Origin: Clostridia bacterium
GTDB taxonomy: Bacteria > Bacillota > Clostridia > JAAYHZ01
DNA length: 64,000 bases
Reading direction: 5' to 3'
NCBI GenBank assembly: GCA_050950825.1
Contig: JBMNIH010000003.1
Coordinates: forward strand, 288,001 to 352,000
The notes under the pieces are model-generated. The model worked only from the letters and a program-made list of their open reading frames with translations, made no database searches and was not told the origin of the DNA. The translations under genes were made by a program, and so were the position numbers. This document shows, in pieces, positions 1 through 64,000 of this stretch. Position 1 is the first letter of the stretch. Every line of letters begins with the position of its first letter.

Positions 1-805
1 ATCGGGGGAAGCATCCAAGAATCCCAGATATAAGCTGATCGGAAAAAAATACTTTTGCGGTATTTACGAGGGTGGCAAAGGCAACGAAAAGCTTTGGATG
101 GAGGTTGCCGAATACATAGAAAAAACATACGATACGGACTATCTTGAGAGAATATACGTAGTCGGAGACGGAGCTTCGTGGATAAAAAAAGGATGCGAAT
201 ATTTGGAGAACAGCAAATATGTCCTTGATAAATACCATATGATGAAATATATAAACAGGTCAGTGGCGCATCTTTACGATAGCGCGGACGAGGTGAAAGA
301 CTGGATTTGGGGAGCCTTGAATCGTTTGGACAAAAAGGAATTGAAGAATATCTATGAGCAGATCCTGAAGGTTACGGAAAGTGAAAACAAGAAGCAAGAA
401 GTGGAAGATGCGTTAAGATATTTTCTAAATCATTGGCAAGGGATAAAAACCCGAGTGGAAGAAACAAGCGGCTGGACATATTGCATAGAAGGGCAAATAA
501 GCCATGTATTGTCGGCAAGAATGAGCAGCAGACCAATGGGATGGAGCGAATTGGGTTGCGACCGCATGGCAAGGCTCAGAGCGTACAAAAGAAACGGCGG
601 TAAGATTCTTGACTTGCTAAAATATCAAAAACAACGAAAAAAGCAAAAGGAAAGGCGTGAAGCACAAGAAGAATTGATAAGAGATCTGAGAAGAAGACAT
701 TCAAAATGGACGTATGCGGAAGATACCAGACGTCACATACATGGTTTGGAAAGGAGCAGTATGAAGTGGCTAAAGAATATGACCACACTGGCTTGGGACG
801 CATAA
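1..805 (+). CDS. ISLre2-family (UPF0236-like) transposase, 5'-truncated by window edge
   Basis: Same translation as the C-terminal half of 14014-15498; motifs GDGASWI, LDKYH, IEGQISHVLSARMSSRPMGWS. Confidence 0.9.
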   Translation, partial: SGEASKNPRYKLIGKKYFCGIYEGGKGNEKLWMEVAEYIEKTYDTDYLERIYVVGDGASWIKKGCEYLENSKYVLDKYHMMKYINRSVAHLYDSADEVKDWIWGALNRLDKKELKNIYEQILKVTESENKKQEVEDALRYFLNHWQGIKTRVEETSGWTYCIEGQISHVLSARMSSRPMGWSELGCDRMARLRAYKRNGGKILDLLKYQKQRKKQKERREAQEELIRDLRRRHSKWTYAEDTRRHIHGLERSSMKWLKNMTTLAWDA

Positions 806-848
806 GCAGCTTGAACCGCTATGACTTTGTAACCGTGTGACGGTAGGC

Positions 849-1012
849 TTTATGCCGCGAAAGTCGCTTTACGATGAGTAGACGGCATGTTAGGCTTGTC
901 TGCCTGGCATCAAACACACAAAGCCGTATCCGGCTTCACCCTGTAGGAAGATGCCGCAGAGGCCACTAAACATGCCGGCAGAGGCTCGTCGTAAAGCGAA
1001 CCGTGGAATAAA
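849..1012 (+). ncRNA. Putative structured ncRNA in ISLre2 3' region (copy A1)
   Basis: Nested helices TTTAT/ATAAA, CCGCG/CGTGG, TCGCTTTACGATGAG/CTCGTCGTAAAGCGA, CGGCATGTT/AACATGCCG, TCTGC/GCAGA, GGCATC/GATGCC. A homologue with compensatory changes lies at 4801-4971. Confidence 0.7.
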
Positions 1013-1204
1013 TGAGTACTTTACTTGTGCATTTGCTATTGTCTTCATGAATTCTTAAATAGGTGATGTGTAATAATCAATTAAAAAAACAAATGTGGAA
1101 AAATTGATGGAAATGATATATGATACAGACAAGATTTAATCTTATCATAAGGGTGAACTCTCTCTTTTTATTTCCGAATGTATATTGACGCTATCATACA
1201 ACTC

Positions 1205-1241
1205 CATAATATGGACATTAATATTAAATTTTTGATATAAT
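1205..1241 (+). promoter_or_regulatory. Putative sigma-A promoter TGGACA-N18-TATAAT without a cognate downstream gene
   Basis: CATAATATGGACATTAATAT matches 19/20 the promoter region of lipoprotein gene 40553-42349 (minus strand, ~42400-42419). Confidence 0.45.
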
Positions 1242-1488
1242 TGTTTTTAATTAGATAGATAAAAGATAGAAAATACTACTTATTAATAGTTGATTCTACT
1301 GCAAAAAGATCATTCTTACGCTCGTAAAATTACACTAATGACATAATAAAATCCAATTTATGGTATTCAATTGCGATAAACGTCCCGAATTTGGGTATCA
1401 GCTACCTCGATTCGATATCAAATCGAGGTAGTTTTCATATGTTTTTTACCTTTTGCCTAATAAAAGGCACAATAATCCCTTTTGTTTG

Positions 1489-3075
1489 TCAAGTTGTTAC
1501 TTTTGCATATCCGCCTTGCAAAAATTTGATAACTCGTTTTATGTTCTGCGCCATTGATAAGAATCCGCATACAACGGTTGATTTAATCAAACCGCGTACC
1601 TTCATATTATTCAGTCCTGTGCGTTTCAACGCCGAAACGGTTCCTTCGATTCCCGCTCTCTTACTAACGTTTTCCTTCCTGCAAGTGGCTATTTCTTCTC
1701 GTTTCCTTGCGGTTTCCATTGCTTTTTCACTGATTCTCACCACACAGTTTTTGTTCTGTTGCTTGCTGTAGCATCTGTTAAAATGCTCGCATTGCAGACA
1801 AACATCTTTTTCGAAGTATGCCACCAATTGTCCTTTCGCTCTAACCGATCGGAAAGGCATATGACCCGCAGGGCATTTTTCAATCAGTCCCGTTTCTTCT
1901 TTTATTTCAAACTCACTCACCGAGATCTTGTCCGACGGCTTCCGTCCGCACATGTCCGTCAAATGGATTTGGACATCATTGGCTTCCGCGGCTTTGTATA
2001 CATCTTCCGAGTGAAAACCTCCGTCTATGTACATGTCGGTACATCCGGTGTTTTCTTTGACCTTTCGGATTCGCCCGCTTAATATTTCTTTGTCGCTTAC
2101 AATGTTGGGCTTAACGGCGTAATCGGTAATCAATTGAACTTTGTTGTCTTTCGAGCAGGTTTCCGATACCTCAAGTACATAGCCGCTTTGCCCTTTATTG
2201 CCTTTCTTTCGATAGGTGGCGTCCTCGTCATAGGCGGATTGAAGCGAATCGGACGAGATTTCTTTGCTCTTCTTCGGTACAAGGTTACCGTTTTTATCGG
2301 TCTCCGACTGTTCTTTGATGAACCGTTCCAGTATGCGAACTTCGTCCGATTCTTTCTTGTCGGGCAGTTCCTTCAATATCTTGAGAGCTTCCGCGCTCAT
2401 AGACAAAAGCGTCGTAAGCCTGCTTTCCGTATCGACGGTTCTTACCTTATGCAGCATTTCGGTTTTGAAATCCTTTTCAAGAACCTTCCCCATTGATTCG
2501 GGTCTTTGTTCTTTCGGAATGGCTTTTACCCCTTTCTCCAATACGTCGTAAGCCAATGCCAATCGACCCGCTTTCTTGATATTGCTTACGAACATGGTCG
2601 TATCGGTTCTTTGTTCGTCGAGCGAGGTTCCCGTCAGTTTCGCAAAATTCCTCAGTAACTCTATGAATTGACCGAATAAGAGGTTTTCGTCCTCGGGATG
2701 CTCCGTCAAATATTCATATACTCTTTCCCGAAAGTAATACAGCGTTCTTTCCGATATGTAAATCTCGCCAAGCGTTTTCCCTCCGACGGCATAAGTCGTT
2801 TGATAATCAAGATATAGGGAATCCAAAAGATCTTGATCATTCAGATCTTTCATATACTTGATATATTCCAAAGACAGCAATATATTCACAGGTGTATTCG
2901 GTCTGCCTGTCTTGCTGTACAATTTCGCAAAAGGTTCTTCGTTGATATGGCAAAATACATGTTCATAGAATACAGGTGCCCAAGATTTTTTAAATCTTTC
3001 GCGTGCTTTTTCATGCATCCAATCGAGACTTGAGAAAATCGGTTGTTGTTTATGTGAATCGTTTGCTCTGAACAT
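1489..3075 (-). CDS. IS1182/IS5-like DDE transposase
   Basis: N-terminal GRPNTP (DUF772-like) region, DTT and DGGF acidic motifs, CPAGH..C..C..C Zn-like motif, RAGIEGTVSALKR. Start set at MFRAND, which has a GGAG RBS. Element ends not resolved. Confidence 0.8.
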   Translation of the reverse strand: MFRANDSHKQQPIFSSLDWMHEKARERFKKSWAPVFYEHVFCHINEEPFAKLYSKTGRPNTPVNILLSLEYIKYMKDLNDQDLLDSLYLDYQTTYAVGGKTLGEIYISERTLYYFRERVYEYLTEHPEDENLLFGQFIELLRNFAKLTGTSLDEQRTDTTMFVSNIKKAGRLALAYDVLEKGVKAIPKEQRPESMGKVLEKDFKTEMLHKVRTVDTESRLTTLLSMSAEALKILKELPDKKESDEVRILERFIKEQSETDKNGNLVPKKSKEISSDSLQSAYDEDATYRKKGNKGQSGYVLEVSETCSKDNKVQLITDYAVKPNIVSDKEILSGRIRKVKENTGCTDMYIDGGFHSEDVYKAAEANDVQIHLTDMCGRKPSDKISVSEFEIKEETGLIEKCPAGHMPFRSVRAKGQLVAYFEKDVCLQCEHFNRCYSKQQNKNCVVRISEKAMETARKREEIATCRKENVSKRAGIEGTVSALKRTGLNNMKVRGLIKSTVVCGFLSMAQNIKRVIKFLQGGYAKVTT

Positions 3076-3232
3076 AAAATATATCTCCGGAAAATTCAAA
3101 ATATGGATTAATGAAACATATCTATTTTACCATAAAACCTGTCTCAAGTCTAGTGTTTTCAAGTGTTTCGAGGCTTTTTAAGAGCCTTTTATGAAATTTT
3201 CTAGGTACATTATATAATGTACCCTATAGCTT

Positions 3233-3380
3233 GGACACTTTGGGTTTTCAAAACCCTTACCATCGGACATTAGGTTTTTGAAAAAACCCTACATTTCGGA
3301 CAATAGATTTTATATAATCCCTGTTGTTCGGACACATGCATTTTCAAAACCCTATATTCCGGACAAGAACAGTTTTTGAC
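3233..3380 (+). repeat. Five degenerate ~32-bp tandem units (GGACA...TTTT..AA..CCCT) in the IS3 left end
   Basis: GGACA at 3233, 3265, 3298, 3330 and 3361 (spacing 32, 33, 32, 31). The first unit is part of IRL. Confidence 0.75.
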
Positions 3381-3429
3381 TTCAATTCAGATGCATATTA
3401 CAATAAATGTAGTTGGATTGGAGGCATAT

Positions 3430-3834
3430 ATGGCAAATAAGAAATTTACCCCAGAAGAAATGTCCGAGTTAAGAAAAAGCAAGTATGTTCTGGATGTATC
3501 ACCAAGCACTGTACACTTCTCTGCGGAATTCAAAAAAGAATTCTGGAATGCACTAATGCAAGGGAAATTACCAAAAGATATAGTTAAATCTCTTGGCATT
3601 AATCCCGAGATACTAGGCGAAATAAGGATTGGCGGATTAAAAACAATGATCCGTAATGAAGTAAAAAAAGGCAATGGATTCCGTGACTTGAATACTTATA
3701 TGCAAGCTGGAAACGGCTATATGTCAGCAGAAAACAGGATTAAATACCTAGAGATGCAACTGGCATATAAGGAGCAAGAGATAGAGTTTCTAAAAAAAAT
3801 TGTATCTTTAGATCCGGAGGCACGGGAATTATGA
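3430..3834 (+). CDS. IS3 transposase OrfA (HTH)
   Basis: GGAGG RBS before MANKKFT; ends LAYKEQEIEFLKKI; A8 tract at 3792-3799 and ATGA overlap with orfB. Confidence 0.85.
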   Translation: MANKKFTPEEMSELRKSKYVLDVSPSTVHFSAEFKKEFWNALMQGKLPKDIVKSLGINPEILGEIRIGGLKTMIRNEVKKGNGFRDLNTYMQAGNGYMSAENRIKYLEMQLAYKEQEIEFLKKIVSLDPEAREL

Positions 3835-4790
3835 TCATTCCTGCAAATGCCAAGTATAAAATCATACAAGAAACAGTAGCACTGCATGGGAATCTTTTAA
3901 ATGTTTCTGTCCTGTGCGAAATCGCTGGTGTTTCTAGATCCGGCTATTATCACTATCTCACTACAGAAGAAGTTAGAAAACAGAAAGAAGAACAGGATCA
4001 ACAGGATTTTCTTCTCATCATAGAAGCATATAAACACAGAGGATATGATAAGGGTGCACGTGGGATTTATATGAGATTACTGCATCAGACTCCACCGGTT
4101 GTCATGAACATAAAAAAGATTCGGCGTCTTATGAAGAAGTATGGATTAAAATGCCCAATTCGCAAAGCAAATCCATACAGACGTATAGCAAAAGCGATAG
4201 GTACTTCCTATGTCGCTCCAAATCTCCTGAATCGCGAGTTTGAGGAACATGGACCACGGAAAGTTCTGCTTACAGATATCACATATATTATTAACGGTAG
4301 AGCACCTAGATGCTATATGTCTACTATTATAGATGCCTGTACAAAAGAACTCCTAGCATGGGTAGTGAGTCCATCTTTGGAAGTTGATTTTGTACTTGAG
4401 ACAGTGAATCAGCTCATTGAAAAACATGGGATTTCCTTAACGGCAGAAACCCTAATCCACAGTGATCAAGGGTCACATTACACTAGTCTTAGTTTTATAC
4501 AGCTGATTAAAAACAGCGAATTAAGGCAGTCAATGTCCAGAAGGGCAAACTGCTGGGATAACGCTCCGCAAGAGTCCTTCTTCGGACATATGAAGGATGA
4601 AATTCATATCGAAGAGTGTAACACTTATGAAGAAATCCTATCAGCAATAACTGACTGGACAGAGTATTATAACTACGAAAGATATCAATGGGATTTAGCA
4701 AAGCTATCTCCTGCAGAGTATTACAAATATTTAACAACTGGCGAGTATCCACTAAATATACCCAAGCCAAATGGATTCAAGGAGAGCTGA
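3831..4790 (+). CDS. IS3 transposase OrfB (rve/DDE integrase core)
   Basis: TDITY, HSDQGSHY, SRRANCWDNAPQESFFGHMKDE. It is in the -1 frame relative to orfA, and that frame is open back to the A8 tract. Confidence 0.93.
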   Translation: MIIPANAKYKIIQETVALHGNLLNVSVLCEIAGVSRSGYYHYLTTEEVRKQKEEQDQQDFLLIIEAYKHRGYDKGARGIYMRLLHQTPPVVMNIKKIRRLMKKYGLKCPIRKANPYRRIAKAIGTSYVAPNLLNREFEEHGPRKVLLTDITYIINGRAPRCYMSTIIDACTKELLAWVVSPSLEVDFVLETVNQLIEKHGISLTAETLIHSDQGSHYTSLSFIQLIKNSELRQSMSRRANCWDNAPQESFFGHMKDEIHIEECNTYEEILSAITDWTEYYNYERYQWDLAKLSPAEYYKYLTTGEYPLNIPKPNGFKES

Positions 4791-4800
4791 TGGGAAGGCA

Positions 4801-4971
4801 GCGTTTATGCCGCGAAAGCCTCTTGACAATGAGAGCCCGGCATGTTAGGCTATCTGACCGGGCATCAACCACCTCCAGAGCCCTTCTGCCTTGTTCAGCA
4901 TGGGGGATGCCTCTGATGCCAGCAAACATGCCGGCAGAGGCTCGTTGTCAAGAGGATCGTGGAATAAATGC
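4801..4971 (+). ncRNA. Putative structured ncRNA in IS3 3' region (copy B)
   Basis: GCGTTTAT/ATAAATGC, CCGCG/CGTGG, CCTCTTGACAATGAG/CTCGTTGTCAAGAGG, CCGGCATGTT/AACATGCCGG, GGCATC/GATGCC; collinear with 849-1012. Confidence 0.7.
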
Positions 4972-5246
4972 GGAAACCTGACTCCGAAACACCGGTATGG
5001 TAGTACTCAAAGTCCGGGACAGGTGAATCAACAGCCACTGAATACTCATTTATGAATTGAAATCAAAAACTCATTTTGTCCTTGACAAAGGGTACACTTT
5101 AAACAGTTAGCTCGGGAACACAGGGCTTTTTCCCGCTTTTAAAATCCTCTTGAACCCGCACGCATCTATGATATAATCTATTTGTTTGTACTGATTATAC
5201 TTTTATCAACAGTTCAAAAAGACAAAATAAAGAGGGATTTATATAA

Positions 5247-6638
5247 ATGAAAAATACGGATTTTGACGTAATTATCATCGGAGCGGGAACAGCCGGTATT
5301 ATGGCCGGTTTTGAATTGGTTAAACTGAATCCGGGGATTAAATTACTAATGATTGACAGCGGTTACACCATAGAAAAAAGAATTTGCCCCATTATTGACA
5401 ACAAAACCGACAAATGTATTCACTGCAAATCCTGCAGCATCATGAACGGGTTCGGTGGTGCCGGTGCTTTTTCCGACGGAAAATTCAACTTTACCACCCA
5501 ATTCGGAGGATGGCTTGCCGAATATTTAGATAGCAAAAAGGTTATGGAGCTCATTGAATACGTGGACTCCATCAACATGCAGTTCGGTGCAACGGAAAAA
5601 AGGTACTCCACTTCTTCTCCCGAGGCGAAGAAGCTGGAAAAATTGGCTTTGCAAAACGACCTTCATTTATTGGCGGCATCGGTGAAGCATTTAGGTACCG
5701 AAGAAAACTATGCCATATTAAAAAGACAATACGAATACCTGTCACAAAAGGTCGAATTCCTTTTTAATACCACGGTGGAAAGCATTGAACCCGACGAAGA
5801 CAAATTCAATATCATTGCAAAAAATAAAACATGGACGAGCAAATACTTGATCGTCGCTCCGGGGCGTTCCGGTGCGGAGTGGTTTGCCGGCCAGTGCCAG
5901 AAGTTAGGAATAAAATTAATAAACAACCAAGTGGACATCGGCGTTCGCGTTGAATTGCCCGCTACTGTATTCGATCATATTACCGATGTCATGTACGAGT
6001 CGAAATTGTTGTATCGTACCAAGCAATACGGGGACATCGTTCGTACGTTTTGTATGAACCCGAACGGATACGTGGTATCGGAAAACGTGGAAGGTATCGT
6101 GACGGTAAACGGACACAGCTATTCCGATAAAAAAATGGGCAGCGAAAACACAAACTTTGCTTTGCTGGTCAGCAACCGCTTTACGTATCCCTTTAACGAG
6201 CCTTACCAATACGGAAAAAGAATCGCTTCCCTATCGAATATGTTAGGCGGAGGCGTAATTATACAGCGCTTCGGAGATCTGATTAAAGGAAGAAGAACCA
6301 ACGAGCACCGCCTTGAGCAGAGCTTTACCAAACCGACCCTTAACGCGACCCCCGGGGACTTGAGCTTGGTTCTGACCAAGCGTCATTTGGATAACATTAT
6401 CGAAATGATTTACGCTTTGGACAAAATCGCTCCGGGAACCGCCAACCATGATACGCTGCTCTACGGCGTGGAGGTCAAGTTCTACAGCGCCCGATTGGAG
6501 CTGGACAACAATTTGGAAACCAAAATACCGAACTTTTTCGCCGTGGGAGACGGTGCCGGAATCACAAGAGGACTTTCTCAAGCGGGTGCAAGCGGAATTC
6601 ATACGGCGAGAATTATATCCGAGCGCTTAAAAAAATAA
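5247..6638 (+). CDS. NAD(P)/FAD-dependent oxidoreductase
   Basis: GAGTAG Rossmann motif, Cys cluster (CP..C..C..C), GFGGAGAFSDGK, C-terminal GDGAGITRGL. Confidence 0.85.
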   Translation: MKNTDFDVIIIGAGTAGIMAGFELVKLNPGIKLLMIDSGYTIEKRICPIIDNKTDKCIHCKSCSIMNGFGGAGAFSDGKFNFTTQFGGWLAEYLDSKKVMELIEYVDSINMQFGATEKRYSTSSPEAKKLEKLALQNDLHLLAASVKHLGTEENYAILKRQYEYLSQKVEFLFNTTVESIEPDEDKFNIIAKNKTWTSKYLIVAPGRSGAEWFAGQCQKLGIKLINNQVDIGVRVELPATVFDHITDVMYESKLLYRTKQYGDIVRTFCMNPNGYVVSENVEGIVTVNGHSYSDKKMGSENTNFALLVSNRFTYPFNEPYQYGKRIASLSNMLGGGVIIQRFGDLIKGRRTNEHRLEQSFTKPTLNATPGDLSLVLTKRHLDNIIEMIYALDKIAPGTANHDTLLYGVEVKFYSARLELDNNLETKIPNFFAVGDGAGITRGLSQAGASGIHTARIISERLKK

Positions 6639-6662
6639 CCCACAGCATGCGGGGGTGAAAAA

Positions 6663-7712
6663 ATGAGGAAGAACCGGTATTTTTACGTAGGAACCGTCCG
6701 AGATTCCATATGGCTCATGGAGCTTTCGGGAAAAACCGGAGCCATACGTTGTGTTGAGCAATTTTCGGGTCTAAAAAGGCCCACGTACCAAGTGCTGACG
6801 GAAGATAACCGTTATTTATATTCGGTAGACGAGTCATCCGAAGCATCGGGAGGCGTTCGTTCTTTTGAAGTGGGAAAAGACTTGAGCTTAAAGCCTATAA
6901 ACGGACGAGCCGCTAAAGGAGCGGGACCTTGCCACTTAAGCTTAAGCCGTGACGAAAATTATTTGATGGCTGCAGGCTATGTAGACGGCACCGTTTATGT
7001 ATATCCGATTTTAAAAGACGGCTCCATCGGACAAATGAGCGATTTACACTACCACGAAGGAAGAAGTATTCACGAAGACAGGCAAACCCGTCCTCACGCT
7101 CATTGCATACTTCCGCTGAAAGGAACGGATTATGTGTATGCAGCGGATTTAGGCACCGACAAGATCCATATCTACAAGCTTTCGGAAGGGACCTTGGTTG
7201 AAAACGATCCTCCTTACGTGGATATCCATCCGGGAGCAGGTCCGCGACACTTGGTTTTCGATTCCTCGGGAAGCTTTTTATACTTGATTAACGAATTGGA
7301 CAACACCGCCACGGTGTTAAAAGTGAACAGGGAAACAGGCGCTTTATCCGTATTACAGGATGTTTCCGCTCTTCCCGAAGGGTATACGGACACCTCTTAC
7401 TGCTCCGCCATTCGGATGCCGGTTCATCAAGGCTTTGTCTATGCATCCAACCGAGGGCACGACAGCATCGCCGTATTTTCACGAGATTCGGTTTCAGGAC
7501 TTATAAAACCAAAGGGTCATATTCCCGCAAGAGGCAAGTGGCCTCGCGATTTTAATATCACTCCGGAGGGAGACTACCTTATTGTAGCCAACCAAAATTC
7601 CGATTCGCTTATCTCCTATCGCTTGGACGAAAAAACCGGTCTTGCCGAATTCACGGGATACAGCGCCGTCGTAGAAGAACCGGTGTGCGTAACCTTTGTG
7701 AATGCTCGATAA
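6663..7712 (+). CDS. pgl: Lactonase family beta-propeller (6-phosphogluconolactonase-like)
   Basis: GPCHL, RQTRPHAH, GAGPRH, SNRGHDSI, WPRDF motifs. Confidence 0.85.
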   Translation: MRKNRYFYVGTVRDSIWLMELSGKTGAIRCVEQFSGLKRPTYQVLTEDNRYLYSVDESSEASGGVRSFEVGKDLSLKPINGRAAKGAGPCHLSLSRDENYLMAAGYVDGTVYVYPILKDGSIGQMSDLHYHEGRSIHEDRQTRPHAHCILPLKGTDYVYAADLGTDKIHIYKLSEGTLVENDPPYVDIHPGAGPRHLVFDSSGSFLYLINELDNTATVLKVNRETGALSVLQDVSALPEGYTDTSYCSAIRMPVHQGFVYASNRGHDSIAVFSRDSVSGLIKPKGHIPARGKWPRDFNITPEGDYLIVANQNSDSLISYRLDEKTGLAEFTGYSAVVEEPVCVTFVNAR

Positions 7713-7725
7713 AAAATTAAAAAAT

Positions 7726-7778
7726 AAAGGAGCGTAAAGCTCCCGGTTCACTACTGCGGGAGGCTTACGCTCCTTTTT
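7726..7778. terminator. Bidirectional intrinsic terminator between convergent pgl and gpmI
   Basis: AAAGGAGCGTAA...TTACGCTCCTTTTT inverted repeat. Confidence 0.75.
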
Positions 7779-7790
7779 CGTCTTCAAATA

Positions 7791-9431
7791 TTAAACGTGA
7801 ATTTGAATCATGCTTTCGTCCCATTTTTCGTATTTTTCAAATCCTAACAAGTTCACAACGGTAGCCGCCAGATTCGACAGTCCGTATTCTCCCGGAATTA
7901 CCGTATACTTATTATCGTTTCGGTTGTCGTAGAAAATACAGGGCACCTTGTTCAAGGTATGGCTGGTTTTCGCCTTGTAGGATCCGTCCTTGTTCTTTTT
8001 GATTTTTCCGTCCTTATCGGTTTCAAACATTTCATCCGCATTGCCGTGATCCGCCGTAATGATGGCCATGCCGCCCAATTGGTCCACGACCTTTAGAATT
8101 CTTCCGATGGCAAGGTCTACGGCTTCCACGCCGATCCGCGCCGCCTGCATAATTCCGGTGTGGCCTACCATATCGCCGTTCGGGAAGTTGACCCGGGCAA
8201 ATCTGTATTTTCCGGATTTCAATTCATCGATTAAACGGTCGGTAATTAAAGCCGACTGCATCCAAGGCCTTTGCTCGAAAGGTATGATGTCCGAAGGAAT
8301 CTCGATATAGGTTTCGGTTTTTTCATCGAACTTGCCGCTTCGATTCCCGTTCCAGAAATAGGTGACGTGACCGAACTTCTGGGTTTCGGAAATGGCCAGC
8401 TGGGTTATTCCTTCCAAAGCCAAAAATTCGCCCATGGTTTCCTCGATTTGAGGAGGACTGACCAAATATCTTGAGGGTATTTTCAAATCGCCGTCGTATT
8501 GAAGCATTCCTGCATAAACGACCTTAGGATAGCGCACCCGGTCAAACATATGAAAATCCGCTTCTTCAAAAGCTCTGCTGATTTCAATGGCTCGGTCGCC
8601 TCTGAAATTGAAGAATACCACGCTGTCGTTGTCTTGAATGGTTCCGACCGGCTTTCCGTCCTTGACAATGACAAAAGGAGGCAGGTCTTGGTCGATTACA
8701 TTGTATTCTTCGCGGTAGGTTTCGATAGCCGCCTTCGCGCTTTCAAAATATCTGCCTTCCCCTAATACATGGGTTTTCCAACCTTTTTCCACCATGCCCC
8801 AGTTTGCGCCGTAGCGGTCCATGGTAATGTTCATACGTCCGCCGCCGCTGGCTATTACGGCATTGAAGCTTTCGTCATTGACTTCTTTTAAAAATCCTTC
8901 AAAAGGCTCGACATATTCTAAGGCGGAGCGTTCGCCGACATCACGCCCGTCTAACAAAATGTGCACCCTTACTTCCTTAATGCCTTGCTTTTTCGCTTGA
9001 AGGATCATACTTTTCAAATGATCAATGTGAGAGTGAACGTTTCCATCCGAAAACAATCCCATAAAATGCAGGGTGGAATTATATTTCAAGCAGTTTTGGC
9101 TGATTTCCTGCCAACCGGTATCATGATATATTTTACCCGAAGCGATGGCTTCGTTTACCAATTTCGCTCCTTGGCTGTATACGCGACCGGCGCCGATGGC
9201 ATTATGAGCAACCTCCGAGTTTCCCATATCGTCATCGCCGGGTAATCCCACCGCGGTTCCGTGTGCTTTCAGGGCTAAAGTAGGATAATTCTTCATTAAA
9301 TAATCTAAATTCGGCGTATCGGCCAAATACACCGCATTTCCTTCATTGGGTTTTCCCAAGCCGATTCCATCCATGATAATCATAACTATGGGACCTTCAT
9401 GGGGTTTATATCCGTTAATCTTTTTTAACAT
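7791..9431 (-). CDS. gpmI: 2,3-bisphosphoglycerate-independent phosphoglycerate mutase
   Basis: MDGIG, MGNSEVAH, SDGNVHSH, LDGRDV, NFRGDRA, ETQKFGHVTYF, DMVGHTG, TADHGNAD. Confidence 0.95.
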   Translation of the reverse strand: MLKKINGYKPHEGPIVMIIMDGIGLGKPNEGNAVYLADTPNLDYLMKNYPTLALKAHGTAVGLPGDDDMGNSEVAHNAIGAGRVYSQGAKLVNEAIASGKIYHDTGWQEISQNCLKYNSTLHFMGLFSDGNVHSHIDHLKSMILQAKKQGIKEVRVHILLDGRDVGERSALEYVEPFEGFLKEVNDESFNAVIASGGGRMNITMDRYGANWGMVEKGWKTHVLGEGRYFESAKAAIETYREEYNVIDQDLPPFVIVKDGKPVGTIQDNDSVVFFNFRGDRAIEISRAFEEADFHMFDRVRYPKVVYAGMLQYDGDLKIPSRYLVSPPQIEETMGEFLALEGITQLAISETQKFGHVTYFWNGNRSGKFDEKTETYIEIPSDIIPFEQRPWMQSALITDRLIDELKSGKYRFARVNFPNGDMVGHTGIMQAARIGVEAVDLAIGRILKVVDQLGGMAIITADHGNADEMFETDKDGKIKKNKDGSYKAKTSHTLNKVPCIFYDNRNDNKYTVIPGEYGLSNLAATVVNLLGFEKYEKWDESMIQIHV

Positions 9432-9816
9432 ACGTTTTCTCCTTCCGATTTTTAAGGGATATATATCGATTCGTATATTCCGTATAACTGAACTGTTTTA
9501 TTATATCATTATGAACCCGTCATGGAAAGATTTTTAAAAGGAATCCGCCGTATATTCGTATATGGAATCGACATGCGTACCGGCCGCGGCATTGTTAATA
9601 AATATTCTATTATATATATATTGCCACATATTGATATATTTTTATTTGGTTGTATTTGGTATTCATCGCATTTTTATATTGATATTCTAGGTTCTTTATG
9701 ATAATATACAGTCAGTTCCTCTTTCTCTATGTTTATACAACATTTATATATAAAAGATTTCCTCGAAGGAAACATCACCCGCAGGTGTTTTAATATATAT
9801 AAGGAGGATTACTGTT

Positions 9817-11682
9817 ATGTCGAAGCGATTCATTCGAATCTGCTGTTTATTAACAGCAGTGGTAATGATGGCAACGTTCATTGGTTGTGCGCAATCGACG
9901 GAACAACAAGAAGTAACGACCACCGGTACCACTACGGCCGTGACAACAACAAAGGCCGTAACGACCACAACGGCCCAAACAACCACAACAGCTCAAACAA
10001 CTACCGCTGCGGTGGAAACAAACCCATTCGCTGAATTTTACGAAGTCAGCTGGATCTCCGGATTCTGCGACACGTACGAGGAAGGCGCCTATGACGAGTT
10101 GATGATTGAAGAAAAATACAACATTGACATCAAAACATGGAACATCAGCTATTACGACGCCGAAGGATTGACCATGATGTTAGCGGCAGGAGAAATACCC
10201 GATTTCAGTTATATCCCCTACGCTCCCATGGATGCGATTCAATTATACGAAGAAGGATTTACTCGAACCGTTCCTTTGGAGTTCTACAAAAAGTACTTCC
10301 CCTACTACTACGAACAGATGGAAAAACATAAACCCTCCAGTTATGTGTATAACAACGTTCCGGGAACCGACGAATACTACGGAATTTCCTTTATCATGAC
10401 CACTTGGAAAAACTACTATAACGGCCCCATATACCGTTTGGATTGGTTGGAGAACATCGGTTACGAAATTCCGGAATCCGAATTGACGCCCATTCCCATG
10501 ACCGACGAAAAATTAGGAAAATACAACGGCAATCTTTTTGTCACCAACTTTATGTTTGAATTTGACGAAATGAACGATATTTTCCGCGCCTTCACGGAGG
10601 ACGACCCGGATGGCAACGGTGAAGACGACACCTACGCCGCCGTTGTATTCAACCATACCTTCCGTGCTGCATGGGTTGATCTGTACTGGGGCATGTTCGG
10701 TGTTAACTCTTCCGAAAACAACTACCTATACTTGGAAGAATCCACCGGAGACGTGGTTCCTTGGTTTGCTTACTCCGGTTACAGGGATTACATGGCATGG
10801 GCAAATGAAATGTATGAAAAAGGCTACATGAGAACCTTGGATCTGTCCGACGGCGCTTACTGGTACGACGTGCTTTTAGCGACATGGCTTACAGGTAAGG
10901 TCGGATTCTTTACCGCCGACAGGCAATACATCGGACGTCCCCATTTTCCGGAATATTCCGACCGTCAGCCTCCCCAAAGCTTATGGTTAAACGGATTTGA
11001 AGACGCCACCTTTGTCTGTATGCCGGTATTGAAAGGGCCCGGAGAAGTATGGGGTAACAGAAGATACGGCCTCGACGCATTTGCCGACGGTAAATGGAGA
11101 ACCTACAACGTATCCAAAGCCGTTTCCGACGGAGAGCTGCAGCGTATACTGACCATGTGGAACGACCGCTACAGCGATCCTTACGACGAATGGAACGTGA
11201 AAGTATGGATCGGTATCGAAGGCGTTCACTTCAAATGGGAAGGCGAACCGTGGAAATCCGCTATGATGACCACCGAAGCCGACAAGGTTCCTCCGCAGTA
11301 TCGAAGAGGCGGATTCTGGGGCGGCAGCTTCTTAGGCGAAACCCTGTACTACGGACACGAAGCCGCATTCTACTACTACACATTTGCGGAAGAGAACGAT
11401 TGGGTGAAAAAGTACTGCATCGAGCCTCATAAGTACATAAACAAGTTGAATATGGGCGCCGAATTATACGAAGAATACGTTAAGGAATACGCCGAATACA
11501 GCGGAAGCATCAACGCAGCCGTTTCCGACTTTGCAAACCGTGTTTGGAGAGGCGAAATTGCGGATCTGAATACCGAATGGCAGCAATACATCGACCAGCT
11601 GTATGCGGCGGGACTTGAAATCATCATCGACAAATACTACAACAACGATGCATTCCCGCAATATCAAAGACCCGAGTTTTAA
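9817..11682 (+). CDS. Large extracellular solute-binding lipoprotein (LplA/SBP family 1-like), subfamily A paralogue 1
   Basis: Signal peptide with lipobox FIGC, Thr-rich linker, MLAAGEIPD, YRLDWLE, DPDGNGEDDT, GIEGVHF, WQQYIDQLYAAGL; AAGGAGG RBS. Confidence 0.8.
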   Translation: MSKRFIRICCLLTAVVMMATFIGCAQSTEQQEVTTTGTTTAVTTTKAVTTTTAQTTTTAQTTTAAVETNPFAEFYEVSWISGFCDTYEEGAYDELMIEEKYNIDIKTWNISYYDAEGLTMMLAAGEIPDFSYIPYAPMDAIQLYEEGFTRTVPLEFYKKYFPYYYEQMEKHKPSSYVYNNVPGTDEYYGISFIMTTWKNYYNGPIYRLDWLENIGYEIPESELTPIPMTDEKLGKYNGNLFVTNFMFEFDEMNDIFRAFTEDDPDGNGEDDTYAAVVFNHTFRAAWVDLYWGMFGVNSSENNYLYLEESTGDVVPWFAYSGYRDYMAWANEMYEKGYMRTLDLSDGAYWYDVLLATWLTGKVGFFTADRQYIGRPHFPEYSDRQPPQSLWLNGFEDATFVCMPVLKGPGEVWGNRRYGLDAFADGKWRTYNVSKAVSDGELQRILTMWNDRYSDPYDEWNVKVWIGIEGVHFKWEGEPWKSAMMTTEADKVPPQYRRGGFWGGSFLGETLYYGHEAAFYYYTFAEENDWVKKYCIEPHKYINKLNMGAELYEEYVKEYAEYSGSINAAVSDFANRVWRGEIADLNTEWQQYIDQLYAAGLEIIIDKYYNNDAFPQYQRPEF

Positions 11683-11718
11683 GGAAATGTATCCTATATG
11701 AAAACGGTTATAAAGACG

Positions 11719-11748
11719 AAAAGGAGGGGCAATACGCCCCTTCTTTTT
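11719..11748 (+). terminator. Intrinsic terminator
   Basis: GGAGGGGC-AATAC-GCCCCTTC followed by a T tract. Confidence 0.8.
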
Positions 11749-11935
11749 ATGCCTTATATTTACATAATATTGACCTTTTAAAATATTTGTGCTATTATAT
11801 ATACGGTTTTAAAATACAATATTCATTTAATTCGTCCTTTGGAAACACCGATTAAATCAGGTGTTTCAATATATATCAATATATATATATTCAAAGTATT
11901 GTGTAAATATATTGGATATATAAGGAGGGATTTAT

Positions 11936-13807
11936 ATGATGTCCAAGCGTTTCATACGTATCTGCTGTATACTTATAGCAGCAGCAATGATATCTACACT
12001 TATCGGTTGTTCTCAATCGACGGAACAACAAGATGAGACGACAACCGGTACTACTGCGGCTGCGACGACAACAAAGGCCGTCACGACCACCACTACCCAA
12101 ACAACCACAGCCAAAGCCGAAACAACGACCGCTCCGGTAGAAGAAAACCCCTTTGCGGAGTTTTATGAAGTGACATGGATCAGCGGCTTTGGTGCAGATT
12201 ACGAAGAAGGCGCTTATGATGAGCTGATGATCGAAGAAAAATACAACATCGACTTAAAAGTCTGGAACATCAGTTATTATGACGCCGAGGGATTGACCAT
12301 GATGTTAGCGGCAGGCGATATTCCCGATATCAGCTATATCCCTTACGCTCCCATGGATGCAATCCAATTGTACGAGGAAGGATTTACCCGGACCATTCCG
12401 CTGGAGTTCTACAAAAAATACTTCCCTTATTACTACGAGCAAATGGAAAAACATGCTCCTACCAGCTTTATGTACAACAATGTTCCGGGAACCGAAGAAT
12501 ACTACGGAATTTCCTTTATCCAAACCACTTGGAAGAACTATTATAACGGTCCCATTTTCCGTTTGGATTGGTTGGAAAACATCGGTTATGAAATTCCGGA
12601 ATCCGAACTGACGCCCATTCCCTTGACCGATGAAAAATTAGGCAAATACAACGGGAAATTATTCGTCACCGACTATATGTTTGAGTTCGACGAAATGAAC
12701 GATATTTTCCGCGCCTTCACGGAAGACGACCCGGATGGCAACGGTGAAGACGACACCTACGCCGCCGTATTGTTCGATCATACCTTCCGCTCCGCTTGGG
12801 TAGACCTCTACTGGGGTATGTTCGGTGTCAACTCTTCCGAAAACAACTATCTATACCTGGAAGAATCCACAGGGGACGTAGTTCCTTGGTTCGCTTACTC
12901 CGGATACAGGGATTATTTGGCATGGGCCAATGAAATGCATGAAAAAGGCTACATGAGAACCTTGGATCTGTCCGACGGCGCTTACTGGTACGATGTACTT
13001 TTAGCGACATGGCTTACGGGTAAGGTGGGATTCTTTACCGCCGACAGACAATACATCGGTCGTCCCCATTTCCCGGAATACTCCGACCGTCAGCCGCCCC
13101 AAAGCTTATGGCTAAACGGGCTTGAAGACGCCACCTTTGTTTGCATGCCGGTACTGAAAGGACCCGGAGAAGTTTGGGGCAACAGAAGATACGGGTTGGA
13201 AGCATTTGCCGACGGAAAATGGAGAACCTTCAATGTGTCCAAAGCCGTTTCCGACGGAGAACTGCAGCGTATTCTGACCATGTGGAATGACCGTTACAGC
13301 AATCCTTTGGACGACTGGAACGTGAAGGTGTATATCGGAATCGAAGGTGTTCACTTCAAATGGGAAGGCGAACCTTGGAAATCCGCAATGATCACCACGG
13401 AAGCCGACAAGGTTCCTCCGCAGTACCGAAGAGCGGGCTTCTTCGGCGGAAGCTTCTTGGCCGAATCCTTATATTATTCCCATGAAGCGGCTTACTATTA
13501 TTACACCTTTGCGGAAGAACACGATTGGGTGAAAAAGTACTGCCTCGAACCCTATAAATACATAAGCAAAATGCAAATGGGTGCCGATTTGTACGATCAA
13601 TATATTGAAGAATACAATGAATACAGCGGAAGCATCAACGCTGCCGTCAGCGATTTTGCGAATCGCGCATGGAGAGGCGAAATTGCCGATCTGAATACCG
13701 AATGGCAGCAGTACATCAACCAGTTGTATGCGGCAGGCCTGGAGGTCATTATCGACAAGTATTACAACAACGACGCATTCCCGGTTTACAAAAGACCCGA
13801 ATTTTAA
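11936..13807 (+). CDS. Solute-binding lipoprotein, subfamily A paralogue 2
   Basis: Lipobox LIGC, Thr-rich linker; highly similar to 9817-11682. Confidence 0.8.
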   Translation: MMSKRFIRICCILIAAAMISTLIGCSQSTEQQDETTTGTTAAATTTKAVTTTTTQTTTAKAETTTAPVEENPFAEFYEVTWISGFGADYEEGAYDELMIEEKYNIDLKVWNISYYDAEGLTMMLAAGDIPDISYIPYAPMDAIQLYEEGFTRTIPLEFYKKYFPYYYEQMEKHAPTSFMYNNVPGTEEYYGISFIQTTWKNYYNGPIFRLDWLENIGYEIPESELTPIPLTDEKLGKYNGKLFVTDYMFEFDEMNDIFRAFTEDDPDGNGEDDTYAAVLFDHTFRSAWVDLYWGMFGVNSSENNYLYLEESTGDVVPWFAYSGYRDYLAWANEMHEKGYMRTLDLSDGAYWYDVLLATWLTGKVGFFTADRQYIGRPHFPEYSDRQPPQSLWLNGLEDATFVCMPVLKGPGEVWGNRRYGLEAFADGKWRTFNVSKAVSDGELQRILTMWNDRYSNPLDDWNVKVYIGIEGVHFKWEGEPWKSAMITTEADKVPPQYRRAGFFGGSFLAESLYYSHEAAYYYYTFAEEHDWVKKYCLEPYKYISKMQMGADLYDQYIEEYNEYSGSINAAVSDFANRAWRGEIADLNTEWQQYINQLYAAGLEVIIDKYYNNDAFPVYKRPEF

Positions 13808-13820
13808 AATGACACTTTCG

Positions 13821-13848
13821 AGGGAGGAGCCAAGGCTCCTCCCTTTTT
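13821..13848 (+). terminator. Intrinsic terminator
   Basis: AGGGAGGAGCC-AA-GGCTCCTCCCT followed by Ts. Confidence 0.8.
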
Positions 13849-13878
13849 ATTACTTATTACCTATTACTTATTACTTAT
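13847..13878. repeat. (TTATTAC)x4.5 short tandem repeat
   Basis: TTATTAC TTATTAC CTATTAC TTATTAC TTAT. Confidence 0.7.
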
Positions 13879-14013
13879 ATAGATATTTTTCTTATTAGCG
13901 TAAAGTAAGTTTCGGATAATAATCAATGGAGGAATATAACAAATAGAAAGAGGACCCCGATTGTGATATGATTAAATTTCCAAAACAAAAAATCACAAAG
14001 GAAGGTGTCCTCT

Positions 14014-15498
14014 ATGTATAAAAGTATACTACATTTTATTGAAAATGGGTTAGTCGAAATTGAAAAAATGATGGGTGATATTCTGGCAGGTAAAAAAGAT
14101 GCCGATGATTTGACTGCACTCGTTAATAAAGTTACGTCAACGTTAGCGGTCAGCCTTATAGCGGATTTGTACGAGAAAGCTGATAACGATATACGAGAAA
14201 GCAGCGTGAGAAAAAAGTATTGGAATGTCGAGCACAGGAACAAAAAGAAAACCATCGTAGATGTCATGGGTAAGGTTGAATTCTGCCGAACCGGATATTG
14301 TGCGAAAGGAACGGGTGAGTATGTATATCTTTTGGATCAGGTGCTCGGATTTGAACCGCACCAGAAGGTAACGCTAGGCGCAGCTGCGAGAGCCTTGGAA
14401 GAAAGTATAGACAGCAGTTACCGCAAAGGCGGAGAGAATGCAAGCATAAAAGCGGAAGAAGGCATTAGCAAACAAGCCGTGATGGATCTGGTACATGAGA
14501 TTGAGGCGGACATGCCGATGCCGGAACCGGAAGGAAAGAAGAAGATAAAAAGGCTTCATGTCATAGCCGATGAAGATCATGTGGCGGCACAGTTTTGGAA
14601 TGAAAAGGGCGATTTGAAGCGAGATGCGAGGGGCCATAAGATTAATACCCTGATGCCTAAGCTTGTTTGTGTATTCGAGGATATTATCAATGAATCGGGG
14701 GAAGCATCCAAGAATCCCAGATATAAGCTGATCGGAAAAAAATACTTTTGCGGTATTTACGAGGGTGGCAAAGGCAACGAAAAGCTTTGGATGGAGGTTG
14801 CCGAATACATAGAAAAAACATACGATACGGACTATCTTGAGAGAATATACGTAGTCGGAGACGGAGCTTCGTGGATAAAAAAAGGATGCGAATATTTGGA
14901 GAACAGCAAATATGTCCTTGATAAATACCATATGATGAAATATATAAACAGGTCAGTGGCGCATCTTTACGATAGCGCGGACGAGGTGAAAGACTGGATT
15001 TGGGGAGCCTTGAATCGTTTGGACAAAAAGGAATTGAAGAATATCTATGAGCAGATCCTGAAGGTTACGGAAAGTGAAAACAAGAAGCAAGAAGTGGAAG
15101 ATGCGTTAAGATATTTTCTAAATCATTGGCAAGGGATAAAAACCCGAGTGGAAGAAACAAGCGGCTGGACATATTGCATAGAAGGGCAAATAAGCCATGT
15201 ATTGTCGGCAAGAATGAGCAGCAGACCAATGGGATGGAGCGAATTGGGTTGCGACCGCATGGCAAGGCTCAGAGCGTACAAAAGAAACGGCGGTAAGATT
15301 CTTGACTTGCTAAAATATCAAAAACAACGAAAAAAGCAAAAGGAAAGGCGTGAAGCACAAGAAGAATTGATAAGAGATCTGAGAAGAAGACATTCAAAAT
15401 GGACGTATGCGGAAGATACCAGACGTCACATACATGGTTTGGAAAGGAGCAGTATGAAGTGGCTAAAGAATATGACCACACTGGCTTGGGACGCATAA
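14014..15498 (+). CDS. ISLre2-family transposase
   Basis: ADEDH, GDGASWI, LDKYH, IEGQISH motifs; start MYKSIL after AAGGAAGGTG. Confidence 0.92.
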   Translation: MYKSILHFIENGLVEIEKMMGDILAGKKDADDLTALVNKVTSTLAVSLIADLYEKADNDIRESSVRKKYWNVEHRNKKKTIVDVMGKVEFCRTGYCAKGTGEYVYLLDQVLGFEPHQKVTLGAAARALEESIDSSYRKGGENASIKAEEGISKQAVMDLVHEIEADMPMPEPEGKKKIKRLHVIADEDHVAAQFWNEKGDLKRDARGHKINTLMPKLVCVFEDIINESGEASKNPRYKLIGKKYFCGIYEGGKGNEKLWMEVAEYIEKTYDTDYLERIYVVGDGASWIKKGCEYLENSKYVLDKYHMMKYINRSVAHLYDSADEVKDWIWGALNRLDKKELKNIYEQILKVTESENKKQEVEDALRYFLNHWQGIKTRVEETSGWTYCIEGQISHVLSARMSSRPMGWSELGCDRMARLRAYKRNGGKILDLLKYQKQRKKQKERREAQEELIRDLRRRHSKWTYAEDTRRHIHGLERSSMKWLKNMTTLAWDA

Positions 15499-15541
15499 GC
15501 AGCTTGAACCGCTATGACTTTGTAACCGTGTGACGGTAGGC

Positions 15542-15705
15542 TTTATGCCGCGAAAGTCGCTTTACGATGAGTAGACGGCATGTTAGGCTTGTCTGCCTGG
15601 CATCAAACACACAAAGCCGTATCCGGCTTCACCCTGTAGGAAGATGCCGCAGAGGCCACTAAACATGCCGGCAGAGGCTCGTCGTAAAGCGAACCGTGGA
15701 ATAAA
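15542..15705 (+). ncRNA. Putative structured ncRNA in ISLre2 3' region (copy A2)
   Basis: Same sequence as 849-1012. Confidence 0.7.
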
Positions 15706-16052
15706 TGAGTACTTTACTTGTGCATTTGCTATTGTCTTCATGAATTCTTAAATAGGTGATGTGTAATAATCAATTAAAAAAACAAATGTGGAAAAATTGA
15801 TGGAAATGATATATGATACAGACAAGATTTAATCTTATCATAAGGGTGAACTCTCTCTTTTTATTTCCGAATGTATATTGACGCTATCATTTTTCTTTTC
15901 CAAAGTTGACCAATCACAGGGTTTATGATATAATACATATAGTTCCATTTTCTTATGTTTCAGCTAGAGAGCTTTTATATATAGAGAGATACATCCATGG
16001 GAAACATCACCACAGGTGTTTCAAATATATATATTAAGGAGGAGTAACAATC

Positions 16053-17918
16053 ATGTCGAAGCGATTCATTCGAATCTGCTGTATGTTAACAGCAGTGGTA
16101 ATGATGGCAACGTTCATTGGTTGTGCGCAATCGACGGAACAACAAGAAGAAACGACCACCGGTACCACTACGGCCGTGACGACAACAAAAGCCGTCACGA
16201 CCACAACGGCCCAAACAACCACAACAGCTCAAACAACTACCGCTGCGGTGGAAACAAACCCATTCGCTGAATTTTACGAAGTCAGCTGGATCTCCGGATT
16301 CTGCGACACGTACGAGGAAGGCGCCTATGACGAGTTGATGATTGAAGAAAAATACAACATTGACATCAAAACATGGAACATCAGCTATTACGACGCCGAA
16401 GGATTGACCATGATGTTAGCGGCAGGAGAAATACCCGATTTCAGTTATATCCCCTACGCTCCCATGGATGCGATTCAATTATACGAAGAAGGATTTACTC
16501 GAACCGTTCCTTTGGAGTTCTACAAAAAGTACTTCCCCTACTACTACGAACAGATGGAAAAACATAAACCCTCCAGTTATGTGTATAACAACGTTCCGGG
16601 AACCGACGAATACTACGGAATTTCCTTTATCATGACCACTTGGAAAAACTACTATAACGGCCCCATATACCGTTTGGATTGGTTGGAGAACATCGGTTAC
16701 GAAATTCCGGAATCCGAATTGACGCCCATTCCCATGACCGACGAAAAATTAGGAAAATACAACGGCAATCTTTTTGTCACCAACTTTATGTTTGAATTTG
16801 ACGAAATGAACGATATTTTCCGCGCCTTCACGGAGGACGACCCGGATGGCAACGGTGAAGACGACACCTACGCCGCCGTTGTATTCAACCATACCTTCCG
16901 TGCTGCATGGGTTGATCTGTACTGGGGCATGTTCGGTGTTAACTCTTCCGAAAACAACTACCTATACTTGGAAGAATCCACCGGAGACGTGGTTCCTTGG
17001 TTTGCTTACTCCGGTTACAGGGATTACATGGCATGGGCAAATGAAATGTATGAAAAAGGCTACATGAGAACCTTGGATCTGTCCGACGGCGCTTACTGGT
17101 ACGACGTGCTTTTAGCGACATGGCTTACAGGTAAGGTCGGATTCTTTACCGCCGACAGGCAATACATCGGACGTCCCCATTTTCCGGAATATTCCGACCG
17201 TCAGCCTCCCCAAAGCTTATGGTTAAACGGATTTGAAGACGCCACCTTTGTCTGTATGCCGGTATTGAAAGGGCCCGGAGAAGTATGGGGTAACAGAAGA
17301 TACGGCCTCGACGCATTTGCCGACGGTAAATGGAGAACCTACAACGTATCCAAAGCCGTTTCCGACGGAGAGCTGCAGCGTATACTGACCATGTGGAACG
17401 ACCGCTACAGCGATCCTTACGACGAATGGAACGTGAAAGTATGGATCGGTATCGAAGGCGTTCACTTCAAATGGGAAGGCGAACCGTGGAAATCCGCTAT
17501 GATGACCACCGAAGCCGACAAGGTTCCTCCGCAGTATCGAAGAGGCGGATTCTGGGGCGGCAGCTTCTTAGGCGAAACCCTGTACTACGGACACGAAGCC
17601 GCATTCTACTACTACACATTTGCGGAAGAGAACGATTGGGTGAAAAAGTACTGCATCGAGCCTCATAAGTACATAAACAAGTTGAATATGGGCGCCGAAT
17701 TATACGAAGAATACGTTAAGGAATACGCCGAATACAGCGGAAGCATCAACGCAGCCGTTTCCGACTTTGCAAACCGTGTTTGGAGAGGCGAAATTGCGGA
17801 TCTGAATACCGAATGGCAGCAATACATCGACCAGCTGTATGCGGCGGGACTTGAAATCATCATCGACAAATACTACAACAACGATGCATTCCCGCAATAT
17901 CAAAGACCGGAATTCTAA
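16053..17918 (+). CDS. Solute-binding lipoprotein, subfamily A paralogue 3
   Basis: Differs from 9817-11682 at two N-terminal residues only (L11M, V33E). Confidence 0.8.
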   Translation: MSKRFIRICCMLTAVVMMATFIGCAQSTEQQEETTTGTTTAVTTTKAVTTTTAQTTTTAQTTTAAVETNPFAEFYEVSWISGFCDTYEEGAYDELMIEEKYNIDIKTWNISYYDAEGLTMMLAAGEIPDFSYIPYAPMDAIQLYEEGFTRTVPLEFYKKYFPYYYEQMEKHKPSSYVYNNVPGTDEYYGISFIMTTWKNYYNGPIYRLDWLENIGYEIPESELTPIPMTDEKLGKYNGNLFVTNFMFEFDEMNDIFRAFTEDDPDGNGEDDTYAAVVFNHTFRAAWVDLYWGMFGVNSSENNYLYLEESTGDVVPWFAYSGYRDYMAWANEMYEKGYMRTLDLSDGAYWYDVLLATWLTGKVGFFTADRQYIGRPHFPEYSDRQPPQSLWLNGFEDATFVCMPVLKGPGEVWGNRRYGLDAFADGKWRTYNVSKAVSDGELQRILTMWNDRYSDPYDEWNVKVWIGIEGVHFKWEGEPWKSAMMTTEADKVPPQYRRGGFWGGSFLGETLYYGHEAAFYYYTFAEENDWVKKYCIEPHKYINKLNMGAELYEEYVKEYAEYSGSINAAVSDFANRVWRGEIADLNTEWQQYIDQLYAAGLEIIIDKYYNNDAFPQYQRPEF

Positions 17919-17967
17919 GAAAAGCGAATATATCGACGCAAGAAGTGACGTAAGGCGCAAAAAATCT

Positions 17968-17997
17968 AAAAAAAGAGGGGCATACGCCCCTTTTTTT
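17968..17997 (+). terminator. Intrinsic terminator
   Basis: AGAGGGGC-ATAC-GCCCCTTT followed by Ts. Confidence 0.8.
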
Positions 17998-18171
17998 AGT
18001 CATGCAATATAATTATTTAACTTGACTTTATATATAAACGTTGTTATCATGAGGACATTGTTTTTATAACTGTTTTAGAATAAGAGAGATAAAAAATATA
18101 GTTATTTACATTATTTGTTATTAACGCAATTTTATTGCGTTACAAATATATAATTAAAGAGGAGGTTACAT

Positions 18172-20031
18172 ATGTCTAAGCGTGTTATACGTTTATTATG
18201 TATGACGGTTGTGATGGCGTTAATGCTTACATTCATCGCTTGCTCGCAAACAAGCGAAGAACAACCGAGTGTAACGACAACTGCAGCATCCACAACCACC
18301 GGTGCCATTACAACAACCAAAGCCGAAACTACAACGACCGCAGGTACAACTGCTCCGGTAGAAGAAAATCCTTTTGCCGAGTTTTATGAAGTATCCTGGA
18401 TCAGCGGTTTCGGTGCCGATTATGTCGAAGGTGCATACGATGAACTGATGATCGAAGAAAAGTACAACATTGACTTAAAGGTCTGGAACATCAGTTATTA
18501 TGACAGAGAAGGTTTGACCATGATGTTAGCCGCAGGGGATATTCCTGATGTCAGCTATATCCCGGAAGCTCCCATGGATGCGGTACAATTGTACAACGAA
18601 GGATTCACAAGATCCATTTCTCTCGATATGTACAAGAAGTACTTCCCGTACTACTATCAACAAATGCAAAATCATGCTCCTTCCAGCTTTGTGTACAACA
18701 ACATTCCGGGAACCGAAGATTATTATGGTATTTCTTTCATTATGACCACATGGATGTCATACTATAATGCTCCTATGTTCCGTTTGGACTGGCTGGAAAA
18801 CATCGGTTATGACATTCCCGAATCCGAATTAACTCCCATCACATTCAACGATGAAAAATTAGGACCGTTCAACGGCAATCTGTTCATCACCAACTACATG
18901 TTCGAGTTTGACGAAATGAACGACATCTTCAGAGCGTTCACGGAAGACGACCCGGACGGAAACGGTGAAGACGATACCTACGCAGCCGTTATATTCAACC
19001 ATACCTTCCGTTCAGCATGGGTTGACCTGTACTGGGGTATGTTCGGTGTGAACTCTTCCGAAAACAACTACTTGTACTTGGAAGAATCCACCGGTGACGT
19101 AGTTCCTTGGTATGCTTATTCCGGATACAGAGACTACATGGTATGGGCTAACGAAATGTACAACAAAGGATACATGAGAACCTTATCCGGTGACGGCGCT
19201 TGGTACGACGTATTGTTGGCAACATGGATGACCGGTAAAGTCGGATTCTTCACGGCCGACAGAAACTATATCGGACGTCCGGACTTCCCGGAATACTCCG
19301 ACAGACAACCGCCGCAGGGCTTCTGGGTAAACGGTATGACCGATGCGAAATTCGTTGTTATGCCGGTTCTGAAAGGCCCCGGAGATGTTTGGGGTAACAG
19401 AAGATACGGTCTCGACGCATTTGCAGACGGTAAATGGAGAACCTACAACATAGCGAAATCCGTTTCCGATGGCGAATTGGCACGTATCCTGACCATGTGG
19501 AACGACAGATACTCCGATCCGAAAGAAGATTGGAACGTAAGAGCATACATCGGTATCGAAGGAATCCACTTCAAATGGACAGGAGAACCTTGGAAATCCG
19601 GTATGATTACAACCGAAGCCGCTAAGGTTCCTCCGCAGTACAGAAAAGCCGGATTCTTCGGCGGAAGCTTCTTGCCTGAACCGTTATACTACGGTAACGA
19701 AGGTGCTTACCAAGTCGGACAATTCTCCATCGAAAACAGATGGACGGAAAAATACTGTATCGAACCGTACAAATATCTGAACAAGCTGAACATGGGTGAA
19801 GACCTGTACAATGCATACATCGAAGATTATGCAGAAGTAAGCGGTTCCATCAACGCAGCAATCTCCGATTTTGCAAACCGTTCTTGGAGAGGAGAAATCT
19901 CCGATATGTCCTCCGAGTGGGTACAATACATCAACCAATTATATTCTGCAGGTTTGGAAGACATCATTAAGAAATACTACAACAACGAAGACTTCAAACC
20001 GTATATAAGACCGACATTCACTTATAATTAA
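18172..20031 (+). CDS. Solute-binding lipoprotein, subfamily A paralogue 4
   Basis: Lipobox FIAC, Thr-rich linker, same core motifs; more diverged. Confidence 0.8.
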   Translation: MSKRVIRLLCMTVVMALMLTFIACSQTSEEQPSVTTTAASTTTGAITTTKAETTTTAGTTAPVEENPFAEFYEVSWISGFGADYVEGAYDELMIEEKYNIDLKVWNISYYDREGLTMMLAAGDIPDVSYIPEAPMDAVQLYNEGFTRSISLDMYKKYFPYYYQQMQNHAPSSFVYNNIPGTEDYYGISFIMTTWMSYYNAPMFRLDWLENIGYDIPESELTPITFNDEKLGPFNGNLFITNYMFEFDEMNDIFRAFTEDDPDGNGEDDTYAAVIFNHTFRSAWVDLYWGMFGVNSSENNYLYLEESTGDVVPWYAYSGYRDYMVWANEMYNKGYMRTLSGDGAWYDVLLATWMTGKVGFFTADRNYIGRPDFPEYSDRQPPQGFWVNGMTDAKFVVMPVLKGPGDVWGNRRYGLDAFADGKWRTYNIAKSVSDGELARILTMWNDRYSDPKEDWNVRAYIGIEGIHFKWTGEPWKSGMITTEAAKVPPQYRKAGFFGGSFLPEPLYYGNEGAYQVGQFSIENRWTEKYCIEPYKYLNKLNMGEDLYNAYIEDYAEVSGSINAAISDFANRSWRGEISDMSSEWVQYINQLYSAGLEDIIKKYYNNEDFKPYIRPTFTYN

Positions 20032-20039
20032 GCAAATGG

Positions 20040-20068
20040 AAAGAGGGGCTAAAAAGCCCCTCTTTTTT
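20040..20068. terminator. Bidirectional intrinsic terminator
   Basis: AAAGAGGGGCT-AAA-AAGCCCCTCTTTTTT between convergent genes. Confidence 0.8.
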
Positions 20069-20085
20069 AATGCTCTTTATTCATA

Positions 20086-21081
20086 TTATGCAATGGTCGC
20101 CAATTGTTCTTCCTTTACCTCCCCGAGGATCGGTTCTCTGTTTATAAAGCTTTCGATGGCCTGCACCGTATAAAGACCGATACGAAATCTTCCGTTGGTA
20201 ACGGCACCGGCGATATGAGGCGTCATGATTATATTCGGCAAGGTTCGAAAAGGATGATCGACGGCAGGCGGCTCCGGATCCGTTACATCCAAGCAAGCCT
20301 TGATCCGTCCGGTTTTGCACTCTTCATACAGCGCCTCTTCATCGATTAAGGAGCCTCGAGCGGTGTTAATTAAGGTGGCTCCGTCTTTCATCAGCTTCAA
20401 ATTGGATCGATTGATCATTTTGTTGGTCGCAGGCAGGGACGGCGCATGAAGGGAAACAACCTCGCTTGACCTCATCAATTCGTCCAGCTCCACCTTCTTT
20501 ACTCCCAGTTCTTTTGCCTGTTCTTCGGAAACAAAAGGATCGTATAACAAAATGTTGACGTGAAAGTTTTTTAACAGCTTGATAAAATGCCTTCCCACCC
20601 AACCGGCTCCTACGACGCCGATATTGATTCCGTACATTTCCTTCGTTTTCATTTTGTTTTTAGCCCATTCCCCGTTGTGAATGTCCGTGTCCAACTCCTT
20701 TACATTTTTAACGGAGATAATGGTTAAACCCAAAGCCGTTTCGGCAACACCGATACCGATGGCATTGGCACAGCTTACGACACGTATTCCCCTCGGGAAG
20801 ATTTGGTCGCTCATGATGGGTTTTACGGACCCGGCGGCATGTATAATCAATTTGAGATTCGGAGCCGTATCCAATATGTCTTTGTCTAAGGAAGGAGTTC
20901 CCCAAGAAGTAATAGCGATGTCGGCTTCCTTAATCAATTCCTTGACCCGCTCCTTGTTCGGAGCCTTCAAATCCTCGTTTTGCGTCACTTCGCCTAATTG
21001 TAACAGCTTCTCCATACACTCCGAATCAAACAAAGAGTCGGCAAGAGGTTTTTGTGCAAGCAGCGAAATCTTCAAAAACAA
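20086..21081 (-). CDS. D-isomer-specific 2-hydroxyacid dehydrogenase
   Basis: GVVGAGWVG, SLHAP, INTARG, LDVTDPEP, TPHIAG. True start may be the TTG at 21075. Confidence 0.9.
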   Translation of the reverse strand: MFLKISLLAQKPLADSLFDSECMEKLLQLGEVTQNEDLKAPNKERVKELIKEADIAITSWGTPSLDKDILDTAPNLKLIIHAAGSVKPIMSDQIFPRGIRVVSCANAIGIGVAETALGLTIISVKNVKELDTDIHNGEWAKNKMKTKEMYGINIGVVGAGWVGRHFIKLLKNFHVNILLYDPFVSEEQAKELGVKKVELDELMRSSEVVSLHAPSLPATNKMINRSNLKLMKDGATLINTARGSLIDEEALYEECKTGRIKACLDVTDPEPPAVDHPFRTLPNIIMTPHIAGAVTNGRFRIGLYTVQAIESFINREPILGEVKEEQLATIA

Positions 21082-21196
21082 TCACTCCTTAACTGTCTGT
21101 TTTTAACCATTGTATCACAATTACTCAATTCGTATGTTTATTTGTGAAAAAATAAAGGAAGAGGCGAAGCTCTTCCTTTACTTTCGTTCGAATTAT

Positions 21197-22267
21197 TTAT
21201 TTAAGCTCTTCGTTGACAACCTTGACGCCTTCTCTTGCCGATTTGTAAATGGCTTGGACTACCTTCAGCGCTTCGTATCCGTCGATACCTCTCAAACCGA
21301 TTTTTGCGTCCTTGTTGTCTCGTATGCATTCCATAAAGTGACGAATTTCGCTTACATAACCTAAGTTGAATTTTTCGTCAACGGCAGGTCGAGACCATCC
21401 GGTGGTTATTTCCGCTTTTTCAACCGTATAGCTTAAGCCGGGTATGGAGAACACGTTAATGGGAGAAGAGAAGGACAAATCCACGTGCATGCAGCCTTCC
21501 GTGCCGTAAACCTCGAACACGTCTTCCATGCCGCCTTTGGTAACATAGTTGGCTTCGATTAAAGCGGAGGTTCCGTCTTGGAATTTAATCAAGCATGCGG
21601 ACCAGTCTTCGCCTTCCATCTGCTTGTGAACCAGATTGTTTTCCTTGCCACCTGAGGTCATGGCCATCAATTCCGTCCATTTGTTTTCTTTCAATGCCAA
21701 AAGGAAGGAGATGGGGTGGCATCCCAAGTGAATCATACATCCGCCGCCGCAGAATGCGATGGTTTGGGCGAAAGGAGAATGGGATCCGCTATGGCATTCT
21801 CTTGCACGATAGTAAAGGGGTTTACCGATAGCGCCTTCCTTAACGATATCCAAAGCTTTTAATAAAGCCGGCGCAAACAACCAGTCTTCCGCATAATATA
21901 GCCTTTTACCGGCCTTCTCTGCCGCCTGCAGTATTTCGCGAGCGTCTTCCAATGTTGTGGCGAGGGGCTTTTCGGTAATAACGTGTCTGCCCTTTTGGAA
22001 AGCATACACGGCTACATCGTGGTGCATGAAGTTGGGTAAGCAAATGTCCACCACATCACAATCTACATTGTCAATTGCGTCTTTCCAATCATCGTATTGC
22101 GCGTAATCCTTTAATCCGTATCTATCCGCTAATTCTTTTACTCTTTCCGGTCTTTTGTCTGCAAGCCCGACAATGGTTGCCAGTTCGGGGCAACGTACAT
22201 ATCCTTCTACGTGCAAGTTCGCAGCGAACGCGGCTCCTACAACGAGAACTCTAACCTTCTTGTCCAT
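21197..22267 (-). CDS. Gfo/Idh/MocA family oxidoreductase
   Basis: N-terminal Rossmann fold, ICLPNFMH, EKP motif, GGGCMIHLGCH. Confidence 0.9.
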   Translation of the reverse strand: MDKKVRVLVVGAAFAANLHVEGYVRCPELATIVGLADKRPERVKELADRYGLKDYAQYDDWKDAIDNVDCDVVDICLPNFMHHDVAVYAFQKGRHVITEKPLATTLEDAREILQAAEKAGKRLYYAEDWLFAPALLKALDIVKEGAIGKPLYYRARECHSGSHSPFAQTIAFCGGGCMIHLGCHPISFLLALKENKWTELMAMTSGGKENNLVHKQMEGEDWSACLIKFQDGTSALIEANYVTKGGMEDVFEVYGTEGCMHVDLSFSSPINVFSIPGLSYTVEKAEITTGWSRPAVDEKFNLGYVSEIRHFMECIRDNKDAKIGLRGIDGYEALKVVQAIYKSAREGVKVVNEELK

Positions 22268-22352
22268 CCTAATACCTCCGATATATAAATAAATAAGTAA
22301 CCGTATTTTTACTTACATCTATTATATGTACAAAGCACCCGCTCGTCAACTG

Positions 22353-23192
22353 TTACAGACCTTTTAAGGCGCCTATGACATCCTTTGAACGGAATATCAA
22401 TCCGTACAAGGTCGAAATCATATACAATTGGCCGTGCTTGTTCCATTCCCCTCGAATGCTTTCCTTCGTTTCCATGGCTACGGTAGCGTCCTCAATGACG
22501 GAGCATATAAGGCCTTTTCGGAACATATCCACCATACCGCAGGGAGATACCTGCAAGCAGCAGTTTAGTGCAAACCCGGTGTATATCAAATGATTAATTC
22601 CCTCTTTTTTGCATAGAGCAAACAATTCTTCCGTAGTCGCGGCGATCGGCTCGTCGCCTATCGGCATGGCCTCATCCGCGAAGTTTCGTATCTTTATGGA
22701 ACGGTGAATATCCTCCATGTTGTGCTTTCCGTAAGAAGCGTCGTAGGTAATCATTTCTTTGATTTTTCGATAGGCATCATCCGGTTCGCAGAGATCCGGC
22801 TTCGGTTGAACCGCTCCGATGCCATGTTGTTCGTTGTATTCTTTCAACGTCTTCAGAACGTATTGGTATCCGGGATAGGAAGAATAGTAGTCCGGGCCTC
22901 CTACCACGTGATACAAGCGGAGAGGGGAATTTCGAACCGTTTCCAACAGCTCCGGAAACACTTTCTTGCATACCTCGTAAGAACGAAGCACGTATTCGTT
23001 TGCTCGGAAAACGCCGGGGTATTCCTCCGGGGTTCCTACGTTCCAAGCATGCATCACCACTACCGCCGTCTTTTCCGGATTGATTTCCACCGTTCTTGTG
23101 TCCCATCCGAGATATCCGTCTGCCGGAACTTCCAAGGTAAAATCCGCATCATAGCCTCTGTAAATCTTAGCCTTCAGTTGAATCGTATTCAT
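22353..23192 (-). CDS. Isochorismatase/cysteine hydrolase-like protein
   Basis: KTAVVVMHAW, GINHLIYTGFALNCC, VIEDAT; start MNTIQ after AGGAGG. Confidence 0.65.
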   Translation of the reverse strand: MNTIQLKAKIYRGYDADFTLEVPADGYLGWDTRTVEINPEKTAVVVMHAWNVGTPEEYPGVFRANEYVLRSYEVCKKVFPELLETVRNSPLRLYHVVGGPDYYSSYPGYQYVLKTLKEYNEQHGIGAVQPKPDLCEPDDAYRKIKEMITYDASYGKHNMEDIHRSIKIRNFADEAMPIGDEPIAATTEELFALCKKEGINHLIYTGFALNCCLQVSPCGMVDMFRKGLICSVIEDATVAMETKESIRGEWNKHGQLYMISTLYGLIFRSKDVIGALKGL

Positions 23193-23354
23193 AAACGATT
23201 TGATCCTCCTATGCACTCAAAAGAGACGTTCTTTTTTGAATTATACCATACCTTCGTAAGGTTCTTTGTCCTATTACGATATTTTTATTAAGGAATTTAT
23301 GTTTTTTACAACCGTTTTGTATTGAAAAAAGTGCAATAAATAATTCAAATTTTA

Positions 23355-23382
23355 TTGACATCACAAAAGATTGTGCTATAAT
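23355..23382 (+). promoter_or_regulatory. Sigma-A promoter of the pot operon
   Basis: TTGACA-N16-TATAAT with extended -10 TG. Confidence 0.75.
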
Positions 23383-23390
23383 GAATTCGC

Positions 23391-23413
23391 TTTGTTTAGT
23401 ATAACTAAACAAA
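23391..23413. promoter_or_regulatory. Palindromic operator, likely for the adjacent XRE-cupin regulator
   Basis: TTTGTTTAGT-ATA-ACTAAACAAA, a perfect inverted repeat just downstream of the -10. Confidence 0.6.
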
Positions 23414-23463
23414 GAGTTTAATTAAAATAAATTTTTAAAATGTAAAAAGCAAGAAGAGAAACC

Positions 23464-24003
23464 ATGAATATAGGGAAAAAGATTAAAAGGTTAAGACAAC
23501 TGAATAATTTGACCCAGCAAGAGCTTGCCGATCGGAGCGAACTGTCAAAAGGCTACATATCTCAGCTTGAGAAAAACATAGCTTCTCCTTCCATCGCCAC
23601 TTTAATGGATCTGTTGCAGTGTTTAGGTACGGATTTGAAAGAGTTCTTCAGTCAAGACGAGGATTATCAAGTCGTGTTTACCGCCAATGACATGTTCGAA
23701 AATGAAAACGAAGAAAACAAAAGCCTGGTGAAATGGTTGGTACCGAATTGCAAGAAGTACACCATGGAACCGATCATCATGATTTTACAACCGGGAGGTG
23801 TCTCCAAAAAGGATGAACCTCATAGCGGGGAAGAATTCGGTTATGTATTGGATGGAACCGTCGACATCCATTTGGGTTCGACGGTACACAAAGCCCGAAA
23901 AGGGAACTCGTTTTACTACGATGCCTCTTTACCCCACTACATCAGCAATTCGGGAAAACGCCCCGCAAAGATATTATGGATTTCATCGCCACCTAATTTT
24001 TAA
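23464..24003 (+). CDS. XRE-family HTH plus cupin regulator (PuuR-like)
   Basis: LTQQELADRSELSKGYISQLE HTH, PHSGEEFGYVL cupin; first gene of the pot operon. Confidence 0.9.
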   Translation: MNIGKKIKRLRQLNNLTQQELADRSELSKGYISQLEKNIASPSIATLMDLLQCLGTDLKEFFSQDEDYQVVFTANDMFENENEENKSLVKWLVPNCKKYTMEPIIMILQPGGVSKKDEPHSGEEFGYVLDGTVDIHLGSTVHKARKGNSFYYDASLPHYISNSGKRPAKILWISSPPNF

Positions 24004-24030
24004 TAATGATACGAAAGGATAGAGAAAGTA

Positions 24031-25083
24031 ATGTCGGATTACATTATTGAACTGAAGAACGTTACCAAAATCTTTGAAGACGGCTTTGTAGCGTTGGATA
24101 ACCTTAATTTGAGCATCAAAAAAAATGAATTCTTAACATTACTTGGCCCCAGCGGATGCGGCAAGACCACAACCCTGCGGATTATAGGCGGCTTTGAGAC
24201 GCCAACCAAAGGAGACGTCATATTTCAAGGACAAAGGATCAACGATCTTCCTCCGCACAAGAGAAAGGTAAATACGGTCTTTCAAAAGTACGCTTTATTT
24301 ACCCATTTGAATGTTTTTGACAACGTTGCTTTCGGATTGAAGATTTCCAAAACACCGAAAAATGAAATAAAGGAAAGAGTTACGGAAATGCTGGCCTTGG
24401 TAAACCTGCACGGCTTTGAAGAACGGCAGGTGGAGTCCTTAAGCGGCGGCCAACAGCAAAGAGTCGCCATTGCCAGAGCGTTGGTCAATCGTCCCGATGT
24501 TTTATTGTTGGACGAACCCCTTGGCGCCTTGGACCTGAAAATGCGCAAGGAAATGCAAATTGAACTGAAAAAAATGCAGGAAAAGCTGGGTATCACCTTT
24601 GTGTACGTAACCCATGACCAAGAAGAAGCCCTCAGCATGTCCGACAGCATCGTCATTTTAAAAGACGGTATCGTTCAACAGATTGGCGATCCGGTTTCCA
24701 TATACAACGAACCGAAAAACGCATTTGTAGCGGATTTTATCGGAGAAAGCAATATATTAGACGGAACCATGGTCAAAGATAAATTGGTCCGTTTCTGCAA
24801 TAAAGACATTCCCTGTATCGATACGGGATTTGAGCCGAACGAGCCTATTGATGTGGTGATTCGACCGGAAGACATCGATATCGTGAAGCTATCCGATGCG
24901 CAGTGGACAGGGAAAGTTTTGTCCGTCGTGTTTAAAGGGGTGCATTACGATATAACGGTAGAATCTCCGGACGGATTTATATGGCTTATACAAAATACCG
25001 ACCGTCAATACGAAGGCGATACGATCGGTATGAGCGTAGATCCGGAAAACATTCACATTATGAAAAAGGTGGTGGTGCCATGA
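24031..25083 (+). CDS. potA: Spermidine/putrescine ABC transporter ATPase
   Basis: [37 protein letters not shown]. Confidence 0.95.
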
Positions 25084-25898
25084 AAAGGTGGTTCTCTCTC
25101 CCTTACTTGGTGTGGATGGTTATCTTCATCACCGTCCCGCTGCTGCTGATTCTATTCTACGCTGTAACCGAAAGAACCGACCAAGGCCTTGTATTTACAG
25201 CGAATCATTTTAAACAGATATTTGATCCGCTGTATTTAAAGGTTTTTTTACGGTCTTTTAAAATTGCTTTTATCGCCACATTGATTTGCTTGGCCTTAGG
25301 ATACCCGGTAGCACTTTTCCTCGCATCCAAGGATTTTCCCAACTCCTCCACCTATTTGCTGCTGTTCGTTATTCCCATGTGGATGAACTTTCTGTTAAGG
25401 ACTTATGCATGGCTGACCTTATTGGAGAACAACGGCATTATTAACCAGGCGCTGGAGCTGCTCGGTATTTCGAAGGTACAATTCTTGTACAACGAGGGCG
25501 CCGTCATATTGGGTACGGTATATAACTTTTTGCCCTTTATGGTTCTACCCGTTTACTCGGTCATCGTAAAAATCGACGAAAGCGTTATACGGGCCGCCCA
25601 AGATTTAGGTGCGAACAACATTCAGGTTTTGCTCAAGGTGATTGTTCCTTTAAGCCTTCCCGGAGTGATAAGCGGTATTACCATGGTTTTCATGCCGTCG
25701 GTTTCCACCTTCGTTATTTCCCGTTTGTTAGGAGGAGGCCAATTCCCGTTAATCGGTAATATTATCGAGCAACAGTTCCTGCTGACAAGCAATTGGGGAT
25801 TCGGTTCGGCCTTGTCCTTCGTATTGCTCGTATTGGTTATTATCAGCATGTTCTTTACCAACATGAATAACAAGGACGGAAAGGAGAGCATACTATGA
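25080..25898 (+). CDS. potB: Spermidine/putrescine ABC permease
   Basis: [17 protein letters not shown]-like AAQDLGA; ATG overlaps the potA stop. Confidence 0.93.
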
Positions 25899-26692
25899 GT
25901 AAAGTATTGAAAAAACTGTATATTTGGCTGATCATACTCTTTCTGTATGCACCCATTGTGGTGTTGATGGTATACAGCTTCAACGACTCGAGATCCCGGG
26001 CTACATGGAGCGGCTTTACTTTTCGTTGGTATATCGAGCTGTTTCAAGACAGAATGATCTTACAAGCCTTGTATTACACCATCACCATCGCTTTGCTCTC
26101 GTCCGTCATCGCCACGATAATCGGAACATTTGCAGCCATCGGAATTTTCGGATACAAAAAGCTCAGCTTCAATTTGGTCCGAAACATATCCTACATACCG
26201 GTCATCAATGCCGATATCGTTACCGGGGTGTCCCTCATGCTGTTGTTTGTGTTTTTAGGCATCAACCAAGGCTTTTTCACGCTGCTGATCGCCCATATTA
26301 CCTTCAACATCCCGTATGTCATATTTTCGGTATTGCCGAAACTGTACCAAATGGACGTCCACGTTTACGAGGCGGCAATGGACTTAGGGGCAAGTCCTTT
26401 GACTTCCATATTAAAAGTAGTCATACCGGAAATACGTCATGGGATTATCACCGGTTTTTTGTTGGCTTTTACCTTGTCCTTGGACGATTTCGTGATCAGC
26501 TTTTTCACTACCGGCCCCGGAGTAAACAATCTGTCGATCATTATCTACTCCATGGCAAGAAGAGGAATCAATCCGAAAATCAATGCCTTGTCTACATTGA
26601 TGTTTGCCGTGGTTATGATACTGTTATTCGTTATAAATAAAAAGTCGGCATCCAATAATCATTTAGAAAAGAAAGTTAGGAGGGAGATTTAA
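25895..26692 (+). CDS. potC: Spermidine/putrescine ABC permease
   Basis: FLYAPI, EAAMDLGA, FTLSLDDFVISFF. Confidence 0.93.
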   Translation: MSKVLKKLYIWLIILFLYAPIVVLMVYSFNDSRSRATWSGFTFRWYIELFQDRMILQALYYTITIALLSSVIATIIGTFAAIGIFGYKKLSFNLVRNISYIPVINADIVTGVSLMLLFVFLGINQGFFTLLIAHITFNIPYVIFSVLPKLYQMDVHVYEAAMDLGASPLTSILKVVIPEIRHGIITGFLLAFTLSLDDFVISFFTTGPGVNNLSIIIYSMARRGINPKINALSTLMFAVVMILLFVINKKSASNNHLEKKVRREI

Positions 26693-27730
26693 ATGACAAA
26701 AAAAGTCGGCGTTCTGTTTTTAGCTTTAATTATGATATCCGTCATGCTGCTTCCCGGATGTGACGACGAGAATACCTTGTACGTCTATAACTGGGGAGAT
26801 TACATGGACATGGAAGTCATCAAGATGTTCGAAAAGGAAACCGGTATCAAGGTGAGGTACCAAACCTACACCACCAACGAAGATATGTACGTAAAACTTA
26901 AGTCCGGTTCCGCCAAATACGACGTCATTTTCCCGTCGGATTATATGCTCGATCGTATGGTGCAAGAAGGCTTGGTGCAAAAAATCGATTTAAACAATAT
27001 TCCCAACTTCGCTCTTATCAATGATATATTCAAAGATCCGGAGTACGACCCGGGCAACCAATACTCGGTTCCCTATTTATGGGGTACGGTAGGTATTTTG
27101 TACAACAAGAAAATGGTTCAGGAACCGGTGGACAGTTGGAATATTTTATGGGACAAAAAATATGAAAAGAAAATCTTAATGGTAGACAGCCAAAGAGATT
27201 CTTTAGGCGTCGCATTAAAGCGTTTGGGCTACTCCATGAACACCACCAATACAAAAGAAGTGGACGAAGCTAAAAATTCTTTAATCGAGCAAAAACCATT
27301 GGTTCTCGCCTATATCGTAGACGAAGCGCGAGATAAAATGGCAAATGAAGAAGCGGCTCTTGCCGTGGTATGGTCCGGAGAGGCTATACTGGCCATGGAA
27401 ATGAACGAGGATTTGGCCTTTGCATATCCGAAGGAAGGATCCAACATATGGTATGACGTCGTTGCCATACCCGCCACCTCCACGAAAAAAGAATTGGCGG
27501 AAAAATTCATTAACTTCTTATGCAGAACCGACATCGCATATATGAATGCCGTATACACCGGGTACTCCAGTCCTCAAATCGAAGTGTACGACCTTTTGGA
27601 CGAAGATATACAGAACAATCCGGCTGCCTATCCTAGCGAAGAAGTCATCAAAAATTGCGAAGTGTTTAAGTATTTAGGCGACTTTGTTGAATATTACAAC
27701 AGAGCATGGATGGAAGTAACGGCAAATTAA
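26693..27730 (+). CDS. potD: Spermidine/putrescine-binding lipoprotein
   Basis: Lipobox LPGC, YNWGDY, FPSDYM, PYLWGTVGI, PKEGSNIWYD. Confidence 0.93.
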   Translation: MTKKVGVLFLALIMISVMLLPGCDDENTLYVYNWGDYMDMEVIKMFEKETGIKVRYQTYTTNEDMYVKLKSGSAKYDVIFPSDYMLDRMVQEGLVQKIDLNNIPNFALINDIFKDPEYDPGNQYSVPYLWGTVGILYNKKMVQEPVDSWNILWDKKYEKKILMVDSQRDSLGVALKRLGYSMNTTNTKEVDEAKNSLIEQKPLVLAYIVDEARDKMANEEAALAVVWSGEAILAMEMNEDLAFAYPKEGSNIWYDVVAIPATSTKKELAEKFINFLCRTDIAYMNAVYTGYSSPQIEVYDLLDEDIQNNPAAYPSEEVIKNCEVFKYLGDFVEYYNRAWMEVTAN

Positions 27731-27741
27731 GAACAGGTCAC

Positions 27742-27772
27742 AAAAAGCCTTTGGCGAAAGCCGAAGGCTTTT
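27742..27772 (+). terminator. Intrinsic terminator after potD
   Basis: AAAAGCCTTTGGC-GAAA-GCCGAAGGCTTTT. Confidence 0.8.
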
Positions 27773-27838
27773 ACTTTTTATCGCACTTTGACTGTGATAT
27801 AATAACCAAAACGGTTGAAAAATCGGGGGTATTTATAA

Positions 27839-29086
27839 ATGACGAGTAATCATCGTACAGCTTTGGAAAAAGTCCGACTAGGTGTCATCGGATTAGGCGG
27901 AAGAGGAAGCGGATTGCACGGATTGCTATTAAACATGGATGACGTCGAGGTTCCGGCCATATCCGATGTTTACGAGGACCGTATGGAAAAGAATGCGGAA
28001 GCCGCATATAAAAAAAGGGGCGTAAGGCCTAACACCTATCAAGATTACAGAGAGTTGTTAGACAAAGAAGACTTGGACGGAGTGATTATTCCTTCTTCCT
28101 GGACTTCTCATGCGGAAATTGCCATTGCGGCCATGGAAAGCGGAAAATATGCGGCCGTCGAAGTAGGAGGGGCATCCTCCGTCCAAGAATGCTGGGATTT
28201 GGTTCGTACATCGGAACGTACCGGAAAGCCTTGCATGATGCTGGAAAACTGCTGCTACGGCCGTGAAGAAATGACTCTGTTGAACATGATCAAAAAGGGA
28301 TTGTTCGGCGAAATCATACACTGCCAGGGAGGTTACGAACACGACTTAAGGCACGAGGTCTCCCACGGCCTTATAAACCGCCATTATCGGTTCCGAAACT
28401 ACCAAAACAGAAACGGCGAAGTTTATCCCACCCATGAACTGGGTCCTATTGCCAAGTACCTAAACATCAACAGAGGAAACCGCTTTTTGTCCTTGACCTC
28501 CATGTCTTCGAAGGCAAGAGGTCTTCACGAATACATTGTTAACACCATGGGACCGGAGCACCCCTTGGCATCGGTCCAATTCACACAAGGCGACATCGTG
28601 ACGACCATGATCAAATGCGCGCACGGCGAAACCGTATTTCTCATTCACGATACCACCCTGCCTCGTCCCTACTCCAGAGGAGGACGCGTACAGGGAACAA
28701 AGGGTATATGGATGGAAGACAACCAATCCATACATTTTGACGGCATAACGCCCCATGAACAATGGGAGCCTTTTAAAAAATACTTGGAAGAATACGAGCA
28801 TCCTCTTTGGAAATGGTACAGAGAAGAGGGCGTTCAGGGCGGACACGGCGGCATGGACTATTTGGTGCTTCGAGCCTATGTGGAAAGCATAAAAAATCAA
28901 ACCGATACTCCCATCGATGTGTACGACACCGCAACATGGATGGTTATAACCTGCTTGTCGGAAGATTCGGTTGCTATGGGCAGCATGCCCGTTCCCATAC
29001 CCGACTTTACCAACGGAAAATGGATTGACCGAAAGGAACCGAAGCCTTGGAAATATTCCTTGGACGTGATTCCGGAGACGATATAA
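27839..29086 (+). CDS. Gfo/Idh/MocA oxidoreductase, GH109 (alpha-N-acetylgalactosaminidase)-like
   Basis: GLGGRG, MMLENCCY, YPTHELGP, HDTTLPRPYS, GGHGGMDY. Confidence 0.85.
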   Translation: MTSNHRTALEKVRLGVIGLGGRGSGLHGLLLNMDDVEVPAISDVYEDRMEKNAEAAYKKRGVRPNTYQDYRELLDKEDLDGVIIPSSWTSHAEIAIAAMESGKYAAVEVGGASSVQECWDLVRTSERTGKPCMMLENCCYGREEMTLLNMIKKGLFGEIIHCQGGYEHDLRHEVSHGLINRHYRFRNYQNRNGEVYPTHELGPIAKYLNINRGNRFLSLTSMSSKARGLHEYIVNTMGPEHPLASVQFTQGDIVTTMIKCAHGETVFLIHDTTLPRPYSRGGRVQGTKGIWMEDNQSIHFDGITPHEQWEPFKKYLEEYEHPLWKWYREEGVQGGHGGMDYLVLRAYVESIKNQTDTPIDVYDTATWMVITCLSEDSVAMGSMPVPIPDFTNGKWIDRKEPKPWKYSLDVIPETI

Positions 29087-29105
29087 AAGATTATTTAAGT
29101 GAATG

Positions 29106-29132
29106 AAAGCCGGGCTTTGAAGCCCGGCTTTT
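29106..29132. terminator. Bidirectional intrinsic terminator
   Basis: AAAGCCGGGCTT-TG-AAGCCCGGCTTTT between convergent genes. Confidence 0.8.
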
Positions 29133-29157
29133 CCGTATCATTTCTTACGTTTTACCG

Positions 29158-29721
29158 TTATTTATTTTCATCCTCTTTGTATCGGTTGTAAAACAGCATG
29201 GATTCCAAAGGTTTTCTTTTTTTGGTACCTTCCTTTTGCCCTCCCTTTTCATAACCGAGGGTGCAAAGCAAGCCGATCCTTCTGTTTTTCGGAATACCCA
29301 AAAGCTCCTTTATTTTGCTTTCGTTAAAATACCCGATGATACAGGTACCTAAACCCAGCGCAGCGGCTTGCAAGCAGAAATGACCCATGGCCAAACCGGT
29401 ATCAATATGGTTATAATCCCTGTCCGTCAACATGGACCCGATGGACGATTGGATATTGGTTTTCTCCATCACTTGGACAACAATCACCGGCGCCGTTCGA
29501 ACGAACTTGTTCATGCTTCCCACGGGAGGCACGCACTGCTCCGCTACCTTTTGTACCAAATCCCGGTCCTCCACCACGATAAAAGACCAAGGCTGGGAGT
29601 TGCATGCGGAAGGAGCCAACCTTGCCGCCTCGATACACTTTTCGATTAACGATGGATCCGGCTTTTTATCTTCATATTGTCGTACGCTTTTTCTTAATCG
29701 AACTAAAGTTTCAAAATCCAT
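29158..29721 (-). CDS. Nitroreductase family protein
   Basis: RKSVRQY, ARLAPSACNSQPW, GLGTCIIG. Confidence 0.92.
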   Translation of the reverse strand: MDFETLVRLRKSVRQYEDKKPDPSLIEKCIEAARLAPSACNSQPWSFIVVEDRDLVQKVAEQCVPPVGSMNKFVRTAPVIVVQVMEKTNIQSSIGSMLTDRDYNHIDTGLAMGHFCLQAAALGLGTCIIGYFNESKIKELLGIPKNRRIGLLCTLGYEKGGQKEGTKKRKPLESMLFYNRYKEDENK

Positions 29722-29764
29722 ACCTGCACCTCCGTTTAACTGTCGTATCTTTATTATCTTACCC

Positions 29765-31162
29765 TTACTCCGGCTTTATTTCAACCTCGGAAATCCACAC
29801 AAAGTCCACATTTAAACGGTAGGACAAGTCTTTGTACTCTTCCATGCCGGTCAGATGAACGAAAACAGATCCCGATTGCTCCTCTAAATCCCATTTTTCT
29901 TCATAAGCGGACTGGCTTACGCCCGTATACTTTCCTAACAAGCCCTTTCTCACATCGAAGGTAGGATCCACACGCAATACGTATTCTAGGCTTTCCGGCA
30001 GAATCTTTTTCGCGTCAAAATCCATTCGAATACAAGGATATTCATTGAAGTCCTCCGGAAGTACGGAGCTTCCTTTCGGAACCAAGGCGGCGGATTTTAC
30101 GGTTACGGTGTGGTCTCCCAGGTCAAAGGCTTCCCGGATATCCGTCGTCCGGCCTTCCTTCGGCATCTTCATCTTAAATTCTTTCTCCAAGCTTCGTTTA
30201 TAAAATACATAGGGGACGAAAACCGTTAAATGATCTTTGTCTTCAGGTATGCTAAAGTAAAAGGTATTTCGTTCGGCATGATTTTTTTGTGCCGAATCTT
30301 GGTCCGGCAAATAGGTATGACCCTCCGAGTCCATGATTCGAACCGATTCGGAGAAAACATCCTTTTCGTCACTATAGGGAGCAAAACGGATATTTCGGAT
30401 ATCCTTCGGTGCAATCGTGCTCAATTGAAGCCGAACCGTCCGGCCCTCTCTTGTCATGTGGGCAAAGACATGAATATTTCCCATCACGGCGAAATTTCCC
30501 ATATCTTCGAGCTCGGATCCGGTAAAAGCTTCCGTCAATGCGACGGTTAATTCCTGTTCGAAGCCGTCTAAAGCAAATGTAATCCGGTCTTGACGGGATA
30601 CTTCATCCGGCAGGTCGTAATAGGCGGTAAGTGAATAGGTACCGTCTGCGGGATCCGCCCCGGTTAAGATAGAGCTCACCGAAGCAATTTTCGTTTCTCC
30701 GTAGAGAATCGAAAGCTTCGGATTGATTTCCCCGGAATGGAACTTCAAAAGATCCTTTCCCGTAATGTCCGACAAGCCTACATTCGTTTTCACATATACC
30801 GTCATGCGATTTCCTTGCAAAACAACGGTGCCGATGGTGACGTATTCTTTTCCTACCTTTCGGGTTACGGGTTCAGCCAATACTTTTACCGGTATGCCGT
30901 TTTCTTCGTTTTCAACTACACCAATGCCGGGTATGAAGGAAAATATCCTTTTACACAACGCATTGACCGGGCTCCCGGGTATAAATACCGACAAAAGTGA
31001 CACAAGCAAAAGTATGGCTGCAACGCTTTTTACTCCTTGTACGATTCGATATCTTTGTATTTTTCTTTTCGCTTTTCGAACCGCAGCAGACTTTAATTGA
31101 TCTTCAACCGAATAATTTTTCGGGTCCGTTTTTTCGGTAAACCGGTCCAAATGTCGATCCAT
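29765..31162 (-). CDS. Single-pass membrane protein, putative anti-sigma factor
   Basis: Basic N-terminus, one TM helix, large extracellular domain; overlaps the stop of the upstream ECF sigma gene. Confidence 0.6.
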   Translation of the reverse strand: MDRHLDRFTEKTDPKNYSVEDQLKSAAVRKAKRKIQRYRIVQGVKSVAAILLLVSLLSVFIPGSPVNALCKRIFSFIPGIGVVENEENGIPVKVLAEPVTRKVGKEYVTIGTVVLQGNRMTVYVKTNVGLSDITGKDLLKFHSGEINPKLSILYGETKIASVSSILTGADPADGTYSLTAYYDLPDEVSRQDRITFALDGFEQELTVALTEAFTGSELEDMGNFAVMGNIHVFAHMTREGRTVRLQLSTIAPKDIRNIRFAPYSDEKDVFSESVRIMDSEGHTYLPDQDSAQKNHAERNTFYFSIPEDKDHLTVFVPYVFYKRSLEKEFKMKMPKEGRTTDIREAFDLGDHTVTVKSAALVPKGSSVLPEDFNEYPCIRMDFDAKKILPESLEYVLRVDPTFDVRKGLLGKYTGVSQSAYEEKWDLEEQSGSVFVHLTGMEEYKDLSYRLNVDFVWISEVEIKPE

Positions 31163-31686
31163 TAGGATTCCTCCCTTTCCATGAATTCCTTCAGTTTTTC
31201 TCGTCCTCGTTGGATTCTTTTATACACGTTGTCGGCGGAAAGCTGCATCACAGAAGCTATATGCTCCACGCTTTCTCCCAAAACAAACCGTCTGTAAAAA
31301 ACTTCACCGTATTCCGGAGGAAGCTTTTGCAGCAGCTCCAATACGTCCAAATAATCTTCTTTTCTTTTCGGACCTTCGATGTTTAGGATGCTTTCAATGG
31401 GAACGGTAGCTAACAATTTTCTTTTTTTCCGAACGTAATCCGTTATGCATCCTTTGGCTAACAAAACCAGCCATGTTTTAAAAGAGGACTTTTTCTCGTC
31501 ATACCTTCGTATTTTTCTCCATACATGAAACAGAACGTCGCCGATGCATTCCTCCAAGTCTTCTTTATCGACAATACCGATATTTTTAGCCATGTACACC
31601 AGAAGGCCGCCGTAATGATTCATTAAGGCCGATATTCCTTTGTCCGATTCTTTTTTGAGCCATTCGACAATAATTCGATCTTCCAT
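31162..31686 (-). CDS. ECF sigma-70 family RNA polymerase sigma factor
   Basis: EDLEECIGDV, SFKTWL (region 2); SVEHIA...NVYKRIQRGREKL (region 4). Confidence 0.9.
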   Translation of the reverse strand: MEDRIIVEWLKKESDKGISALMNHYGGLLVYMAKNIGIVDKEDLEECIGDVLFHVWRKIRRYDEKKSSFKTWLVLLAKGCITDYVRKKRKLLATVPIESILNIEGPKRKEDYLDVLELLQKLPPEYGEVFYRRFVLGESVEHIASVMQLSADNVYKRIQRGREKLKEFMEREES

Positions 31687-31843
31687 AAATCCACCTTCCG
31701 ACTAATTATCCGAAGGAAAACCCGGTTATTGGACACGAGAAATAAATTTTTTTACCGAAAAAAACGAATATGAAAAAAACGGACCGAAATTCATCGATCC
31801 GTCTTGTTATATTCCTCATGAAGGTATTTGGCCTTTATTCGGA

Positions 31844-33190
<1,347 letters not shown>

Positions 33191-35140
33191 TTAATATTTT
33201 ACGATAGCCGTAAAATCTTTTACCTTCAGACTGGCGCCGCCCACCAATCCGCCGTCAATGTCGGACATTTCAAACAATTCCTTCGCATTATCCGGTTTCA
33301 CGCTTCCGCCGTATTGAATGATGATTTCATTGGCAACGGCTTCTCCGTACAATCCTTTAACGGTGTCACGAATGATGGCGCATACTTCGTTTGCTTGTTC
33401 GCTTGTTGCGGTCTTACCGGTACCGATGGCCCAGATGGGTTCATAGGCGATAACGGTATCTTTTACTTGTTCCGCGGTCAAGCCTAACAAAGCGATTTTG
33501 ACTTGGTATCTAACCAAATCTTCCGTAACTCCTTGCTCTCTTTGTGTTAAGGATTCGCCTACGCAAACAATGGGTTTCAAGCCGTATTTAAAAGCGGCGT
33601 GAACTTTCTTGTTCACCGTTTCGTCGGTTTCGGCAAAATATTGTCTTCTTTCGGAGTGACCGATAATCACGTATTCCACGCCCATTTCTTTTAGCATAGG
33701 TCCGGATACTTCGCCGGTGAAGGCACCGCTTTCTTCAAAGTACATATTTTGAGCCGCAATCTTAATGTTACTGCCTTTCGCCGCTTCGATGGCTTTTTGC
33801 AAGCACACAAAGGGAACGGCGCATGCAACTTCCGCTTCCGCGTCCTTTAAGGTTTCTTTCAAAGCGGTGATGAATTCAAAGGTCTCATTGGGAGTTTTGT
33901 TCATCTTCCAGTTGCCGGCTATGAATTTCTTACGAGCTTTTTTTTTATCCATCAATGCGGCAATACCCGGCAGTTCGATTCCTTCCAAGAATTCCAAAGA
34001 TGCGCCGCCGCCGGTAGAAATATGGGTAATTTTATCGGCAAAGCCTAATTGTTCAACGGCTGCAGCCGAGTCTCCCCCGCCGATAATGGAAATGGCATCG
34101 GATTCAGCCACCAAGCTTGCAACGGCTTTCGTGCCTTCCGCAAAGTTGGGCATTTCGAATACGCCCATAGGACCGTTCCAAATAATGGTTCCTGCAGGCT
34201 TAATGTATTTTGCGAAAAGATCAACGGTGGCGCTGTCGATATCCAATCCCATCCAATCGTCCGGAATGCTGCCTTGGAATTCTTTGATTTCCGTATCGTT
34301 CTTAAATTCCTTCGCCGCTTTGCAGCCTAAAGGCAGAACCAAATTAACGCCTTTTTGTTTCGCTTCTTCAACCAAGCTTTTTGCCAATTCCAATTTGTCA
34401 TCTTCGCAAATGGATTTACCGATGTTTCTGCCCAACGCTCTTTCAAAGGTATAGGCCATTCCTCCGCCGATTAAGATGGTATCCACTTTATCCAACAAAT
34501 TTCGAATAACGCCAATCTTATCCGATACCTTGGCACCGCCCATAATGGCTACAAAAGGTCTCTTCGGTTTTTCCAAAGCTTTGCCCATTACGGCAATTTC
34601 TTTTTCAATTAAGAAGCCGCAAACGGCGGGAAGATAATCGGCAATACCGGTAGTCGAAGCATGGGCTCTGTGAGCCGTACCGAAAGCGTCGTTGACATAA
34701 ATATCGGCCATAGAGGCTAATTTCTTGCAGAATTCCGGATCGTTTTCTTCTTCTTCCTTATGGAAGCGAACGTTTTCCAGCATAAGGACTTCGCCTTCCT
34801 TTAAAGCGCTCGCTTTCGCGAAAGCATCCTCGCCGACAACATCTTTCGCTAAGATAACTTCTTGTCCTAAAAGCTCCGATAAACGAACGGCCGTAGGCTT
34901 TAAGCTGTACTTATCCGTAAATTTTCCCTTCGGTCTTCCTAAGTGAGACATAATAATGACCTTCGCCTTGTTGTCAACAAGGTATTTGATAGTAGGAACG
35001 GCGCTTCGGATTCGTTTATCGTCGGTAATATTCAATTCGTCATCCAATGGAACGTTAAAATCAACACGTACTATGACTTTTTTACCCGCAACATCAATAT
35101 CCTTAACGCTCATCTTATTAAAAGCTGACATATCTTTCAC
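33191..35140 (-). CDS. pgk-tpi: Bifunctional phosphoglycerate kinase / triosephosphate isomerase fusion
   Basis: PGK motifs ([28 protein letters not shown]) fused in frame to TPI motifs ([31 protein letters not shown]). Confidence 0.95.
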
Positions 35141-35186
35141 TCCATTTATATAAATTTCAACAAGGAATCGATTTTATTAAATACTC

Positions 35187-35212
35187 AAAAGACCCGGAAT
35201 CTCCGGGTCTTT
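35187..35212 (-). terminator. Stem-loop between gap and pgk-tpi (terminator or stabiliser)
   Basis: AAAGACCCGGA-ATC-TCCGGGTCTTT. Confidence 0.65.
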
Positions 35213-35278
35213 GATTACAATTTTGATCAATGAAAGTTTCCCGGCAATACAATTGAACACGGGCAAAACGATTCAAAC

Positions 35279-36307
<1,029 letters not shown>

Positions 36308-36460
36308 CTATGTAAAGTACTAGCTAATATTGTATACAAATTTGCTCAATTGATACACTGGTTTTGCATAAAAATCCGCTTAATATCGGATTATGCCATA
36401 TGTATTTTATACCAACAGCGAAAGATTTTCAATGATTTTTGTTGTTTTTATAACAAAGAT

Positions 36461-38422
36461 CTATTGAATTACGTACTTCAGCAGAACAAAGGATCTCGGT
36501 TTGCTCATGGATATTTCCAAACCTTCTTGATTATAGGAAAACTTCGCATCGCCGTCACTGCACAATTCTTCAAAGCATAAAGTCGCATCGCCGATTCCGT
36601 GAAGAGCATATCGGAAGCAATCCTCCTTGCTGTTTTCTCTGAATAGCAAAAGGTATCCCGAATCCTCCAATACACACTGGAATCCCGTCCATGAATAACC
36701 GTCGGGACGATTCCCGATAGGAAGGATCACCCCTTTATCCAAATCCTTTCGTATGCTCTTATGGATTTCCAACATTTTGTTATACGTGCTCACGGTTTCT
36801 TCTTTTAAGCCGGAGCTTTCAAACCAACCTAAAGGATTGGCAAACATGGTTACGGCGAAAATATATTCCGCGGAATAGCTCCAAGGTGCCAATTCCGTTA
36901 CGTCCTCATACTTATCTTTATTCAAGAGGGGGTTTACGTACTCGATTTGCAGGAATTGAGGAGGAACGGTAAAAGACAAATTCCATAAGTTTCTTAGAGT
37001 ACTGTGGGGGAAATAGGATTTGAAGGCGGTATAGCGGTTTTCCAAGAAAATACCGCCGTACTCGAGAAACATAAAGTAGCCGCCCCGGGCATCCGCCGTC
37101 ACATCCAAGTTAAAGGTAATTTCACCGCCGCTTTTTTCTCTTAAAATGCGCATCATTTCTTCAAAGTTTTCTTCCGCTTCCTTGCTTCGGTTTTGGAAAG
37201 CGTCCAGCTTGAAGCATTTGATGTCATATTCCTTATACATCCTGAAAAGAATTTCCGCCGCTTCCTCCACGTTTCGGTACAGCCGATTGCGGTCGGGAGC
37301 AAACCATAAGCAAAGCTCCACTCCTTTTTCTTTCGCTCTTTGGGCTACGTTTTTGAAGCCTTCCGGGAACTTGGATTCGTCAATGGACCAGTATTCGGAA
37401 AAATCGAAGGCTTCGTTCCAAACCACCCGCACCAGTCGAGATCCTTTTTGCCATCCGTCGTCAATTTGGTATTGCTCGGCGCCGATACGTGCGGCGGCAT
37501 CAATTTCATCCAAGATAAATTTTTCGCTTACATGCTCGTAGAAGGTGCGGTCTCCCCAAGGATTGATCATAGTGTAATATTTTCGTTTTCCTCCTTGGGA
37601 AAAACGGGTTTTAAGGTATTCATGGATTTTCATGTACCCTATGCTCGGATCGGTGTTAAAAACGCCTACAACGGCGGAATAGGTTTTTTGGTACCGATCG
37701 TCCCGGATTTCCACGGGCATGATGCCCCAGCTTAAAACGTCAATCCCGCAGTCATCAAAATGAAAGCTTCCCTTTGTTTCCGGACGCTCATCCATGGTGG
37801 CGGGGGCTTCCTTGATGATATAAAAGCCTTGCTTGTCCTTCTCACGAAAGCTTAAGAGGACATTTCCGGGGACAAATCCTTCTTGGGCATTTAATACTTC
37901 GATTAACTCGGTTTTCCGGTCGGTGCGTGTCCAATAGTTGTAAACGGTTGTGTCATATTCTTTATATTCCACACCGATACGTTCGATCCAATTGTATCGA
38001 GCGTCAAACAAGACTTCGCCGTAAGGCATGTTATGGCTTTTCACCCGACAATAGGTACGAATGGCGGAGGTGCCTTCGTACAACACGGCACAGCGTTCTA
38101 TAGATACGCCATGGAAAGGATCTTCCAAATGGAAGCAAACCTCCATTCGAGCCGAAGTGTAGAAATCCGCAGGATATTCTTTTTTTACTACATCCTTCAG
38201 CCGAAAATGATAAGGATTGTCTTTTACCATTTTCCTGTTGTAAGTCAATCCTTCATAACCGAATTCATTTTCAAAGGGCTCTTTTACGACATATTCGCAT
38301 CCTGTGGTCTTATCCAATAAGGAAACGGTATGAAGGAATTTACCGTCATAAACCCAGGTCCGTTCGATAAAAGAATTCCCTAACCGATATCGATTTTGAT
38401 CTTCTACAAAATAAGTATTCAT
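36461..38422 (-). CDS. Alpha-galactosidase-like glycoside hydrolase (GH36-like)
   Basis: NPWGD, QIDDGWQ, KFPEGF, LWFAP, FKLD motifs; start set at MNTYF. Confidence 0.75.
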   Translation of the reverse strand: MNTYFVEDQNRYRLGNSFIERTWVYDGKFLHTVSLLDKTTGCEYVVKEPFENEFGYEGLTYNRKMVKDNPYHFRLKDVVKKEYPADFYTSARMEVCFHLEDPFHGVSIERCAVLYEGTSAIRTYCRVKSHNMPYGEVLFDARYNWIERIGVEYKEYDTTVYNYWTRTDRKTELIEVLNAQEGFVPGNVLLSFREKDKQGFYIIKEAPATMDERPETKGSFHFDDCGIDVLSWGIMPVEIRDDRYQKTYSAVVGVFNTDPSIGYMKIHEYLKTRFSQGGKRKYYTMINPWGDRTFYEHVSEKFILDEIDAAARIGAEQYQIDDGWQKGSRLVRVVWNEAFDFSEYWSIDESKFPEGFKNVAQRAKEKGVELCLWFAPDRNRLYRNVEEAAEILFRMYKEYDIKCFKLDAFQNRSKEAEENFEEMMRILREKSGGEITFNLDVTADARGGYFMFLEYGGIFLENRYTAFKSYFPHSTLRNLWNLSFTVPPQFLQIEYVNPLLNKDKYEDVTELAPWSYSAEYIFAVTMFANPLGWFESSGLKEETVSTYNKMLEIHKSIRKDLDKGVILPIGNRPDGYSWTGFQCVLEDSGYLLLFRENSKEDCFRYALHGIGDATLCFEELCSDGDAKFSYNQEGLEISMSKPRSFVLLKYVIQ

Positions 38423-38428
38423 GCCCCC

Positions 38429-38457
38429 ATTATATCGAATGGCATATTTATTGACAA
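38429..38457 (-). promoter_or_regulatory. Sigma-A promoter 6 nt upstream of the GH36 start codon
   Basis: TTGTCA-N17-TATAAT-GGGGGC-ATG on the minus strand. Confidence 0.65.
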
Positions 38458-38459
38458 GA

Positions 38460-38496
38460 TAAAACCGCCTGCAGTTTAACACTACAGGCGGTTTTT
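38460..38496 (-). terminator. Intrinsic terminator
   Basis: AAAACCGCCTG...CAGGCGGTTTTT. Confidence 0.75.
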
Positions 38497-38514
38497 GTCT
38501 TTTTACCCTTAAGC

Positions 38515-40320
38515 TTATCGAAGCGTGAATTTTTCACCGGGATCGTAATCCTTAAAGTCCGGATTGTTGTAAATTTCGTCGACCAATGTCTTTAATCCGG
38601 CGTCATAGAGCCTGTCAATATATTCGCTCCATTCCGTGTTAAAGTCCGCTATTTGCCCGTTTAAAGCCCGATTTTTAAAGTCGTTGACTACGGTATTGAT
38701 TTCACTGTTCAATTCGTTGTTCAGCTCGTTAAATTGCTTCCAAAGGTCGGTTCCCATGTAAACTTCGGAGCGATACTTTTTCGGATTCAAGGCATACTTT
38801 TCGAACAGGTCGTTTGCATGCATATATGCCATGTAGGACCAGTAGCCGTGCTCCGTTGCGTTTCGGATTTGGCCTTCGATGGCGGAAGGATAAACGAATA
38901 GTGAATATACGTTGGTTTGACCTCGATATTCCTCGGGCAGCTCTGCCGTCGGTGTGGCAATCATGTTGCTGATATACGGTTCTCCCGCCCATTTCCAGTG
39001 TATTCCTTCGATACCGTATTTGTATCTGTTATAATTATCTTGGCTGCTGAAGACTGTATACTGCATCATTTGAAGAATTCTCTTCAGTTTTCCGTCATCC
39101 ACCTGTTGTCCTACCATATTCACTCTCCATTTGCCTTCGCCGAAGGGGTCGATGTTGTAAGTCATATCCACCAATTTGCCGTCCGGTCCTCTAAACATGG
39201 GACCTATCACGAAACGCGCATCCTCGTCGGTGGTAAGCAGGATGTTTTGCGGAGGATAAACGCGGTAGGTATCGCTGTTCAAAGAAAGATAGCCGCCTCC
39301 GTTTACTTGTATGATGCCTACCTTGTTGGTAGCGGATATGGCTTGGTATTCCGCCGTCCACGTTTCTTGGCCGGGAAGTCTTCTCATGTATCCTTTGTTC
39401 AGCATTTCCGATACCCAAGCCAAATAATCGCGGTAAGGCGTGTACGCATATTTCGGCACCACATCTTTTGTCGTGGGATCCAAGTACAAATAGTTAAGGT
39501 CATGGACAAATCCGAAAAGACCTTCTTGGGTCATGTTGGTCCATGCCGATTCGGGAAGATACATCATGCCGTAGGTATCGTCCTCCCCGTTTCCGTCCGG
39601 ATCGTCTTCGGTAAATGCTCTCATTATCTCTTTCATATCATCGAAAGAAAAGTTGCCTTCGGTAAAATAGATGTTGTCGTTATATTTTTCATAGCCTTCC
39701 ACGGTCATTTTAACCGGTACCATTTTATCTTCGTCAAGTTCAAATCCCACCGCCTGTAGCCAATCCAAATTGATGCAGGTAGCGTCATAAAAATATTGGC
39801 ATCCTGAGATATTGACCGTCGTAATGCCCAAGTATTCGTCCGTTGTATTCGGAACCAGATTGTAGCTTAATCCGATGGGAATGCTGCTGATCAGTTCATA
39901 ATAGCCGGGCAAATAATCTTGAAACATCTTGACGTTAATGGACCGTATGAGATTTTCTTTGTACATGTCCACAGGCTCTCGGGGAGCTCCCGGCATGTAA
40001 AAGAAGTCCGGAATGTCGCCGGCTGCAACCAACGCCGCCATGCCTTCCGTATCTCTTGAATCCATAGCCCAGCACTGCAAATCCACATTAAACTTTTCTT
40101 CCAGCTCCACTTCATCCCAGCGTCCGTCACGGTAATCCGCATTTAATTGGGTTAACCATGTGATTTCGTAGAATTGTTCAAAGGGATTTGCTTCGGTCGT
40201 TGTTCCGGTTCCTGTACCCGTGGTACCGGTCGTCGTTTTCGGGTCTTCCTCTCCCCTTCTGCAAGCACCGAAAGCCAAAACAACCGCAACCGCCAAAAAA
40301 ATACATATGAGTTTCTTCAT
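38515..40320 (-). CDS. Solute-binding lipoprotein, subfamily B paralogue 1
   Basis: MKKLIC..FGAC lipobox, AAGDIPD, INLDWL, DPDGNGEDDT, YGIEGIHW; GGAG RBS. Confidence 0.8.
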   Translation of the reverse strand: MKKLICIFLAVAVVLAFGACRRGEEDPKTTTGTTGTGTGTTTEANPFEQFYEITWLTQLNADYRDGRWDEVELEEKFNVDLQCWAMDSRDTEGMAALVAAGDIPDFFYMPGAPREPVDMYKENLIRSINVKMFQDYLPGYYELISSIPIGLSYNLVPNTTDEYLGITTVNISGCQYFYDATCINLDWLQAVGFELDEDKMVPVKMTVEGYEKYNDNIYFTEGNFSFDDMKEIMRAFTEDDPDGNGEDDTYGMMYLPESAWTNMTQEGLFGFVHDLNYLYLDPTTKDVVPKYAYTPYRDYLAWVSEMLNKGYMRRLPGQETWTAEYQAISATNKVGIIQVNGGGYLSLNSDTYRVYPPQNILLTTDEDARFVIGPMFRGPDGKLVDMTYNIDPFGEGKWRVNMVGQQVDDGKLKRILQMMQYTVFSSQDNYNRYKYGIEGIHWKWAGEPYISNMIATPTAELPEEYRGQTNVYSLFVYPSAIEGQIRNATEHGYWSYMAYMHANDLFEKYALNPKKYRSEVYMGTDLWKQFNELNNELNSEINTVVNDFKNRALNGQIADFNTEWSEYIDRLYDAGLKTLVDEIYNNPDFKDYDPGEKFTLR

Positions 40321-40506
40321 ATCCTCTCCACTCCTTGATTTTTTCGTTCCATCGGTTATGCAAAGACATAAGCCGGAGGAATGACATAATGAATATACAC
40401 TTTGTCCATTTATATTCCGGGACAACTTGTTTTAGAACAAGGAGGAAAGGTAAATATGTAGAGAAAGACCGCCTGTACGGCGGCGATACCGGCGGTTTTT
40501 AGGCAC

Positions 40507-40535
40507 AAAAAAGGGCTGTCCTTTTACGGACAGCC
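40507..40535 (-). terminator. Intrinsic terminator
   Basis: GGCTGTCC hairpin with a T tract on the minus strand. Confidence 0.7.
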
Positions 40536-40552
40536 TCGGTATATAACCATCA

Positions 40553-42349
40553 TTATCTGAGTGTAAACTTTTCACCCGGATCGTAGAATTCGAATTCGGG
40601 ATTGTTGTAGTACTTGTCGATCATGGTCTGCAATCCGTTAGCATACAATTGATCGATGTACTGTTGCCATTCTTGGTTGAAGTTGGAGATCTGGCCGTTC
40701 AATGCACGGTTCTTGAAGTCGTTGATGATAGGATTCAATTGCGTATTGGTTTCAGCTCTATCTTCAGAGAATTGTCTCCACAGCTCTGTTCCCATATACG
40801 TTTCGGATGTGTACTTCACAGGATTCAAAGCATACTTTTCAAACAATCCGTTTGCATGCATGTAAGCCATGTAAGACCAGTATCCGTACTTCGTTGCGTT
40901 TTCGATTTGCTGCTTAATGGTAGGAGGATAATACCACAAATCGAATACGTTTTTGGTTTGTTGTCTGTATTCTTCGGGAAGGTCATTCAAAGAAGTTGCC
41001 AATCTTGCACTGACATAAGGCTCTCCTGCCCATTTCCAGTGAATTCCTTCAATACCATATTTGAATTTGATCCAGTTGTCTTCGTTGCTGAATGTGGTGT
41101 ACTGCAGGATTCTGCAGATTCTTTCCATCTTCGCATCGTCGACCTGAGCACCGAACATTTGCACTCTGTAGGTTCCTACGCCGTAGGGGTCGATATTGTA
41201 GGTCATATCAACCAAAATGCCTTCAGGACCTCTGAACATCGGACCAATGACAAAGCGTGCATCTTCATCGGTGGCAAGCAAGATGTTTTGAGGAGGATAT
41301 ACTCTGTAGGTATCGCTGTTCAAAGACAAGTATCCGCCTCCGTTAACACCGTAAATACCGTATTTATTGGTAGAGGACAGAGCTTGGTATTCGGCAGTCC
41401 ATGCTTCTTTACCGGGAAGCTTTTGCATGTAACCTTTGGTCAGCATTTCCGATACCCATGCTAAGTAGTCTCTGTACGGTGTATAAGCGTACTTCGGAAC
41501 GATATTGCCGGTAACGGGGTCTTTGTACAGGTAGTTCAGGTCATGAACAAATCCGAACAAACCTTCTTGGGTCATATTTGTCCATGCCGTTTCAATTAAG
41601 TATAAGAATCCGTAAGTGTCGTCAACGCCGTTTCCGTCCGGATCGTCTTCGGTGAACTTCCTCATGATGTCGTTCAGTTCTTCGAATGTGAAGTTACCTT
41701 CCGTGAAGAAGATGTTGTCGTTGTACTTTTCATAACCTTCGACGGTCATCTTAACCGGTACTAAAGACCCTTCGGGGAAGCTGTATCCGACGGCTTCCAA
41801 CCAATCCAAATTGATGCAGGTTGCATCATAGAAGTATTGGCATCCGGATATGTTGATGTGGGTAAATCCGAGATATTCGTCGGTTTTTCCCGGTACAAGG
41901 TTATACTTGAAGCCTACAGGAATCTTTTCCATGGCTTCTACAAAGCCCGGTACCCAATCTTTCATTTGTTGAAGAGTAATGGAGCGGATGACTCCTTCTT
42001 CGTATAAGCCTAACGGATCTCTAGGAGCTCCGGGCATAAAGAAGAAATCGGGAATGTCGCCTGCTGCTACCAATGCGGCCATTCTTTCGGTATTTCTACC
42101 GTCTTCAGGCCATACAACAAGGTCAACATTGAACAATTCTTCCAGTTCCTTCTCATCCCATCTGCCTTCCCTGTAGTCGGCATTGAGCTGAGTTAACCAG
42201 GTAATTTCGAAAAACTCTTCAAACGGATTTTCTTCTACCGTTGTAGTTCCCGTAGTACCGTCACCCTTTGGCTCTTTCTCGCCTTTTGTGCATGCTGCAA
42301 ACGACAGCAAGATAGCCAAAACCAATAAAAGACTTAAATACTTTTTCAT
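40553..42349 (-). CDS. Solute-binding lipoprotein, subfamily B paralogue 2
   Basis: Lipobox FAAC, same core motifs; AAGGAGG RBS; TGGACA-N18-TATAAT promoter at 42383-42412. Confidence 0.8.
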   Translation of the reverse strand: MKKYLSLLLVLAILLSFAACTKGEKEPKGDGTTGTTTVEENPFEEFFEITWLTQLNADYREGRWDEKELEELFNVDLVVWPEDGRNTERMAALVAAGDIPDFFFMPGAPRDPLGLYEEGVIRSITLQQMKDWVPGFVEAMEKIPVGFKYNLVPGKTDEYLGFTHINISGCQYFYDATCINLDWLEAVGYSFPEGSLVPVKMTVEGYEKYNDNIFFTEGNFTFEELNDIMRKFTEDDPDGNGVDDTYGFLYLIETAWTNMTQEGLFGFVHDLNYLYKDPVTGNIVPKYAYTPYRDYLAWVSEMLTKGYMQKLPGKEAWTAEYQALSSTNKYGIYGVNGGGYLSLNSDTYRVYPPQNILLATDEDARFVIGPMFRGPEGILVDMTYNIDPYGVGTYRVQMFGAQVDDAKMERICRILQYTTFSNEDNWIKFKYGIEGIHWKWAGEPYVSARLATSLNDLPEEYRQQTKNVFDLWYYPPTIKQQIENATKYGYWSYMAYMHANGLFEKYALNPVKYTSETYMGTELWRQFSEDRAETNTQLNPIINDFKNRALNGQISNFNQEWQQYIDQLYANGLQTMIDKYYNNPEFEFYDPGEKFTLR

Positions 42350-42401
42350 GTCACGCCTCCTTCATATATATTACTAATGAGGATTATAGCATAAATTATA
42401 T

Positions 42402-42567
42402 ATTAATGTCCAGATTATGAGAATACAATTTAACGATTTAACGTAAATAATAAAAGAAAATTAAAGAAATAGACATATCCCCTCGATATTGACAATATTT
42501 ATCATGTATATTTCCATGTTTTATAGCATGATCTTGCTATTTTATATCTTATATACTTTATCCCTTT
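42402..42567. repeat. 166-bp direct repeat (target duplication), left copy
   Basis: Matches 44604-44769; both copies abut the IS inverted repeats. Confidence 0.9.
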
Positions 42568-44603
42568 CGCGAGTTTAACAGTTAACTAGTCCTAAAAAGA
42601 TTATGAAAACCATTGATATGACGCTGTTAGATCGCTTTTTTTATGTCAAATTATTTTCTTAATTTTGTTGACTATTGTTGTGTATTATGATATAATCAGT
42701 TAAGAATATAGATCTTTGGAGGACGGTCATGTACCTGAAAGTTACTCCGCAAAAAAACGGTCGTATAAATTTGAGTTTTGTCGAAGGTTATAGAGATCCG
42801 AAAACAAAGAAAGTAAAGCATAATGTAATCGAAAATTTAGGTTACGTTGACGAATATTTGGATCGTTTTGAAGATCCGATTGCTCACTTTAAAGAAGTAG
42901 CACGTTTACGTACTTTGGAGAAGAAAAAGCAAGAAGCCGAAGAAGATGTCTATTTAGGGTATGTAAGTACAAATGAAGTAATGGATGAGAACGAAGATGC
43001 CATGTACCATTTGGGATTTCTGCCCTTAAGCCGGATTTATCATGAACTCAAAGTGGATCAATTCTTGATTAACCGTCAGCGCAGTAAGTCTATGGACTAT
43101 TCCCTAAACGATGTCATGCAACTTTTGGTCTACACACGCATACTCGCGCCGGGATCAAAAATAGCGAGTTTTCAAGAGAAAGAAAGAATAGCAAGACCTT
43201 TCAATTGCGATTGGTATGACGTATATCGGGCATTGGATTACTTTTCCGATTTTCGAGAAGACCTTCTTCTTCATCTCCATGAGCAGGTAAGAATCCATTA
43301 CAATCGCAAGACCGACATAACTTTTTATGACGTTACCAATTACTATTTTGAGATTGACGAAGAAGACAAGTTTCGTAAGAAAGGTTATTGCAAAGATAAT
43401 ACCGGTAACCCTTTGGTACAAATGGGTTTATTGCTGGATTCGGATGCGATTCCCATTACATATCGTCTCTTCGAAGGAAATACCCATGACAGTCAAACAA
43501 TGATGCCAATTATTGAGAAGGTACGGGAAGAATACGGATTGGGAAGAATTATCGTTGTTGCGGATAAAGCGTTAAATTGCGGTGATAACGTGGCATTTTT
43601 AACGGCTGAAAAAGACGGTTTCATCTTCTCGCAAAAAATACGAGGAGCCAATAAGGAACTACAGTCTTTTGTATTTGACCCTTCGGGTTATGTGGAGAAA
43701 AAAGGAGTGGTAAAGTCGGCGGATCTGTGGGATGAAAAAACGGAAAAACGAGAACCCGTTTTCCGCTTAAAATCCAGACCGTATCCGCAGGAATTTCGGG
43801 TTACCCATGCGGACGGCAAGAAACGCCCGATTCCAATAGATGTTAAACAGATTGTATGTTACAACGAACTATATGCCGGACACCGGAAGCATAAGCGGGC
43901 CGAACTGATTGAAAAGGCCCAAAAAATCATAGCGAATCCCAAACGCTATACAAAACAAGATGCTCAAAGCGCATTGCGTTATATTAAAAATATCGAATAC
44001 GATTCCGAAACCGGCGAATGCATCAATACGAAACGTATTCCTTATTTGGATACGGAAAAAATCATGGAAGACGAAAAGTACGACGGTTATTATGTAATTA
44101 TTACAAGCGAAATCAATATGCCGGATCACGAAGTCGCCAAGAGATATCATGAGCTTTGGGAAATTGAACATAGTTTTCGAATTACCAAAAGCGATCTTGA
44201 AACCCGTCCCGTTTATGTTACATTGAAACAAAGGATAGAAGGACATTTTCTTACGTGCTTCATTGCATTGCTGATTTTAAGACTCTTGGCAAAGCGTTTG
44301 AATAAGGAGTACGCTCCCGAACAGATAATTAAGTCTTTGAGAAAATATCAGGCTTGTTTAGTTAAGGATAACGTATACCGAGTAGCTTATTATGATCCCC
44401 TTCTAAAGGATATCGGTAATGCCTTGAATCTTGTACTTAATCAACGTTTTCTAAAACCCGGAGCAATACGTCAACTTATTGCCGACACTAAAAGATAACT
44501 AAGAAAAATGTACAACAATCTTCTGAAATCAAAAGAACCTTTGTAAGCCGCATTTCTCAAGGATTACAAAGGTTTTTTATATTCCGTAACTGTTAAAGTC
44601 AAG
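42568..44603 (+). mobile_element. IS1634-family insertion sequence (intact)
   Basis: IRL CGCGAGTTTAACAGTTA vs IRR (reverse complement) CTTGACTTTAACAGTTA; flanked by the 166-bp direct repeat. Confidence 0.9.
42729..44498 (+). CDS. IS1634-family transposase
   Basis: FYDVTNYYFE, VQMGLL, VVADK, YDGYYVI, WEIEHSFRITKSDL.RPVY, IEGHFLTCFIAL. Confidence 0.93.
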   Translation: MYLKVTPQKNGRINLSFVEGYRDPKTKKVKHNVIENLGYVDEYLDRFEDPIAHFKEVARLRTLEKKKQEAEEDVYLGYVSTNEVMDENEDAMYHLGFLPLSRIYHELKVDQFLINRQRSKSMDYSLNDVMQLLVYTRILAPGSKIASFQEKERIARPFNCDWYDVYRALDYFSDFREDLLLHLHEQVRIHYNRKTDITFYDVTNYYFEIDEEDKFRKKGYCKDNTGNPLVQMGLLLDSDAIPITYRLFEGNTHDSQTMMPIIEKVREEYGLGRIIVVADKALNCGDNVAFLTAEKDGFIFSQKIRGANKELQSFVFDPSGYVEKKGVVKSADLWDEKTEKREPVFRLKSRPYPQEFRVTHADGKKRPIPIDVKQIVCYNELYAGHRKHKRAELIEKAQKIIANPKRYTKQDAQSALRYIKNIEYDSETGECINTKRIPYLDTEKIMEDEKYDGYYVIITSEINMPDHEVAKRYHELWEIEHSFRITKSDLETRPVYVTLKQRIEGHFLTCFIALLILRLLAKRLNKEYAPEQIIKSLRKYQACLVKDNVYRVAYYDPLLKDIGNALNLVLNQRFLKPGAIRQLIADTKR

Positions 44604-44769
44604 ATTAATGTCCAGATTATGAGAATACAATTTAACGATTTAACGTAAATAATAAAAGAAAATTAAAGAAATAGACATATCCCCTCGATATTGACAATAT
44701 TTATCATGTATATTTCCATGTTTTATAGCATGATCTTGCTATTTTATATCTTATATACTTTATCCCTTT
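44604..44769. repeat. 166-bp direct repeat, right copy (overlaps the 73-bp left repeat 44703-44775 of the next IS)
   Basis: Direct sequence match to 42402-42567. Confidence 0.9.
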
Positions 44770-44775
44770 TATTGC

Positions 44776-46680
44776 CGGGTTTTCGACAGTTAATAGCTAT
44801 ACAAAAAACGTAGCTAGAGTAGGAACGCATTCGGAACTCTTGAAGATTACAGACGATCCTTTGGGCTATGCAAAAGAGCTGGCAAAAAAATATACCGAGG
44901 ATCAAGAAAAGGGCAATGTCACTATGGAGGTGGTTATTGACTTTAATGAGAAAGTAAAAGAAAGTGACGCCATTGTATCTTCAAGTAATCAAGTGAACAT
45001 CGGGTACTTTTTCCTACAGAAAATTTACCATGATCTAAAAATCGGAGACTTTTTTAAGAAAGTCACTTCCGACTCGAAGATAACGTTTGATCCGAATAAG
45101 GTTAACCGTTTTTTGACCTATGCAAGAATTCTCGAACCGGATTCAAAACTCGGTACGTATGACCATCTCCACATGTACTATGAAAAACCGACTTTTGAAT
45201 ATGTGCATATACTTCGCACCATGGATATTCTCGCGAAGAATTATGACGAATATATATGTCACTTATTCAAACACAGCAATACGGTAGTGCCTCGTGACAC
45301 AACCGTATGTTACTTCGATTGTACAAATTACTACTTCGAAACGGAATGTGAGGACGAAGACTACGTTGACGAAGTGACCGGCGAGATTCTCAAAGGTTTG
45401 AGAAAATACGGCCCTTCAAAAGACTATAAACCGAATCCTCTTGTGGAAATGGGACTGTTTATGGATGCCCGAGGTATTACGATTTCCATGTGCATCAACT
45501 CCGGTTCGGACAATGAGCAAATTTGTGCTCTTCCTCTTGAAAAGAAGTTAATTCAAATGTTGGAAGGCAAAAAATTCATTTATTGTGCCGACGCCGGTTT
45601 GGGTTCGCTGAACATTCGGAAATTTAATTCCATGGGAGACAGAGCATTCATAGTGACTCAGTCCATAAAAAAGCTGTCGAATACGCTCAAAGAAGCCGTT
45701 TTTAACGATTACGATTACCGACTGTTATCAAACGGCAAGCCGATCTCGATTGAGCACATGAAATCTTTCGATAAACACGACAAAAAAATCCGGATCTATA
45801 CCTCGACAAAGCGTATAAGGTTGTGGAAGCCGATAAGGCGGGAGAACTCGGATTATACGATGAAAAAACATTGAAAAACGGCAAGACGAAAAAAGCCAAA
45901 TCCAAAGTTGCCTTAAAGCAAAAACTTATCATAACTTTTTCGAGAAGAATAATGGAATATCAAAGACATATAAGAAACAAACAAATCGGTCGGGCGAAAA
46001 AGATTATTGAAAGCGGCGATCCCGAGAGTATCAAAAAAGGGCCGAACGATGTCACTCGCTTTATCAAGAGAACATCGAAATCCATATCCGGAGAAAAAGC
46101 GACTGACTTTTACTGTATAGATCAAGAATTGATTGAGGAAGAAGAAAAATATGACGGTTATTATGCCGTGACCACTAATCCGGATGATGACGTGAAATCG
46201 ATTCTTGAAATCAACCACAAGAGACACAAAATTGAAGACTGTTTCAGGGTCATGAAAACAAACTTTTCATCTCGTCCGGTTTTTCATCATAACAGGGAAA
46301 GTATAATCGCTCACTTTATGATATGCTATACCGCCCTCCTCATTTATCGACTGATGGAGGCAAAACTCGATGATTACGGTACCCACTTCACTACGGATGA
46401 CATCATTGAAACGCTGAAGAACATAGCGGTAGTAAATGAGAGAGACTTGTATTACAGTTCCATCTACAATGGATCAAAAATACTAACGGCACTAAATGCC
46501 GTATTTGGTCTTGAATTGGACAGAAAATACTATCTAACTAAAGAACTAAATAAAAAGATAAGAAAAATTTCAACCGAGTAACTACATACAACATTTTTAT
46601 AACGATTAAAAAAGAGGCTGAAACCTGCATAATACAAAGGGTTCAAGCCTCTTTAGTTATTCGTAACTGTCGAAAATCGG
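44776..46680 (+). mobile_element. IS1634-family insertion sequence (degenerate)
   Basis: IRL CGGGTTTTCGACAGTTA vs IRR (reverse complement) CCGATTTTCGACAGTTA; flanked by 44703-44775 and 46681-46752 (one indel). Confidence 0.88.
44798..46581 (+). pseudogene. IS1634 transposase pseudogene (5' deletion plus frameshift)
   Basis: Coding-like frame (TKNVARVGTHSELLKITDDP) begins ~20 nt after IRL with no RBS or ATG. Split at the A7 run 45782-45788; one more A would join the frames (HDKKNPDLYLDKAYKVVEADK). Confidence 0.8.
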
Positions 46681-46752
46681 ATCATGTATATTTCCATGTT
46701 TTAAGCATGATCTTGCTATTTTATATCTTATATACTTTATCCCTTTTATTGC
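46681..46752. repeat. 72-bp direct repeat (target duplication), right copy
   Basis: Matches 44703-44775 except TTTTATAGC vs TTTTAAGC. Confidence 0.88.
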
Positions 46753-46865
46753 CAATTTTCGATCGAAAGCCGAAGAAAGAAGTATGGAAAACGATGCGAA
46801 GAATATTTCATTTCCATTCCGCAATCCCTATTCCGGTATTTTTTATTTCCCGCTTCTTGATCGTA

Positions 46866-47924
46866 TTAAGGTAAATTACAGCATACAGCCTTGCAAATCG
46901 AAATCTCCCGTTTATATATCTGCCTGCACAGCTCCGGCAGACCGGTCAAATCTGTTTTATGCGTAATCAAGTCTTCACATTGAAAGATACCCTTGTCCAG
47001 CATATCCATGGTATACTGCCACTCATTAACGGGATTGTTGCTGTAATTGGAGTTCCAAACCCCTCTAAACTCCAGCTCTTTACGCAGTATATTGCTATGG
47101 CTTTTTAGCGATAGTACCGTATCTTTGTGCGGATTGCCCAGCATAACTACGGTTCCGTTAGGTTTGATGCAATCAATGGCCAGGTTCAGGGCAGCCCCCG
47201 TTCCCGTACCTTCTATAACAACATCCGCCAATCTTCCGCGGTTATGATGTTTCACCAATGACACCGCATCTTCGGTTAATACGTTGTATGTTAACGCAAG
47301 TCCCCGCGACTGAGAAAACTTTACTTTTTCGTCCAACACATCGAATAATATGACCTTGAAGGCACCAAATATTTCACACCATCTTGCAGCCATAATACCG
47401 ATGGGGCCGGCACCGAATATTACAACGACACTTCCGCCGGTGACTCGTCCTTTTCGTACCGCATGTTGCGCTACGGTTGCAGGCTCTACCATGGACATCG
47501 CTCCAAACGATGTTCGGGGATTTGACGAAGGAACCAGATGCCATTTTGAAGGAATGACGCAGTATTCTGCGAAACCGCCGTCACGTCTGGAACCCAGATA
47601 ATCATAATTATAACATTTGGCATAATCTCCGGACTCGCATGAATCGCATGTTCCGCAAGGGATAAGAGGAAAAACCGCCGCTTTGGTACCGATTAAGGAG
47701 CTGTCCGCTTTATCTCCTACCGCGACAATCTCGCCGGCAAACTCATGCCCCAAAGTCAAAGGATACTTTTGGTTGCTAGTCCCCAGTTCATATATACGCG
47801 GAATATCGGAGCCGCAAATTCCGCATGCGCCTACCTTCATCAATAACTGTTCGCCCTGAATCTTAGGGATATCCAAGGTATCCGTTCTGAAATCTCCTAT
47901 TTTGTGCATTCTTGCTGCTTTCAT
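46866..47924 (-). CDS. Zn-dependent polyol(-phosphate) dehydrogenase (galactitol-1-P dehydrogenase-like)
   Basis: CGICGSD, LGHEF, C..C..C structural Zn site, GAGPIG. Confidence 0.85.
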   Translation of the reverse strand: MKAARMHKIGDFRTDTLDIPKIQGEQLLMKVGACGICGSDIPRIYELGTSNQKYPLTLGHEFAGEIVAVGDKADSSLIGTKAAVFPLIPCGTCDSCESGDYAKCYNYDYLGSRRDGGFAEYCVIPSKWHLVPSSNPRTSFGAMSMVEPATVAQHAVRKGRVTGGSVVVIFGAGPIGIMAARWCEIFGAFKVILFDVLDEKVKFSQSRGLALTYNVLTEDAVSLVKHHNRGRLADVVIEGTGTGAALNLAIDCIKPNGTVVMLGNPHKDTVLSLKSHSNILRKELEFRGVWNSNYSNNPVNEWQYTMDMLDKGIFQCEDLITHKTDLTGLPELCRQIYKREISICKAVCCNLP

Positions 47925-47992
47925 CTTTTATCCCTTTACTAAACATAGCTTCTTATTTTTAAGAAAGAAGCATTTATTATTTTGCCATAGGT

Positions 47993-48673
47993 TTAAATCT
48001 TATACTCGTGAGAAATGCATTTACGCATTTCCATGGCCGCATTGTAAATGGTCATGTTTTTCATAAACAATCCGGAGGAGCCCACTACAAAAATATCGGC
48101 ACCGGCATCTCTCATATGCCGCGAGTTTTCAAAGCTGACGTTTCCGTCAACCTGTATTTTTATATTAGGATATCCATGATCCAGAAGAAACCACTTTGTT
48201 TTCGCGATTTTATTCAAGCTGTACGGAATCATTTTTTGACCGGCAAAGCCCGGATTAACCGTCATAATCAGTATGAAATCCACATCATCCAAAATTTCCG
48301 TTATGGAAGTGACCGGAGTTGCCGGATTTATTGCCACACCCGGACACGCACCCATTTTTCTGATTCTTTCTAGCAAACGTTGCAGATGATACGTGGTTTC
48401 ATAATGTACGGAAACCAGATCTCCCTGTTGAATATTAAAAAAATTCATCTTGTCTTCCGGACGTTCAACCATTAGATGGATATCAAAGGGTATGTCGGTT
48501 TGTTCCCTGATTTGGTCCATAACACAGGGCCCTAAGGTATAATTTGGCACAAACTGTCCATCCATAATATCAAAATGTAAATACTCAATTTCTGCAGCTT
48601 GCAGTTCTTTTAAATTATTCTGCAAGTCAAGAAAGTTTGCGCACATCATTGATGCAGATAATTCTCCTGCCAT
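47993..48673 (-). CDS. Ribulose-phosphate 3-epimerase family protein (Rpe/AlsE)
   Basis: SASMMC, HFDIMDGQFVPN, DIHLM, MTVNPGFAGQ, VDG. Confidence 0.9.
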   Translation of the reverse strand: MAGELSASMMCANFLDLQNNLKELQAAEIEYLHFDIMDGQFVPNYTLGPCVMDQIREQTDIPFDIHLMVERPEDKMNFFNIQQGDLVSVHYETTYHLQRLLERIRKMGACPGVAINPATPVTSITEILDDVDFILIMTVNPGFAGQKMIPYSLNKIAKTKWFLLDHGYPNIKIQVDGNVSFENSRHMRDAGADIFVVGSSGLFMKNMTIYNAAMEMRKCISHEYKI

Positions 48674-48730
48674 GATATTGCTCTCCTTTTTCAAACGTTA
48701 TTTAAGATATATTTCGAAATTCTTATTTTC

Positions 48731-50416
48731 TTAGTCAAAATGCGGTTCTTTATTCATTTTTTGCAGTAAATGCATTACATTATTTCCACCCTTGCCGAAA
48801 TAATCATGCAGTTTTTCGTATTCTTTAAAACAGGAATCATAAATCTCCCGTTTATTCGAATCCGGTTCGTAATACTTATTACTTAAATGTGACATATGCG
48901 ATACGGCATCTTCAAGGCAGTCATAGCCGCCATTTTCCTTCCCTGCCGCCAGTGCTCCCATGATTGCCGAGCCCAATGCAACGGTCTGGGTGGATTCGGC
49001 AATCCGGATTCGTATTCCCAGAATATCTGCAAAAATTTGCATAATGGTAGGGCTCTTTCTTGCAAGTCCTCCGCACGCGTATATTTCATTTATCGTCATG
49101 CCGGCATCGGTAATGGCTTTTACAATCATTTTCAAACCGTAGGCAGTGGACTCAATCAAGGCTCTGTATATATGCTCGGTGGTCGTTGACAATGTTATCC
49201 CTACAATTAACCCTGACAGGTCGGTATTCTGAAGTATGCATCTATTTCCGTTCAGCCAATCCAATGCCAACAAGCCCGATTTTCCCGGAGGTATTTTTTC
49301 CACCTTCCCATTCATGACATCAAATATCGATATGCCCTTTTCTTCCGCTTCAATATAATATTTGTATGGAACCAAGTTGTTCATGAACCATTCAAAAATA
49401 TCGCCAACGGCCGACTGTCCGAAAATATGACCGTAATATCCCGGCACAAAGATGTCCTTGGCCATGCCTATTGCACCCGGAACCATAATTTCCTCTTTAC
49501 TGAGCAGCATAAACACACCGGATGTGCCGATGACCAAAAGGGCGGTACCCTCCTGCAGGACTCCAAGGGCCGGAAATGCAACCGGACTGTCGGAGTTACC
49601 CATGCAAACAGCAGTGCCTGCACGCAATTTGGTTTTTGCAGCCATTTCTTCCGTAAGGCCGCCTGCTCTTGTAAAGAAAGATTGGACATGCGTTCCCAGC
49701 TTGTCTTCAACTATTTTTTCCAGTCTTGCGTCGATTGCTTTAAAAAATTCTCCCGAAGGGAAACCTCTGACAGGGTCCCATTGAGCATGCAGACATGCGA
49801 CCGTGCTATTGCGTACTTCTTTTCCCGTCAGAAGATAAACAAGCCAGTCCGAAAGCTCCGTGAACCTGTACGTCGCATCGTAGATCATAGGGGCTTCTTC
49901 CAATATCTCCATTGCCTTGGGATACAGCCATTCCGCCGAAACCTTGCCGCCGCAATGCCGTAAAAATTTCTGCCCCGTTTCTTCCGCAATCCTGTTTAAG
50001 GTGTCCGCCTGCTTTTGTGCACCATGGTGCTTCCACAGCTTAGGCCAGCTATGAGGATTATTTTTAAATTCATCGTGCATGCAAAGAGGCATATAGTTTT
50101 TATCGACAGGTATGATGGTGGAAGCCGTAGAATCCACGCCGATACCTATAATCCGGTCCGGATCCACGTTGCTCTTCTGCAGTATGTCCCGCAGCAAGCT
50201 CTCAAGGGCTTCCATATAGTCTTTTGGATTCTGTAGCGCATAGCCTGCAGGCAGCTTTATTTTTGTATCCGGCAGCATGTCATCTATGACCGCGTCCTGA
50301 TAACCCACAATGGAAACGGCAACTTCATCGCCGGTGTCTACGTCGACCAATACGGCGCGAGCCGAAAGGGTACCAAAATCCATGCCGATTGAATATCTTT
50401 TATCCATAAAATTCAT
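48731..50416 (-). CDS. araB: Ribulokinase (FGGY family)
   Basis: GMDFGTLSARA, KLWKHHGAQ, GQSAVGDIF, ALDWLNGNR, LHDYFG. Confidence 0.85.
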   Translation of the reverse strand: MNFMDKRYSIGMDFGTLSARAVLVDVDTGDEVAVSIVGYQDAVIDDMLPDTKIKLPAGYALQNPKDYMEALESLLRDILQKSNVDPDRIIGIGVDSTASTIIPVDKNYMPLCMHDEFKNNPHSWPKLWKHHGAQKQADTLNRIAEETGQKFLRHCGGKVSAEWLYPKAMEILEEAPMIYDATYRFTELSDWLVYLLTGKEVRNSTVACLHAQWDPVRGFPSGEFFKAIDARLEKIVEDKLGTHVQSFFTRAGGLTEEMAAKTKLRAGTAVCMGNSDSPVAFPALGVLQEGTALLVIGTSGVFMLLSKEEIMVPGAIGMAKDIFVPGYYGHIFGQSAVGDIFEWFMNNLVPYKYYIEAEEKGISIFDVMNGKVEKIPPGKSGLLALDWLNGNRCILQNTDLSGLIVGITLSTTTEHIYRALIESTAYGLKMIVKAITDAGMTINEIYACGGLARKSPTIMQIFADILGIRIRIAESTQTVALGSAIMGALAAGKENGGYDCLEDAVSHMSHLSNKYYEPDSNKREIYDSCFKEYEKLHDYFGKGGNNVMHLLQKMNKEPHFD

Positions 50417-50690
50417 AAACCTTTTTCTTTAATGTTCATTAAGCAATTCTCCCTAAATTAGGGTGCTTTATGATAATAAAAATAAACTTTTAATACATTC
50501 GTTGTATCAAAATCAAAACCATTATACATTTGAAATTTTACAATCGTCAATGCTGTGAATTATTTCTCACATTTGTGAATAGTGATAAGGAAAGAATTCC
50601 AAGACATATTAAGCTCATCGAAATTGACAGCTTGATTTTCTTAACATATTATAGATATAACTTATAAAAAAGCGTAAGGGATTTTTTAAT

Positions 50691-51632
50691 ATGAACGAAA
50701 ACGAGGAACGCCGTCAGCTTTTGATCGATGTTGCACGTATGTATTATTTCGAAAATATGTCTCAGCAGCAAATAGCTGACATACTGCACATGTCACGGTC
50801 CAATGTTTCGCTGCTGTTAAGGAGCTGTTTGGAAAACTCGATTATCGAAATCAAAATTAATGATACGGTCTCCAGAGCACATGACTTGGCGGCTCTTATC
50901 AAGCAAAAATTCTCTTTAAAAACCGTATTGATTGCACAATCCTTTAAGAATCCCGAACGATGTCTGGAAAGCGTGTGCCGGCTTGCAGCGCATTATCTTA
51001 AGTCAATATTGTCTAACGGAATGCTATTAGGATATACAAATGACATTGTGGCATACCATATTGCAGACAAATTGTCTTTTTTGGATTATGTGAAGATCAA
51101 TACGATTCAGATGATGGGGGGATTAAGTAATATAATCAAGGATATCGATGGACAAGCACTGGCGCAGATCTTTTCAAAAAAGCTTAACGGTACCTCCTAC
51201 GTTCTGCAAGCGCCTTTAAAGGTAAAATCAAGTACGTTAAAGGAGTTGCTGATGGCCGAACCCGTTATTCAAAGTACCTTTGAAATGTATTCGAAGATTG
51301 ATGTCGCAATCATGCAAATCACCAAACCAAACCTTTTACCGCATATTCAACAATCGGATGAAATTTGCAGTAAAGCGGAGCTGCTGCAGTTATCCGAGCT
51401 TGGCGCCGTTTGTCATTTTTGCGGCAGATATCTGGACAAAAACGGATCCTCCTGCAATGCCGGAATAAACGAGCGGATTATGGCGATTGATCCGGAAACA
51501 ATAAAGAGCATTCCCACCGTTATAGGTGTTTCTGCCAATATTAGCAATACCCAAGCGGTATTGAGCTGTGTGAAGGGCGGATATATCAACAGTCTGATCA
51601 TTGACGAGGCGATGGCAAGGAGCTTATTGTAA
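50691..51632 (+). CDS. SorC/DeoR-family sugar-binding transcriptional regulator
   Basis: VARMYYFENMSQQQIA..SRSNVS HTH plus sugar-binding domain; divergent from the kinase operon. Confidence 0.9.
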   Translation: MNENEERRQLLIDVARMYYFENMSQQQIADILHMSRSNVSLLLRSCLENSIIEIKINDTVSRAHDLAALIKQKFSLKTVLIAQSFKNPERCLESVCRLAAHYLKSILSNGMLLGYTNDIVAYHIADKLSFLDYVKINTIQMMGGLSNIIKDIDGQALAQIFSKKLNGTSYVLQAPLKVKSSTLKELLMAEPVIQSTFEMYSKIDVAIMQITKPNLLPHIQQSDEICSKAELLQLSELGAVCHFCGRYLDKNGSSCNAGINERIMAIDPETIKSIPTVIGVSANISNTQAVLSCVKGGYINSLIIDEAMARSLL

Positions 51633-51722
51633 GGGATCATATCCGGCCCCTACGGCTTCCCGACATTTCTTTAGATTGCATAAGATTCATAGGTTTCATA
51701 TCAAAAAAACTTCGATCACGAA

Positions 51723-51758
51723 CAAAGGGACCGCTTGGATACAAGCAGTCCCTTTATT
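51723..51758. terminator. Bidirectional terminator
   Basis: AAAGGGACCGCTTG-GATA-CAAGCAGTCCCTTT. Confidence 0.65.
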
Positions 51759-51788
51759 TCGTATGATTTTCTTAATCCGTTTTTAAAA

Positions 51789-53636
51789 TTATTCTTTCAG
51801 TTTAAACTTCAATCCCGGATCGTAATCTTTGAATTCAGGATTGTTATAGTACTTGTCGATCATCGTTTGCAATCCGTTTGCATAGAGTTGATCGATGTAC
51901 TGTTGCCATTCCTGACTGAAGTTGGAGATTTCGCCTGCCAATGCACGGTTTTTGAAGTCGTTGATGATCGGATTCAACTGGGCATCGATTTCCGCCTTAT
52001 CTTTTACGTATTCTGCATAGAGTTCTCTTCCCATGTAGGCTTCAGCCGTATATTTGAGAGGATTCAACGCATACTTTTCAAACAGACCGTTTGCATGCAT
52101 GTAAGCCATGTAAGACCAGTAGCCGTTTTTAACAGCGTTGTCGATTTGGAATTGAACGGTGGAAGGATAGTTCCACAATCCGAATACGTTCAATTGACCT
52201 CTGTATTCTTCGGGAAGCTCGGCGGTAGGAGTAGCCAATCTTGTGCTGATATAAGGTTCTCCTGCCCATTTCCAATGGATACCTTCGATACCTTCTTTGT
52301 AGCGAATCCAGTTATCCAAGCTGCTGAATGTGGTGTACTGCAGGATTCTGCAGATTCTTTCCAACTTCGCATCGTCAACCTGAGCACCGATCATTTGTAC
52401 TCTGTATAATCCCGTTCCGTAGGGGTCAATGTTGTAGGTCATGTCAACCAATTTGCCTTCCGGACCTCTGAACATCGGACCAATGACAAAGCGTGCATCT
52501 TCGTCGACAGTCAACAAGATGTTCTGCGGAGGATATACTCTGTAGGTGTCGCTGTTCAAGGACAAGTATCCGCCGCCGTTAACACCGTAGATACCGTATT
52601 TGTTCGTAGCAGACATCGCTTGGTATTCGGCTACCCAGCCTTCAACGCCCGGTCTCGGAACCATGTAACCCTTTGTTAAGTTTTCGGATACCCATGCCAA
52701 ATAATCTCTGTAAGGAGTATAAGCATACTTCGGTACGATATCTCCCGTATTGGGATCTTTGTATAAGTAGTTCAAGTCATGAACAAATCCGAACAAACCT
52801 TCTTGGGTCATATTGGTCCAAGCGGATTCGATCAAGTACAGCATACCGTACGTATCGTCGATACCGTTTCCGTCGGGGTCATCTTCCGTGAATTTTCTCA
52901 ACATGTCATTCATTTCTTCAAATGTGAAGTTTCCTTCGGTGAAGAAAATGTTGTCGTTGAATTTTTCATAGCCTTCTACAACCATCTTAACCGGTACCAA
53001 TTGATCTTCATCAAATCCGTAACCGATATTTTCGAGCCAGTCCAAATTGATGCAGGTTGCATCGTAGAAGTATTGGCATCCGCCTAAGTTGTTGTGGGTA
53101 AAGCCAATGTACTCGTCGGTTTTACCGGGAACCAAATTGTATGAGAACCCTACGGGGATTTTTTCCATAGCTTCAACATAGCCGGGAACCCAATCCTTCA
53201 TTTGCTGGAGGGTAATGGAACGGGTAATTCCTTCTTCGAATAAGCCGTACGGATCTCGGGGAGCTCCGGGAGCAAAGAAGTAGTCGGGAATATCGCCGGC
53301 TGCTATTAATGCTGCCATTCTTTCGGTATTTCTTCCGTCTTCAGGCCATACTTGGAGGTCGACATTGAACATTTCTTCCAGTTCAAGTTCATCCCATCTG
53401 CCGTCTCTCCAGTCGGCATTCAGCTGGGTCAACCAAGTAATTTCGAAGAACTCTTCGAACGGATTTTCTTCTACTTCAGCCGTAGTAGTTCCGGCAGTGG
53501 TGTTTCCTGCCCCTTTTGTAGTTCCTGTTGTCACTTTTGTAGTTTCACTACCTTTTGGCTCTTGTTCGCTTTTGGTACATGCCACAAAAGAGAAAACCAA
53601 AGCCAAAACCAATAGCAAGGTTAAAACTCTTTTCAT
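51789..53636 (-). CDS. Solute-binding lipoprotein, subfamily B paralogue 3
   Basis: MKRVL..FVAC lipobox, Thr-rich linker, highly similar to 40553-42349; AAGGAGG RBS. Confidence 0.8.
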   Translation of the reverse strand: MKRVLTLLLVLALVFSFVACTKSEQEPKGSETTKVTTGTTKGAGNTTAGTTTAEVEENPFEEFFEITWLTQLNADWRDGRWDELELEEMFNVDLQVWPEDGRNTERMAALIAAGDIPDYFFAPGAPRDPYGLFEEGITRSITLQQMKDWVPGYVEAMEKIPVGFSYNLVPGKTDEYIGFTHNNLGGCQYFYDATCINLDWLENIGYGFDEDQLVPVKMVVEGYEKFNDNIFFTEGNFTFEEMNDMLRKFTEDDPDGNGIDDTYGMLYLIESAWTNMTQEGLFGFVHDLNYLYKDPNTGDIVPKYAYTPYRDYLAWVSENLTKGYMVPRPGVEGWVAEYQAMSATNKYGIYGVNGGGYLSLNSDTYRVYPPQNILLTVDEDARFVIGPMFRGPEGKLVDMTYNIDPYGTGLYRVQMIGAQVDDAKLERICRILQYTTFSSLDNWIRYKEGIEGIHWKWAGEPYISTRLATPTAELPEEYRGQLNVFGLWNYPSTVQFQIDNAVKNGYWSYMAYMHANGLFEKYALNPLKYTAEAYMGRELYAEYVKDKAEIDAQLNPIINDFKNRALAGEISNFSQEWQQYIDQLYANGLQTMIDKYYNNPEFKDYDPGLKFKLKE

Positions 53637-53791
53637 GTAAAGCCTCCTTATAAAAACTAATGCATACAGTTTACTATAATATGCATATATTTGTCCATAT
53701 ACGGAGCAAATATTTTTTGTCGGAGGCGAATTTTTGGGCTTTTTCCCCATTAATTATAGTTATATTTACTTATATTTCCATTTTTACTATG

Positions 53792-54061
53792 TCAAATTAT
53801 AGTATTCTTTTGTATATCCTTACTTATCTCCATAATGTATGCAAACAACTTTGCAATAAGCTCTTTCATGTCGGGATCGTCAACATACCCTTTTACTTTG
53901 TGAATAACCTCCGCTTCTCGACCGGAATCCAAAACCGGAATATGATTCTCCTTCTTGTATCGGGCGATATTTTTAACGACCTCCATTCGCTCGAGAAACA
54001 GGCGTACCAGCTCTCTATCCAAAGAATCGATCTTTTCTCTATAGGATTTTAATTCGTCCAC
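53792..54061 (-). CDS. Chorismate mutase (AroQ class)
   Basis: REKIDSLDRELVRLFLERM..YKK..PVLDSGREAEV. Confidence 0.9.
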   Translation of the reverse strand: MDELKSYREKIDSLDRELVRLFLERMEVVKNIARYKKENHIPVLDSGREAEVIHKVKGYVDDPDMKELIAKLFAYIMEISKDIQKNTII

Positions 54062-54128
54062 GGTACATCCCTCCTTTTTGAATATGATTTTACGATTATT
54101 ATAACAAAGGAAAGCTCTTTAAGCATGC

Positions 54129-54158
54129 AAAAAACCCGGAATACAAATTCCGGGTTTT
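54129..54158 (-). terminator. Terminator after rplL
   Basis: AAAACCCGGAAT...ATTCCGGGTTTT. Confidence 0.8.
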
Positions 54159-54187
54159 CAATAATCCGTTTTCTAAAGCCGGTAATC

Positions 54188-54571
54188 TTATTTAATTTCG
54201 ATTGTTGCTCCGACTTCTTTGAATTTAGCTTGGATATCTTCCGCTTCTTGCTTGGAAACGGCTTCCTTAACGGTTCCGGGAGCTCCGTCAACGAGAGCTT
54301 TCGCTTCTTTCAAGCCAAGGCCGGTTACTTCTCTGACAACCTTGATAACCTTAATCTTGTCTGCGCCGACTTCCTTCAAGATAACGTCGAATTCGGTCTT
54401 TTCTTCCACTTCTTCAGCGGCTGCAGCAGCGGCTGCGGGAGCAGCGGCTACGGCTACGGGAGCAGCAGCGGATACGCCAAATTCTTCTTCCAAAGCTTTA
54501 ACCAATTCAGCCAATTCCAATACTGTCAGCTGTTTTAATTCATTGATAATTGCAGTTACTTTTTCACTCAT
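54188..54571 (-). CDS. rplL: 50S ribosomal protein L7/L12
   Basis: [34 protein letters not shown]. Confidence 0.98.
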
Positions 54572-54663
54572 TTTATATAACCCTCCGTATGGTTCTTTCA
54601 TATTTCATTGTCCGGTTTTACCGGTTTTCATTTATTGAAAATTTCGTTTTTAAAGTTTTATTG

Positions 54664-55200
54664 TTAAGCTTGTGCCTCTTGACGCTTTTCTAAAATAGCG
54701 TTTAAAGCCACAACAAGTCCTCTTAAGTTACCGTTGAGAACGTTAACCAATCCGTACAGCGGTGCACTGAATCCGCCTACAACCTTCGCGATCAATTCTT
54801 CCTTCGAAGGAAGCGTAGCTAATCTTTCCACATGGCTGACATCAATTTTGCTGCCTTCCAATATGCCGGATTTGATCTTAATCTTATCTATTTCCTTTTG
54901 GTATTTGAACATGAGCTTCGAAGGAGCTACCGGATCCTCGCTAAATGCAATGGCGTTCGGACCTTTCAAGTCTTCTTCAAAACCTTTAAACCCCAGCTGC
55001 TCGAATGCATGAGCCAATATGGCGTTTTTAACCACCTTGTAATGTACACCGGCTTCACGCAATTCTTTTCTCATCTTTGTATCCTTATCAACGGTGATAC
55101 CTTGATACTCGGAAATCACGACGCTTTTGGAGTTTTTCAGTAATTCTACCAGTTCACTGACTTCCTGCTTTTTTTGTTCTAATATTTTCTCACTTGCCAA
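54664..55200 (-). CDS. rplJ: 50S ribosomal protein L10
   Basis: YQGITV, YKVVKN, LATLPSKEEL; TTG start after AAGGAGGTG. Confidence 0.97.
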   Translation of the reverse strand: MASEKILEQKKQEVSELVELLKNSKSVVISEYQGITVDKDTKMRKELREAGVHYKVVKNAILAHAFEQLGFKGFEEDLKGPNAIAFSEDPVAPSKLMFKYQKEIDKIKIKSGILEGSKIDVSHVERLATLPSKEELIAKVVGGFSAPLYGLVNVLNGNLRGLVVALNAILEKRQEAQA

Positions 55201-55230
55201 ATATAACACCTCCTTCCGGGAGTATCGGAT

Positions 55231-55376
55231 ATAAAATAAACCTCGTACATATAGACATACGAGGCTTTAAGAATAATCAATGATTATAATCCATTCTATT
55301 CTTCATGTTTCATTAAAACATTACCTCGGTAGGATGGCTTTTTAAGCTCTTACGAGCTCCTACTGTCTATAGTAAC
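55231..55376 (-). promoter_or_regulatory. L10 leader (ribosomal protein leader/attenuator)
   Basis: TAGACAGTAGG...TTAA...CCTACCGAGG core followed by a CCTCGTA..TACGAGG-T terminator; TTGCTT-N17-TATAAT promoter at 55384-55412. Confidence 0.85.
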
Positions 55377-55429
55377 GTGTGCCATTATACATCAGTTGTT
55401 TTCAAAAAGCAATCGATTTTTTAAAATTT

Positions 55430-56125
55430 CTATTCAACCAGTGTGTTGGTATTTAACTTAACACCGGGGCTCATTGAAGTAGCCAATACGACACTTCTCA
55501 AATACTTACCTTTTGCTGCAGCCGGTTTTGCTTTAACAACGGCATCGATCAAGGTCTTTAAGTTTTCAATCAGCTTTTCCTTTTCGAAGGACTTCTTGCC
55601 GATGATGCAGTGGATAATGTTGTTCTTGTCCAAACGATATTCCACTTTACCTGCTTTAACTTCTTCGACGGCTTTGCCGATATCCATAGTAACCGTACCG
55701 GCCTTCGGGTTGGGCATCAAACCCTTCGGTCCTAAGATTCTTCCCAAACGACCGACAACCTTCATCATATCCGGCGTAGCAACCACTACGTCAAATTCGA
55801 ACCAGTTTTCTTTTTGGATTTTTTCCGCCAAGTCGTCATCGCCTACATAATCCGCTCCGGCATTTTGAGCTTCCGTTGCTTTTTCGCCTTTGGCAAATAC
55901 CAAAACTCTCGGTTGTTTACCTGTTCCATGGGGCAGAACAACGGCACCACGAACCTGCTGGTCGGCATGTCTCGAGTCGACGCCTAAACGTATATGCAAT
56001 TCCACGCTTTCATCAAACTTCGTAGCGGGCAAGCTTTTGATAATATCGAAAGCTTCGTTCATTTCATAAAGCTTTGTTTTGTCAAAACTATTTAACGCCT
56101 GAATATATCTTTTACTTCTCTTCAT
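55430..56125 (-). CDS. rplA: 50S ribosomal protein L1
   Basis: [31 protein letters not shown]. Confidence 0.98.
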
Positions 56126-56141
56126 ATAACTTCACTCCTTT

Positions 56142-56169
56142 GTGGTATTATTCGGGAAACCCCTCCCAC
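56142..56169 (-). promoter_or_regulatory. Putative L1-binding mRNA site in the rplK-rplA spacer
   Basis: GTGGGAG...TACCAC stem with internal loop just before the rplA RBS. Confidence 0.6.
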
Positions 56170-56182
56170 TGTTGAAAACAAG

Positions 56183-56608
56183 TTAGTCTTCTACAACAAC
56201 GCCCATGCTGCGAGCCGTTCCGGCTATCATAGACATTGCCGCTTCAATACTAGCTGCATTCAAATCCGGCATCTTCTTTTCTGCAATTTCACGCAGTTGC
56301 GCTTTCGTGAGAGTTGCAACTTTGTTTGATTTCGGTTCGCCTGAACCTTTTTCCAATTTGCACGCTTGTTTAATTAATACAGCCGCCGGCGGAGTTTTCG
56401 TAATAAAAGTAAACGAACGATCCGCATATACCGTAATAACTACAGGTATAATGGTTCCCAAATCGCCACTTGTTCTTGCGTTAAACTCTTTGGTAAATTG
56501 CATGATGTTCACGCCATATTGTCCAAGAGCTGGTCCAACCGGTGGAGCCGGAGTCGCTTTCCCTCCGGGAATCTGGAGCTTAATGTAACCTAAGACTTTT
56601 TTAGCCAT
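56183..56608 (-). CDS. rplK: 50S ribosomal protein L11
   Basis: [25 protein letters not shown]. Confidence 0.98.
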
Positions 56609-56680
56609 GAGTCCACCTCCCAAAAAAATTTTAATTACTTACTTTATATTAACAAATCAAAGGATTTGTCGATACCTACA

Positions 56681-57289
56681 TTACAGAATTTGAACTTGGT
56701 TGTAGTCAAGTTCCACGGGAGTATCTCTTCCAAACATGGAAACCGATACTCTCACCTTCATTCGTTCCGGATTAATTTCCGTCACTACGCCGATAAAGTT
56801 TTCCAAAGGACCGGAAATAACTCTGACATTATCTCCTACTTCAAAGTTCAGAACCGTCTCTACGACTTCAACGCCCATATTGACCATCTCTTCTTCGCTC
56901 AGAGGAACGGGCTTCGAGCCGGGACCTACAAACCCGGTTACACCTCTGGTATTTCGTACTACATACCAGGATTCATCCGTCATTACCATTTTGACAAGCA
57001 CATACCCCGGATAGATCTTTTTAAATGTAATCTTTGTTTTTCCATCCTTCACTTCCTGATGCTTTTCCATCGGAACAACGATATCGACAATGTAGTCCTG
57101 CATGTTTCTGTTTTCTACTATCTTTTCCAGGTTCGCTTTAACTTTATTCTCATACCCTGAATACGTATGAATCACGTACCATTTGGCTTCGTCGGCTAAA
57201 CTCGATTTCTCTTCAGCCGAAAATCCCGCCCGTTCGTCCTTTTCTTCCGGTACGTTAATATTTTCTTCAGGTATATCATCAAAAAACAT
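56681..57289 (-). CDS. nusG: Transcription termination/antitermination factor NusG
   Basis: WYVIHTYSGYENKV, PGYVLV, VTGFVG, KOW domain, MFGRDTPVEL; acidic N-terminal extension. Confidence 0.97.
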   Translation of the reverse strand: MFFDDIPEENINVPEEKDERAGFSAEEKSSLADEAKWYVIHTYSGYENKVKANLEKIVENRNMQDYIVDIVVPMEKHQEVKDGKTKITFKKIYPGYVLVKMVMTDESWYVVRNTRGVTGFVGPGSKPVPLSEEEMVNMGVEVVETVLNFEVGDNVRVISGPLENFIGVVTEINPERMKVRVSVSMFGRDTPVELDYNQVQIL

Positions 57290-57343
57290 GGATTACGGGC
57301 CTCCTTGTGTTTATCATCCGGGTATACACGACTTTAAATGCCA

Positions 57344-57574
57344 TTACCGTAAAAGCGACCATGTTATGACTTTGCTGATCGCCGCATCAAAAATCCAAAT
57401 GACAATCCCGATAACCAGGCATGCCGCAATAACCGTTATGGTATTTTTAACAAGCTTAGGCCATGATAGCCAAGTTACCTTTTTCAGTTCGCTTCGAATA
57501 TCTTTAAAGAACTTCAGACTTGCTTTTTTTCTTGCGGCGCTTTTTTCACTTTTTTTGTTAACCTTATCAGCCAT
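57344..57574 (-). CDS. secE: Preprotein translocase subunit SecE
   Basis: ELKKVTW motif plus one TM helix; canonical position. Confidence 0.93.
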   Translation of the reverse strand: MADKVNKKSEKSAARKKASLKFFKDIRSELKKVTWLSWPKLVKNTITVIAACLVIGIVIWIFDAAISKVITWSLLR

Positions 57575-57636
57575 ATAAAACAACTCCTATCCTGCATTTT
57601 TCCGAAATACCGGATACGATACTCTCCTTTAATGTC

Positions 57637-57786
57637 TTAACGGGTTTCTCTGTGAACGGTATGCTTACGGCAAAATTTGCAGTATTTTTTCAGTTCTATT
57701 CTATCCGGATGTTTCCTCTTATCTTTTTTTGTAATGTAATTTCTTTGTTTGCAGTCCGTGCAAGCTAAAATAATATTCTCTCTCAT
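57637..57786 (-). CDS. rpmG: 50S ribosomal protein L33
   Basis: CTDCKQRNY...[17 protein letters not shown]. Confidence 0.97.
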
Positions 57787-57923
57787 TAAAGTGACACCTC
57801 CGTACACACTATTATCTCTACACAAAAAAAAAGAGCTTCCGTGTGAGTAGCATCACTACACTACCACACGGAAAGGTATATGTCAATATTTTTTTTTGAA
57901 ACCGTGAAATATTATTGCCAAAA

Positions 57924-58934
57924 TCACTCCCAATCATCTTCGATATCTTCGGTTTCAACGGATGCCGGGTCAAAATTCAACAAGAGATCCACCAATTCGA
58001 ATGCCAATTTGTAATTGCTAGGCTGATGGAATAACGCTAATGTCAAATCCGTACCCATTATGTTGGTGCCGGTAAAAAACTTCGACTCTTCCAACCGAAT
58101 ACCGAATAAATACTCTTCGCCCAAGTTGTTCTTTGCGTATACGAGATAATCGTCGTCTCGTTTTTCCGATTTTTCGGTTTGGCTTTGGGAGGTTTCTTCC
58201 TCTTTTCCGGCAGCCTGATTCAACGTACTGTCCAATTTTAAATTTCCCGATCTTGGCGTTGCATCGGATACGTGAATCCGGCCTTCCTCATCCTTTTCTA
58301 CATCCAAGGGCATAAACATTCCCTGAGAAGCCAGATAAGTGAAGGTTTTTCCGTCGCATACGATAACGTCCAAATTCCCCGATGCGATTAATGACATCAG
58401 CTTCATGCGAGCATCCGCAACGAATTGGGCGTCCAATACGGTTTCGCTTTCCAGCATCAGTTGCTCCACGTTAGGCGCTTTTGCATTGGTCAAATGCTCG
58501 TACACATCGTCGTAAACTTCGTTGATGTCCCTTACGTATAAATCGCCGATAAAATGGAGGTTGACATCGTTGGGTACGGTTTGAATGGAATTGATAACAA
58601 GTACCACCAACGCAAACGTCGTCGCGATTAGGACCAGCACAGGAACTTTGTAGTGATACCAGAAGTTTTTAAACTTCCCGGCACCGCTTTTGGCATACTT
58701 CTCTTCTTCTTCGTCCACCACGTAATAACCCATTATACGGTTGTAGGCGTCATCAAGCTCATCGATTTTTTCTTGATTGCCTCGATATTTTTTCAGCAAT
58801 ACCGTATATGTTTTCTTTACGGTTTCTTCATCGGCGCCTTCTTCTATCCCCAGTATCTCATAAGACTTACGGAGCAACTCCTTTTCTCGCTCTTGCTCCT
58901 GCCGTTTAAGGCCTTTGCTCTTATTTTCCTGCAT
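57924..58934 (-). CDS. Membrane protein with N-terminal J-domain-like region and extracellular SBP-like domain
   Basis: SYEILGI..ADEETVKKTY..L.KKY (no HPD), NFWYHYK, TM helix, IASGNLDVI. Confidence 0.55.
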   Translation of the reverse strand: MQENKSKGLKRQEQEREKELLRKSYEILGIEEGADEETVKKTYTVLLKKYRGNQEKIDELDDAYNRIMGYYVVDEEEEKYAKSGAGKFKNFWYHYKVPVLVLIATTFALVVLVINSIQTVPNDVNLHFIGDLYVRDINEVYDDVYEHLTNAKAPNVEQLMLESETVLDAQFVADARMKLMSLIASGNLDVIVCDGKTFTYLASQGMFMPLDVEKDEEGRIHVSDATPRSGNLKLDSTLNQAAGKEEETSQSQTEKSEKRDDDYLVYAKNNLGEEYLFGIRLEESKFFTGTNIMGTDLTLALFHQPSNYKLAFELVDLLLNFDPASVETEDIEDDWE

Positions 58935-58975
58935 CCTATCACCCTCCTATCCTCTTTTATTATACTACATCCGCT

Positions 58976-60481
58976 TTACATGTCTTTTAACCTCATGGTG
59001 GGAAATAGTATGACATCGCGGATGGAATAGGAATCGGTCAAAAGCATAACCAAACGGTCGATACCGATCCCAAGTCCTCCGGTCGGCGGCAGGCCGTATT
59101 CCATGGCCAGCAAGTAATCCTTGTCCTCCATGTTGGCTTCCTCGTCACCGGCTTGTCGTTTTCTCATCTGGTCGTCAAAACGCTCTTTTTGATCAATGGG
59201 ATCGTTCAGCTCGCTGTACGCATTGCCGTACTCTCTTCCGCATATAAAAATTTCAAATCGTTCCGTTAATCCCGGTCTTGAATATTTCTTTTTCGTTAAA
59301 GGAGAAATCTCAATGGGATAATCGTAGATGAAGGTAGGTTGTATCAAATGATGCTCTACCAGCTCTTCGAAGGCCAAAGCCAACGCTTCTCCCCAACCGA
59401 TATTCCCTTCGGTTTCGATTCCTTTGTCCTTTAACGCCGCCTTAATCTCTTCGGGATCACTCAATTTGTCGAAGTCAATACCGCCGTATTCTTTCACCGC
59501 ATCCAACATGGTCAATCTGCGCCAAGGCGGCGTCAAATCCACGGACACGCCTTGGTAGGTGATTTGGCATGTACCGAGAACCTTTTGGGCTACGGTGGAT
59601 ACCATATCTTCCGTCAATTTCATCATATCATGATAATCGGCGTAGGCTTGGTACAGCTCCATCATGGTGAATTCCGGATTGTGCTTTACCGATATCCCTT
59701 CGTTTCGGAACATTCTCCCGATTTCATAGACCCGTTCCATGCCGCCGATAATCAATCGTTTTAAATACAATTCGGGAGCGATACGCAGATACAAGTCCAT
59801 ATCCAAAGCATTATGATGGGTTATAAACGGTCTTGCCGCCGCTCCTCCCGGAATCGGGTTCAAAATGGGCGTTTCCACTTCCAAGAACTCTCTATCATCC
59901 AAAAATCTTCGGATTTCTTTAATTATTCTGCTGCGGGTAACAAAAATATTTTTCACTTCGGGGTTCACCAGCAAATCCAAATAACGCTGGCGATAACGCA
60001 AATCCGTATCCTTTAAACCGTGCCATTTTTCCGGTAAGGGCTGCAAGCTTTTCGACAGCATGACAATGTCGCTGACCTTAATGGAGATTTCACCCTTTTG
60101 GGTCTTGAACACTTCCCCTTTGACACCGACGATGTCGCCGATATCGTATTTTTTAAATTCCGCATACTTTTCTTCTCCCACATCGTTCATGCGGATATAC
60201 AGCTGGATTTTGCCGTAGCGGTCGTGCAAATCGCAAAAGGAAACCTTCCCCATTCCTCTTTTCGACATCAGCCTTCCGGCGACGGATACCGTTTGTCCTT
60301 CTCTTGTTTCAAACTCTTCTATAATCTCGCTGCTTTTTGCCGTTACTTCATATTTGACTTGTTCAAAGGGGTCTTTTCCCGTCCTTTGCAATTCCAAAAG
60401 CTTTTCTCTTCGCACTCTTAGTATTTCATTTAAATCTTCTTGCTGAATGTTATTCTCTCGAATTTCGTTATTCTCGGTCAT
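58976..60481 (-). CDS. lysS: Lysine--tRNA ligase (class II)
   Basis: [37 protein letters not shown]. Confidence 0.98.
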
Positions 60482-60554
60482 TCCATACTCCTCCGATAAA
60501 CTTTTCCTATTTTATCATTATACCATCATCTTGGGACGTCTAAAAGGTTCGGTC

Positions 60555-60585
60555 AAAAAAAAAGAAGGCAAGCCTTCTTCTTTTT
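60555..60585 (-). terminator. Terminator after greA
   Basis: AAGAAGGC-AA-GCCTTCTT with a long T tract on the minus strand. Confidence 0.75.
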
Positions 60586-60589
60586 CAGG

Positions 60590-61066
60590 TTACTTGCCGA
60601 TACCCAGAATCTTGAATTTGACAATTCCGCCGGGAGTCATGACTTCCACCGTTTCGCCCACCTTTTTGCCCATAAGCGCTTTTCCGACAGGCGATTCGTT
60701 GGATATACGATTCTTTGACGGATTAGCTTCGGTGGAACCGACGATCCTGTATTCCACTTCTTCGTCAAATTCCAAATCAAGGAGCTTGACGATGCTTCCA
60801 ATGCTGACCGCATCGGTGGTAATGTCTTCATCAACGATTATTTGTGAGTATCTTAATGTATCTTCAATCTCCGCAATTTTTGCTTCGACCAAGGCTTGCT
60901 CGTTTTTAGCTTCGTCGTATTCGGAGTTTTCCGAAATATCTCCGAAAGACAGTGCATGTTTTATTCTCGCGGCTACCTCCCGGCGTTTTGTACTTTTCAG
61001 GTATTCCAATTCTTCTTCCAATTGACGCAACCCTTCAGGAGTTAGATATACTTCTTTTTTTAGCAT
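60590..61066 (-). CDS. greA: Transcription elongation factor GreA
   Basis: [24 protein letters not shown]. Confidence 0.97.
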
Positions 61067-61282
61067 GTTTATTTCACCCTTCTTTTAATCAATCAAATAA
61101 AAACCCGTTTACCGGGTTTCCTTCAAAACAACAGGCACATTCATTATAGAAACGCATGAGCAGTTTGTCAATATCTTTCCTAGTAATGCTTGTTGTTTCA
61201 GCCGGATTTTACCGGACCTCGAACCGGTTTCAATTTCTATATATATATTCACTTAATCGACAATTATACAGTCAATAAGACT

Positions 61283-62779
<1,497 letters not shown>

Positions 62780-62981
62780 TCAAAGGATGTAAGAGTTTCA
62801 AAAAGCTTCAATTTTTTATGTTTCGGGTCCTTACCGCTTTTAATTTAATAAAGTATTATATCCTAAGGTTTTTTATAAATCAATGATTTCATAGAATTTG
62901 TTTTATTCCAAAAAGGTATAAATTTTAAAATAAAAAAAACAGACCCTCCTAAAGGAAAGTCTGTTCATTCTATGGTAAAAA

Positions 62982-63632
62982 TTACTGCAGCTTCATACGC
63001 TTTTTAATGCTTTGAAAAAATTCTACGATTTTAAAACGAATGGTCGGTTCCCCGGTAGAATCCAAAAAGACAACCTTCGCATTTTCATCCGATAAGGACT
63101 GTACAAACAATTCCATCCGATCTTTTTCAAAAATTCCTAAAGTCCCTTCCGAAAAGCACAATGGAGGATACAGCACGCACCACCAATTTTCGCCGCAGGA
63201 TTGTCCGATCTCCACCCTTAAGGCCGAGTACTGACCGGAAGGCAGCACGAAATTCTCGTATTGCTTCATGGGAAAATAGTAAACACCGTAAGAAGCCCGG
63301 GTCATATATTCGTATCCGCAGTCATAAACCGTTTCTTGTGCAATTCGGTTTATTTCATCCAAATGGCTTTGTATAAATTCCTTCGCTTTACCTAAATCCT
63401 GCTCTTCCAGCGGATAACCTTCCGTATATTGCTTTAAGTAAGTTAAAATACTGTCTCGAACCTTCAATTTCAAAAATTGATCCTTAGGGTCGTTGCTGTT
63501 GGCAATGACATGAAGCCGAACTATGTTTTCCGAAAGGGCTTGAACCACATGCTTAGAATATATGTCTAAAGCCGTTACAAGTAAGCAGACCGTCAACAAA
63601 ATAATGGCAAATACATAAACCGTTTTATTCAT
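62982..63632 (-). CDS. spoIIR: Stage II sporulation protein R
   Basis: RLHVIANS, QFLKLKVRD, FPMKQY, GENWWCVLYPPLC. Confidence 0.93.
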   Translation of the reverse strand: MNKTVYVFAIILLTVCLLVTALDIYSKHVVQALSENIVRLHVIANSNDPKDQFLKLKVRDSILTYLKQYTEGYPLEEQDLGKAKEFIQSHLDEINRIAQETVYDCGYEYMTRASYGVYYFPMKQYENFVLPSGQYSALRVEIGQSCGENWWCVLYPPLCFSEGTLGIFEKDRMELFVQSLSDENAKVVFLDSTGEPTIRFKIVEFFQSIKKRMKLQ

Positions 63633-63731
63633 CCTATTTACCCCTGTTTCATGAATTTCTCAATGTGTATTCTTTCCAAAATCCGCCGGCATATTCACAA
63701 AACGGGAAATAGGTTTTTGCCTTTTTACGAT

Positions 63732-63764
63732 AAAAAAGCCCTCGATGCTTTAATCGAAGGCTTT
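63732..63764 (-). terminator. Terminator after pyrG
   Basis: AAAGCCCTCGAT...ATCGAAGGCTTT. Confidence 0.65.
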
Positions 63765-63780
63765 AAGGATCTATTAAAAT

Positions 63781-64000
63781 TTACTTATTCATTAAGGAAG
63801 CTTTTATAAATCCGCTGAACAAGGGATGGGCCCGATTGGGTCGGGATCTGAATTCCGGATGGAATTGAACGCCCACAAACCAAGGATGGTCTTTCAATTC
63901 AATTACTTCCACCAATTTGCCGTTAGGAGATATACCGGATAAAATCATTCCGTTTGCTTGAAGCGGCTCCCGATAAGCGTTGTTCAGTTCGTAGCGGTGG
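63781..64000 (-). CDS. pyrG: CTP synthase, C-terminal fragment (runs off window)
   Basis: Manual translation: HRYELNN...[24 protein letters not shown]...*. Absent from the ORF track. Confidence 0.95.

Follow-up and report, generated by a model that had tools for sequence, protein, structure and literature searches.

The window analysed here is a stretch of 64,000 nt from Clostridia bacterium GCA_050950825.1 (contig JBMNIH010000003.1, positions 288,001-352,000, forward strand), whose genome is labelled G000. It opens inside an ISLre2-type insertion sequence (IS) on the + strand (1-1195), which is truncated by the window start and reaches its right end, ...GACGCTATC, at 1195. The 3' part of a UPF0236 (ISLre2-family) transposase gene occupies 2-805 (+; Pfam), and its stop lies 42 nt before the first copy of a structured module at 849-1014 (+). 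An IS3-family element is located at 3213-5101 (+), with ends set by comparison of its four full copies in G000. It contains orfA (3376-3834, +; Pfam HTH_Tnp_2) and orfB (3831-4790, +; Pfam HTH_21, rve, and rve_2), and a variant of the module is positioned at 4804-4970 (+), about 12 nt past the orfB stop and about 130 nt short of the IS end. A complete ISLre2-type element of 1995 bp, delimited by comparison of the G000 copies, spans 13894-15888 (+). Its UPF0236 transposase gene (14005-15498, +; Pfam) stops about 42 nt before the second copy of the module (15542-15707, +), which is identical to the first. In the ISLre2-type element, the module is separated from the right IS end by about 180 nt.

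The complete ISLre2-type element is flanked by a 9-bp target duplication, ATTTTTCTT, at 13885-13893 and 15889-15897. The corresponding empty site is present in one DNA-run contig from an anaerobic-digester metagenome, in which position 13884 is joined to 15889 with 9 ambiguous letters and a single ATTTTTCTT. Therefore, the insertion at 13885-15897 is polymorphic in nature.

A preliminary description of this DNA had placed one module in both IS families, and its positions hold with shifts of 1-3 bases. As it had claimed, the transposases are unrelated (Pfam UPF0236 versus HTH_Tnp_2 plus rve), and all four conserved blocks of the proposed scaffold, TTTATGCCGCGAAAG, CGGCATGTTAGGCT, AAACATGCCGGCAGAGGCTCGT, and CGTGGAATAAATG, are found collinear in the ISLre2-type and IS3 copies. 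The long 15-bp helix between TTTATGCCGCGAAAG and CGGCATGTTAGGCT, which had been named P2, differs in sequence between the two elements with its pairing intact, as comparison of the elements confirms. At the 5' base of copy 1 is the sequence TTATGCCGCGAAAG (850-863, +), which resembles the RSB of plasmid single-strand origins. The -35-like hexamer TTTACG (868-873, +) and the -10-like hexamer TAGGCT (891-896, +) are spaced by 17 nt, and the 3' partner, CCGTGGAATAAATG, is at 1001-1014 (+). The 5' arm of the IS3 variant holds TTGACA and TAGGCT, also 17 nt apart.

Searching G000 with nhmmer yields 29 copies of the module in 11 distinct variants (E 1e-39 to 1e-50), a similarity far beyond chance. 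The variants are 162-167 nt long and 70-76% identical to the ISLre2 copy. All 29 copies lie within IS256, IS3, or ISLre2 elements or their remnants: 13 in the ISLre2-type element, 4 in IS3 and 1 in an IS3 remnant, 1 after a second, diverged UPF0236 transposase, and 10 in two elements of the IS256 family (Pfam Transposase_mut) or in what remains of them. The IS256 copies of the module closely follow the transposase stop, with 58-80 nt left to the IS end, and occupy the other strand; in ISLre2 and IS3, module and transposase are co-oriented. A REP/MITE-like, self-mobile repeat was considered and rejected for G000, as all 29 copies are within larger repeated IS units.

In a census of the same genome, the module is present in 13/14 copies of ISLre2-A, 5/5 of IS256-A, 3/3 of IS256-B, and 4/5 of IS3. 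It is found in 0/27 copies of four DDE_Tnp_1-type families combined, 0/7 of IS256-C, 0/4 of ISLre2-B, 0/4 of the rolling-circle IS91, 0/5 of the group II intron, and 0/3 each of IS110, IS30-like, and IS21 elements. One family without the module, of the DDE_Tnp_1_6 type, has 13 copies. G000 is rich in mobile elements, with at least 15 repeated transposase-type gene families of 3-14 copies each; among the repeats are 5 copies of a group II intron reverse transcriptase and 4 of a Y2 transposase of the IS91 type. At one locus (C2:38744-39256), an ISLre2-type copy ends inside the RSB of an IS256-borne module (...GACGCTATC|TATGCCGCG), and therefore a module-bearing IS has inserted into the module of another IS. 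At another (C6:110776 onward), an ISLre2-type copy is broken 17 nt past its module by an element that opens with an IS3-OrfA-like frame.

The RNAalifold consensus of the 11 variants contains 53 pairs, and compensatory changes occur in 11 of these. The + strand is more stable than the - strand by 5-17 kcal/mol in 11/11 variants. The conserved G-U pairs of the preliminary description are recovered in columns 14-164 (11/11 variants) and 32-148 (9/11), while its invariant GCAGAG segment stands in part: AGAGGC alone is invariant, and the rest of the segment varies. Across 99 aligned modules (97 distinct), in an alignment fitted to the covariance model itself, 93.5% of cells are paired, as compared with 72.8% in shuffles, and double changes occur in 40/53 pairs. 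When the partners are slid by 1-3 columns, the pairing falls to 34-49%. Among the aligned modules are 80 outside loci that were chosen by a pattern fixing 22 bases at the two ends, and with them the basal helix; the invariance of that helix and the tallies of context are biased accordingly. Folded as ssDNA, the + strand has a predicted energy of -43.4 kcal/mol (z -7.3) and the - strand -35.4 kcal/mol (z -4.4). Small ORFs that begin with the ATG of the module were rejected as coding, as their length and sequence vary between variants.

The preliminary description had proposed a possible novel class of RNA. In Rfam 15, the only match of the window at gathering score is the ribosomal protein L10 leader (55225-55390, - strand; RF00557, 68 bits), with none to the module; at E<=10, the two module regions retrieve nothing beyond models of unrelated snoRNAs, lncRNAs, and miRNAs, which score 11-23 bits. 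In both sequence and structure, the module is homologous to the palA/ssoA origins of plasmids, DNA signals that have been defined experimentally. The 11 variants of G000, and no other sequences, were used to build a covariance model, R1. Without filters, R1 aligns over its entire length with pC194 2043-2211 (42.1 bits, E 1.3e-9), pT181 3766-3931 (34.7 bits), and pE194 637-800 (29.6 bits). R1 has no match in pUB110 (ssoU) at E<=0.1, in pTX14-1, or in the ssoT regions of pTA1060 and pTA1040 (best <7 bits, filters off), the positions of which are from PMC4595007. The length given there for the sso of pC194 is 168 nt (Wright et al.). The ssDNA fold predicted for pC194 palA has the same architecture as that of the module. 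In pT181, the palA match (locus 3762-3931) begins 4 nt past the stop of the mobV/pre relaxase gene; this layout of a recombinase stop followed by an sso is the same tight layout as in the insertion sequences.

The sequence motifs point in the same direction. The matched pC194 stretch contains TTATGCCGAGAAAATTT and TAGCGT, which are printed as RSB and CS-6, respectively, for pSELNU1 (PMC4598088, in part). The module start, TTATGCCGCGAAAG, reproduces 12 of the 13 leading bases of the published RSB, a count to be read with the 80 outside loci in mind, which were picked by a pattern that includes part of the RSB. According to passages of PMC5703833, ssoA is about 160 nt long, contains the RSB, forms a large secondary structure as ssDNA, is recognised and primed by RNA polymerase, and is active in one orientation only. 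The RSB is positioned at the loop-distal base of the hairpin and is required for polymerase binding, and CS-6 terminates the primer (PMC8860593, in part). Because R1 matches the palA regions and the RSB motif fits this description, the module is assigned to the ssoA/palA class. A lagging-strand origin of this class, carried as IS cargo, is very probably the best explanation of the module, judging from its sequence. As the module appears to be a DNA signal, it is missing from Rfam. A match to an already described family, which the preliminary description had said would remove novelty, is found in spirit; the family is a DNA element and for that reason lies outside Rfam. The option that had been put in brackets there, a module acting as ssDNA, is the one favoured by the palA/ssoA homology and the RSB motif.

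The module shares with the ssoA/palA origins of pC194, pT181, and pE194 its size of about 165 nt, its rod-like ssDNA fold, the RSB at the 5' base, and the GAGGCTC and GGAATAAA blocks conserved in the 3' arm. It differs from them in that CS-6 is mostly missing: in the apical part, the strict form TAGCG[TA] is found in 2/99 rows and the loose form [TC]AGCG[TAC] in 11/99, with near matches in the G000 variants V4, V8, V10, and V11. Instead, TGnTAGGCT is conserved (61/97 distinct modules). A further difference lies in the carriers, which are IS and serine-recombinase elements in Clostridia chromosomes and not plasmids. We rate the module as a putative CS-6-poor ssoA for which insertion sequences and serine-recombinase elements serve as carriers.

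In the 5' arm, 53/97 distinct modules have a -35-like hexamer 16-18 nt before TAnnnT, whereas reverse complements have it in 1/97 and shuffles in a mean of 0.4. The pair was counted with a looser pattern along with these controls; a standard promoter scan misses it because TAGGCT has only 3/6 consensus bases. The promoter-like pair fits priming by RNA polymerase. In the Frpo of conjugative plasmids and the minus-strand origins of filamentous phages, a hairpin of ssDNA mimics a -35/-10 promoter, from which RNA polymerase makes a primer or transcript. The module with its -35/-10-like pair resembles these signals by description only, and they are from Proteobacteria. The same arm contains GTTAGGC, which fits the integron attC core consensus GTTRRRY; an attC reading was rejected, as GTTAGGC is in the 5' arm and its partner does not fit.

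R1 has matches outside G000 as well. In 9/60 other genomes of the same class, R1 finds the module. A pattern of the two end motifs occurs in at least 112 stretches of a species-level genome collection, and R1 matches 79/80 pattern loci among the matches listed, on the expected strand; the remaining locus (L064) has no match. Among the matches listed, the carriers are Clostridia MAGs, Christensenella, Ruminococcus, Tissierellia, Cellulosilyticum, Bacillus, and Peribacillus. The end-motif pattern is present in only 2 stretches among the 2.9 million viral contigs of IMG/VR, and blastn in distant mode gives no match to the module in phage records.

The module is also present on plasmids. An 8-kb Bacillus sonorensis plasmid with a Rep and a MOBV relaxase has a blastn match to the IS3 variant, and R1 matches it over its full length with 70.9 bits. 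The copy on this plasmid in turn matches 86 plasmids, 82 of them from Bacillus, including pFL5 and pFL7. The module-bearing plasmids among the matches listed are mostly of 5-20 kb. The module is on the rep sense strand in both pC194 and the B. sonorensis plasmid. An exclusive association with IS is therefore not borne out, given these 86 plasmids and the serine recombinases described below.

For 91 loci outside G000 (86 strong and 5 weak matches, among the matches listed), we surveyed the neighbouring genes, counting as adjacent an ORF of at least 150 aa that ends no more than 120 nt from the module. Such an ORF is found at 52/91 loci among the matches listed, on the opposite strand in 39 cases and on the same strand in 13. 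According to Pfam, 46 of the 52 among the matches listed are recombinase-type genes: about 20 large serine recombinases, 14 IS256, 3 UPF0236, 3 rve, 3 IS240/IS66-like, 2 IS110, and 1 Mob_Pre. In the tabulation of neighbours that the preliminary description had suggested, the module thus adjoins the 3' ends of genes for transposases or large serine recombinases and can be on the same strand as the gene or on the other one. In other genomes, the carriers thereby extend to IS110, an IS66/IS240-like family, and large serine recombinase elements. In at least six unrelated recombinase families, the module is placed about 0-30 nt from the recombinase stop. The covariation and the neighbours sustain one part of the earlier claim, a selected, structured, and strand-asymmetric element that unrelated mobile elements have in common; the claim of an IS-specific RNA is not sustained.

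At the other 39/91 outside loci, no recombinase ORF is adjacent, and the neighbouring genes vary, with both transposase-related and housekeeping genes among them. Several such solo modules (L033, L035, L038, L039, and others) have no transposase ORF within 120 nt, and some are beside purine-synthesis genes. They may be what is left of elements since lost, or they may have inserted independently. At 11 serine-recombinase loci, all from gut and rumen Clostridia MAGs (L068, L069, L088, L093, L095, L102, L106, L111, L117, L125, and L126), the neighbours include a gene for a rolling-circle Rep (Pfam REP_ORF2-G2P). There, a three-part unit recurs in which the ssoA module is followed by a large serine recombinase in convergent orientation and next by the rolling-circle Rep. 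The module is opposite in strand to the Rep gene. This unit looks like a small integrative rolling-circle element. In a quick tree, from a short alignment and without a shuffle control, the modules mostly group by carrier type, with at least 10 changes of label for six states.

A plasmid-type origin on a chromosomally integrated mobile element has a precedent in sso1 of ICEBs1 and in the sso copies of other ICEs; sso1 has been shown to assist in making the second strand once the element has been excised and transferred (Wright et al. 2015; PMC4595007, in part). ICEBs1 sso1 differs from the module in that it resembles the pTA1060/pBAA1 type, which is unmatched by R1. A further difference is that ICEs are known to pass through ssDNA, whereas free single strands are not known to be released by DDE insertion sequences. 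The bridge RNA of IS110 and the omega RNA of IS200/IS605 function at the RNA level, in partnership with a cognate recombinase or nuclease, and each is specific to its family. The module is like these guide RNAs in being a conserved, structured non-coding module in an IS that adjoins the transposase gene, and unlike them in being common to unrelated recombinases, lying on either strand, and being homologous to a DNA replication signal.

Two readings would deny the module a role as an origin. It could be a structured RNA, that is, a stabiliser or regulator in the 3' UTR of the transposase mRNA, a protein-binding ncRNA, or a ribozyme, as the preliminary description had proposed; we consider this very unlikely. 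The G-U pairs make the + strand fold better, but G-T pairs would explain the strand asymmetry equally well in DNA. The module is co-oriented with the transposase and near its stop in ISLre2 and IS3. In two studies, metatranscriptome contigs run across both the transposase gene and the module; they may stem from DNA carry-over, give no information on ends or strand, and do not demonstrate transcription, but in view of them the module may have an additional role in RNA. However, the module is antisense to the adjacent gene in 39/52 cases (among the matches listed); because it is on the strand opposite to its neighbour in most contexts (IS256, large serine recombinases), it is no general feature of transposase mRNAs. 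No Rfam family matches it even at E<=10, its homologues are origins that act as ssDNA (PMC5703833, in part), and small plasmids carry it at the place and on the strand expected for an sso. That the module is mainly a terminator or insulator against read-through or read-out is highly improbable. A long GC-rich hairpin directly past the last gene and before the end of the element would suit such a role, and an insulating terminator at an ICE end is described for Tn916 (PMC11658703, in part). Against it, no T-tract follows the stem, and a terminator scan finds none on the + strand of the module, its sole match starting at the last base of the module on the - strand. In addition, a terminator would need far less than these 165 nt with their invariant unpaired segments and their conserved RSB, and the homology to palA also counts against this reading.

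If the module is an ssoA-class origin, its working may be sketched from the literature on ssoA. The strand bearing the module would become single-stranded and fold into a long rod. Host RNA polymerase would bind the base of the rod, consisting of the RSB and the promoter-like stem. A short primer RNA would be made, and DNA polymerase would extend it, copying the strand. IS families among the carriers use a circular intermediate in copy-out/paste-in transposition. The conversion of the branched figure-eight to a ds circle needs host replication, and passages of PMC7780238 give no description of how the machinery is recruited. A built-in primer site would convert the displaced, circularised single strand to an integration-ready ds circle.

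As our preferred but tentative reason for its presence in an IS, we consider it possible that the module primes the second strand of the copy-out circle. More doubtful is the broader proposal that ssoA is a working part of copy-out/paste-in IS in general (IS256, IS3, ISLre2, IS110, and IS66/IS240-like) and of the small serine-recombinase elements. By that proposal, the circularised strand would be displaced as ssDNA after the figure-eight, would fold at the module, and would recruit RNA polymerase; the elements would pass through a plasmid-like single-stranded circle and would rely on their own lagging-strand origin instead of the host primosome. The 0/27 copies of the four DDE_Tnp_1-type families in the G000 census count in favour of a link to copy-out. 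Several observations count against it. The orientation of the module to the transposase is not fixed, and circle-forming IS256-C, ISLre2-B, IS110, IS30-like, and IS21 elements of G000 lack it, as does the rolling-circle IS91 (0/4). Where a serine recombinase is accompanied by Rep, the module and the Rep gene are on different strands, and at 39/91 outside loci there is no recombinase ORF next to the module, with some of these loci situated among housekeeping genes. The four sequencing runs, which were used as contigs, include no contig across a circle junction and are uninformative either way. In the main alternative, the module is a real ssoA-type origin and yet a passenger in the IS, with no role in transposition, spread by recombination at the RSB; this is a serious possibility, though short of an even chance. 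It would then be kept because it benefits the plasmids or conjugative elements that receive the IS, or because it lets incoming ssDNA become established, or it would be neutral. Passages of PMC5703833 portray the RSB as a place where plasmid co-integrates arise and describe a shuffling of sso modules in the manner of cassettes, and ICEs bear plasmid-like sso sequences (PMC4595007, in part). In accordance with passenger status, sister families thrive without the module (7 copies of IS256-C, 13 of the DDE_Tnp_1_6 family), its orientation to the transposase varies, solo copies lie among housekeeping genes, and the quick tree needs at least 10 changes of element-type label. On the other hand, the module keeps the same spot, about 0-30 nt from the recombinase stop, in at least six unrelated families, compensatory changes keep its pairing within IS lineages, and its presence in the carrier families is near-universal (13/14, 5/5, 3/3, and 4/5).

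The ssoA class is long known, and plasmid-like sso sequences in ICEs are also known (PMC4595007, in part). In the main texts of open-access papers and bioRxiv preprints, we encountered no earlier description of an sso within a DDE insertion sequence, and the IS context of the ssoA module appears to be new. Should the module be no more than the mark of an already known plasmid signal, the result disposes of a false lead to a new class of RNA and supplies R1, a covariance model that recognises ssoA-type origins, which are unannotated by Rfam or by the gene tables examined. If the IS use the module, it touches an open step of transposition, from figure-eight replication to the ds circle (PMC7780238, in part), and an element of 165 bases would be a simple handle on the commonest route of bacterial transposition. 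The type of sso limits the host range of plasmids (PMC5703833, in part), and an IS insertion that altered the host range of a rolling-circle plasmid has been attributed to the terminal repeats (PMC12016507, in part). If the IS use the module, an IS could also supply any rolling-circle plasmid or conjugative element that it enters with a lagging-strand origin.
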